Positions 1-64,000 of a stretch of DNA of 64,000 nt are shown here, piece after piece (within the stretch, counting starts at the first letter, position 1; every line of letters starts with the position of its first letter). This DNA comes from Kudoa neothunni (taxonomy: Eukaryota; Animalia; Cnidaria). The position numbers and the translations under genes are program-made. The DNA lies in NCBI GenBank assembly GCA_964304625.1, contig OZ199839.1, forward strand, positions 9,066,528-9,130,527. The letters run 5' to 3'. The notes beneath the pieces were generated by a model. The model was not told where the DNA came from and did not search any database. It worked only from the letters and a program-made list of their open reading frames with translations.

Positions 1-400
1 AGTATTAAATTTGGTGTCTCATTAATAATGAGAGAAAATCTTCTTGCGCGCAATACGGAAGCTAACTCCTTAAAATTCTGATTATATATAATAGGAAAAT
101 ACTTGACCATTAACGTTCGGCCATCAGATGGAAAGCTTGATGTGGGAAAACACTTTAGAACAAAATTCCGAAGTCTGATGTTATTGTCGTTTAATCCAAA
201 TACCATACCATGAGAAACTGCCATAGATACATTAAATCACGTTCATTGTTAGCACTGTATCGATCTCAATAGAAACATATTGACGGAAAAACGTGTTGGC
301 GTGAATTCATAATCGAAATGTGTTTCTTCGAGATCGAATTCATTTGTATTCGATTTCGTTTAGTCAGAAGTTTTACTAATTGGTATTAATATATTATTTC
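1..400 (-). mobile_element. Degenerate hAT transposase fragment, cut by the window edge
   Basis: Minus-strand translation gives LRNFVLKCFPTSSFPSDGRTL and ARRFSLIINETP. These parallel LRNFLFKYCPAS*SLPDGRVL and DVRFSLIVDESP in the hAT at 56 kb. The right boundary is approximate. Confidence 0.65.
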
Positions 401-2939
401 ACTTTATATTGGCTCACCCAAGTCTCCTTCATTCACCAAACTATCCATCACCTCTTATTTCTTCCCACATTTACTTAACGTCCTTTTTAAAAATGAAAAT
501 AAATAAAGATGAAAAGTATAAAAAAAATCGACAACTCAAGTCTAAACTTGCATATCCTAGTTTTAGATGTTTTAGTTCATAAAGGTATATCCGAAAAATG
601 TAAAAAAATATAATTATAAATGCAGATCGATTGGGTCTTTCTTAAATCAAATAGATTTTATCTAATTAATATATATTAAGTTCTTATGTCTGTCGAGGTG
701 TGTTTGCAACAGTACGTATGTGACATGGCGAAACTTTTTTTTAGTAAAGTTTTAAGTTTGTATTTGAATAGGTGATACCTTTTATAAAAATCGTTCATTT
801 ACTTAGAAGTACAAATATAATCAATATTGCAGTCAGAAGTAAGGAATTTTCTGGTTGCCTATACCAATAAGCAATAAGCAATAAACAGATCAGAAAGTAC
901 CTGAATAATATTGAAGTTTGTTAACTTTGGAGTGATGGTCAATTAAAATGAACTTTCACTCATTGTATACAAAAAGAATCTGCTGATTATGATGTATAAT
1001 GTTTTAAACATGTTACATATGTCTGTTTGGCGTAATTTTACGACAAAAAAATATTAGCGTTACATTTACAAGAGTTTTTGAACTTCCCTTAAAATTTCGA
1101 GCATAATCACATTATTTAGGACGTATTTTCACTTTTCAAGGGTTATGGATATAGTTAAGCGGCAGGAATTATGATCATTTTAAATAAACACATAATTTGA
1201 GATTATAAGTTATTGCCACTTTGGAATAATTTTGGTCTCTATACGCATTCTAAAAACCTTGTAAGATGTGTGTAGAGTTTTCAAATAATTAAATTTCTGT
1301 GATAGCTTCTTAAATGAAAATTTCTTTTTATCAAATATATCGATTGAGATTGAAATTATATTCGCCATTTCGATAAGTTTTTAGTCATTTTTTGATTTTC
1401 CTAAACTTCCTTGCAAAACAGCTGGCATGACTAATTCAATGAGTTTCTCTACTTGATGAGATAATTTGTTTAAATAATGTTTAAGTCCTTAGTAGACTAA
1501 TTATTCCATGTCCCCAGACCCAGACCCAGAACTTAAGGTTAATATTCAAATCAATATAGAATTTTCTTTTCGCTAAAAATAATTAAGTATGATATAAAAG
1601 CTGAAAGAAATATGCGACACCTCATTTTATACATAGTTTACGAATTTATATTCACGATTACTTTTGCACAAAATACAGTCCACTCTCGATACGTGTCATG
1701 TAAGTTAATAAGAAATTATTGGTCTACTCGATCTAGCCGATAGTTTCACATTGTTTCCGTTAATTTAAGAATAGGTCAATACAAACAAATATTTTGGAGA
1801 AATTAAACAGTACGTTTATTTTTTAAAGGGTGCACTCCTTCGAGAAAACCAGTTGATATCTAAATATTTAAGCATTACTGTAATTTATCAACCATAAAAC
1901 AGCTTAACATTTTAGATTTAATCGTATTTTGTTAATTACATTTGTATATTTTGAAACCAGTAAGTATTTTTGTTACAAAGAAAGGCTTCATTTATTTAAA
2001 AATCGGGAAATTATGTTAAAACAGTGAATACGTAATTTACCACTCACAGATTATTAAAACCTCATTAACATCCGTTATAAAATTGCAAAAAGAAGTAACA
2101 ATATTTTTATTCCTGACTCACCGTAGGTCGATTTTGATTATTCATCGTTTGTAGACAAATAATGAATTTTATAACTAAAAGGATTAATTTTTATCGTAAG
2201 ATTTTGAAACAAAAAACTGAAAGTCTTATTTAATATTTAAGTTACTTAATGATTTTTCTTAATCAATGTAATAAACTTTAACAGCTAATTATATTTCTCA
2301 TAAAATTGAGGTTATTATATTTTTTTAGTAAATAATTTGTAACATAAACTTAAAAATACTCATTAATTTCTATCAATACCTTTATTTATATTTGAATGGA
2401 AATTGGGTGCATAATTTGGTGTATCTAAATCACCGCATTGAAAAAATAACGTCAAGTTATAAAATTCATAAATAAATGGAGAAATAAAATTTACAAGGTT
2501 TAACTTACTGATTAGATTAAATCTCCAGTAGAATTTCTCCATTCAACAAAAAAATGAAAGTTAAAATTTCCCTCCACATAGTGCACATGGTACCAGGCAA
2601 AGCTAGATATTAACGCTACTATTTCATAGTAATTTAAAGTTTTTGATAACTCAAGAATGTATCTTATAATATTATATAGCTTTTTATAGAGATTAACAAT
2701 TGAATTATTTAATATGAAAAACAAAATATCAACGGAAAAACTATAATAGTTTTTTAATGCTTCTAGTACGAACTTAATCGCGTTAATTAAAGTCAGGTAA
2801 TTCCTTTACGCTCGAAGAGGAATTAATATTGTTATAAATAGATTTTTAAAGAGAAAACACTTAGTAATGAATAAAATTTTGTTAGAAGGGTAATTTGAAT
2901 GAAACAATAATTCGAGGGAAGTGTCGGATAGTAGATATG

Positions 2940-4857
2940 TTAAATTTTATTTTCTGTTGATGGTTTAGCTACAATGGTGCATAAATAATGGAAATAATGA
3001 CAATGACATACGTTTTGCCCATTCTTGGACTTCACTTGATCCAAATATGGTAAATGGTAGTCCAAACAATAAACCGACACTTGCGATAATCAAAAAGGTG
3101 TATCTCCAGCCAAGTTTATTCCCCTATACTTACATTAACAATCCATTGATTTTACACTAAAACAATACATAATGATCAGTTAACTTTCCATTTATTAACT
3201 GGATAATGAATCCAGAAGTGGTAGCAAAAGTGTTGTTGATTCCCACAATTATTCCAGAGTAACCTGGCGCCGTTTCTATCGTGGCAGTAACAAACCCACT
3301 GTAATTGCAAGCAAGGAAGGACATTGCAATGGAAATTAGTACAATCGAGTAGAGAGGGGTATTGACGGGAACGTATCCAACTGGATAAAGGAATGTACAA
3401 GAACCAATGAATGCCAAGCCAGTAGTGAATCGTCGCAGATTACTCGCATTGTATCCTCGTTTGGTGCGAAGATAATCTATCAACATAGGATAGCACACGA
3501 GTACTACGAAGTTTCCCAAGAATGGGATGATGGAATAGTAGACAGCCTAATGTGAAATCAGTGTTCAAACTATCCATATGTAAAACAAGTAGTAGTCATT
3601 TATAGCACCACCACACAATAAATGAATAGAACAAATGAGTATGGGATCGGATTCAAAGGGTGTGTAGATCAAAAATTTAATTTATTTGAAGGGATTTAAT
3701 TTTTTTTCCTAATCATTTAAAAGGTTCAGTATTACTTTGTCGTCTTTAACGTTGCACACCTCTTTAAGGTAAAAGGAGAGTCTGACTAAAAACGTGAAAA
3801 GTATTGACATATGGCCAAACTGGGCCAACGTTTGATACCAAACCTGAGGACTTAACATTATATCTTTGAACGGTATACTCTAGCGTACAAATAACCACTA
3901 AATTAAATCTAAATTGAATAATACTTTCAAAGATTTTGAAGGTATAGATTTTTGTACGCTAGATTTTTGAATGAATTCCATCTCACTGTCGCCGATCCAA
4001 CGACTTTCCTGAGGCGAGTTGGAAACAACCACCACCCAGATTATAACAGCCAGAACATTAAAGCCACCTATAACGATTGTGAAGAAATTTATAAATATCT
4101 TAGATCAAGTACCGCTGACGTATAAAAATACCTTCCATCCATTTGTTAGTGAAGGCGAGCTACAAATGATTCCACCAAGAACATACGCAAAAATAACACC
4201 AAACAGGTTGCCTTTATTAATAGAAAAATTTTGAACGCATCCAATAAACTTACAACTGTACAGAACACTGTTGAATACACTTCTTTCGCTAATGGGACTC
4301 CAAGCACCAACTAGGCGATTCTTTGCTGGGAATAAAGGTCCCTTGAATTAGGTGGATTAACGTACAAATTATCAAAAGTATCTACTGCCATAAGACCCAT
4401 TAATATCCTGAAAATTGTTAATGGAATAGGCCCAAATCTCTCGAGCACTGGGCACAAAATCACCAACACACTTGATGATGCCAAGCAAACAGTAATAATA
4501 AGTTTCGAACCATAGTAAAATGTCAGTAAACTTCCAAGAAATTGTCCAGCCATGTAGCCATAGAAATATGAGGCAAGGAGTTGGCCTGAATACCAAAAAA
4601 ACAAGTTAATCAAAAAATACAATGTGCTTGTATATATAGTTGGGATATTACTTCTCTCGGGCATGGTCCAAACATAGGTCTCATTATTTGTCTACAAAAA
4701 ATGTTAACAAAAATTTAATGATAGCCTATATAACGGCATTCATTGATTTGTTGTATTGGAATTTAAGACTAGCCACAGTCATGTTGACTCTAGTTTGAAA
4801 AAGTGCAACCATACACAACCATATGGCAAATATAATAGCATATCGGAATCGTTTCAT
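2940..4857 (-). CDS. SLC17-family (sialin/VGLUT-like) MFS anion transporter, copy 1, multi-exon
   Basis: Spliced translation: MKRFRYAIIFAIWLCMVALFQTRVNMTVA, LLASYFYGYMAGQ, W.PISER, VSNSPQESRWIGDSEMEFI, IETAPGYSGIIVGINNTFATTSG, FGSSEVQEWAK. These are SLC17 signatures; introns are GT-AG. Confidence 0.88.
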
Positions 4858-6781
4858 TTTGTCACTAAACAACGTATCACAGTTTAAATGAATTAAGCGT
4901 TTGTTACAAGAAGAACCCGGTAATCTCCTTATTTTCTTAAATATTCTGTGTAATTAATCCATTACACAAATGTGCAAAACAGATCTTCAAAGACGTTTTA
5001 TTGTTTGTCTCCTTACTCATCGAGACAAATCATTTACAGAGTTCAAATTTAGTGTATAAATATCAAAAGAAAATTTTTCCAAAAATTTTGGAATTATTTA
5101 ATTAATTATTTTATAGTAGAACTAGAAACTTTTCGCGATAGATTTTTGCGTAAAGCCGCTCTTATATCTTAGAAAATCTTAGTAATTAATGACTTTAGTT
5201 ATTTAGTCACGTGTGTTAATTTCAAATATTTTATTTTTCGTTTGATAATATCACGATGTTAAATAAGTTTTATGAAACTGAATTTTGGTGCATTAATCCT
5301 TCTCTTTGGTGATTCTGCGGTAAAACAGAGCATATATAATTTATTAATTTAATCTTAAATTTTAAGGTAATACCTTATAAGCTTAATACAGAGAGTTAAT
5401 TGTTTATCTTACTAACAAATTTTATGTTCTTGTATTTTTTCGTTACATGTATATAATTAACAAAGTCAAAACAATTATTATAATTACAGTATATTAATTA
5501 TATACAATAAGGTCAAAATAATAATGAGGGAGTACTTTAAAGGAGGTGTTTTACGAAATGTATTTTATCTATTTTACGTGACTAACTAGCTACCATCTTG
5601 TATATAAGTGTTTGAATTTGTTTAGTTAATACTGGAACGATTTCAAACATGTTTGAAAAGTATTAGTAGTTTATTTTTATCAAATGATTCATGTTTTAAA
5701 ATGAAAAATACTGAATGTGTCACTTTTGCGATTTATTCTGATTCCTATTTCTAATCTGCGTAACAACTAACACAAGAAGAATGAATTATTTTTAAAATGT
5801 AACGCAATTCAGGCATTAATAAAAAAAACTAAAAAATTGATCGAATGATGAATTTTACACCAGGTCTTATGAAGTATTAATTTTGTTAAGAATCATGAAA
5901 ACTGATTTCTGTAGTCGATGTCCTAAATATCATAATTACGAGGGAAAAATTGGCCAAGACATCCACAAGACAAGAATTTACGATTTTTTTGAAAATTCTC
6001 CGCTTTTATATTTAAGAATTGTCATTATTTAGGGGGAGTTTCCGATACATTCAAAAACTTTAGAGAAACGGACGGTCAAGTGGAGTGATATTGTTGAAGA
6101 ACATTTTTCTGATTCTTTGTACAATTTAGATTAGATTATAGATATAATTAATCTACCGTTATATCAATAGAAGGATGATATTTATTTTCATAGTATATAA
6201 AGATATTATAAAATTAAGTTAGATTCCATGCTGTAAAAGATATCTTAAAAGGATTTTTTGGTTTAGTATGTGTATTTTTCATTATGGTCGAGCACAAGAA
6301 CCTTTGATTGATCATGATAAGTATGACTTTTAAATAAATGCAAAATGGATCCGTTTCAATCCAAAAAATAACCATGAATGATGGATGAACAATTTATGAG
6401 AAACTAATGTTTTAAAGTGATTACATTTTTTTTGTTACTTTATACTTCTTTTAACCATCATGAAATAAAATTATACATCGTTCTTGTGTTTTTAAAAATG
6501 TTCGAAAATATACTTACAACCAAAAGATGGATAGATCTTTAATCATTCTTTTGAATTCATTAAAAAAATCTTCTTTTTAACCTTCCGAACACCCCAAAAA
6601 CGACTTTACATATATCTTCTTTTAATTTAAATTGATTCTAAAGAAGTAATGTGTATATACTTTTAATTATTAAATTAATTAATCGTGTTTATTTGCATCA
6701 GATGGAAAAATGTAATATAATAAAATAGATTTATTTTTAAGATAATTGGCACTCTTTGAATAAGCATAAAACACACTACAA

Positions 6782-7015
6782 AGTCGTTTTCCAGTCATCT
6801 TGGTTTGCAGATCACCGATTAACTAAGCTAAGTGAATATGAACCCCTAAATATATTAACCACGTATGTTTATACTTATAATATTGTTATAAAATAATATC
6901 TTCAAAGTCGGTTCATATTGTAGCTAGGAATTTACGAAAGGCTAATTTTTAAGAGTAAAAGATTTTTACTGGTACTTCTGAAATTAAGAAGCAGGTTCCA
7001 GATAGGGAAACACTG
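6782..7015. mobile_element. hAT/Charlie-like MITE, copy 1 (left end degraded)
   Basis: Colinear similarity to 11914-12150 (gaacccctaaat, aagtcgg, gagtaaaag). Ends in gggaaacactg. Confidence 0.65.
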
Positions 7016-8327
7016 CCTTAGACAGTCGGAGGGTTAACAAACGAACTCCACATAGTAGATTTAATCTTCGCCATCTCAAAAATATTTTCCACTCATGTTA
7101 TATAAACAGGCGCCATTCTCAATGGTTTTCGTCACTTATTCGCTATCGTAATAATGCATTTATTTTTTGAAATAAGAGTTAAAATAACAGTAGACGTTAA
7201 TTTTCAATTATTTAATTTTGTATATTCATAAAAAAACTTCTTTTTTGAATGTTCTGTTTAGATTAAAACCGAACTGATCTCAATCATAATTATCAATGTC
7301 ATCGAATTCAACAAGTTACCTTACTAGTTAGTTAGTGTAAAAACGGTATATTTGGAAAAACTACCAATTCAAACCACGGAGTTCAGTAGACAGAAAGTAA
7401 TGTTATATTTGAACCCTTTCATGTCCATTATTGTAGTCTAATGACAATATATAATGTCAACATGTTATTTATATGCTCAAAAATTTGTAACCAGCTATTA
7501 TCATCAAATTATAGGAAAAATGAAAATCAATTAAAAATCCTATTCATTTGCATGATAACCAGGAAAACTTTTAAATCAATCTTTAAATGCATTGAACATT
7601 TATTTTTGATCTGATTTGTAAACAAACGCTTAAGAAAATCAATATGTTTGCATCAATAAATTTTTTGTCCGTGCACGACAATTTTAATATTAACTTTTCA
7701 TTTTAAAAACTAATCCATATTTATAAATATTGCACACTTTCATAAATAGATACAACAGATTGAATTTTGGTGTATATATTTTTTTACTTGATGTAAATGT
7801 ATTACATAATTATAAATACTGATTAATTAAATAATACACAACAATAATTGTTGTATAACTTTTTTAAATTAATTTCCCAACTTTTAAAATATATATATGA
7901 ATATTTTTACACTATGGCAAATTATATTTCAAGAAAAATATAGTACCAAATTTAATTTATTAATGCAAAATTAATTAAGTACACTTTTTAACGCGGCGCC
8001 TTTAAAATTTTTAATTATTAACTCCAATTTGATAATTTTTTTAATAGATATACGTGACATTAACATTGTAAAACTTTATTGGAGATAATATCCAACGTAG
8101 AGCGCCAGGAAGATACATTTTTTTCGTGTTCATTTAAAATTTTAGTAAACGCTAGCAAAGAAAAGATTAAGATATAATTTTATTCAAATAAATTAGAAAC
8201 TACCAACTGAATCAACCAGACAATATCAAATAAATATAATGAATATATTTTTCTCAAAAAATGACATGTAGCATAGATCGGTGTTCAAATTTACTTTTGA
8301 ATTAAAATAATCCCTTACTACACCACC

Positions 8328-10282
8328 TTAAACTCTTCGTTCTTTTCTTAAAGTTTTAACTATAAACCAAATTATAATAATATAAACATCATAATAATTT
8401 GGTAATAGATATAATAACATGCCCCGTGCCCAATCTTGCAATTCGCATGATCCAAATACGGTAAACGGTATACTACATAATATCCCGTTAATAACAAGAA
8501 GAAAGAAGGTGTAACGCCAGCCAAGGTAGCTTCCCTATTAAATCAAAATAACGCCTTTTGGCAAAAATTCAATATAATTGTACCATTTTTTCTGTTAATT
8601 TTCCATTGATCAACAGTATGATGAAACCAGCAGTGGTAGCAAATGTGTTGTTGATGCCAACGATTATTTCTGCGTAGCACGGAGCGATTTCTATTGTTGC
8701 AGTTATATATCCGCTGTAGTTACAGGCCATGAAGGACATAGCGCCTGAGATCAATCCAATCGAGCACCAGTGATGTTTTGGAGACAAAAGCCCAACTGGT
8801 ATTAGTAATAAGCAAGAACCAAAAAAAGCTAAACCGGTGCTAAATCGTCGAAGTTTCGTAACATTGTAGCCCATTTTATTGCGAAGACAATCCATCAACA
8901 TAGAATAAAACAAAATCATAAAAAAATACCCTCCAAATGGAATAACAGAATAGAAAACAGCCTAATGGGGAAAAATTATTCAAATTATTTTATAAATTTT
9001 CTATTTTCAATTAATTAATACCAACTTATACTTTTTTATTTAGTAAATTAACGATAGAAAATTTGCTTTGTCATTTGCGTATTATATTTTAAAATTTTAA
9101 AAAGTATAAGTAAAATTTTTATATTTTGTTTCAGTAGTTTGATGGCGTTGTAATAACCTTATCATCGGGAAGTTTGAATACATCTTTAAGATAAAAAGCC
9201 ATGCCGATCAGAATAGTGTAAAGTATCGATAAGTGGCCAAATTGAGCTAGACATTGAAACCAAACCTGGGGGCATTTCAGTATTTGCTTGAAGGGTATAT
9301 CCTAACAAGGTATAGATGGTGGAAAATAAACCTCTTTATAACCTTCCAAGACTCCACGTGTGTAGATTTTTTTACGGTGTTGTTTTTAATGAATTGTCTT
9401 TCTTTGTCGCTAACCCAGCGATTATTTTGAGGAGAATCGGATACAGTTACAATCCAAACAAAAGCCGCGATAATATTAAAGCAAGCTATGTGATAAGATG
9501 AATACACTGGTTCATATTGCAAAATCACACAGATTATGTATAGAAACTCTTCCCATCCCGTCTCAAACACATTGACATTGAACGTTATTCCTCCGACCAC
9601 ATTGGTAACAATAGCAGCAAATAGGTTACCTTGATTAGTAGAACATTCTTTCGGACAACGCTATACTATTTACCTGTATGTATAATACCATAAAATCGAC
9701 CTCTTTCGCTGAAAAGGGCCCAATTTGCAATAAGGCGACTCCTTGCTGGGAAAAATGGTCCCTTAAACGATATCCTTATAGACAGCGATAAAGATATTGT
9801 AAAAATACTGCAAAAATCCCCAACGCCACTCTAATAATTGTTAGAGGAAAAAGTCCAAGTTTTACCACGTATGGACAAAGCATGGACAATACTGATGATG
9901 ATATGAGACAGATAGTTATAATACGTTTGGGACCAAAGAAAAATGAGAGCATGCTCCCGGGAAATTGACTTATCATAAAGCCATAAAAATATGAGGCCCA
10001 TAGACGACCTATTTTTTGGAAGGGATACGTAAAATTACAATGGTTACTATCCCATTTAAATTGGAATATAATTTACTTCTTTCTAATTCAGTCCAATTAT
10101 ATTGGGTCTCATTTGAAGCCTAAATTATCGAGATCGAATACAATTTTGTAGAATCAAACTCCAATATGTACTACATTATATGAGAATTTAATGCCGGCCA
10201 CACTTAAACTGATTTTGGTTTGCAAAAATGCCACTAAACTCAACCAAATCGCAAAAGCAACCACATACCTATAGTAAATCAT
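8328..10282 (-). CDS. SLC17-family MFS anion transporter, copy 2 (tandem paralog), multi-exon
   Basis: MIYYRYVVAFAIWLSLVAFLQTK, LWASYFYGFMISQFPG, VSDSPQNNRWVSDKERQFI, IEIAPCYAEIIVGINNTFATTAG, FGSCELQDWAR. Intron positions match copy 1. Confidence 0.88.
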
Positions 10283-11913
10283 TCCTGATTAGAAACGGCT
10301 TAACACATTCCAATATAATTTAATTTTTTTGTAAATGACTAGTTTAATCGCATTAACCACTTGAATTGAATAATTTAATTTAAGAATAAAATATTTACTT
10401 CAAGCGAGCTTATACCAATCGGCCATATATTCACATTCAAATGAAATTCATATTATCTCTTGATCTTCCGTGATCAAAAACGAGTCACCTAACTATAATT
10501 CATAAATTTTGGGATTTTCTGTTGTTAATTCTTGATGTCGAAAAACGTTAACTGGATAATGATACTTTATTTAAACTCATTTATGTTGATTATTGTAGAG
10601 TTGGGGATTCCCATTCTGATGTAGAGAGAAACCGTATATTCGCTTTTAATTTTTGTCAATTGTCTAAAAGTTTATTAAAATTGTTTTAAAAATTTTAGAG
10701 TTGCCATTTCAAAGAAAATAACTCGTTAATGAACAAATTAATCATGTATCTGAATATTTGACGAATTATACCGTACGTACAGCTATCTTAATAAAAAAAT
10801 TCCTGAAATATTGTTTCAATGAATCTGTCTTCATGTAATTTAAATAGTAATCGTAAAATTCATCCTTACTTGTTAGATTCTTGTAAAACAATAAGCCGTG
10901 GATTACTAAATTTATTAAAATTTTACATTTTTGTTGAGAGAAAAATATGTTATGTGTGGCCGTTTATCAAACTACATCAGAAACTCCATTTTTCATCGGT
11001 TTAATCCGGTAGGAATATTAACAATATAAATAAGAAGAAATGTAGAATACGTTCTTAACTTTATTCTTTTTTCTATACTTTCTATGATGCTTAATGCTTA
11101 TTTAAATTTTTTATATATTTCCCATTATTTTTGAAAAACGCGATTTCAGCCTAAATGATTCTCTTTAAAAGGATTAATCATTAAAAATTTAAAATACGCT
11201 CAAAAAAGTCAACGCACAGTTGTAATATTGTGGATGATTTATATTTACCAATCCATTAATTTATCAACAAAATTTATTTTCTTCGGTTCAATGGATGCAT
11301 TAGATTAAATTTACTCTGGAAAAATATTTAAATTCCTATTATTGAACAATTAGTTAATTCACCAAATTATAAACTTATTTTTCATTTAATTTCTAGACAC
11401 ATTTTGGTTGGATATACTCTAAACAAGAGAAATATTTGAAAAAAGAGAAATATTTATACGTATGGTATTGATTATACATTCATAATTGGAAATAAATTTT
11501 GTTTTGATTCCACAAGTCCTACAAATAGCTATTTTTAGATTTAATCGCTCCGATTTGTTTTCAAATTATAAAAGTTGGTAAACTGAAAATAAAGAGCTGA
11601 ATAGTTTTCGTTTTTGTATATCAAGAAAATTATTAAAAAGATACTTCAAAATATAAATAATTCTGCGCATTATTTAAACTTTACAGCAGGACTAATTCCT
11701 TAGTGTAATCCACACTTTGTTTATGTTTAATAATTAACATTCATGCGTTCGTGTTTGGAGGTATTCCAAATTTTGTTCACAATTGCTGAATCACAAACAA
11801 TTTTTAATAGATTACGTATATTGGTAGTCAATTAAATTAATCCCAGTATCATAAAACACTCCTAAGAAAAATAAAAACTACTTGAGATTTTTTCATATTA
11901 GTTTCCTTTAGAA

Positions 11914-12150
11914 CAATGTTTCCCATATTTGTTAGTCCATGGACCTCCGACTAACTAATCTAAATGAACACGAACCCCTAAATGTACAAATCACGTAAAT
12001 ATATGTTTATGATATTATTGTTTCGGAATTATTTTTTTGAAGTCGGCTGTTATTATAACCACAAATTTACTAAGGTCTAATTTTTCGGAGTAAAAGCTCG
12101 CTCATGGAACCCCTGAAATAAGTGCGTGGACCCCAGGTTGGGAAACACTG
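11914..12150. mobile_element. hAT/Charlie-like MITE, copy 2
   Basis: TIRs caatgtttccca / tgggaaacactg. The flanks ctttagaa / ctttaata resemble a decayed 8-bp target-site duplication. A similar TIR (caatgtttcccaaac) occurs at about 38489. Confidence 0.72.
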
Positions 12151-12165
12151 CTTTAATACGAATAT

Positions 12166-12700
12166 ATGATTGAAAATAAACTATACGTCAATTTTGAAAA
12201 AGGATTAAAAATAAAAAATAATGATAATAATTTTAAATTTTCTCCGAATATCACCATTCAGTATGAAATAACGACCAACAAAGCTCGTAAAAATATTGCT
12301 AATAACAGCGGCATGCACTTTGGCTTATATCATTTAGGCCAGTGTGTATGGCGAGAAATACAAAAATTTGGGTTGTCAAAATTATTTTGTTCAGATATGC
12401 AATTCCGATTGCATTTCAAATCATATTTCTCGCTCCCTTTTGTTTCTGAAGATCGTGTACTGGATTAATACTCTAATCTAAATTATGAGGCAGAGAGTAT
12501 TATTGATTAGTAAAAATGATAAATTCTTCAATTATTTTAATACTATACTTTTATCATAGTTATATTCTATCCCGTCATGGAATGGTAAATTTTGCATTTT
12601 TAATAACATTCTCGTAATTAAAACCTACGATATGTTTCAACAAAACATTCTCTTTTAGATTTGTCCAATCCCATTCTGGATTCAACATTTTTGTTATAAA
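12166..12700 (+). mobile_element. MULE/Mutator transposase remnant
   Basis: YHLGQCVWREIQKFGL...D.QFR..FK..FSLPFV matches the MULE CxFH..QA.WRKIQ..GL region. The downstream part has stops. Confidence 0.75.
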
Positions 12701-14467
12701 ATATAAATATTAGCAACGTTTGGTGAAACAGTATATTGAAGTATTAATGTCAAATCCAACATCATATAAACAGCGGTAAGAATAATTGAGAATCAAAAAG
12801 ATGCAGGAAATCTCTTCAAAATACCATCAATATAAAGTAACATGCAGCTACGATCAATTGAAAAACATACAACTGAATTATCTTGAAAAAGTCTCAGTAC
12901 AACCATCTAATTTGTATATATTATAACAAATTCTATTTTTACATGCCGAAGTTCAAAATATTATATTTTCTTGTCCGTTCAACATAAACGGACCTCAAGT
13001 ATTAAAATATAGCGAGGTATCATATAAACGTGATAACAAAACTATTAATAAGATAAAGACTGAGAGAATGCCAAGGATATTAGCGTGGTGGTTATACCGT
13101 AGGGTGAATTCTCATAGTGGATGTATGCTGTTGAAACACTGGATCGAATACTACCTCATTATGTTCTGGGGCATGATTGAGCAACTAAAAGATTAAATTG
13201 ACGATAAATCCAGTGTAAGTTACACATACTTTAAACATGATGATTATGTTATGCTTTTCAAGGAATATTTCGCTCAACTTTCGTAAAAGTACAAGATTTT
13301 GAATTGTGTTAATAATTGTTGACACCACTTGCATCTAAAAACATTCTGTGATGGAAAATGCGCAATATTCTTCGACGCCAATTATAAATTTGACTATACA
13401 TCTCGTATTTTTTTGATTGAATGAGTCACAAATTTTAATCAGTTTTTACTATTATTATTATTCGAAAATATTATACTCATCCAATGAGATATAAATAAAT
13501 ACTCTATTGCCGATAACGACCCAAAATTGTCGAAAAGGCTTTAATTATTCCACAATTAAATAATTCATAGAATTTAATGGCATGACGTGGTTAAGTTTAG
13601 TGAAATATTTATTTTAGGATATTACAATGATAAATTTAAGGGGAATGCATTATAAGAACTAATCATTTATATTAAAATTTTTAACTACCGTTTTTTAAAT
13701 ATTGAAATAAATTAAGAGATACTACATATTTATTCAAAAATAGAAATAGTGAGTATTATCGGCTTTAAGAAATAAGGTCTTCATGATACCACTCATTGGA
13801 ATATATATATATATATATCGGTTAATTGAGATACATTAATTTGTTGATTTTATCTGTCATGGAAAATAATATATTTTCATATTCAAATAAAACAATAAAA
13901 TATCACTTCAGTTCAAAATGATATTCCTCGTCCTACGCATTCACATGGAACAATTTTAAAATGATAACAGCAAAGATTTAAGCATTTAAATTTTAAAACA
14001 ACTGGTTATTTTCTTATTGAACGGAAATCTAGACAACATATAATACATTTTTTCGGAGGAAAATGGTGTTTTCATGCATTGGTATGTTGGTATCAATAAA
14101 ATCAAATACGTTACCAACACATCTGGCAATCTTTCTGAGTTTTTGAGGCTCGAGATGTCGGTATTTTTAAATATAGCTTTTTATGTATAAAATGAATTCA
14201 CGAGGTTTAGATCGATCCTATAAAAAATTAATAGGTAATCCCATCATACTTTTCCACGCTAGTCATTGACAGAATGTGATATACCGTACTAATGCCACCA
14301 TTGGTCATGTTATAATGAAAAATAAACATATTATTATTATTTATTTCTTGGCATAATAAAGTCCAATAAAGAAGAAAGTGAAGATGATCGTGTTATTAAT
14401 GTCAATTTCGTTCGTATTTGTTATCAAAAAAACGATAAAATAATTATAATTGGCTCTTAACATAAAA

Positions 14468-14543
14468 TGACCTTGGCCTATTCCAGGCCAAAGTCAGCGT
14501 GGTCTGGCAAGGAAGCCTAAGCGAAGCGGGGCTTTTGTGCTAG
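14468..14543 (+). mobile_element. Helitron/Helentron-like 3' terminus
   Basis: Hairpin tgaccttggcc...ggccaaagtca, then hairpin aagcc..gcgaagc..ggctt, then CTAG|T. Confidence 0.6.
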
Positions 14544-14689
14544 TCTTCAATAATCCGATCTGGTGCCATTTTGCAATCACGCGTAATGAATCTAAATTAG
14601 CCCACACGGAGGAATGTGAGCCAAATATATTAAAGAACAGACTTTTAAACATTTTTTTATAACATTAACGATTTTTATTATTCACAGTT

Positions 14690-15710
14690 CAGGCGTGTAT
14701 TCGAAGAATGAAGGCTACAATAAAATTCTTACTCTCTAACAGTGTGATACCTTCACCCTATCATTTCCTTACAAAATAGACCGCTTTTTCTTTAAGTTGA
14801 AATTTAATTAGATTTTTTAAGTATATACTGGATTCAGACTTTATATAATTATTTTCACTTATAGTTCTTTCTAACTGTCGGATACACAAAGTTAAAACCA
14901 ACTCATTTAGGAAATCACGTCGTAACATATTTTCCACTTCGAAGATATGTTTATATAGATAAGTGCAATCGCAACCTATTTTAAATTTATTATATAGAAC
15001 CCACCATAGGCCATATTCAGCTAAATTAGCTGAACTCATAGGCATGTACTGCTTAAATGAACATCCTCCTTTGAAAGGTAAAACTGCTCATCAAGAGTAA
15101 TGTCTTTACTAGGATAAAGACATACTAGATTTCAGCCCCCATGTGTAAATATGTTAAGAGTTGGACACAACTTGTCTAATTCCATCCTTTCATGTCTGAT
15201 ATTTGATTAACAAAATATAGATACCTTAATATTTGCTGAAACACGTGAAGAAAAAGAACATGCATACGCTTTACCACTAACCAAACTAAATAATTCTAAC
15301 ATAGGCTCTTCTCTGTCCTTGTGCACACCAGTTAAAATTAGGATTCCAAAGAATTTCCTCAGACCAACATCATCCGTGTTGGTCTGAGATTAATGAGAAT
15401 GTAATTTTCAAATTATATTAACGTGCATTATTGTCACCTGGCAGCCAGAAACAGCAAAAAAATACATCGAAACTACCAAAAATATGTTCTGTGCTCCCTA
15501 CAAGCAAAACGCAATTGGGTTAGGACTACATTCAATGATATTCTAAACTGAATTCCTTGAAGTTGGTGGCCGACTTAGTTATAAGATTATTCTACTTAGG
15601 TTGTTTGTAGAATTTATTGAAAACTCGGTTCTTGGTGTGTCAGTTGAACAGTTAGACACTTCTGAAGTTGTTTCATCAAAATCGCTACTGAAAGGTTGGT
15701 ATTTGCCATT
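14690..15710 (-). mobile_element. Degenerate piggyBac transposase
   Basis: Fragments LRKFFGILILTGVHKD, ITLDEQFLPFKGGCSFKQYMPM..A..EYGL and RRDFLNELVLTL match piggyBac DDE_Tnp_1_7 motifs. There is a large internal deletion. Confidence 0.8.
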
Positions 15711-15752
15711 TAACTAACCAGAACTGCTTTTCGTTATCAAATACACAAGTTA

Positions 15753-17091
15753 TTAACCCTCTAACAAATGAAAAAACAATCACCCTCCAAGGGGCTTTGG
15801 GGTAAAAAAGATCCCAGACTTTTATTTTTTTAATGTATTTATGAAATTATTATAAAGTTATGGGGAAAATATGAGGAGATCCTGCCTAAGGAATATTGAG
15901 AAAACAATCAATTACTGCATAATTAAGCCTCAGTGATCTGCTCAGGTAAGATTAAGTATTATTTCGTAGTAACTTGTGATTAGAATGTTAACTATGTTTA
16001 GCCTCATTTGAAATAATGACAAACAAAAATCTTAATGAAAAATAAAATATGGATTTTATTAAAGATACTCTATGCGGTAAAAATACAGAATAGTGACCAT
16101 AATCAAAAACAACCACAACGAACCAAATCGACCTTGATGAATGATTTATTTTTGTTTATTTTTAGTTTTGATCCAACATGAATTTTCATTTAATATTATC
16201 TTTTAGAGATATAAGATAGTTGTTGTAATCTATTGTGTATTTCCTAGTCCCTCGTAATCATTTTACAGGTCATAACACTCAATTGAGAAAAGCATACTTT
16301 GTGTGTTCTACAGTTTAAAGGTGACAACTGATTCCTATGTGTTGTCACAATTTCTCCTTAGCGGTTACCTATTATTAAATACAGGAATTTATAAGAATGG
16401 GAATTTCACATTTAGTACAACATTAAATATTCAGTTGTAGTAACTGTTTAACTTTAAAATCAAAAATAAATTATTTGAAGAAATTCAGGAATTCCTACTA
16501 GAAATTGTTTAATAAATATCACACGAGTCGAATGTATAATAGTAGGATTAATTACTAAGCTAACTATAATCTCTCATTGGTAAATGTTGCCATCGTTCTG
16601 CAATTTTACCTTTAAAGTATCAAAAGCTTATTTATTTGAGGATACTTATCGTTGTCGGGGCTAATAACATGAATAATTTTGTTTGTTTTGAGTAATAAAC
16701 ACTGGCGTTACAATACTCGTGGAAACGATAGCAAACGACATACACGACGCCGCGTAATTAATCGGATTATCTCGAATAATAATTATTCAATTTCTCAATA
16801 TTCCTTTGGCAGAATTTTTCAACATTTTCCATATCGTTTTGTAATAAGTTTCTGCATCTATTGAACTAAAAAAATCACGGGGTCTTTTTTATCCCAAAGC
16901 CCCTTGGAGGAAAATAATTTTGTTTGAAGTGATATAATCAATATTCCACATAAATTTTGTATTAATCTATCTACTAAAATAATTTAGGAGAATAGAGGAA
17001 TTTTAAGTATCTCGGATAATTATTAAATATTCTATGAACAAAGTAAAATCCCGTTAGGATCTAAAGGACCCCAAATCCGTTATAGGGATAA
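15753..17091. mobile_element. Non-autonomous piggyBac-like element
   Basis: Termini TTAA-ccctctaac and gttataggg-ATAA. Internal inverted repeats of about 32 bp at 15783-15815 and 16879-16910. Confidence 0.7.
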
Positions 17092-17239
17092 TTGAATATT
17101 ATAATACAATTGTGTAAATACTTGAATAACAAAGAACGTTTTAACGTAATTTTTATTCTCAAGCTTCAGAATTTTTAATTGGATCCTCACATCATAGAAG
17201 TTAAAATAAATTATAATTATAAATATCTTACATTGGGTG

Positions 17240-19960
17240 CTTCAGTAACCAAACCTGTAATGATTTTTCACAATCATTTATTAAATTTTGTAGACCGAAA
17301 ATATTATCCTCTTCAAGTTGTGCAGTAAAAAGGTTAACTAACTAGTTTACCACAATGAATTGCAGTCATACAAAACCCATATAAATATAGTTTGTAATAC
17401 GTGAAATATTGGGGAGTGAGGTGCAGAAAATTTTTGGAGATCAAAATCAAACCAACACATTGAAATAGTTTCACATTTAATTATTTCTTCAAACAATAAG
17501 TTCATTAAACGTACACATTGTTCGAAATTGTATTCTCCGTGCACAGTATAGGACGACTTAAATGTATGGGTGTTCAAGTAATTTTCAAAACATGGGTTTA
17601 TTCGCCTTAATCTGGGAACATCAATAATAAGTTGTATGGCTGGAGCGCAAGCATAACCAATATATCAATTCCGTGTGTTCTCTACCATCAGAAAATATCA
17701 TCTTAAAATACATATCATATAAATTATAGAAATAAGAAAAGACAATATTATGTTAAATAAAATATTGTAGTTGGTTAACCTACTTAGGCTTAGCCATTGG
17801 AATATCCAAGGGGAGTGGCTATTGCCATGATAAAAAATATTCAGTTTTCATTAGAATTTCTTAAAAGTGTGATCGTGATATTCGTTACATCAAAAATACG
17901 AATAGATTAAGACAACCGTTAGAAAACAGCGGTATTTAAAGCTCCAACTAATAAAACCATGCTTCGATATACTCTCAACCCCAAAAATGAGCATAATTAA
18001 CCCATAATTCTCCTAAATTTAATTTAAATAAGTCAAAATTTATAATACATTAAACGGAAAGAAAGCATTTATTTTCTATATATAACATGTTCATTTATTG
18101 ACAGAATTCCAATACCATAGATTTCATAGTTTTTAACAGGAAATGGCTTTTGGTACGGTAAATAATTTTCTGGTGACACTAGTTTTGACTATTTTTCTAA
18201 ATTATTTCTAATTCTTAAGAACGAAGCGGGGCGGAAATAATTAAATATAGAAGATTCTACAAAATTAAACCTGTATACAGCTTGTGAGAATGATATGCTG
18301 TGATTAAACATTTCTATTGCACAAGCTCACATGCCGTTTAGGATTAAATTTTACCGTGCCAATAGCCTATGCCGTAGATAAACTAATTTAGGAATTTACG
18401 TGAAATTTCGGTGAAAAAACTCCACTCAAAAATAGAATTTTTGGGGATTTTACCACACAGATGAGCTCATGGACCCCGGTTTATCGGTTAAGAGTTATTA
18501 AAAAAATCTATATATACTAATTTTAATTAGGTTAATTCTACTTAATAATACATCGGGTAAATCATAAATTTAATTACTCATAAGTAAAATATCAACTGGC
18601 GATTATATATAGATATTAAAATATTACTTGAATATAGCGTAATAGAGTCAGGTTGAAAAAGACTAATATGTTATTGCAATAATTGACGGTGGAGAAAATG
18701 GCATGATTATAACCAAATTTTACATAATACTCCACGCGTAAAGCCGCAGGTATATGTAATGTTTCTTCTAGTATAGTAAAATACCCCAAATAGAGTCCAT
18801 CCAAAGTTATTTTTAAAATATTATTGAATAAAATTTCCTTTGAAATATTGTGAAAAAAATATCAAATTATCTACTATACTTCCTTTAATAGATTCAGATT
18901 GTAATTTAGTACTTCATACAAACCATCATATTTGTGACTGGTCTCCAATATACGTTTAGAGTTAATATTAGTTTCATCAGTTAATTTTGCATATAATTCC
19001 TCGGCTGCGCGAATAAATGAATCTACATATTGATAATTTTGTTGGCTTCAAAATTTTAGAATAGCATCTAAATTAATTTTATGTACTTGACGAGGGGATA
19101 TACATATGATATTTTTATGATTAAGCAAAAATCTGACAAAATTGAGGAAATTTTTGTTGAAAAGTCTTTTTCGAGTTTTTAACCATAAGCTCATGAATAT
19201 TTTTGGGATCAGGGTGGGTGTTCGTGTCATCAACTAATTAAATTATTTTAATCTACAAAATTAACCAAAATTTATTATTTTTACCGTGGAATATTTCACC
19301 CCGTTTCAAATCAGAAATTTTGTTTCTGTGTAAGTCAAATGAGTAAGTATAATATCTTACAGAACTAGTATCGATGATGATACACACACCATACTAAGAT
19401 ACGAAATAGGCCCGTAACTACTTGAAATATATTTACATGTATTTCTGCTTGAATAATATGAAACGCTGTCAGTATTAGTCCAACCATCGGAATTATTATA
19501 TTCATCGTTATGTTTATATTTTAATTTTGAAGCAAAGACAACATGCAACTCAGGTTGATCCAGTAGTATATGTAAAATGTTAGATTCTTTGTTATATTTT
19601 ACTTAATCTCAAAATATTTTTACATTTTATCAAATACTTTAAGCAAATAACACTTTTTGTCACATAAACTAGGCTTTACTAGAAATAACATACCATTCAT
19701 AGCTAGTGACCATTGTCGTTTAAATTAAATATAAGTCATTCGAATTTTATAAAGCTGTTAGACTTTTTAGTATTTATATTCAGTGTTCATCGACCGATAA
19801 TTGTTTTCTACACATATTAATACCTAACTTTACCAACAGATTGTTAAAAATTTGGATTTTGCTCAGATTAACAATTATCGTTGTTTTTACACCTGAATAA
19901 CGTTCATGATTCCGGTTGATATGGGTACACTTACCAAAATATTATTTTCGTAGACAAACG
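17240..19960 (-). pseudogene. Possible fragmented multi-exon membrane protein gene (7TM-like?), probably degraded
   Basis: Several co-oriented coding-like segments bounded by AG/GT, with hydrophobic stretches (YLSMVCVSSSILVL; YCNNILVFFNLTLLRYIQ, similar to a GPCR TM3-DRY region; IFFIMAIATPLGY). I could not build a stop-free model. Confidence 0.3.
18260..18373. repeat. Dispersed repeat family B, copy 1
   Basis: aattaaa.ct...acagcttg...tgcc.ttta.ga...ttttaccgtgccaatagcct.tgcc, shared with 24095-24207, 51517-51626 and partly 39905-39924. Confidence 0.7.
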
Positions 19961-20560
19961 ATGATATTGAAAATTTTATTGGGTAAAAATTATTTTATTT
20001 CTAACAAATTAGGTGGTGCGAATATAATAATTCTATTCTTATCTAACAAGTATTGATCCTTCTCTATAAATTTAAATCAATCACAAAATAATGCGAAACT
20101 AATTCCAATCTGTTAAATATGTGTGATATATATATAGAAGCATGCATGTTAAAAGAATTACGATCAAAATAATCATTATACAAGAAATCCATGTAAACTT
20201 AATTTGAAGATTTAATGGAATGGTATTTCAGTTTAATTTCTATCATATTTGCTTTAAATTTATTAACCGGATATGAATTAAACATCTTAGAGAAAATAAT
20301 GTGAATAGGTTTATTTGTCAATCGGTAAAATTGGTAAAAGGAAACATATAGTGGGTTTCTAGGCATTGGAATTTGTTATTTTTTTGATCTAAGCAGGATC
20401 ATTTATTTTTTGATGTGTTAAGTCACTTGGGGAGGGGATTGCGAGTTTCTTCTTGTTCTCATTCTCAATGGTTACTGACTATTCCTACGGATTAGTGTGA
20501 TCTCTTCTTCGACTCAAGCTATTCTTACCGTAATGAATATCTCATAGAATAATTGAGATA

Positions 20561-23500
20561 CAGTAGGCAATCGATTTTTCGTACTTTTCATCTTCTTGTT
20601 TCCTGTTTACTCTTAATGTTTCTGCTAAAGTAAAGATTCAATATGAGAATATCACATTAAAATTTAATTAAAAAAAATTTACAAATAAAGAAATAATGAT
20701 GAAAATACGAAAAATCCATCGTTGCGAATTTTGCGTTTTTTTTTTGAATTTTTCGAGGGAACTTGCGAGTTTTTCGTAGTTTTCAGATGGCACAAAAAAT
20801 AAAAAAAGCATAACAATTAAGGAACAATTTGAAATAATCGAATTTTTTGAACGTTTCCCTAATAAAGGAGCGTACGACGCTACCGTTCGATATCATAAAC
20901 TTTCTACAATTTCAGCATCGGATGGCACCTACTATCTACTACATATATAAAGCTGAAGTGTCTGTGCCAGCAAGTACACATGTGCGTCAACATTTTCTTC
21001 CTTATAGAGAGACATTTATGACATTTTTTAAAAACAATAATGCTTAAAAGAATCTCTAAATCATTTTCACACTGCCAACTGTTCCCATAAATGTTTAGAA
21101 AATGGTGATTTTGTGGATTCAAAGTTTCTAAAATGGATTGCCAGGTTACAGGAATAGGATTAACGCCTGCATATGACTTGCTGATGGTCGGTTGAAGTTA
21201 ATTTTCCCCTTTATATGCTCTATCAAATGTTTATTAACTTCTGCTATCAGATTTTGTGTATAAATTCAGTGTGTAAATTTAGGTGTTCGTTCAGATACAC
21301 TCTCTATGTCATGAGTTTTAACGTGTTTGATTTAATAAGCATACTTTGATGGTTCTGCTACTGATTTTGGATTCAACAAAAAATCTATATTTGTTTCATC
21401 AATAGCGAATTAATTGTGTATGCGATCATCAGATAGATTGAAGCTTTAGAATAAGCGCATTTTGTCTGTAGATTTAGTTGAAATCGTTCGCTAAGTTGAA
21501 CTTTCAGTGATTAAATTCAATGCAGATGGTTGTACTCTTACCTCATCGTATTATTTGAATTATTTATATTGATATTGACTCGATCTGTAATTATCTGTGA
21601 GAAGTAGTGCACTAATGTCCATGCCTGACCAAGCGATATTAATTTTAGCAATATCAATTAATTTTCATACGTCTTCTTCCATTTCTATTACTTTTTCTAT
21701 GTTTTTTTCTCTTACAAAGTTAGTGGTGCACCCAGTTACCGATCCGTGCCAGATTTCGACTTTTAAAAGTCCTCCGGGTCAAAAAATAGCATTTTAGATA
21801 ACAATCTAGTGGGATTTAAATAATTTGGGAATGAAAAAATTACGATGCTGTCGCCGACCTTAAATTATTTAGCGTTGATGCCGAACCACGAAATTTTTAA
21901 ATGAACGCCGGGATTGGAACACTCCTTCAAGAAAATAATCATAATCCAGATCGTTAAAGTATTTTTATTACAAATTATTGGTTGTTTTGTTTCTGTGAGT
22001 TAATTTTAAACTTTAATATACTTGTTGAATGGTATTGAAAAACGTTTCTAGGCGAAATCTCCCCCAAGCAACGCTGGGGAGTTCGCGCTAGTTCTTAATA
22101 AGAGAGAAGAAATAATGAGATCCTATGAAGGTGAGCTAGCTTCATCGAAAAATCTTGAAATATAATACCAATAAAGAGCTTGATTCCGAAAATTTTGAGT
22201 GAATTAATTTGATGCGCTCAAAAAATAGAGCTAACTTCTATTGATATGATTAATAAAATGAGAGAATTTCGCTCAAATTATTCGTATGTGGATTCCGATG
22301 TCATAGATGTAATAAAGGACCTCTCACCCCACTTTCTTTTTAAAATTGACAAAATTGTACTATACTATCAGCAACATGAACTAAAGTTTTTGTTTGTGTA
22401 TGTTTGCATAGTTCTAGGAGAGTTGTCACAACTAGGGAGAATGTCTATAACCGAATAAAAAAGAGAAAAAAAGAACAACAATCCTCTTGTGTGCTTTCAA
22501 ATCTTGTAAGAAACCCGATCCTTTAATTATTTGGCATTCTGCAAAACTGTGATGCTCCAAAAATGTGAAAAATATTCTACTAAAGTATGAGTGCCGCGAA
22601 AAAGCATGAATGATTGATTATATGTTTATAAAATATATAGCTGGTTTAATTAAGTTTTTTGAATAAATTCCAATAAAATTGTTTTGTATTCGACAATGCA
22701 ATTAATAATTTTCACAATGACTTAAACCATATAAAAATGGTTTTTCTTCTTCAAAATACAATAAGCGTTTTGCGACCTTTAGATCAGGGTACTATTCACT
22801 TGTTCAAAGCGGCATATAAAAGAGAAATTATAAAAAAGTTGTTTGCATTCACAGAAGCTGTTTCTCTCCCTAATTTCCCAGATTCTCTGGAATCTAAATT
22901 TTTAACTAAAGAAGCGTGAGATCCTATTAGCAATAGGGCCATATTAAATTATTTTAAAGCTAAATTTTCTTCAACTAACGATTAAGATATAAATAATGAA
23001 ATTATTTATATCTACTAACAGAAATTGATGCGGAAATTGACCAGATGATTCCAGAGTAACACGATTATTTCCTATGGATAATGAAGATTCAGTTAACTTA
23101 CAGCATAGCATAGAAAAGGTAAAGGAACCACTATGATGACGATATATCCTAAGATTTACCAATCGAAGATATTTCTCCGAAGGAAGTTATAGAATCAATT
23201 AAAAAACTTTTAAGTTTCGTAAAGCGTAGTGCGATTGAGGAGTACAACTTGGTCATAAAGCTGAAAAGTACGCTATCAAACTTATTATTCAAAAAGATTT
23301 AACCAAGTTAAGATAACTGATTGTTTCCACAAAAGGGATTCTTAAAGTCGTTTCTCAGTTATATTTTGGTTTCTAATAGTAATTTTTCATTATTGATTAT
23401 CAACATTGATAAAAAATAATGAGACAAGATAAATAACTATTACTATCGTTTCTTGTCGCTGAAATAATTAATTTCAAAATCACTTAGCTCAAAATTTACA

Positions 23501-23843
23501 ACAGAATAAATTTTTATTTAATCACAAAGATAGAATTATAAAGAAAATATATATATAAAATAAATAAGATTTTGAAATAAACGTTAAACGTCAATTAAAA
23601 TATTAAAAAAATTAAATATACTCATATCAGTAATTGTAATAAACGGGTTTATTTATTTTTTTTATTATATTAATTTAATCAGAAAATGAGATGAATTTTA
23701 ATGAAAAACCATTTAAATCACTCCCTGATTATCATGATTCTTAAGATGTGCATGCTCCGAAAAGTACATAAATTCCCCAATGATGTATATTTTTGTACAT
23801 TTTTTCAATCCTCAAATAAGTACGAAAAATCGATTGCCTACTG
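20561..23843 (+). mobile_element. pogo/Tigger-type Tc1-mariner element with decayed transposase
   Basis: Perfect 26-bp TIRs (cagtaggcaatcgatttttcgtactt) at 20561-20586 and 23818-23843, with TA on both sides. Remnants of a CENP-B-like HTH at about 20790-21190 and of DDE_1 (VFLLQNTISVLRPLDQGTIHLFKAAYK). Confidence 0.92.
22052..22091 (+). mobile_element. Helitron-like 3' terminus nested in the pogo element
   Basis: Hairpin gcgaa..ctcccc.aagcaacgct.ggggag.ttcgc followed by CTAG|T. It sits at the end of a stretch of about 0.9 kb that interrupts the transposase. Confidence 0.62.
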
Positions 23844-24094
23844 TATTATAAAATTGGTTTGAATACCGAGTAGATTTAACGTGATTTTGCAAGTATAATA
23901 ACTTTGTTAAGTTACTAATGCTTAAAAATTACTTAGAATTTAGAGCGTTTAATCTTCCTTTATTTTTTATAGGAAGTGGCTGTTGCAACGGACCATAATA
24001 TCCATGTGAGTGTAGCTTTGACTAGATTTAATTATTTCTGATCTCTATGAGAGATGCGATGGATCAGAAATAATTAAACATAGCAGATTTCAAA

Positions 24095-24207
24095 AAATTA
24101 AATCTGTAAACAGCTTGTAAGTAAGAGTTGCTGAGATTAAAAATTTTCAGACCGCAGACGTACATGCCATTTACAGATTTAATTTTACCGTGCCAATAGC
24201 CTCTGCC
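24095..24207. repeat. Dispersed repeat family B, copy 2
   Basis: Aligns by eye with 18260-18373 and ends gtgccaatagcctctgcc. Confidence 0.7.
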
Positions 24208-25183
24208 AAGAAAATGTTAAAACATCTTGATTGTACAATACATCAGCAAACCATTTAAAATTTTAGTTTATGGCAATCGAGCCTATATAACATTATTTGA
24301 GTGATCATTTTCTACGGAGACTCTATTTCTGAATAAATATGGCAGCCATTGGTACAATTCTCTAGGAGAAACGTTTTAGTTATTTGATTTGATTCTCTGT
24401 AACCATAGTTAATTTTCGCGTATGACAATTTCGCATGCAGGCATTAATATGCATTATCGTAGAAAAAATATTTATTTTAAACTCAAGTATTAAAGTTTTA
24501 TCATTCTTAAAATATGCGTGATACCGGTTACTGACTCTATGTAAACACAGTTAGTTTTAGTTACCACAATAAAATAATCTCAGCCAATGTTATACCATTA
24601 AAGGCCAAATATTTCTGAGATTTAAATCACATTATGATTAAAATTTATGTATACTATTATTTAAAGTTTATATTTTTAATTTCCGTCATTATTTATTTCT
24701 TAAGAATAAAAATAATTATGTTAATAAATTTAAACTGTGTTTTCACATTTATTCATTATTGAATTCCAGAAATAACATTTAAAATGATCAAAATGGTTAG
24801 AATAATAGATTTTTAGAATACATAATAATGTTAAAAATTAATTAGAATAACTAAATTTCATTAAATGAGACAAAGTACCTACCATACTTCCGAGAGAATA
24901 TTTATTTTGGAACTTTACGTATTTTATTAAAAATTATTACTTTTAGCCATCAAAAATTAAAAATTTCATATTGATATCATAAAATTCAATTGTGATTAAT
25001 TTTTATACGAATAATGCAGCTAACTTAGACGGAAGATTTAAACTTCACTCATGTCAATATTAAATCTCACAAAAGGTTAACTTAATAAAAATAAAAAACC
25101 ACGTTGTCCATACGTGTAAGATTATAATAAGAAGCATACATTAATTATTCAAACTCTCAAAATGTACAACAAACGAAAACAAA

Positions 25184-26671
25184 TCAGTTAGGTTTTTCTA
25201 GATATTTCTGCCAGTTTTCTAAACGAGACTTTTCTTCAGTGTCAGTTGAACGAATTTTGTAATCGGTGATGCCATCCCAGATAAATGAGGAGATGGTTCG
25301 ACCCCTAAAAGTTTTACCGTTCAGTTTGGACTGGCAATATTCAGCAATTTCTTTGGTTTCAAATGTGACAGAGCAAATTCCTTCAGGATTCATCTACAGC
25401 AATGATTAAAATCATAAATATTCTATTATTTTTGTTTAACAAAATTACATCAAACAGTAGAACTCGCTTCACCTTTCCAAACTCTTCCCCAATGGCTCTC
25501 ACACTGGATTTGATTTCAAGAATGAGTTGAGGTTGTTCCTAAAACGATTTTAATATACGCACGTATTAACGAACTCTCAAATAGAACAGAAAAAGAAACT
25601 TCACCTCAAGCTCAGTCGTTGTGAAAGCATTCTTAATAACCACAACCGAGAGGTGTTTCATTTTTTTCGTGTTATCTCTATCAACCCAATCCAACAGTCT
25701 ATACGTATTTATTGCATTTTATAATGTCTAGTACGATGCTGCTGGATAGATTTACTTTTCTTGATTTTTCTTATTTTCCTGTTTCCTTTTTCTGCGTTTT
25801 TTCAATTTTGGATTGTAGGTGCCTTTCTGTTCAAAATGTGCCTTCATAATTACATTAGAAAATTGGGTCTAAGTTAAAAAGACAATTTCAAATACAGGCT
25901 GAACTTGAACAGGGAAATTTGGTCTAATTTGTTGACTGTCGAGAATATTGATTGCTAGTTCAATGGATTCATGCTAATATTATACTTTTCTTAGAAAAAC
26001 TCTTTAAATTTTTACACGTCCTACCTTCAAATAACAACACAATCCGTCCCCTTTTAAGTTTCCAGTGGAGTCTTTATAAAGTTTGATTTTAGGTTGATCT
26101 ACATTAGAAGGTGGTTTTTATTAAAAATTAATAGATGATTCGTCTGCCTCTGCAGTACTTTTATCAGTATCCATGGCAACTATCCCACATTTACTCATAA
26201 AATCAATAAACTCAATCTCATTGATGTCAGTTGGCAGTCCTTGAAGGTATTGAAGTCCACTCAAAACTGAAAACACGCAGTCATACCCGACACATAAACA
26301 TGATTATTTTTGGTGCTATCAATTTCAAACCATCCCACTAAAAATGAAATTGTTGTCCTTATACTGAAGAACTCAAAAAGGGACCCTCAGTTTTTGTTGA
26401 TTTAGTCTTTTGATCTTCTTTAGTTGTAGGTGGATTATCTGTGTTGGTGGTATTGTTTGCTGGTGTTGGGGTTGTGTTATCAACAAAACCATAATTGTAG
26501 TGGTAATGGGCAAGAAAGTCTTCTGTTATCTACCCACGAAGGTTATTGTATTTGTTTATTGTTTTTCGTATCCAACATTACCATTGGAAACCAAGCTTTT
26601 TTCTCTTCAACCCATTCGTACACTGTTCCATCATTTGGATCGATTCGAGTTTTAGGAGGATTTTGATCCAT
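25184..26671 (-). CDS. HTATSF1: HIV Tat-specific factor 1 homolog (U2 snRNP factor, RRM + UHM), multi-exon
   Basis: Spliced: DPNDGTVYEWVEEKKAWFP, HVYVSGLPTDI, FMSKCGIV, PKIKLYKDSTGNLKGDGLCCYLK, HFEQKGTYNP, PEGICSVTF, WDGITDY. Confidence 0.93.
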
Positions 26672-26744
26672 TTTTAATATTTTTAATGCGCACGCGTACA
26701 GTTGCAATAAATAATTATAATTTTTGTAGTGTTTAGTTCAGTTG
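26672..26744. promoter_or_regulatory. Putative 73-bp bidirectional promoter with an NRF1-like motif
   Basis: Divergent ATGs at 26671 (-) and 26745 (+). TGCGCACGCG at 26687-26696. Confidence 0.6.
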
Positions 26745-27223
26745 ATGCCCGTTGTATTCTACCAATTATTGTTGAGTTTTTCTACCCAGCCGAATACGAG
26801 CTGCGAAATAACAAATAGATTGGAGTGTATATTTCTGTTAATGGTGAAATTCGGCGGAAGATTGATAGTTTTTATTTAGCGATATCCGAGTTAAAAAATA
26901 TCAAGATAGGTCTAATGCATTTACAATTGATGCATACATCGGCGGCGATCACTCTCAACGAAAATTATGACGATGACGTCAAGTTGGACATGAACGATTT
27001 CATGAAACAACTCGTACCGTTTTCGAAGGGGTTTCGCCACACGCTCGAGGGTCAGGATGATATGCCTGCACATATCAAATCGTCCCTTATAGGCACGTCA
27101 CTCACAGTTTCCATCACCAACGGTCAACTTAATCTGGGCACTTGGCAAGGTGTTTGGTTGATGGAGTTCCGCGCTCAATCACACACCAGAAAAATAACTG
27201 TGACAATTCAAGGCGAAAAATAA
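26745..27223 (+). CDS. YjbQ/UPF0047-family protein (secondary thiamine-phosphate synthase-like), 2 exons
   Basis: HTSAAITLNENYD.DV, FRHTLEGQDDMPAHIKSSLIG, GQLNLGTWQGVWLMEFR. Exon 1 (MPVVFYQ...CEITNRLE) joins through an intron at about 26827-26879. Confidence 0.92.
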
Positions 27224-28487
27224 TGTCAAATTTTGTGATTGGATCATTATTTTATTTTGATCATTTTTACGGTCAATCAATGTTGCATTTGTTAAACATA
27301 GCTTAAAATTATTTAATAGAAATTTCGATTGATTATTTTCCACTATTAATTTTATTATTTTTCCTGCGGCGCTTTTTGGTAAATTGCGATTGAGGAGCAA
27401 TAAAAATTTAGAATTAATTATCTTTCCAAGAGATAAATTAGAATATTTGAATATGCAACTTGCGAGCATCACACTTTCGAATAAAATGTAACTGAGTCAG
27501 ATAAATAAAGGATTTTTTCCAGAAACTTATTATTTAATTTAAAATTAGTTTGTATCGCGTTAAATATTTATTTTATCTTATTAAATTAGCAAGTTATCCA
27601 TGTGATGGATATCGAAACATAATTTGAGAGAATTAATATTTTACAGAGCTATAATACAATAAATTAGTTTCTCTTATTAAGTAAAATCATTAGATTTTGG
27701 AGAGGTTAAACTTTTTTTTGGATGTCTAAAAATTTTGGCGTAATCTCATTAGAATACAACAAACGTCTAAAATAATTGAAATCCAAATGTGAGCACGCGT
27801 CGTATAACGTGGTATCGGCGAGTACTGAAATTTGGAGTATCGATGAAACTCTATAAATTAATTTTCTCAATACTAAATTTCTCGCATAATTCCAGTATAC
27901 TAACTAATATTTTTGGTAGATTATATATTTATTATATTTGCCGATTAATAATTTACACAATTTATATTCCAAAATCATATTAAATAGAACACAGTTTAAT
28001 ACAATTTTTATATTAGAAATTCAGAGAATCATAAAACCATAATTAATTGATATTTATTAATTGAAATTTATTAATTATTAATCGATGTAATGTTCATTAA
28101 TAATTTTTAATTTTATTTCCCTATATAATTATACAATAGATTCACATTGGAATCAACTCGATCCAACTTTTTCTATTTCAGATTAATTAGATTAGATTGA
28201 ATTGAATTGAATTGAATTTAATAGATTATCGGATCGCAAATTTATTCCTAAAATTTGATTAAACAGGAGAAACTGTATTAATAACGCTAATCCTTAACGA
28301 CTTTAGTTCTTACGTTGTATCTATTTAAATTGATGCTAAACTGGGAAATATCAAGAGAGATTAATTTTTATTGAAAAATGTGACGACGCGCATGCGTATT
28401 CATATCATTGAGTAAGTTCTTACTATTGCGTAACTATTGTAAATCTCCAAAAAGTAACGCAATACAAAGAATTTATTTCAATAAAAT

Positions 28488-29105
28488 ATGGATATTAAAG
28501 ATGGATCTAAAGCGGTTGAAAATTCCACATCAATTAATATATCGCCTAAAATAGTTTGCGTTGAATTGAAACATGGAAAAAATTTGGTTGATATTGAATC
28601 TCCCTCTCTTGATGAGATAATATTGGTATTAGATGAAAACAACCCAGCTTCGTTACTCAAACTACCTAATTATGGGCCATTTTTCACACAAAAATACATT
28701 CAAATGTTGATGCCAACATCAAATGAAATGAAGACCAGCGAACCGTATTTGGTTTGTTACCAAAGTTATTTGAAAGACTGGTTCCATCATCGGGCCGAAT
28801 TCCCCACTGTTTTCTATTACCACAACAAAGACATAAAATTCAAATGTTTACGTCTTCAATCTAACATATTTTATATTCACACAAATGCTCAAAATGAATT
28901 CGACATTAAAACCCACTTGGAATGCATTCAAGAGATTCACAACTATGTCACAACAAGGACTGGATCTAATGCCATATTTGTGTGTGATCAATATTTGGAA
29001 AAATTGATGAACAGAAATGATTGTATTTTGGAGGTGATACCTCTCTGTCAAAACGGCTCATTTGTATTAATAAAAGCTCAGGAATTTTGTTACAATCTCG
29101 AAGAT

Positions 29106-29137
<32 letters not shown>

Positions 29138-30226
29138 CGATGGTGATTGTTGTCACAGTTGTAATGATGGCAACAATAATGTTTTGGTAAAATTCCAAAA
29201 TAATATTATTGATTTTAATGATTTATCCAACAAACTCACCAGGAGCTTTTTTAAATTCAACAAAAAGATGAGTAACGGTATGTTGTTGTCTTAAACTACG
29301 GCTGGGGCTATTACCGCGGTCCAACCTTGTCTAAATAGCGTGCGCGAATGACCACGCATGTAAATAAAAAATCTGGTAAAACTAAACAATCAGATGATTT
29401 AGATATTTCATTTCCTGATAAAAATAATATTAATTTTTTATGCGAGAATAGCCTTTGCCTTTTTTTTCTCTATTGATTTTGTATGATGAAGGGTTTTTAT
29501 TGCCGAACGAAAACTGTGCTACTAAATGGGAGAATAAAATTGTAGAAATTTATAGAATATTTGATCAGATTGAGTCTAATGACGATAACAATAAACACTT
29601 ATCTAATGTGTGCTTGTGTTTTAATGGCGGAAAAGATTGTACCGTGCTATTGAATTTATGGGCCGCCTATTTAAAATCTAAATACCCGAATGATTGGATG
29701 GATCATCTACAAATATTAATTATTAATGTTGATGATAATTTTGAGGAGGTAATTGATTTTTTCAATTCAGCCGTGGTGGGCTACCAACTCCAAAGTGTTT
29801 TCGAAGTGGATGGAAAGCAGGGCCTGATAAAAGCACTTTTCAATTTCACCAACTGCCAACCTCACATAGACACATTTCTTATGGGCTCTAGGTATGATCC
29901 GATAAACTGTTTATTCTCACCTGTTTTACACTTATAGACGCTCAGATAAACACTGTGCAAATCTTAAAACATTCTCACCCAGCGACAACAACTACCCTAA
30001 ATTAATGCGAGTGAACCCTCTACTCGAATGGTCCTATAATGATATCTGGAACTATCTGCTGGATGCTGATGTGCCTTATTGTAAACTCTACGATAGTGGA
30101 TACACCTCGTTAGGGAAACGTTCCTCAACCTCCCGAAATTTGGACCTTTTCGATACCTCCACCAAGCTATATCTACCAGCGCATAAACTCTCTGACATTT
30201 CACACGAAAGAGCAAATCGAATATAA
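28488..30226 (+). CDS. FLAD1: FAD synthase: C-terminal PAPS-reductase-like domain plus a divergent N-terminal region of about 260 aa; 3 exons
   Basis: LCFNGGKDCTVLL, FLMGSRRSD, MRVNPLLEWSYNDIWNYL..VPYCKLYDSGYTSLG, ERANR. A phase-1 intron (29278-29491) joins ORF 28488 in frame; the second intron is 29892-29937. The N-terminal join is inferred. Confidence 0.85.
29106..29138 (+). repeat. (AAC)n coding microsatellite, poly-Asn
   Basis: Direct reading; NNNNNNNNNNN in the ORF. Confidence 0.95.
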
Positions 30227-30255
30227 ATTAAACTATATTTTGTATTTAATTTAAT

Positions 30256-30967
30256 TTAATTTTTGAATACATCATAATAAATTCCCATTTGTTTGGCTAT
30301 ATCTTCGGCGCGATAGCCTAAACTATTTCTCGCGTCCAAATCAGTTGATGGTTCTTTTAGCAGGATTTTTATTATAGTGTCTTGTTTTCGATTTAATGCA
30401 GCTATGTGTAATGGTGTTAGTTTTGAGTTGGATGAGATTGATGCATCCGCTTCATATTCCAATAAAAGACGAACCATTCCTACTTGTTCTACATTAATTA
30501 GTTATTAAATTGGATTATTATACAATCGGGGAAATTGTGCGAGATTGCATAAGCATTGTGTGCACTCTCGTCAAATTACCCCATTTGCAGGCACAGTGCA
30601 GCGGTGTCCAACCATCTTCTGTGCATGCATTCACATCGGCACCTTGTTGAAGCAACAATTCAGCCACATCAGTATGTCCATTATAGGCTGCTCTATGAAG
30701 CGCACTGTACCCATCCAAATCCTTGGCCACCAACAAATACATCACTAAAGGTGTTTTCAGAAAATGTTTCACTCGATCCAAACGATTAAATTCTGCACTC
30801 TCCAGAAAGCATTCCATATATTCATCTGTTGGTAGTTGATCTATATCCACATTTTTGTATTTTTCGCTTTTCAAATAACTTTCTTGCTCGTATTTTTCGA
30901 AAAGTTCCAAACTTTTACCTTCAGATGACCACATCAAATAATCATTAAATGTTTTATCATCTGTCAT
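30256..30967 (-). CDS. ANKRD49: Ankyrin repeat domain-containing protein 49-like, 2 exons
   Basis: AEFNRL, DLDGYSALHRAAYNGH, DGWTPLHCACKW, LTPLHIAALNR, AEDIAKQMGIYYDVF follow the ANKRD49 pattern. Intron at about 30490-30579. Confidence 0.82.
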
Positions 30968-31768
30968 TGTTCAACACAAAAAAACACGTTCACGAGGGGC
31001 AGATATGGATCTTAAAAAATTATTATGGATGCGCATGCTCACGATATAAGTTAACGATACTGCTACTTCCTTTTCCTTTCAATTAGAACCACACGAACAT
31101 ATTCAGTTGTATTTCCATAAATATAGGAATATTTGGGAATTTTTCCTGAGAAGATAAAAATAATTTAAATCCCTAATATTCTATTAATCCTAGAAAGCAA
31201 AGCTTAGTGGGCTCCTTTTTGGTCGAAAATTTAATTAAATGCTTAGAAAATTGTAGGGATGTTCTATGTAACAAAATTAGTGTTACGTAAATTATATCAT
31301 AAATTTTGTGTAATTATATGCAATTAGTTATATTTATAGGAGTAAACAAAAATTTTTTCATCCTATGTATGTCTTTTATCAGATTTTTCAAAAAGTTACA
31401 AAGACCCAGTGGGCCTTTGTTTAACTATTTTTGATGAGCTTCCTAGGATTAAAAAATGAATATTTCATTCTAATGGCGGTTAAAAATAGATATTGAGCAA
31501 AACATCATGACTAACGATGCATGGGTCATGGGTCTACAGAGGGTGGAGCAGCCTCAAATCGATAAATTTTCACAATGTGTTCGTCTTGTTGAATAATTAC
31601 GCTAAAAAATTTAGTGTCTAAAACGTGAAATTTAGTCCACCTTTTATTTTCAAATTTCAAAGTTGAAAATTGAAAAGTTTCGTGATAAGTGATATTCAGT
31701 TGTCATTAGATTTCGGTTTAGTTAATTATTTCAGATGTTATGATCAAAACGCCGCTGGGTCGGAAATA

Positions 31769-34118
31769 CAGTGAACCTCGATTATCCGGTAGATTGAGGA
31801 ACAGCGATTTTCTCTCCGGTTACAATATGCAACCGATATTACGCACTTTCATCGATACAACGTAGTCAAAGTTTATATTGAATGAAATATTTTATAATAA
31901 TTTTAAATCAAACTAGGAAATTTCCAATCTGTTGTGTCACGTGATTAACCGATAATACGCATTTTTTCGACCAAACCACGTAGTTTAAAATGTTTTTATT
32001 GGAAACGAGGGAAAAATTTTAATTCTAACAGTTGAATTCTTGAACAAAATGAAAATATAATAAATTTTATTTCAAGACAATATTAGTTGCTAATTAAAGA
32101 ATGTTATAGATGCACATAAATAAATATTTTAGGATAAGAATATAACAAAATTTCACGTAGCGCTAAAAAGCAAATAAGACACAAAATAATATTTATAATG
32201 TTTTTTGTTATTATAACTAAATAAAAGGTGTAATATTTAAGCTAAATAATAAAGAAAACGCAAAATAAAATTACGCGAGCGCATTTTTGAATTTTCCACC
32301 TGAATAGTTGTTTGCTTGATTTATAAACAGTTTTAATTATTTATTAAGTAAAATATTTCAAAATTAACAAGTTAAGTTAGGTTAAATTAAATTAAATTAA
32401 ATATATTGGCATATCTATTAACTAAGAATATGGAGACTTACTAAGAGAAAAAATATTATTTAATTCTGGGGAAAAACACGTCTACAGAGGAGTAATCTAG
32501 TTGTTAAAAAGTAAAATACACTTGATCACAATTATTTGTAGAAGCGTTTTGAGGGTTAATATAACATAATGTTAAGTCATCAGAAAATGTAAATATGAAG
32601 TTTAAATGTTTATGGAAAAATTACACATCGTAAATTCATCTATTCAAAAATATAACATTTTATTCAAGGATATGACGTTTCGATAGCTTAACCTTAAAAT
32701 TCTTGATGCTACCCGTTTCTAAACAAGGTCTTCCTACATATTCTTCAATGAACCATGATTACTAGATATATTTAGCGTTGAAATGTTATTTATAATGTTA
32801 AATTTAATGGTATATTTACTTAGAGTAAAATTATAAAGTACACGATGCTAATCTACCGGACCAATAAACATTGCCAATAGGCCATTAACCTTCGAAGGAC
32901 CGACCGATTTAAAAAAAATAACGCAAGGAACCAAACCAACAAGGGTCATTTTTGACCCCAGGACTTTTTCATTTTTTTAAACAGCTATATTCCTTTAGTC
33001 CGTCTAGCTGTTGGTTGTTATACTTATTGTATTTATTTAATACAAATTAGATGATGGGATTTCTACCACTGTCAAGTTACCATTAAATGCTTACATCGCT
33101 CCATAAACCATTATCCATGTTATTTGTATATTAATGGATATAATGTCTAAAATAGATAGATATCACTATTTTATAACATTTTCAAGGAGATAAAGATAAC
33201 AACAGAACATCTAATAGAGTTTTAATGTAAACTTTGGGCACGAGACCCCAAGCATTCGATGATTACAATCCCTGTCGCGGCTCAATAATACGTGTATGCA
33301 ACTGTAGATTATAATTTTATCTTTGATTATTAAACAGGGGATGCCTTTCCCAACTAACTTTAATAATTCAGATGTATAGACTATAAAACATATTTTTAGT
33401 TAAAAATAAATATATTTTAGAGCTAATGACGGATGTTTTTGATTCAACGCAAAAATTCGATGTATGCCGTCCTTCATTACATTGTTTGTTGAAATCTCTT
33501 CTAAAGGATAATCTCTGGATAATCACCATATACGAGCCAAGTCCATCAGCGCGAAACCAAAAAATGTGTTTATTACGCTTCTAATAATGCTCTAATACTT
33601 TTCAACAAAAATTAATGTCATTAACTTCTTTACAATATTTAATATGTTGAAATCAATTGGTATCAACTACATTTAAATAAAGAAGCGAGCATATCGCTTA
33701 TTAAAAGTAAAATATTTAAGTCAGGAAATACAATTTTTTTGTTTCGTAACTTTATAATTCTCAATCACAGACTATAATTAAGAAATTCAGAATTTTCGAG
33801 ACCTCTCATTTAGTTCAATATGCGAAAAAGTCAATCTATTGAAATTGGGGTCACAAATGACCCCAATTGGTTCCATGAGGGTTAATGTTTGTTTAATGTA
33901 CATACAGGTATATGTTCAGATATAGCACAAATTTACGAAAGAATTGAATGGTTAACTTTAGTTTAAAAATAAAAATTTATGAATAACCAACCTAGAAATA
34001 TTTTTGCTTTAACATTGCATTGGTATATTCGCTACATTGAATAAGTCATGCGGATGGTGCCTTTATCCGGAATTATGATATGGTTAAATAGTTGTTCCGG
34101 ATAATCTAAGTTCGACTT
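31769..34118. mobile_element. Old non-autonomous pogo/Tc1-like element
   Basis: TA-cagtgaacctcgattatccgg at the left end; imperfect inverse ccggataatctaagttcgactt-TA at the right end. Confidence 0.6.
32885..33885. mobile_element. piggyBac-like non-autonomous element nested in the pogo-like element
   Basis: TTAA at both ends (ttaa-cc...gaggg-ttaa). Subterminal palindromes gggtcatttttgaccc and ggggtcacaaatgacccc. Confidence 0.68.
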
Positions 34119-35370
34119 TAATTAAATATAAGAGATTCTAAAAAATTCAATCTACATAAAGCTAGCGGGTAATAATTACTGGGATTAAAATGTACCCTAC
34201 CAGTAACCTCTACCATTTGGCAAACTACTTAACGAAACCGGACATTTGATAGAAATTTTACTGATCCACACGTTACAAAAAGGTTAATGGGATGGTGTCA
34301 CTTTTTATGTTGTGGAATTAATTAATCATCTCCCAATGTTGTGCTAGAAATAAATATTCTTTCAGTAGCGTAGAAGAGAAATCAAGATTCTTGGAACACC
34401 ATCGAATTAATATATACATATTAAAGATTACCAATTAATCCTCGAAAATAATGTAAAGCATGTTTCATTACAGTATAAAAAAATAATGATCACATTTAAG
34501 TAGAAAATTTATTTATATTTTTTACTCAAGATAAATTAGGCCAGCTGATCATTCTAGTAACGGTTTATTACATCAAACTCTAATAGTTCCAAACAAATAA
34601 CAAATTAATTTGTACTATAATCTTATTGATGCACTTATAATCGAGTTTCATAGCACGTAAATGTACACAAAATAGGATAAATAAACAGAAGAATCTACAA
34701 AAATTTTATAAAATCAATGTCGATTTATTAAGCTAGTAAGTAATTAGATTACTGTAGGTCATATTGACCTATTTAACGATTTCAAAAAAGAAATGAGCAT
34801 GGCAGTTGAAGTGTAGATTAATGCTTTGAGCTTTAAAGAATTTATACATCATTGATCGATAAAGTCTATAATTCTACTCATAAATTTCGCATATGAATAT
34901 TAATTATATTGAAGCTCCAAAATTTGATGTTCGCTTTTAATTTTTTTTTATTTATAATTATTAAACATAAGATTAGTTCAAGAATCACATCACAGCCGAA
35001 AATAAAAACAGTTTATATTGTTCGCTCAATCTAGAAACTCGTATTTTGAGTCTATTTCAATTTTGATGATAATAAAGATTTTCTGAAAAGTTGATTTCTG
35101 TTATTTAAAATTTCCGTGAATCTTTGATGTTGACCGACATTTAAGACTACAAATTAACAAATCATGAATTATTTTAATTTTACTTTGAAAAAACTTCATA
35201 AAAAATCCCAGAAACTCATTATTTTTTCAAAATCCTTAAGTACTTCTCTATAATAGCGAATCAAAAATAATTAAATACGAATTTTGACTCTTAGGTTCAC
35301 CTGCGCCAATCCAAGTGGGATTATTTTCGAAAATCCTCGTTTATCCGCTTAACTGAACAACTGACTTCAC

Positions 35371-37954
35371 ATGCTTTTCGCGTTAAACTCAATTAAAAAA
35401 TGCTTCAATTCAGTAATTTGTTTGATTATATCCTCTCTATTTATTAATGTCGATATAGGTTGTTTTTGCACAAAGATCTCTCTCAAATGTTATCTCTCTT
35501 ATTGTTTTTGGAGTGATCCTATTGTTTTTTGTAGAAGCAATATAAAGTCATCGATCATCAGTATGATTGCGTGGTGGTAGGGGCAGGCGGTGCCGGCCTT
35601 CGAACAGCCTTTGGTTTGTCAGATAAAGGCTACAAGACAGCCGTGGTCACCAAACTCTTCCCCACTAGATCTCATACCGTAGCTGCTCAAGGTGGCATCA
35701 ATGCCGCTCTTGGAAATGTGGAAAAAGATACTTGGTTGTATCATGTGTAATTCACCATTCGTACTCTTTTAATTTTTTCCGAATTCAACCACCACCCCCC
35801 ATTAGATACGATACTGTGAAAGGTAGCGATTGGTTGGGCGATCAAGATGCTATTCATTATATGTGCAAAAATGCACCAGAATGCATTATTGAAGTAAGTA
35901 TTCACATCAGTATTATAGTTAGAATCTAGATTGATTGATTGATTGATTGATTCGCCAAACTATCTACTCCACAATTATTCTACAAAATCAAATCGATATA
36001 ACAAACTATTCTAGTTGGAAAATTACGGAATGCCCTTCAGTAGAAATAAAGATGGTTCGATTTATCAACGAGCTTTCGGCGGCCAATCGCTCAACTATGG
36101 TAAAGGGGGACAAGCTCATCGAAGTTGTGCTGTTGCTGATCGAACCGGGCATTCTCTACTTCACACTCTTTACGGAGAAGTGAGCACCTAATTTGTTTCA
36201 ATTGTTTGACAATAATTTAGTCATTGAGATACAACTGCAATTATTTCGTCGAATACTTTGCCCTCGACCTCATTATGAACGGAGACGCTTGTGTTGGTGT
36301 GTTGGCCTTCTGTATGGAAGATGGCACTTTCCACAGATTCAACGCCAATCATACGATTCTGTCTACTGGGTAGATTTCTGGATTTTGTTGGTAATTCTGG
36401 TTAGATAACCTCTTTGTTGTTGTAGTGGCGGCGGTCGTAGTTTCCTTTCGTGCACCTCTGCTCACACTTGCACCGGTGATGGAGTAGCCATGGCAACCAG
36501 ACAAGGTCTCCAAAATCAAGACATGGAGTTTGTGCAATTCCATCCAACAGGTGATTTTGTCCTCAACAAATAATGTTGTTGTTGACCGTTAATTGTTAGG
36601 CGTGTACGGCGTTGGTTGTTTGATAACCGAAGGAAGCAGAGGAGAAGGTGGATATTTGGTGAACAGTTTGGGAGAACGTTTCATGGAGAAATATGCACCA
36701 AAAGCGAAAGATTTAGCATCCAGAGACGTTGTATCAAGATCAATGATGACGGAAATTCGCGAAGGAAGGTGATAAGAATTTTTACAAATTAAAACGTTAC
36801 TCGTATATAAATATTGACTTTTAATGAGTAGGGGTGTGGGCCCAGAGAAAGATCATATCTATCTTAAGTTGTACCATCTCCCTGAGAAAACCATTCGTGA
36901 ATGCCTTCCAGGTATCGCTGAAACCGCCCACATATTCGCTGGTGTGGACATAACCAAGGAATGCATCCCAGTGCTTCCAACCGTTCACTATAATATGGGT
37001 GGAATAACTTGTAATTATAAGACTCAGGTAATTCATCCACTCGTTGCTAATAACTGTATTCACTTGTCTAGGTGATATCATATGATGGTCAAAGCGACAA
37101 AGTAGTGCCCGGTTTGTTCGCTTGTGGAGAAACAGCATGTTTCAGTGTGCATGGTGCAAATAGATTGGGAGCAAATTCGTTGTTGGATCTGGTTGTTTTT
37201 GGAAGAGCTTGTGCCAACGCAATTTCTGAATTGACTAAGCCAGGCGATCCAATTGCTCCTTTGCCGAAAGTAAATTCGTGAGGTAGAATTGATGACGTTG
37301 AGTAGTCTATTTTTAGAATGCAGGCGAAGATATCATTGCAAGATTCGACAAGCTACGCTACAAACAAGGTTCGGTTGACGCAGCCACTCTTAGAACCAAA
37401 TTACAAAAAATCATGCACGAACATGCTGCTGTATTCCGAACTGGAGCATTACTTCGAGAAGGTTGCGAAAATCTTAAACAACTATGGAAGGATAAACAAG
37501 AACTTGAAGTGAGAATATGGGGATAATTGAAGGGGATCGGTTGTTCAATTTTTTGTGTTTAGGTGAGGGACAAAAGTCTCATCTACAATACTGATCTCAT
37601 TGAAACATGGGAGTTTGAAAATCTCATGTTGTATGCATTACAAATCGCCTTCGCTGCCAACAATCGAACTGAAAGTAGAGGCGCACATTATAGAGATGAT
37701 TGCAAAAAGAGAATCGATGAATATGACTACAGCAAACCTATTGAAGGACAACAAAAACTGCCATTCGAAAAGCATTGGAGAAAACACACTCTCACAACTG
37801 TTAACACTGAAACTGGGGAAGTATCTACTCGTATGAGCTTATTGTTTCTATCTAAGATATTGTCTAGGTTGATATCACTTTCAGGCCTGTCAATGATGAA
37901 ACTCTTAATGCCAAAGAGTGCCCCACAATTCCACCTGCTGTGCGAACCTACTAA
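35371..37954 (+). CDS. SDHA: Succinate dehydrogenase flavoprotein subunit, mitochondrial; 13 exons, intact
   Basis: [85 protein letters not shown]. All 12 introns splice in frame. Confidence 0.98.
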
Positions 37955-40366
37955 TGAACACCATATGGAATTTCATTTTTTTTCAAATAAAACCTGCTAC
38001 TTTGCTTTGCGGTTTATATTGTGATTTTATGAATTTAATTAAGATTTTTTGTTCGATTTTTTTAATTATTAAGTTTATCGTTCATGTTTAAGTTTAAGTT
38101 TAAATTAGAGATTTTAGTCATTTTTTAAGACATTATAAGATTTTGAAAATAAAATCTTATAAGCAAAAATGTTAAATAATATAAAATAAACTATTATATC
38201 ATAATTTAATCCTAACATTGCTTTGAATTTTTGAACTTGTAATAATAAAATCTGCGAAATTAAATATTATACAGTGAAATATGAGTTGGATTTTAATTTA
38301 AAAAGTTTGTTTGAATCTTATCTTAGATTGAAATGATCTAATATATGTACTGCTTAAATATTTCGTTCAATATACATTGATATATGGGATTTTTGTAAAT
38401 AAGGTTTTTTCGATACTTGATCGTATAACAATAGTAAAATAATACTTTTTGACAGTGGTTATTGTCATGGAAAATTTTAATTTTGAATCAATGTTTCCCA
38501 AACTCTTTTCTTCCACACCCAATTCCAATTTTTTCTTGAAAATAAATTCCGTGCATCACCATTTTTGAAAATACTGATTTTTTAACTTAAACTGCTTGTA
38601 ACTAGGGGTCGTAGTTGTCGATTAAAATCGATTTTAATTGTCGAATTTTTAAAAAAGTTTTGTTGTTTGTTATCCAAATAACTTGAAGGGGGTAGAAACA
38701 GTAACTGGAGAGAAAATGATATTTTTTGTTGAACGGATCGACATAGAGAAGATGGAAAATGAATTATCCTGTAAATAATGCAACGTGAAATTACCTCTAC
38801 AACAAAGTAGAATTTACAAGCAAATGAACTCAATGAAACATCGTTAAACAGCGATTCAAGACATTTTTCCGCCGGTCATTTTTGTAGAGACAGAAAAAAT
38901 GGCAAAATTGTGAAAATTTTAGTTCCTGTTATTGTTCTGGACGTTCTTCTGCTATCACTGTTTGATAAAAAAGTTTTTTGTGAGAAGCTTGTTCCAGATT
39001 TTTTTAGAAAAATGTTTATGCACAAACGCACGTACACTACTAGTCAACCAGAATAAACGTAGAATTTTTTAAAAATAAACGTCGAAAATTATTTATTACT
39101 TAGAATCGAGCTTCATATCATATTAAACGTGAATAGTGATAGATATATACCTCTTGCTCATTAAAGTTAAAGTTTACTCGATCAGATCTAATTTAGTTTA
39201 TCGATTGGTCTTAAAAATAAACATCTTTAATTTTTTACATAGTTAAAAACAGTGTTAAATGGAACTCGTGGTAATCCAACCTGCCCTAGGAAAAACTTTC
39301 GTATATACTAGGCTTATAAACCGAAAATAAATAATGCAGATAGAAAATTAATCAATATTATATTTGGTTAAATCAAAAACAGAGGAGATCACGATTATAA
39401 ATGTGTCAAGATTGGAATTAGATCCATTCCGATTATATTGGGGTAAAGAATGTATTAAATGTTATTATATATTTTTATACAATTAGTCGTTGCTTCAAAT
39501 ATTATGTTATGACATTCACAGTCGTTTAACAATGAACGAGATCAGGAATCGAGGCATTAATTTCAAAATGCGTCACACACTGCCAAATTATCTCACCATT
39601 ATTCGTGTAACATCAATGCTCAGGATTTTTCACGCCCCATCCCACCTTACTAAAGCCGTTCATTAAAAGTTCAAAAATTTCTCTGCTCCGCCCAAATTTT
39701 TCAAGCTCCACGTTGGTGAGTCACCGTTCTAAATGATATGTACTTTTGCTCAATGGATATTTATAATCAAAGTAAGTCTTACTCACAAATTTTAGATTAA
39801 ATTTTTTAGAATATGGTATACATAATTATTTTCGACTCTTAAGAGTGAGGTGGTGAACAAGAAATAATTAAATTAAGTCCAAACTAATAATACCAGAGTA
39901 TTATTTACCGTGCAAATAGTCTCTGGCTATTGCAAAGAAGAATGAATACTATAAAAATCAATTAAAAAAAGTCAAAAGTGTAAGTATGAGTTATTAATTG
40001 ATGAGATAACCACAATTTTGTGATACACGCGCACGCAAACATACAAATTTAGTTTAGGATGGACGCATATTTTCTGTCATATTAGACAAAAAAGATGTTA
40101 TTCAGCAAAAATTAAACTTATTTAAGCTAAAATAAATATTACAACTAATATAAAAACATTTATTGACTTTAAAGGTTAAATATGACGACAAGTTACTGAT
40201 GGACTAGATCCAACAAATAAATCGGTCTTATAGTGTATTTTTGAAATTACTCTAAAAGAATTTTTATAATTAAAAATTGAAGTAAAAAGAAAAAGTTTCG
40301 TTTATGAGGTATGCACTCTGACCTTTCCTATTTGATTACAATATAATCACTTAAAAGTTAATTATA

Positions 40367-40369
<3 letters not shown>

Positions 40370-40403
<34 letters not shown>
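40370..40403. repeat. (TA)n microsatellite
   Basis: Direct reading. Confidence 0.95.
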
Positions 40404-40406
<3 letters not shown>

Positions 40407-40685
40407 TGAATACAATGAATAATTTAGGTTTGATTGCAACAAAGATTAAATCCGGAATTTGACATAAAACCCAAAGGAGATGTTAAGTTTCTTGTGGATC
40501 ATTAAAAATGGTATTGGCATTGTTAACGCATAAAATATTTAAGAGAAAATTTTCGAAATTTCATCCAAATCGAATACAACAAATTTTCAGTTATTCTACT
40601 CTTCGAAATATCGAAAAAACAATCTACCACACAATCGATAACAATCGTTCGACATCGTGTCACGCGTTCGACTGTACGATTGAAG

Positions 40686-41580
40686 ATGACAGCGTATTTA
40701 TTGTTGGGTGATTTTAGTGGGTTGACTTTGTTTTAGTGGTGTTAAAAGTTCAATTGCATTGCCACAAGTTCCAGTAACGGTTCTTAAACGCAGACGAAGA
40801 TTGGATGCCTTGAGAAAACACCGTGAGGCTGTGCATCAGCACGATAAGAAAGTCACACATATTTTATCTGTTGGCATATTAATAACCTTTCATTAGGTGG
40901 GCAAACAAAGAAGAATTGCTGCTTTCCAACGCGCCGAAAAGTATGCCAGCTCATACAGAAGAGCTGAGCAAGAGGAACGTCGTCTTGCCAAGGTGGCCAA
41001 GAAGCTTGGTAAAATCTACGTCCCTGCTGAGCCTAAATTGGCGTTGGTAGTTCGTATTAGAGGGTAGGCTGAATTGCACAATTACAATGACGATCAAAAC
41101 GTTTGTTTGACTGCGTTTTGTAGTGTACCAAAAGTTGCCCCACGAGTGAGAAAAACGCTTCAACTCCTTCGCCTGTGTCAAATCAATAACGCTGTTTTTG
41201 TTAAATTGAACAAGGCCACCATCCAAATGTTACGTGTTGTCGAACCTTACATTGCTTGGGGATATCCCAACCTAAAAACTGTCCGTCATTTGATCTACAA
41301 ACGTGGATACGCTAAAATGGACTTCAAACGAACTCCACTCACCGACAACAAGCTTATCGAAAAGGCTCTCGGTAAACGAAATATCATATGTATGGAGGAC
41401 ATTATCCATGAGATCTACAATGTGGGAACCAACTTCAAGAGTGTTAACAACTTTTTGTGGCCTTTCAAGTTGAACAGCCCTTCGGGAGGTTTCAACAAGA
41501 AGAGAATTCATTATGCTAAGGGAGGTGACTATGGTAACCGCGAAAAATATATCAACCAGCTTGTCCAGCGCATGATTTAG
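40686..41580 (+). CDS. RPL7: 60S ribosomal protein L7 (uL30), 4 exons
   Basis: [74 protein letters not shown]. Confidence 0.98.
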
Positions 41581-42316
41581 TAACAAACAACTAGCTATAA
41601 ATGTGTTCTTGGTAGATTGGTGTTGAATGGTTTTTTTGCGCATGGTCATTCTTTCTAAAATTTCCTTTGATGCATGATATGTGTTTATTTATTTTTGAAT
41701 TATTTCTCATGAGATATTACAATTATGCAAAGTTTGAGTGATGTCAGATGATTGGAGTGCGTAGATTCTACTTGAAAATTTCCATCTGTTCTTTCTTGAA
41801 TGATTTCTCGCTTAATTACTAATAGCTTCAAAAAATTGATAATATGAGGCATTTGATTTTGATGATTCATTATAAGTAAATGTGTGTAAAATATTCGACA
41901 TTATATAAACTAATATCTGGATGTGGATCACAATTATGGAATTATGGTGGTGGTATGCTTATACTGGGCAGCATTTAAATTCGCTACAGCCTGAGTGTAA
42001 AAAATCCATTAAGCTATATTTTTTTATCAATAAAGAATAATTAATCACAAGATTATATTGTAAAAAATATGCCAATAGAGAATAACTATTTTTCTGCGCC
42101 CTCATCCATCTAATAACAAACACCATCATCTTCATCTCTAGTTGTACTAAATTTTCAATATTAATGAATTAACATAACATATTTGATAAAATTCTGAGTT
42201 TCGAACGAGCAAACAATAAATACACATTATAAAATGATCGTTAAGTTAGTTGGTGAAATATTGTTCAGTATTTATGAATTTCCGCATAAAAAACGACATT
42301 AGCTGAAATAAAAACA

Positions 42317-43529
42317 TCAAATGTTCTCATTGGCATCGCAGAATGGGTCAAACTGGACCATTGGTGCATTTTTAGCAGACAATTCACATCGATGAACCAT
42401 TGCTGATGGTTTATTGTCCATTGCTATAGAAAAATCAATTAATTAAAAGAGTGACAGGGAAAACTTACTTGTCTCTGGTGGTGTTGCACATAAACCTATT
42501 TGCTCTAATATATGCGATAGTTGTTTTTTGAAAAATTCCTTCTCTCGATCGCTCTACACAATCTTATAAACAAATCGTAACCCCAACAAACACAAATACA
42601 TCAGCCAACCGTACGGTAAGACTGTCGTAAAAGATATCACTAGGTGACACATCTTTATCCGGTTCGTTGTTGTTTACACACTTTACAGACTGTGATGTGA
42701 AAACTAGATAGTTCCATTGTTTGTACAGATGAATAAAAGGAGCTATATTTTCATATGCGGTGGCTAAATAAAATCATCAATAAAAAAACACATATATGAT
42801 ATATGATATATGTGTTATGTGATAATCGATTACATCTTTTAACACTGGGAGTGTATTTTCCCAGAAAAGGAGCCATTTTCATGACTGCTGGTAGTTGTTT
42901 TATTTCGCAGAAGCAATCATCCACAGGAATCATGCCATACTTTTGTATCTAGGTGAATGGTTATCGAAAACCAACCCAATGATAACAGAACCTGCTGTAA
43001 AAGTTTAGTTCCACCAACATAATCAGCACCAGCCTTTTTACAATTTTCCCCTGCAACTCCCTAGAAGATGTGTTTGGGTTGACATCATAACAACATAAAA
43101 CAAACGCCAACCTCAGCAAAAACCATCACTACTGGCGATTTACTCTCGGGAATAATTTTAGGATTGACAGGAAGTCGATTTAACTTTGGAAAATTAAAAC
43201 TGGACTAAATTTCACGGAATTCATTTAATGGTATCTAATTTAAAAAACACCTTAGGCCAATTCAGCTTCAAACTCAAATATAACGGCGTGGAAGCAAACA
43301 GGTAAGATGTGACAATTTTTAAAGCTTCATCAAAACCACATAATTTGGTTTTCAAGGCGTCATCAACCTTGGTGTTCTGAGTTAGATGTGGTGGAAGTGC
43401 TTTTTCGGTTTTCTTCAGGAAAAAATCAAATGGTTGAGTTCGTTGCTCCTTGATAGCTGTTTTAATGTCAAAATTTTGAACTTGTATCAACTGTTTAATT
43501 ATATTTTTTGGATCAGGTCGGACAACCAT
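42317..43529 (-). CDS. MRPL1: Divergent mitochondrial ribosomal protein L1 (uL1m)-like; 7 exons, open frame
   Basis: VMVFAEG...KKAGADYVGG.KLLQQI and FLGKYTPSVKR are the bacterial/mitochondrial L1 signature. Six GT-AG introns splice in frame. Confidence 0.75.
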
Positions 43530-44208
43530 GATTTCAAACAAATTTAAACATGCGGGGGAGTCTGCGCATTTGAAAACTCAACACCATGTGGGAAGTAGTA
43601 TTTTCCCACACGGATTGACTATTAATTAACACATATAATTTAATCAAGTTTTTACATTAAAGATAGTTATGATATTATTTCAATTTTTAAATAAATTAAT
43701 TTTTATATTTTTTAAAATTTAAAGAAATATTTAAAAAATAAAAACTCAAAAGAGATTTGTTAGAAATGATACTTTTAAGATCAGTAAGCAACGGGAAATT
43801 TAATTTATTTACTATTTAGTCAAGATTAATTTTAAATTAAAAACTCAATAGGAATTACGACGGTCCATAAAAATTCTATGTGAGGTTATAATAATTAGTA
43901 ATATTATATTGAAAAAATTCCTTGTATATAAAATCGTCTATATATATAAGCAATAACAGTTGATTATATATTTTATAAAAAATAATGATATTTAAAAAAA
44001 TGAAACAGTTTCTTTTTAAAAAAATCAAAATAACTAATGTTGATCTTTAATTTTTTTCATCATTATACGATGGAACGTTGTACACATAGCGGCGAGTGGT
44101 GGGAAGGTGGTGTTATGGATCGAATAAATCGTACAGCTACTATACTATCTAATCGATAATGCAGTAGTTACAGGACAAAGGCAGAATGTCAGTAATGGGT
44201 CCAGTTGT

Positions 44209-46674
44209 CTAAATAATCAATTCAACGTATACATTTAAATAAATAGTTACTGAGCTGTGAGAAAAGTTCACAAAACTGCTAGACGATGGAAAGCAACAGG
44301 TGTCACCTATAGTTATTGTTATCATTTTTAGATTCGAATGGCTTGATGTTTTACAATTTGTCACTGATTTGGACTTTAGATTTTTGTTGGGCTTGGTATA
44401 ATAATCGAAGAATTTTGAAGTCGTATTGCCATCACGATGCAAGTTCCAAAGAAGATTTGATAAATTTGGTTCGCTGTTGCTTCTCTTAACTTTGCCCTCA
44501 AAACAGGTACTAACCCAGTATCCCATTTTTTTCATTGTTCTCATAGTGCTGTCGTTGCAACTCATCACATCAACATTGTGTTCAGTTTGATGTTTCGTTA
44601 TGTACATCCGGTTGTGTAGGAACCGGGAAAGTTTGAGATGCCAAATCGTTTCTGATAGCATTTCTTCACTAACTCTAAAGGAATTTCTTCGGCGACGTCT
44701 AAAATTTGAGTTACGCCGATCTTGATTTTCACTTAAATTCGAGGTGCTTTGAGTTGGTGACTGGGATACCCGATAGACACGAGTCGCAGTTATACGCGAT
44801 TTTCTTACATTTGGTTTTTTTTTGAAATCGATAGTTGAAAAATTGTAATATAATGAATTTGGGTCGCCTTGAGCTTCAGTGGAATCGCTTGTGGCACTTT
44901 GAGTTTGATCACGGTCAAACCGGTTGTATTCAGAGGCGAGAGGTTGGATAACGTGAGCATTTCGATTATTCCTATAGAGAATCTGGTTCTGAATGTCGTA
45001 TACTCTGAAAAGTCCAGCCCTAACACGTCGTATTATGGGATGATTACCACCAAATAATTCTACTAAACTATTAAATCGCCCTGTTATAGCTGAAAAGCGG
45101 ACAAGAGCATTTGTTCGATGAATACTGCTGAACAAAATTATAAATTCCAAATGATCATCATCATAGAGGATTGTATAGGACGGTATCGTAGGTTGAATAA
45201 TCACATTACCCCTAAACGGGTAAATAAATGCAAACTCCATCATTTTTTCGGCCAAACGTAAAATTGTATCTCCAAAAAAATAATCGTCAATAATTCCAAA
45301 CTGTCTATTAGAATGATATGGCATTCTAGTAGCGAATTCGAGTAATGCAGAGGCCACATATTTTCTCGTATAATCAATGTATTCTCTTTCCAGCCTAAAG
45401 TCTTCATTTGAAATATTACCTGAGAGGATAAAAGGAGTATAGATATAATCAGCATGAAGCAAATCGCACTTAGTCAACACATCTTTGTATTGATCTGACG
45501 TAAATGGGTAACACTCTTCAATTATTCTTCTTAAGTTGGATGGATCTAAAGTTGGAGTAGGATTATTTGAGTCTAATAGATTCATGTGAACGTAGGGTAT
45601 ATTCCTAGAATCCAAATGTTTAAATCTGCAGGTGTATTTAGAAATGAAATTAGATGAAATCTTAATGGCTTTAATGAGTAAATGTTGACTTGGTGTATGT
45701 TTTTTAATCCAAAGTTGTGGCATACTCCATCGAATAATGAATAGAATTTCTTGAAACGCACCAAAAGTGATAAGGGATGGAGTAACCATTTCCCCAATTA
45801 TAGTAGATTGATTGTAAATCTTCTTTGCAGGAATCCTTTCAAATAAGTAGAACTCCAAGAAGGAAATGGTTGATAGAATTTTAATTTTGTTACACATATA
45901 ATTGAAATCATACACATAATATCGTAGGAAACTCAATACAATGGAAAAATCAATAGGAGCCTTTTTATTATGGAGGTTATTCGATTTCAATTTCATTACT
46001 CTTAGTGTCAATGGAAGTATGCACAGAAATTCCAGACTTTTAGCACAATTTTGTAGGTAATATATCGCCATAATTGAAAGAATGTTTTTATCAAAATTTT
46101 GAAAACCAAGAATATCAAGAGTACACCAAACAAAATCCTGTATAAAATAGACCACACCTTCCGATAACACATTGTACATGTTGATAACCTTTTGGGTGTA
46201 AAATTCCTGGTAGTTGGTGATAATTTTCACAGTGTATGTATTGTTCCGATAAAAATTTCCTCGAAATTTCTTTTTTGTTTGATCCTTTCGTTCACCAACG
46301 GATGTAGTAACTGTTGGAAAGCGAGGAGGCTTGAATTTTTTGTGGAGATAACGTTTCTTCTCCGAAAATTTCAATATTACAGCATTTTTTTCGGTTTTAT
46401 CAATCTTTAGTTTGAACATTAGCTTTCCAAATCGTAATTTTGTTGCAACTGCATCGAATTTTCCAATATCATCCAAATACAGCGAAATATAATCCCGATG
46501 TTTTGAATTATACCAACTAGAATCAAATCCATAGTCGTATCCAATACCATTTTCTTCGAGCAGACATTCCAACGCATTCAGTATATAGATGATATTCATT
46601 TGGTTGAATGCAACTGTACTTTGATTGAAGTAAACTCGTTGATAGAGTTTTGTTATCACACTGAAGTGGGTCAT
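44209..46674 (-). CDS. Uncharacterised protein of about 820 aa, one very long exon
   Basis: A stop-free frame of about 2.5 kb in very AT-rich DNA; first ATG at 46674. The last 30 or so codons may be an intron leading to DNWTHY*. No family recognised. Confidence 0.75.
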   Translation of the reverse strand: MTHFSVITKLYQRVYFNQSTVAFNQMNIIYILNALECLLEENGIGYDYGFDSSWYNSKHRDYISLYLDDIGKFDAVATKLRFGKLMFKLKIDKTEKNAVILKFSEKKRYLHKKFKPPRFPTVTTSVGERKDQTKKKFRGNFYRNNTYTVKIITNYQEFYTQKVINMYNVLSEGVVYFIQDFVWCTLDILGFQNFDKNILSIMAIYYLQNCAKSLEFLCILPLTLRVMKLKSNNLHNKKAPIDFSIVLSFLRYYVYDFNYMCNKIKILSTISFLEFYLFERIPAKKIYNQSTIIGEMVTPSLITFGAFQEILFIIRWSMPQLWIKKHTPSQHLLIKAIKISSNFISKYTCRFKHLDSRNIPYVHMNLLDSNNPTPTLDPSNLRRIIEECYPFTSDQYKDVLTKCDLLHADYIYTPFILSGNISNEDFRLEREYIDYTRKYVASALLEFATRMPYHSNRQFGIIDDYFFGDTILRLAEKMMEFAFIYPFRGNVIIQPTIPSYTILYDDDHLEFIILFSSIHRTNALVRFSAITGRFNSLVELFGGNHPIIRRVRAGLFRVYDIQNQILYRNNRNAHVIQPLASEYNRFDRDQTQSATSDSTEAQGDPNSLYYNFSTIDFKKKPNVRKSRITATRVYRVSQSPTQSTSNLSENQDRRNSNFRRRRRNSFRVSEEMLSETIWHLKLSRFLHNRMYITKHQTEHNVDVMSCNDSTMRTMKKMGYWVSTCFEGKVKRSNSEPNLSNLLWNLHRDGNTTSKFFDYYTKPNKNLKSKSVTNCKTSSHSNLKMITITIGDTCCFPSSSSFVNFSHSSVTIYLNVYVELII

Positions 46675-47780
46675 TGGACTTTGAATAGGATAAGTTTGAA
46701 CAAAAGTGACTAGGCTTGTTTTCGGTTGCTTAGAATGAAATCTAACTAACGACTGCACACCACAACACACTCGCGATTCCCGCCTATCTATTTTCACAAC
46801 AAACTAACATTTTGATACTAATCAACTTAATTTTGTATCTACTAACAATTCAAACGACACATACTACACAATAGGAATGACGACAATTTAAGGGTAAGGC
46901 CCTGGTAATTAATTTTCAACTATTTTAATTTAATCTTCATTCATTAAGACAATTGTGAGAACATAAACAACTTTCATATTATAATAAATGGTTAAATGTT
47001 TCAGGAAGTTTTAAAGATTTCTTAGTTCGTAACATCTTAATAACAGAATTTTTTCCCTCTGCATTAACTAGGGAACATATCTTATTTCCATAAATATAAT
47101 AATTTTTAAAATATTTAGTCAAATTTTATAACAAACATATGCATATTAATAGCCAGCACGAACTCCCTAGTCCGTCCTCTCTAAGAATGATTATATTGTA
47201 TGTTAAAAAAATTCATAATACTATTTTTTCTCCAATATAACAGAGAAATCAAGAGATTACGAATATTAGAAATTACAGTATTATTCCATACCAACAAGTT
47301 ACGTATTGTTAAATTTCGAGGATTAATTATGTAATAACTCGATTAAATAGTGTGTAAATATTTAAAAAAGTTTTAAGATATCAAAAAATGTATTATTTAT
47401 CATCTAAATAAATATTTAAATTTATTTCGAAGGAGAACGGAATCTAAAGTTGAACTTTTACTCGAACGATTTGAAGTAACGCGCGAAAAATAAATAATAA
47501 AAAATATAATCAACTTGGGGAATTGTTTAACCTTTAGGCAGATGTCAGCAATTTTCATATTCAAACTTGAGTCAAATATGACTATTATGAAAATGGCTAT
47601 TTGTATGAAAAATAATATTCAAATGTCATTAGTTCTGATTATATTTAATTATTTCACGTTATTAAGAGAAAAGAGTTGAATCAGAAATATTTAAATAGAG
47701 CAGATTGTAAAAAATTAAACCTGTATTGTTTACAGTTCGTAAGTAAGGGTCACTGGGATTAAAAACTGTCATATACTCGC

Positions 47781-47827
47781 ATGTATGTATGTATGTATGT
47801 ATGTATGTATGTATGTATGTATGTATG
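47781..47827. repeat. (ATGT)n microsatellite
   Basis: Direct reading; it explains the HTYI-repeat ORFs. Confidence 0.95.
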
Positions 47828-48136
47828 TCGTTTAGGATTAAAGCACTGTATCCCAACCTTTTTTATGTTAAACCCCATTTTTCCTCGAAATAGAGTTCCG
47901 TGACACCTTTTTAAAAAGTGTATATTTTTTAACTCAAACTGCCTATAACTTTCAATCAAACCTCATATCATATTAATATTTGAAAATGTTCAATAATTAC
48001 GTCTTTACTTATTAAAATAAAAATGTGATCGATCAAATTTAATTTAATTTCCTGATGTAACTTAAAAATAAACACATTTAGTTCCTCATTCCTCCCAAAA
48101 TAGCGTTAAGTGTAGCTCATGGTAATCCACCCGTCA

Positions 48137-48404
48137 TTAACCCTCCGAAGATTGTGGTCAAATTGACCCCAAAGTATAATTAAAACCAACATTACTACTT
48201 ACTTGTGTACTCATTCAAATTTCTCAATTTTTTATCCATTTTCCTAAATTTTTGTACAGTATATAATAATAAAATTGGGGAGGAAATGATCACAATAATA
48301 GTATGAGAAAAATTTGTATCTTCGGAGGATTTTTTGGTTCAAATTTACCCTAAAAGTAAAAGAAGGAGACTTTATTGTCGATTTTGGGGCGCTCGGAATG
48401 TTAA
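48137..48404. mobile_element. piggyBac-like TTAA MITE
   Basis: TTAA-ccctccgaag...ctcggaatg-TTAA, with subterminal ggtcaaattgacc repeated degenerately at about 48335. Confidence 0.6.
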
Positions 48405-49211
48405 TTTAAAAATAACAAAATCTCTCAATGGGAGAAAATATGGATTTTGGTCTACCAACGGAAGAGTGCATTGTATTGATAAGAACAAAAAAATAGGACT
48501 TTTGATATGCTTTTATTAATAAAGCTAATGAATTCCTCATGATGCCTCAAACTCAGCATGTGTATTTATTAGTTGGTTGTTGATTCAATAAAAAGTTTTT
48601 ACATTTCGCATAATACAGTCTTTGCGAATCTTCAAATTTTAAATCGTGTTCCATTACAAATTACTTCAAATATTAAACTAAATAAGTATGCTAGTTGGTC
48701 AAAATATAGTCGAATTTTTTTGTTTAATTTCGCAAGCACAAAGTTACATGTCGTGCCGTGCCGTACGTAATGGTTTTGATTTCCCTTTGGATACGCCCGA
48801 CCCATAAGTCACTGTATCTCTCTCTCAGCAACGAATCATGATTAAATATTAAACTATTAACTACACAAAAGTAACAAAGATAAAGATAAAAAAGCGAATC
48901 CATAATCAATATTTAGTCATAAATATAAGATTTTGGATGGCCGGATTAAAATCGATTGTTATTGTACAACCCCAATTTTATTAGGGGATTAAGTGGGTAC
49001 ATCAATTTAAAGACAAGACAAAATTAACCAATAAATTATTTTTTAAAAGAGCCAAATCAACCACATAAACCAAATATGATTAATTAGTTCGAAGCTCAAC
49101 GACGATATGTTATCTTCGTGAGAAATATGAAATATCGTGCGCAAACTCTGTACAATATATTAGCCGACGTAAGACGAAAGTGGATCGCAATTGATCGTGC
49201 ATTTTGTTGTG

Positions 49212-50915
49212 ATGGCTGCTAGTGGTTTCTCGTCAAATGTTGATATGTCTCTCGACGAAATTGTGTCGAAAAACAAGAACGCGATGAGATCAAAAGGAAG
49301 ACGCGGTAGAGGAGGAAGACTTGGCGGAGCTCGAGGTCAATGGAATCAAAATAACCGTCGTGTCAGAATGGTGAACAATTCTCGAAGATCTTTTGGGGTT
49401 GGCAAGCGTGGCAAACGTCAGGTTAGTTACTTAGGTTGTACATTTCGTTGTATATTTATTTCGCTTTCAACAGCTACCCGATATATGGGATAAAGGATCA
49501 TTGTTGGAACGAGGCAATTCGGCTCTATCGAACTCCACCAAAGATGTTGTTATTTCAAGCAATCGACTGATGGTTACAAATCTTAACTTCAGTGTTACTG
49601 ATGATGATATCAAAGTGATGAATAATACATACTAATTGAAGATTTTCTTCGATCATCATAGCCAATTCATTTACACTGTATCTAATGTAATAGGAGTTGT
49701 TTTCCACATGTGGTCAACTGAAAAAAGCTGTTATCAACTACGACAATACGGGCCATTCGAATGGAACAGCCGAAGTTGTTTATTTTGACAGAGCATCGGC
49801 CCAAAAAGCGTACAATAGTTTCAATGGAGTGTGTCTAGACAGTATGTTGAGTGTGCTGATGACTATTTGGTTGATTGTATTTTATTCAGAGCGTCCATTA
49901 AAAATCCAATATCTTGATGCTCCTGATGCAGCTAAGACCACTGTTTCAAGGTGATTGATTACGCTTTTTAAGCTATTAAAACACATAGTCGTCGACTGTG
50001 GGATATGTGTTTGTGGGCGATTGACGTTGGAATCCTTTTACATTATATCAGACATTAATTCTTTGCGTGGTTGTTGATACTGATGAAATGAATATATCAC
50101 AAATCTACGCCAACTGTTTGGCACAATTGTTTAACATCTGTTCATTCTATCTCGGAAATTCGATGACAATTGCCCGCCCAATGTCGTTTATGTGTGGTGG
50201 TGGTGGTAGTGGTGGTGGTGCGTAAACAATCAGATTTTCATAGACAGATAATTTAACAGTTTAATTTGATGGCTGATTGCTGTGTGTGTCGCGACGGATG
50301 GATCACCTGAAATTATTTCCATATCGAGATTATTGTCGTGATAGTTGTCGTGATAGTTGTCGTGATAGTTATCGTGATAGTTATCGTGATAGTGGTATCA
50401 ACTACTAGTGCTATCGACGTTTGATGAACAAAACCTTTGATGGACCTTTTTGGTGCCTAGACCATTTTAATACAGCCTTACTCGCGCAAATCATCGATTA
50501 CGTTATTTGTCGATCCTGTGTTACATTTCCCTGCCTTAACGATCAAGTTTAATCGTTTTCTACTGTGTTCAGTTTGCAAACTCAGTGGATCCAACTACGT
50601 TGCGATTAACATCCTCAACTATTTTGTTTTATCGACAGATTAATATTTTCCAATTAGATTGACTTTACCACCAACATCTCGCCTGTCCAGAGGATTTTCC
50701 TCAGGTGGCGGTAGGGGCATCAGATCGACCGGTAGGGGAATCGGCCGTGGCTCACGCCGTGGTAGAGGAAGATCTTCTGCAGGTCGGAAAACCGCAAAGT
50801 CGTCTGCTGCGCTTGATCAAGAAATGATTGACTATCAGAACGTATTTCTATTATATTTATCTGATGGGATGTCATTCTAAATGGTTATTTGTAGAATGAA
50901 GTTGAAATGAAGTAA
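49212..50915 (+). CDS. ALYREF: ALY/REF mRNA export adaptor (THOC4), 6 exons
   Basis: N-box VDMSLDEIV, RGG region, LPDIWD, RRM (LMVTNLNFSVTDDDIKELF...INYDNTGHSNGTAEVVY), C-box SAALDQEMIDY. Confidence 0.93.
50333..50392. repeat. 12-bp tandem repeat x5 (ttRtcgtgatag) in the long ALYREF intron
   Basis: Direct reading. Confidence 0.9.
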
Positions 50916-51516
50916 TCTGCTCTTAGCCCTATTACTATTGTACGCTAAATTATATATTTCCAACGAATTTACTATTTTTGTTTGTGTTATATGGACCGTT
51001 TCTATGTGAACGCTTGTCTTTTACTTTATATTTTTTTGAGTATAAGTTAGTAATTTTCGAGTTAATTGGCCCAAATACTATTGTTTACATTGTAAACTTT
51101 TCAGGATAGTTTTTAGAAGTGGGGTTTTCGACCGGGGATAATAACTAAATGACGAGGGCTAAATTAAGTCATGTCAAAATTAGATAAGGGAAATTTTTGT
51201 ATTATGGGTTCGTGACGTACTTCTGGATTTAAAAGGAATTGTATTGTTCAGGGCTATTAAACTCAATAAGAATTATGCGGAAATTCTTAGAATGTTTTTA
51301 GGAATAAGTATTTAGTATCTATTTGTAAAACTATTACCAACCACTTTCTTTTATGCATCGTTTATCTTTTAGTGGTATAGCCTAATAAGAATACTTAAAA
51401 TGACTATTCTTATGGTGAATAATATCAAGTGTGATTGGTTTTGACGATTTTTAATTATTTATAGACTTTAAGAGCGAAGAATTGGCATATAACAATTTGA
51501 TTTGGCAAAATCTAAC

Positions 51517-51626
51517 AATTAAATCTCTGTACAGCTTGCGAGCAATATTTGGTGGTATTAAAAATGGCCATTATGCTAACGTACGTGCCATTTAGGACCA
51601 GAATTCACCCCACAAATAGCCTCTGC
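51517..51626. repeat. Dispersed repeat family B, copy 3
   Basis: aattaaatctctgtacagcttg...gtgccatttagga...aatagcctctgc. Confidence 0.62.
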
Positions 51627-52379
51627 TATAGCTAAGGCAGTAAAAACCCGTATAGTAAATATGGATTTGGCTTCCAAGCTAGGGGGAAATTTTGATTTTT
51701 CATCAGGCTGAGGGAGCAAATTTGAAAAAACGGTTGAGAACCCCTGGGTTAGATGACATTGGCACAGTTTATTGGGTTTTGGTCGGATCCGTACACACTA
51801 TGAGCACTGAAGCGAGTAACATGTTACCAGACTTTTTATTTTTCTGCGTTGTTATAGAAGTTTAACTCACTAAGTAATCTCGCCTCAACGTAACCAACAC
51901 GTCATAACTTAACTACTTCAACTTCCATGTCCATGTCCATGTTGTTGTCTCTGTAGATTTTGGAAGCCAGATTTTACTTACCACATAAATCACGGATGAA
52001 TTTAACATCGAATCCAACGTAATTTCTTTTGTTTACAAGGCAAAACAAATGGCACAACTTATTAGATTGTCGAGTTATGGTTGGTTACACCATCCCCATT
52101 AACGTTGTAGGTACCACAGGACGAGTAACAACTACTCCCTTTGATGCTTATCTTTTCTGCGATAGTGTACGCTTTTAACCCATTAAACATGGGGGTTTCC
52201 CTGAAAACAACATTCCAAATCCTATCCATAAGAACTTTGGCACTACAAAGATATCAAACTTGTTAATGTGTCCGCGTCCCCTATCAATCAAACGTCTAAT
52301 TCAACCCCCTCTATTAGATCGAACTATAACTGTAGGTGAAATTACGTTTATCTTGTAATCGCACTCTAACAACAGCTCT

Positions 52380-52492
52380 CATTATGGGGCAGAGACACCC
52401 TCGTGTGGGAACAGTAAGCTGATCAGCGGCGGGAATCGAACCCAGTAACTCCAGGTATCGAGTCCATTCACCGCATCATTGGGTTATCTGTC
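52380..52492 (-). mobile_element. tRNA-derived SINE-like head
   Basis: Minus strand GACAGATAACCCAATGATGCGG...CTGGGTTCGATTCCCG has a Pol III B box but no complete cloverleaf. Confidence 0.55.
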
Positions 52493-52667
52493 ATCGGCAG
52501 TAATATCTTCGAAGATATCCCTACATCCGACGTATGCAGGAAGTTAAAATTCATGAAAATGGACATAACTATAAATTTTGTTACATCAAAAATAAAAATA
52601 AGCGTATACTCTACCTACAATATACATTACTTATTAGTGTTGAAAATTGCAGATGAAAAGTTTTATT

Positions 52668-52740
52668 GAGACTTTTCGTCGAATTGAACTCGCAACCCCA
52701 AGGCTTGTAATCCAGTAGGCCAACACCTGGGCTATCCGCC
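52668..52740 (-). other. tRNA-like sequence (pseudo-tRNA or SINE head)
   Basis: GGCGGATAGCCCAGGTGTTGG (A-box-like)...GAGTTCAATTCG (B box) at tRNA spacing. Acceptor and anticodon stems do not pair. Confidence 0.5.
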
Positions 52741-52797
52741 TGTCCGCCGTTTGGCGATCGCCCTTGGCAACCTGAATTTTCTTTGAATACAATAACA

Positions 52798-54769
52798 ATG
52801 AGAATAAGATTGAGGGCATTTATAGCTGGGTTGGTAGCGGGTGCTGTGATATATTTTTACGTCAAAAACTACTGGCACCGAACAGCAAATGACAATGGAT
52901 GGATCCGATTCAAAAGACCTCAACATTTAAGGGAGAATATCGAATTAGCGCGATTTATCGTGATAGCTTGTAGAACATCATTGTCAACAATCATAAAACG
53001 CCGCAATATACAAAAAATTGAAAACCTTAATTCAATTTATCGGCTGAATTATTTGAAATCATTTTTAGGGGATATTCAATCGCGGAATAATCGAAATTTC
53101 CCATGTTGTATTGAAGAACAAAATTTTAATTGGATTATTTATTTTGATGATGTGATAGAGGTTGCCGAAATAGAAATCTTATTAAAATTAACGTTGGAAT
53201 ATAACTTTTCAAATAAACATATTATTTTTATTCGGCCGCCAAATAAAAGTATTTATCGAAAAAAAACTTTGGTTGTTGCTATCAGTAAATATTTATTTCC
53301 CAATGATTCCCTCTCAGAATTGCTTCGTATTGATAAACTTGTAATATTGAATGGATATTATAAAATAAGAATTGAATATTCTTATTGTGATCGAAATAAA
53401 ATATCTTGCATATCTAAAAGTAATATCTGACAGCAAGTAAACTTAATGGTGGACTTTTAGATATCACCTATGATACACAGATAAACGAGAAAAATGTGGT
53501 ATTTAATGGAAAGCATGAATATAGTAATTTATCCTACTCTAAACTCATCCTATATCTAAACAAGTTGCAAACCTTAATCAATCGACAAAGTATCACAATA
53601 TTTGATAAACAACAAATTTTAATAGATCTTAAAAGAAAAACGTGAAAAATCCAACCAAATATATAAAACAAAATCTAAACAGTTCGTTTATGCTCCATAT
53701 TTCTATCGACCAATGTTCAAAAGTGTTAAAACTGCTAATTGGCTTTCCTACTCAAATGCTGACGGGAATAATTTTGCTGGAAATATTATCCATATTGTTG
53801 AAAAATCCAACCGAAGTTATCGACGAATAATCTACAATATTGAGCCGATTCTTACTCAGTTAGAATCCTTAACTGAAGTCCATTACTTTCAAGAAAAACA
53901 AAAATTTAAAATTGTTATAATCATAAAAATAAATAGTAACATGAAGTAATTTTAAATTTTGAATCAATACCTATGATTATTATTAAGATTTTTAGATTCT
54001 GTTTTAAAGGAAATTCAACACGGCTTAGATTCTGTATTTGTGCACAAAATAATACTTGTAACAAAAGCTGGAAACCAGCAAAAAATCCCCCCTACCTATT
54101 TGACGAAACCAAATATAATAATTTTGGGCTTAGAAAGGCTTCGAAACGGATTGCATTTAATATCCACAATTCACAAACTATATTTAACTACAACTAACTA
54201 TAACTCCAAATCTGTTAGAGTTATTGTTGTTAGTGATAACTACAAAGTTGGAAGTGAATTTTTTAAATTTTGCATTGAGAAATTATCGACAACTGAAGTA
54301 TTTTGTATTTTTTGAACTTTTAATCTTATCTTGCAATAATAGATTTATTTTCCTGTGCCATTTTCTGAAATCAACCCCGTTTTTATAAAAAGAAAATATA
54401 ATGAAATGAATTTAAGTATTGGAGATATGGAAAAAACTCTTATGGAACCTCCGATGACTACCAAATTTAATTACACATGGAGCGATATTTTCTGTGGTAA
54501 CATGGTTTCATTACTAAAACTTCAACATGGTCACACTCAAAATGTAATTATATTGAGATAAGTACAATTACTGATTAATTTAGATAAAAGTGATCGTTTC
54601 GCCTGATAAAAATGTACTCTTAAAATTTAACCAACTAAAAAAGCTCTATTCTATCAAAATGTTAGCAGAAACAATGGCTACACGAATTCAACTTGCAAAT
54701 TTTCTCTATTCTAATTTTATTCACAACAAAATTGGAACATTAGACAACTCAACTTATAATAACTATTGA
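52798..54769 (+). CDS. Divergent chondroitin synthase / polymerizing factor (CHSY/CHPF) family protein, multi-exon
   Basis: Type II signal anchor (AFIAGLVAGAVIYFYV). EFFKFC...IYFPVPFSEINP resembles CHSY EFLQRC...IYFPIIFSQYDP, and TMATRIQLANFLY resembles the family C-terminus. The junction at about 53500-53625 is uncertain. Confidence 0.62.
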
Positions 54770-54871
54770 ATATAGACTCAATAATAAAAATTATATTTTT
54801 TCCAGAATTTATAAATTAATTTATATAAATTAGAGAACGTGATTTATGATATCTTTTAGAAAATAAACGAT

Positions 54872-54936
54872 TTAACCCTCTAACGATCATTAAAACGACT
54901 TACCCACAACGATCATTTCGGGTAGAATCGACCCCA
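54872..54936. mobile_element. piggyBac-like terminus
   Basis: ttaaccctctaac is identical to the 15753 end and is followed by the palindrome gggtagaatcgaccc. Partner end not identified. Confidence 0.5.
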
Positions 54937-55740
54937 CATTTCTATTTAATTTTTCTTTACTATGAACAATTTTCTTTCGGTTTAATAGATATGCAAGAAA
55001 TCTATCGAGGAAGTTTTGAGTAAATTAAAGTTTACTATCCCACTAATCTTCGATAATCCGTTAATATTACATATTACATACTGAGGAAACGGCGGCTACA
55101 TTGTGAAATGAGATTCATCTATACAAACTAATTTAATGCTGCTAATTATTACAATTTTAGCGAATTTTTATTGAAATTAAAACTAACATAATAGGTAGCT
55201 TTATGACTTTGTGCACAACAAAAAATCACGCATTCCAACGTTCATCCATAACATAAGACTACCTATGTAATATATGATGGCTTTTGGTTCAATTTTTTTC
55301 AATTTTTAAACATTTAATGCAATATCTAACCGAATGGTCATTTCAAAAATGGCGATTGCACAATCCGCAAATAACAACAATCAAGCATTGATATTACTCT
55401 CAACGTTGTATAGACGGTTGAGCGCGGTGGAGAGTTAAAAAAATGGTTAAACATTTAATCATAGGAATGAGTGGATTAATTATAATAAATAATTGTTGAT
55501 ATTAACGTTATGCATTTGATACAATTTAACACCTATTGCTTACAGAAAATACGAAACTCTTGTCCTTATAGACATTTAATTAATAGTAGGCAACTGCTAA
55601 AGATAAAATATGACGTTTGATAAAAAATCATAGTTGTTACGCTCGAAAGTGTCTATTTGCACAACAAATGTGTGTGTGCGCGAAGATTTAAGGATTAATT
55701 ATTTTCGGTGTTATTTCTCGCCTTATTCATTGGTTATAAT

Positions 55741-57575
55741 TAGGGTTTGCAATTTTCAATTAAAATCAATTTCCGTTGATTTAAACCATCGAATTTGAAA
55801 AAACGTGTCACTTTTTATTTTTTTCGGTCGAAAAAAGCATATTTTGTTCAATTGAAAACCTTGAAAGTGGGAAGAAAACGTCGAGAGTTTATTGATTATT
55901 TAATTGAATGGAGTGACTTGGAAGTTGCGGCAGACTCATTATCATAAAAATATTGCAAGCTAGTTTTACCCCTTAAACAAAACAGAATACAAGAACATGT
56001 CGGATCTCAAAAACACGCAACTATGAAGATTAATGTGAAAAACACTATCCCCATCAAAGGTATTTTGCATCGTGATAGATCCGACTCAAGCGAAATTGAA
56101 ATGGACCTAGTAAAGATTGTATTCCTTAATGGTCTTCCATTCCAAGTTGTCAATAAAGATAGTTCATTGAGGAATTTTCTTTTTAAATATTGCCCAGCTT
56201 CATGATCATTGCCCGATGGAAGAGTTCTTATCGATAAACATATTTCCTCATATTTTTGAGGAGTATGGATGCAATTAAACTAGCAATGGTAGATGTTCGC
56301 TTCAGTTTGATAGTTGATGAATCACCTGGCTTTAATAATAGACCTATTTTCAACACGTTGGCTTGTTATTACGATCATCAATCAAATAAAAAAATGATAT
56401 TTATGTTAGATTCATACAGAATTTTAAAGTGCAATTCTGTTATTGTTGCTAATCAATTATCAAACGTGCTGAAACGTTACGACTTGGTATGGGATAACTG
56501 TTGCGCTATTATTTCGGATTCGGCGTCATACATGAAAAAATTCATCAATGATTTGAAAGCAATGTATCCACATATTATTCGAATTCCATGCTTTTCTCAT
56601 ATTATCCACCTTGCTGTCCGAAAAGCTACTGACGAATATTTCTTAGATATTAAAAAATTCTGCATGAAGTTTTCATCTATTCTGTCAAAGAATAGAAATG
56701 CAAAGAGAACATTTCTGGTTCATCTCAAGAGCAACGATTTGGAAAATGTCAAAGAAATTCCTCGTGTCATGGATATCCGTTGGTATAGTATTTACAATTG
56801 CTTAAAGCAAATAAGAGAATACTACTCAGCTGTTGTCGATTTTCTAAATGAAGTTAAACCCTTAGAATTCGGAAAACGTCTAAATGAAATTCTACTAATT
56901 AATTCTGAAAATATCAATGTCTTATTTCACTCTGTCACTGTGTTAATTGATGAACTTACGCCGCTGGTTGAATTTTCGGAACGTATTGAAACTAACGATA
57001 AATTTTGTTTTTCAAGTATATTCGACTGGATGAATAATGATTTTCTGAATGATCACAAAGATAATCTTGGACTTCCTCCATTTGAAATTAGAACAAATCT
57101 TATCAATAAAATTGAATCTTTTCGCGGGAGCATTATCGAAAAAATCCATGATTTTAAATCGAACAGTATTAATGATTGTTTTCCATCAGCCATTTTCTTT
57201 AAAACAATCAAAAGCATTGATCCAAAAAACGCCATTATCGATTGAAAATGTACATATCGATGATCTTTGTTATTTAATAGGGGCTAAAGACAAAGTTATC
57301 CTTAAAGATGAATACAATTTCCTTTGTAAGGCAATTATGGATTCAAATCATCCTTCTATCACTACAGAGTTTTGGAAGGAAAAATCCAATATTTGCCTAT
57401 TGCTGTCAAAACTATCGTTGGATTTTTGTTGGCATTACCCATTTCATCTATCGCTGTAGAACGAAGCTTTTCGAAATTAAATTATATAATTCGAAAAGAA
57501 CGAATGAAACTCTCAAATGAACGCGCTTTAATGGTTTCGATGCTTCATTCTAACGGTCCATCTCTATTTAACTAG
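55741..57575 (+). mobile_element. hAT transposon with near full-length but disrupted transposase
   Basis: FSLIVDES, ISDSASYM, IPCFSHIIH (CxxH), IRWYS, ISSIAVERSFSKL. Several stops and frameshifts. Candidate left TIR tagggtttgc at 55741; right TIR not found. Confidence 0.9.
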
Positions 57576-57906
57576 TAGTTACTCAAAATAATTATTTTTA
57601 TTCTATAAATCTACCAAATTATTCGATCGCGAATTTAGGTTATTAATTCCATCAGTTATGTTACATACTCGAAGATTTTGCCCCACTTTTTATCAAAATC
57701 TCCCCAACAATAAAACTTCCACCTATCTAAGAATATCAAAGATAACAAAAAGTGGGAATAACAAATTTTCAAGCAGTTTTTATAGCTTTAGTTTATTATC
57801 ACATTGGAATAATAAAAATCCATTCTAATTCTATAAAAGCCGCAAAAGAAAGAAAAAAGAATTTTTTGGCATAATAATACAACATTAAAATACAAAATAC
57901 AAAAGT

Positions 57907-60900
57907 CTACGAAAAAAGAATGTAGATTCCATAACTTTGTTGATGTCAAACTCATCTATTATATAAGAAAAGCACTATAATATAATCGTTGATACTAGAA
58001 CAAATGTACCTTTAAAGGGGATGGTTGTGATGTAGTTTGGAAGGCTAAAATCAAAATGTATTAGTAAAAACAAAATAGAATATAATATATACTCATCAAT
58101 TTCAGAGTTTTTCAAAACGGATTTTAAAAACACCTCAAATATATCCGAGGTATGCAGTCTGACAAATTGTTTTCTAATAATCTATAAAAATGACGATTAT
58201 AAAAACAACAAATTCAGCGGCATTTTATGTACATGGTTGAGAGTGTCAACATCGGCAGGATGGGTCCAAAAAGAATCATGCACCGACGCGAAAGCAATAC
58301 CATGTCTTTGACAATCAATACAGGACAACATCATATGAGCAGCATCAAGACTATGGATGAAATTAGGACTCATAGCTGCACGATGTTTTCGAGAATCTTG
58401 AGTTGGTACAGGATAGAGATCCTAAATCAATAGAATCAGTAAATAATTTGGAAAATATATGAGATATGCTAGAGACAAATTATCGTACATATTTTCCCAC
58501 AGTTTTGTTAACGTAGTATTGGTTGACCACAAAATTGAGGGGAGTATCCCAGGTGACAGGTCGGCCAGCGGATGCGATTTCATAGCCGATAGTTGACAAC
58601 CATTCCTACCAGCCAACATTGTAGTTAGTATTGATAACAAATAGCTACCATAATTTTGACAGCGGAACCAAACAATGTTTCCAGTGCGATAAATATTTCC
58701 TTGCTGATGTATACCGAGCACATTTTAATTTCATCCGAATTGAGAATATGCTTGGCATTTAACTTTTTTTCTACCTGCGCAATAGCGCCCATAAAAGTTA
58801 CACCGTACACAAATGTCATCACAGTAGTTTAGTTTTCACCACATCTCTATCGATTGCTTGCCCATTTTGAAGAAGTTTTGCCATTTTTGGCACGCTCTTG
58901 ACACGTTCTCTTACCAACTTGGCCACATCAGCATAGACGTCGTTGGGTCGATCATTAGGCTCCAAATTCACCGACCTAATCACCCAATATTATTTATAAC
59001 CACAGAAAAACCATCAGCAATCTTTATTCACCTTGCACCATGGGGATTTCTACCAAGAGCAGCAAAATGTTGAAGACCATTGCATGAACCATCCTGATGG
59101 ATAGGGAATCCGCTTTCGTAGTCTGGATCATCTATAGCGGCTTTGATTTCATAACAGGTGGCCAGAGCTTGCCACTTCTTTTTCGCATTATGCCACCAAG
59201 TATTATTGATTGGATCGGTAGCAGATGCGACAATGTTTCTGATGTTGTTGTCCACAAATTGGATTCGTTCAGCTAGGGTCGAGTCTTTGTTGGTGCCGAG
59301 TTGATTGAACAGATGTAACTTGAGCCAGAATAGACCGCGCTCCCCAACTCGTTTCTTCTTAGCAAATACTAACATCGAACGTATGATGTCCGATCCATAG
59401 TGGTTGAGAAAAACAGAATCGGGATAGGCTCGACCTCGGAAATCCAACAAATGAGGTATATAGAAAGTTCTTCCACGATAATACTCACAAATTGAGATGA
59501 TCTTAAAAAAATTCAACCAATCATTGTATTCTTTAAATTTTTCCTGTCGATAATTGAGAGCTCGTTTGAGACTTTCACTGAATGTGGAAACTCTGTGGAT
59601 TGAGCCACTTCCCCCAGAGTGCTGAAACGCTTGTTTTAATGAAATAGGTGCACACTCCGAAATGATATCCATATGATTATAATCCTTGTTGTTTTCAATG
59701 TGTTTGATAACCACATCTAAATGGTTGAGATTGATAGTCCACGCGAGTGATCCTAATGCAGTGACGGTATCCAAAGCAGGAGCCATACTATGGCTGAGAC
59801 ATCGTTGACTGTGCTCAAGACGTATCATTGGTTGAAGTGTGTTGAGAACCAACCCCTTACGTAGATGCACCGAATTCCCCAGTGTAAAATCTATGTACGG
59901 TACAACTGGGGCCAGTCGAGGCAGCCTATCGGTTGCCAACTCCAACTTAGAAAAGTACACATTTTCGTACAATTTTTCCAGTTGTTTATTGGCCGAAAAC
60001 ACAATAACCTGAGTCTGCTCTTCAGTGGCTCTCATCACAGGATTGAAAGCCAAGTTCCCTTGGTGATCACGGAAATTATTTAGTATAAACCTTACTATGT
60101 GGTCAGTTGTCTACAACAAAACAGAAGGTAAAAACCAATGAACATCAATACATGTGGATAGTGTTTTCCAAAGATTACATTATAAAAATTCGAACATTAA
60201 CTGTATTAACTATTTACTTCAAAGACAAAAGCCAGTAAGATTTATGGCCTAAGATTTGACTGTATAATGAATTTTAAGTGTACAATTTAAATCTATATTT
60301 CAAATAAAAGGATTACATAATTTTAGAATAGATTTATCACTTAAGTTTTAGAATTTTTGTGCTCAGAGTCATTGGGGTTCAAAAGCGCAAAATTAATTTT
60401 GATATAGCATAAATTTCTATATCAACTTAATATATGCGTAAAGATTAGGGTTTCTACGTGTGTCACGCATCACGTTCACCCTTTTTGGAAACTATGAAAG
60501 GTGGGGTATTAGATTTGGGCTAATAGACGACCGCGCTATATATAGAAAATGGAAGTTTTTACGAAAAATAAGACAAATAAAATCCCCTCTTCATCTTTAA
60601 ACGCGCTGTGAACTTAATTATTTAAATTAAAATCAAGAAAATTATGGAGTAATTATGTTAATTATTGGGTTTAACAGTATATGGAACTAAGGGTTTTTAG
60701 TTGAAACTCTAAAGACCGCAGTTTTCTCATTTTCTCCTGAATCGATTAGTTTTTGATGTAACGAATATCAAGTTGAGCATTTTAATTATTCCGTATGTCG
60801 CGCCACATCACACTCACTCTTGCAATCACGCACAACGCTTATATCATGAGGTACATGCCTTTTCCAACAAGCATCAAGCATCCCTTTTTTTAGAATCTTT

Positions 60901-63805
60901 AGTAAAGATTTTTTAGGATAATACAAAAAATTGAAATTTTTCTACTTTGAATAAAAATGGTCTAAATTATAAAATATAATTTATTAAATTGTATTATCGT
61001 AAAATAGATCAATACACATTCCTTTAAAGTTAAAAAATTCATTCATAATTTTATTCCAATTAAACTCAAGAATATAAATTATAACAACGAGGGTTTTTTA
61101 CTTGAAATGATCATAAATAATTCTATAATATGAATATTATGTGATTTCCTTACCGATTTGTATATCATACAATACAAAAGCGAGTATAACATCGACTAAT
61201 TTTTTTGATAAATTTTAATTTTGTATTTATCTACAAATGAACAACTAAGCCGTATTATTATTATTCTGTTACTTAGGAAAAATTATTAATTATACACCCG
61301 GAACCTATTTTTTCCTATTAAATGCTAACATTATTCAAAAACTTGAAATTATCAGTTATTAAAGGTTTCAATCGGTTAAGGTGAACTTTAAGATAGTATA
61401 ATCTGCCAAAAATTAAATTAATCCAATTATTGTAATATTTCTTTTATAATTTATTCATTATTACAAACTTCAACTGAATACTTTGTTTTCTCACTTAATA
61501 AATTTAAATTTCGATAGGTTAGGTTAAGTGGCATTACAAAACACCAAACGTTATTTAACTTTACTGGTTAATTATGTCTTAAATTGCGAGTTAATAATCT
61601 TGAAAATTAAATAGCGAGATTAAGAATTTTAAAGGTAAACAGGCAATTACATTACCCTAATAACAATCCTTAATTTATTAATTTATTTAAATAATTCATG
61701 ATAATTATTTAACAATAATCATAAATTACAATTTCACATATAAATTAATTTATTATACTAGCTAAAATCAACCCCCCAATGTAAATAAAAATATATTTTA
61801 AAGTAATTAATCCCTAAGACAATTATAAATTAATTTGAAATTTTATCATTCCGGAATAATGTAGAGCTTTAATTATTAATTAAATTCAATTGTAGGCGTA
61901 TTCTACATAAATACTTTACTTAATAGAAGAGATTAAATGATGTTAAAGCAATAGTGTTTAACAAAAATTGTGGTATCGTGTGGATTTTGGACTATAAATT
62001 ACAATAACAACGGATAATCTTTAGGAAACACACGATGTGTGCGAATGAACATACAGACAATTTGATTTCGTTAGTGGAAATAACCAAAGGCAAACACGGC
62101 AACACCCCATACCATTTAAGAGCAATGGACAGCCATTGTTCTCTCGGTAGAAGTTGGGAGTTGCCAGCTTCGGTGTTCATCATCAGTTGATAATACTCTT
62201 TGGTGACATCGGACGCAAATTTTGTGCAACCAAATTTAACAGAAAACTTTTCACGGAATATTCGCGCAAACATGTGTCCAATACGAAAAATCAAAGTGCT
62301 CACCGACACACCGTATGTAGAAAGCAAACCATCGTACAGAATATTGCTGATAATCATAGAAGCTAGACGGTCGCATTCACTTTTGCAGAAAAACAAGCTG
62401 AAACCATCTGCTTTAGGTTCGTTTTCAGCTTGAGGTAGCGCTAAACTATCTGCAGCAGGTGTTTTCATTCCTACAGTTGTTTAAATAACACCCAAAGAAA
62501 ATGCGTAAAAATAACTTGAAGCATGGATATCCTGAAGACAAGTTGATAACAGAGATTTCCATCGTTTGGTTAGATTGTCAAATTTGGCAACCTCATCTGA
62601 GCTGGGTTTGGTTTTCTTTAGATAATCAGGAATCGGTATAGAAGTGAATCGTTCGTAAGTGGATCGACTGTCATTTTCTGAGTGTTGAAACTCTTCTTCA
62701 CTAAAGTCTACACTTTCATACGGTAGCTTGTTCGAATACAACGCACATTTCAACTCTCGAATCAAATCAGGATCGTACAGTTGTTTGGCCAGCAATGACA
62801 AATTTTCGATTTTTGTCAATCTCGAATCGATATGCTCTTCTAGCGAGAGATTGTGATCATCTAACAACTGTTTGAACGCCTCCAAATGAACAGGAAGCAT
62901 ACTATCCCAATATTTGTAATTTTTCAACAAATGCTACAAATTCATTGGTTACAGTTAGTTAAATACTTGAACCCATGTGTCACATAAAAGAGACAAATCA
63001 TTTACTTTCGCTAAATCTTCAGGATGAAAATTCTCGTGGTAGAATACAGGTAATGGTTGGTTTCGTTTGATGAGCATTTGATAGGAGATCAGGTTGGCCA
63101 TATGCAACAAATCATCACCATAAGGATAGTTGGTGGCGATAACTTTTGATCCTACGTCGATAGAGAAATCAGCAAGTTTCGATTCGACTATCAACGCCAA
63201 AATAACAGCCGGAGATAGAGAGAACATGCGACGGGTTTTAACGCAAGTTTTCATGGCGTTCTCCAAATCGCCACGAATCAAATGAGCAAATATGACAATT
63301 TCGTTTTTGTTGGTGTGCATTCTTGCCCAGCTGTAGAGTTTTGAGAAACTTTTCGAGTATTTCAACTGATGTTTTGATGAGGTTGTTCTCTCTAGAAAAA
63401 TTATCGAAGAGAAATCGAATAAAAGCAAGAAGAATAACGCGACTCCAAATAAATTACTTTGAGATTTTGATGTTGCTTGTAATTTGTTGTTGATATTATC
63501 AACTGGAGTCTCATTTACGGAAAGCTCATCCTCATTGTTAACAAATGAAAATATATGAGTATCTATTGAGGATCTGTTGACGGTATTTGTTGAGATAACA
63601 CTTTCTTTACATTCTCTTCTATAGGAAATATTAATGGAGTTTATTGAATGAATAAAGGTATATTAATAGATCACTTAGCAACGATAAAACCGTTATTACG
63701 AAAAGGTCTTTTACTCGCCAACAAACCACCTAAATATCGTCTATTTGAGTGGTTGCATTGATTCACCCTCTTTGTCCAACGTAAGGCAATGCATAATTTG
63801 AACAT
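57907..63805 (-). CDS. POLRMT: Mitochondrial T7-like RNA polymerase, multi-exon, with one frameshift in motif B as assembled (possible pseudogene)
   Basis: Presequence MFKLCIALRWTKR...RRYLGGLLASKRPFR; DFRGRAYP, GLFWLKLH, PIHQDGSCNGLQH (motif A), VMTFVYGVT (motif B), PNFIHSLDAAHMM, SVHDSFWTH (motif C), STFFFS*. Confidence 0.95.
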
Positions 63806-64000
63806 AATTTGAAATCAACGTGGCCGCTATATTAATCGTTGAATAACATTTATAATTATCATTGTGTAGTTGGTTACTTATTAGAGAAAAATAGAGGGTA
63901 AATTTTTATATTTTGCAATGGGAGAATTTTTAAAGTTGGACCAGCGAAGGAGTGAACAATAGCACTCTTCTGAGCAAAATTTTGAAATGTAATGTGTGTT

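What the first reader, a model, noticed from the sequence alone, without database searches (positions are those of the whole stretch)
58810..58850. POLRMT has a 5-nt tandem duplication in catalytic motif B while the rest of the gene is intact
Seen: the minus strand reads gat aga gat gtg gtg aaa act AAACT act gtg atg (plus strand agttt agttt, 58826-58835). In frame this gives DRDVVKTKLL then TGA TGA. Removing one aaact restores RDVVKTTVMTFVYG, the RxxxKxxVMTxxYG O-helix. No AG is positioned to splice around it, and the downstream frame has TAA immediately upstream. Known: truncation here removes motif C, so the enzyme would be dead; POLRMT is essential wherever mtDNA is transcribed; the myxozoan Henneguya salminicola has lost its mtDNA. 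Inference: either very recent pseudogenisation linked to mitochondrial genome loss, or a heterozygous null allele or assembly error. The lack of other lesions argues for a recent event or an artefact.
Basis: partly seen in the sequence, partly recalled or inferred. Interest (0 to 1): 0.8.

Follow-up and report, generated by a model that had tools for sequence, protein, structure and literature searches.

The report
POLRMT frameshift is an assembly error
The five extra bases that seem to break the mitochondrial RNA polymerase gene of this fish parasite (very probably the myxozoan Kudoa neothunni) are absent from the sequence data of two runs found to hold this locus, and its mitochondrial genome is still there, so the gene is almost certainly intact; the real surprise is that the genome carries three further, conserved copies of this normally single-copy gene.

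Summary
The 5-nt duplication (58826-58835) and the resulting stops are in the assembly. The pseudogene/mtDNA-loss reading fails. The assembly holds an 18.2-kb mitochondrial contig with open cox1, cox2 and cob, and nuclear POLG and TFAM-like genes. Contigs from two runs of one sample lack the five bases; the bridging one is 516 nt long with no other difference. A second indel (homopolymer, 57912-57917) removes the gene's canonical C-terminus and is likewise absent from those data. About 5.2 kb of listed contigs show no substitutions. This pattern fits an unpolished, ~7x HiFi assembly (matches K. neothunni, PMC12239612). With the read-supported alleles the gene encodes a 1,133-aa POLRMT, and a ~98%-identical relative splices its transcript. 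A heterozygous null cannot be fully excluded (~12%), because contigs drop rarer alleles. By-product: three more phage-type RNA polymerase genes exist in this genome. They share intron positions with POLRMT and each has an ortholog in a second organism; one keeps all catalytic motifs, two have a degenerate motif B. This scan noted those three loci singly before, on other DNA. I found no paper describing such a family in an animal.

The parts
57907..63805 (-). POLRMT gene, 12 exons, 11 GT-AG introns (33-67 nt, plus one of 1,974 nt); 1,133 aa with the alleles seen in the run contigs
   Evidence: best PDB match human POLRMT, E 1e-46
58826..58835 (-). 5-nt tandem duplication in the assembly, in motif B; one copy absent from contigs of runs X2 and X3
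58816..58821 (-). two TGA codons reached in the shifted frame (as assembled)
58802..58848 (-). motif B / O-helix (Arg, Lys, Tyr-Gly at canonical spacing once the single-copy allele is read)
   Evidence: downstream half aligns to yeast Rpo41 927-980
59091..59093 (-). motif A catalytic Asp codon
58272..58280 (-). motif C His-Asp-Ser
57912..57917 (-). homopolymer one base short in the assembly; second indel, alters the C-terminus; run X2 contig has the extra base
58182..58232 (-). 51-nt intron, skipped in a spliced contig of run X5 (related organism); position shared with all three paralogs
58422..58488 (-). 67-nt intron, skipped in the same spliced contig
58976..59031 (-). 56-nt phase-2 intron after motif A; position shared with the C2:5061k and C1:7051k paralogs
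58606..58648 (-). 43-nt phase-0 intron; position shared with the three paralogs by inspection
60111..62084 (-). 1,974-nt intron holding a multi-copy repeat (about 60460-61060)

Best explanation
The organism has an intact, ordinary nuclear POLRMT gene that transcribes its 18-kb mtDNA. The five extra bases are a consensus error. The parasite genome was assembled from about 7x HiFi reads taken from a fish library, with no polishing step mentioned, and here the contig probably rests on one or two uncorrected reads that carried a short slippage insertion and a nearby homopolymer deletion. Shown: the duplication is absent from run contigs, mtDNA and its machinery are present, the frame is open with the read alleles. 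Inferred: the single-read origin, the species name, and enzyme activity.
For: Run X2 contig 10 (516 nt, depth 11.6) spans 58434-58954, lacks the 5 nt and has no other difference; it is the only X2 contig on the site. Run X3 contig 19 also lacks them. X2 contig 9 corrects a second, homopolymer indel that restores the canonical C-terminus. Listed X2 contigs 9-16 (about 5.2 kb) show 0 substitutions and 2 indel events, the usual long-read error pattern rather than a second haplotype. Run X1 holds 0.99, not 1.00, of 210 sampled words; 2.8-4.0 would be missing if it lacks the assembly-only alleles (weak). The mtDNA contig has open cox1, cox2 and cob. POLG exonuclease domain E 3.9e-83, with polymerase motifs downstream. 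A related organism (run X5, 18 differences over the roughly 770 nt laid) yields a spliced contig of this gene.
Against: Only contigs were laid, not raw reads, and contigs drop the rarer allele of a bubble. The X3 contig has only 18 nt on one side of the site, below the 31-nt bridging rule. Library types are not on record. All X runs of organism A that hold the gene come from one sample. A 5-nt duplication is a less typical HiFi error than a homopolymer slip. The published QV of 48.5 implies only about one error per 70 kb on average.
Confidence: 0.85

Rival explanations
1. The duplication is a real heterozygous (or minor-genotype) null allele, made by polymerase slippage. The assembly kept that haplotype after purging, and the parasite lives on the intact allele.
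For: The fish stage is thought to be diploid and the assembly was purged of haplotypic duplicates. Tandem duplication next to an existing 3-nt repeat is a natural mutation type. Contig assembly can hide the second allele (caveat).
Against: No contig with the duplication bridges the site in X2 or X3. No substitution separates the assembly from the listed X2 contigs over about 5.2 kb. The companion indel is a classic homopolymer error. Published diversity appears low.
Confidence: 0.12
2. Fixed, very recent pseudogenisation, either on the way to mtDNA loss or compensated by the paralog at C1:7051k that keeps motifs A, B and C.
For: A potentially active paralog exists. mtDNA loss is known in another myxozoan, Henneguya salminicola (own knowledge; paper not held).
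Against: A fixed lesion cannot coexist with run contigs that lack it. mtDNA genes are open. POLG and a TFAM-like gene are kept. A close relative splices the transcript. Another Kudoa species respires aerobically (PMC4492933).
Confidence: 0.02
3. The genomic sequence is right and the frame is mended by alternative splicing, ribosomal frameshifting or RNA editing.
For: Unchecked first-reader notes list other frame breaks in this genome.
Against: Every frame-restoring intron deletes the motif B Lys, Tyr and Gly. The difference already appears in unspliced contigs that run through introns, so it is at the DNA level.
Confidence: 0.01

Closest known systems
Animal/fungal POLRMT (human POLRMT, yeast Rpo41; T7-like single-subunit RNA polymerase, PF00940)
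   Same: Motifs A, B and C, C-terminal aromatic-Ser end, about 1,130 aa, basic N-terminus; best solved-structure match is human POLRMT.
   Different: Fast-evolving sequence. This genome has four family members instead of the single gene usual in animals (own knowledge).
Henneguya salminicola mtDNA loss with decayed mitochondrial replication genes (from memory; paper not held)
   Same: Same class of parasites (Myxozoa).
   Different: Here mtDNA, POLG and a TFAM-like gene are present, and the lesion is not in the run contigs.
Plant RpoT multiplication (RpoTm/RpoTp/RpoTmp; three genes in Physcomitrella patens, PMC3895441)
   Same: Several nuclear phage-type RNA polymerase genes derived by duplication.
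   Different: Plants share them between two organelles and the copies look catalytically normal. Kudoa has one organellar genome, a reduced gene set, three very divergent copies, and two of them have a degenerate motif B in both organisms seen.
Indel consensus errors of low-coverage long-read assemblies
   Same: Indel-only differences, one in a homopolymer, in an essential gene, absent from other sequence data.
   Different: One of the two is a 5-nt tandem duplication, which is less usual than a 1-nt slip.

Membership tests
POLRMT (T7-like RNAP) | PF00940 catalytic domain, collinear | tested here: met
   exon-wise hits to profile 1-111, 112-161, 162-219, 291-345
POLRMT (T7-like RNAP) | Motif A Asp and motif C His-Asp | tested here: met
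   59091-59093 and 58272-58280
POLRMT (T7-like RNAP) | Motif B Arg-x3-Lys-x7-Tyr-Gly in one frame | tested here: met
   met with the allele in run contigs; broken only in the assembly
POLRMT (T7-like RNAP) | Conserved C-terminal end | tested here: met
   canonical end with the X2 allele at the homopolymer
POLRMT (T7-like RNAP) | Mitochondrial import and transcription activity | not testable with these tools
   basic, Arg-rich N-terminus seen by eye; no predictor or assay
Unitary pseudogene | Disabling lesion fixed in the organism's DNA | tested here: not met
   X2 and X3 contigs lack it
Unitary pseudogene | Further decay or loss of expression | tested here: inconclusive
   the only other lesion is also absent from X2; no RNA of this sample; a close relative gives a spliced contig
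mtDNA-less animal (Henneguya type) | No mitochondrial genome | tested here: not met
   18,219-bp contig C4 with open cox1, cox2, cob
mtDNA-less animal (Henneguya type) | Loss or decay of POLG/TFAM/TWNK | tested here: not met
   POLG and TFAM-like gene present; Twinkle not detected with three Pfam models, inconclusive
Heterozygous null allele | Both alleles in raw reads | not testable with these tools
   runs that hold the locus are kept as contigs only
POLRMT paralog family (three other loci) | Origin by duplication of the nuclear gene (shared intron positions) | tested here: met
   by inspection of three-frame prints; tree puts all seven rows on one side of a weakly supported branch (45)
POLRMT paralog family (three other loci) | Conserved orthologs in a second organism | tested here: met
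   P0121 39%, P0124 51%, P0183 68% identity, all from run SRR31175926; ortholog pairs at 100/100/95 support
POLRMT paralog family (three other loci) | Expression, localisation, activity | not tested

The most novel reading that the evidence does not exclude
Leaving the artefact aside, Kudoa keeps a four-member family of phage-type RNA polymerases. These are the canonical POLRMT (this window); a divergent copy with all catalytic motifs (C1:7051-7060k), probably a second active enzyme such as a primer-making or promoter-specialised polymerase; and two copies conserved in a second organism with a degenerate O-helix (C1:5208k, C2:5061k), probably polymerase-dead or altered proteins with nucleic-acid-binding or scaffold roles. 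That four genes exist and that three have orthologs elsewhere is shown. That they are expressed and have divided functions is inferred.
Probability: 0.6. Interest if true: 0.65.

Novelty: not a real feature. Interest (0 to 1): 0.3.

Why it matters
The finding as posed would have meant a second animal losing mitochondrial transcription. It does not hold, and it warns that frame breaks in this low-coverage assembly need read support. The by-product matters more. Animals are generally taken to have one POLRMT, and a 2013 paper called a moss the only organism known with three mitochondrial RNA polymerases (PMC3895441). Four genes, three strongly diverged yet conserved, in one of the most reduced animal genomes would be unexpected. 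It gives testable links to the extremely divergent Kudoa mtDNA. It also means that other notes on 'POLRMT with a rewritten active site' in this genome concern paralogs, not the main enzyme.

Tried and rejected
Splice rescue: 12 frame-restoring GT/GC..AG choices, all delete most of motif B. A recent near-identical second copy or unpurged haplotig: DNA search finds only the window itself. mtDNA loss: rejected. POLG loss: PF00476 gave no hit, but PF18136 and inspection found the gene, so the blank was a sensitivity problem. Twinkle: no hit with PF13481, PF03796, PF13155; not interpretable. A myxozoan ortholog of the window gene was not found by protein search (best identities 30-53%; length limits apply). 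Phage/plasmid origin of the paralogs: disfavoured by shared intron positions; the tree is quick-mode, 167 columns, prone to long-branch attraction and its other rows are unnamed. Rfam on the mtDNA gave nothing above gathering scores. Literature searches for myxozoan POLRMT paralogs found nothing. Left out: any search with a joined, spliced model (searches were exon by exon, by reference).

Full report
Observation. The + strand carries two adjacent copies of a 5-mer at 58826-58835. On the - strand this falls just after the Arg and Lys of motif B of a T7-like RNA polymerase. Pfam PF00940 matches the exon pieces at profile positions 1-111, 112-161, 162-219 and 291-345; the second and third are in different frames with no gap between them. 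A local translation of the 12-exon model stops at residue 919 as assembled. All 12 possible frame-restoring introns remove the motif B Lys, Tyr and Gly. The best solved-structure match of the large exon is human POLRMT (E 1e-46), and the piece after the break aligns to yeast Rpo41 927-980.

Organism. The assembly has 40.26 Mb in four contigs. Contig C4 is 18,219 bp and carries cox1 (E 7.8e-71) and open frames for cox2, cob and nad-like genes with TGA read as Trp. Size, three chromosomes plus a mitochondrial contig and about 30% GC match the Kudoa neothunni assembly of PMC12239612. That assembly is 40.2 Mb, built with hifiasm-meta from tuna HiFi reads at k-mer coverage about 7, purged of haplotigs, QV 48.5; the word 'polish' does not occur in the paper, and diversity appears low. 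The species name is an inference from these matches, not a marker test. mtDNA loss is excluded. POLG is present, with an open exonuclease exon and polymerase motifs. A TFAM-like HMG gene lies 18 kb upstream of the window, and two RrnaAD loci exist. Twinkle was not detected, which shows little, since POLG was also missed by its general family model.

Reads. Four runs of one sample hold the locus. Laying three of them and a run of a second organism gave the decisive result. In X2 the only contig on the site (516 nt, depth 11.6, 58434-58954) lacks the five bases and has no other difference. In X3 a 248-nt contig also lacks them, but it has only 18 nt on one side. X2 also has one more A in the run at 57912-57917. 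With both read alleles the gene encodes 1,133 aa and ends in the canonical way; with only the first it ends in a 7-aa longer, non-canonical tail. So the assembly has two indels 0.9 kb apart in this gene, while the listed X2 contigs (about 5.2 kb) show no substitution. Indels without substitutions, one of them in a homopolymer, are what a thinly covered long-read consensus gives; a second haplotype would be expected to differ mostly by substitutions (established knowledge; inference). X1 holds 0.99 of the sampled words, in line with 2.8-4.0 of 210 missing if it lacks the assembly-only alleles, but its contigs over the exons were not returned, so this is weak. Run X5, a different organism about 98% identical, yields a contig that skips two predicted introns, so a close relative transcribes and splices the gene; it does not cover the site itself. 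A heterozygous null keeps about 12%.

Mechanism. Most likely (0.85) an ordinary POLRMT is imported into mitochondria and transcribes the 18-kb genome; the break arose in consensus building. Shown: absence of the lesion from run contigs, open frame with those alleles, presence of mtDNA and its machinery. Inferred: single-read origin of the error, import, activity.

By-product: four genes. PF00940 hits four loci: the window, C1:5208k, C2:5061k and C1:7051-7060k. No near-identical DNA copy of the window gene exists. By inspection of three-frame prints, all four have a phase-0 intron just after motif C and another before the same Trp-containing helix, and three share the phase-2 intron after motif A. 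This points to duplication of the nuclear gene, not capture from a phage or plasmid. Each of the three has an ortholog in one other run, SRR31175926, an unnamed organism with 19-22% GC and short introns: P0121 (39%), P0124 (51%), P0183 (68%). A quick tree on the single-exon motif A region recovers the three ortholog pairs (100, 100, 95), groups them (92, long branches) and places all seven rows on one side of a weak branch (45). The C1:7051k pair keeps motif A Asp, motif B Arg/Lys/Tyr-Gly and motif C His-Asp in both organisms. The C1:5208k pair lacks the motif B Tyr-Gly in both, and its motif C Asp is Glu here but Asp in the ortholog. The C2:5061k pair lacks motif B Arg and Tyr in both and keeps motifs A and C. 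My reading: one probable second active enzyme and two impaired or altered ones. A transcription-independent role is known for human POLRMT (PMC3575816, abstract). The N-terminal halves of the paralogs were not checked for lesions, and their expression was not tested.

Comparison and novelty. The window gene is a member of the POLRMT family on every feature testable here, and it fails the tests for a pseudogene and for a Henneguya-type loss. The frameshift is not a real feature of the organism with about 85% confidence. The paralog set works like the plant RpoT multiplication (PMC3895441) but differs in having one organellar genome and degenerate members; I found no description of it in myxozoans (the library misses most subscription papers). 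This scan's first readers noted each of the three paralogs singly, and other frame breaks in this assembly; these are leads, not support.

Steps left out. All database searches were made exon by exon, by reference; no search used a joined model. Exons were joined once, locally, only to check the frame of the window gene.

Verdict. Observation confirmed in the assembly; interpretation as gene death not supported; assembly error 0.85. Interest of the frameshift alone is about 0.1; overall 0.3 because of the conserved paralog family (probability 0.6 of being a functional, divided family; interest 0.65 if so).

Noticed in passing
G000:C1:7046000-7061000 (L013, L014), + strand: Divergent POLRMT paralog with motifs A, B and C all kept, spread over large introns (about 1.2 and 6.4 kb; the larger holds transposase-like remains); ortholog on L023.
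   Followed up: partly
L012:4200-7500, - strand (G000:C1:5208k): POLRMT paralog lacking the motif B Tyr-Gly, motif C Asp replaced by Glu; ortholog P0121 (L017) keeps the Asp.
   Followed up: partly
L015:3800-7500, - strand (G000:C2:5061k): POLRMT paralog lacking motif B Arg and Tyr, motifs A and C kept; ortholog P0124 (L021) has the same pattern and lacks the intron after motif A.
   Followed up: partly
   Followed up: yes
G000:C4 (L010, L011): 18.2-kb mtDNA, 44% GC, very divergent genes packed mainly in the first 9 kb and last 1 kb, with a long repeat-rich stretch between that has no recognisable genes.
   Followed up: no
whole genome: No Twinkle helicase found with PF13481, PF03796 or PF13155; may be divergence or intron splitting.
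   Followed up: partly
L025:1797-2468, - strand (G000:C2:9148.3-9149.0k): TFAM-like HMG-box gene about 18 kb upstream of the window's POLRMT.
   Followed up: partly
window:60460-61060: Multi-copy repeat inside the 1,974-nt POLRMT intron; many diverged contigs lie on it (summed depth up to about 58).
   Followed up: no
window:56256-57245 (+): hAT-type transposase-like ORF just downstream of POLRMT (weak DUF659 match, below cut-off).
   Followed up: no
window:44209-46797 (-): 862-aa uninterrupted ORF with no Pfam match, unusual in this intron-rich genome.
   Followed up: no
window:41074-41580 (+) and 49191-50880 (+): Exons that look like ribosomal protein L7 and an ALYREF/THOC4-like RRM gene (by eye, from memory).
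   Followed up: no
L023:3200-3245: The intron after motif A in the second organism's ortholog appears to use a GC donor.
   Followed up: no
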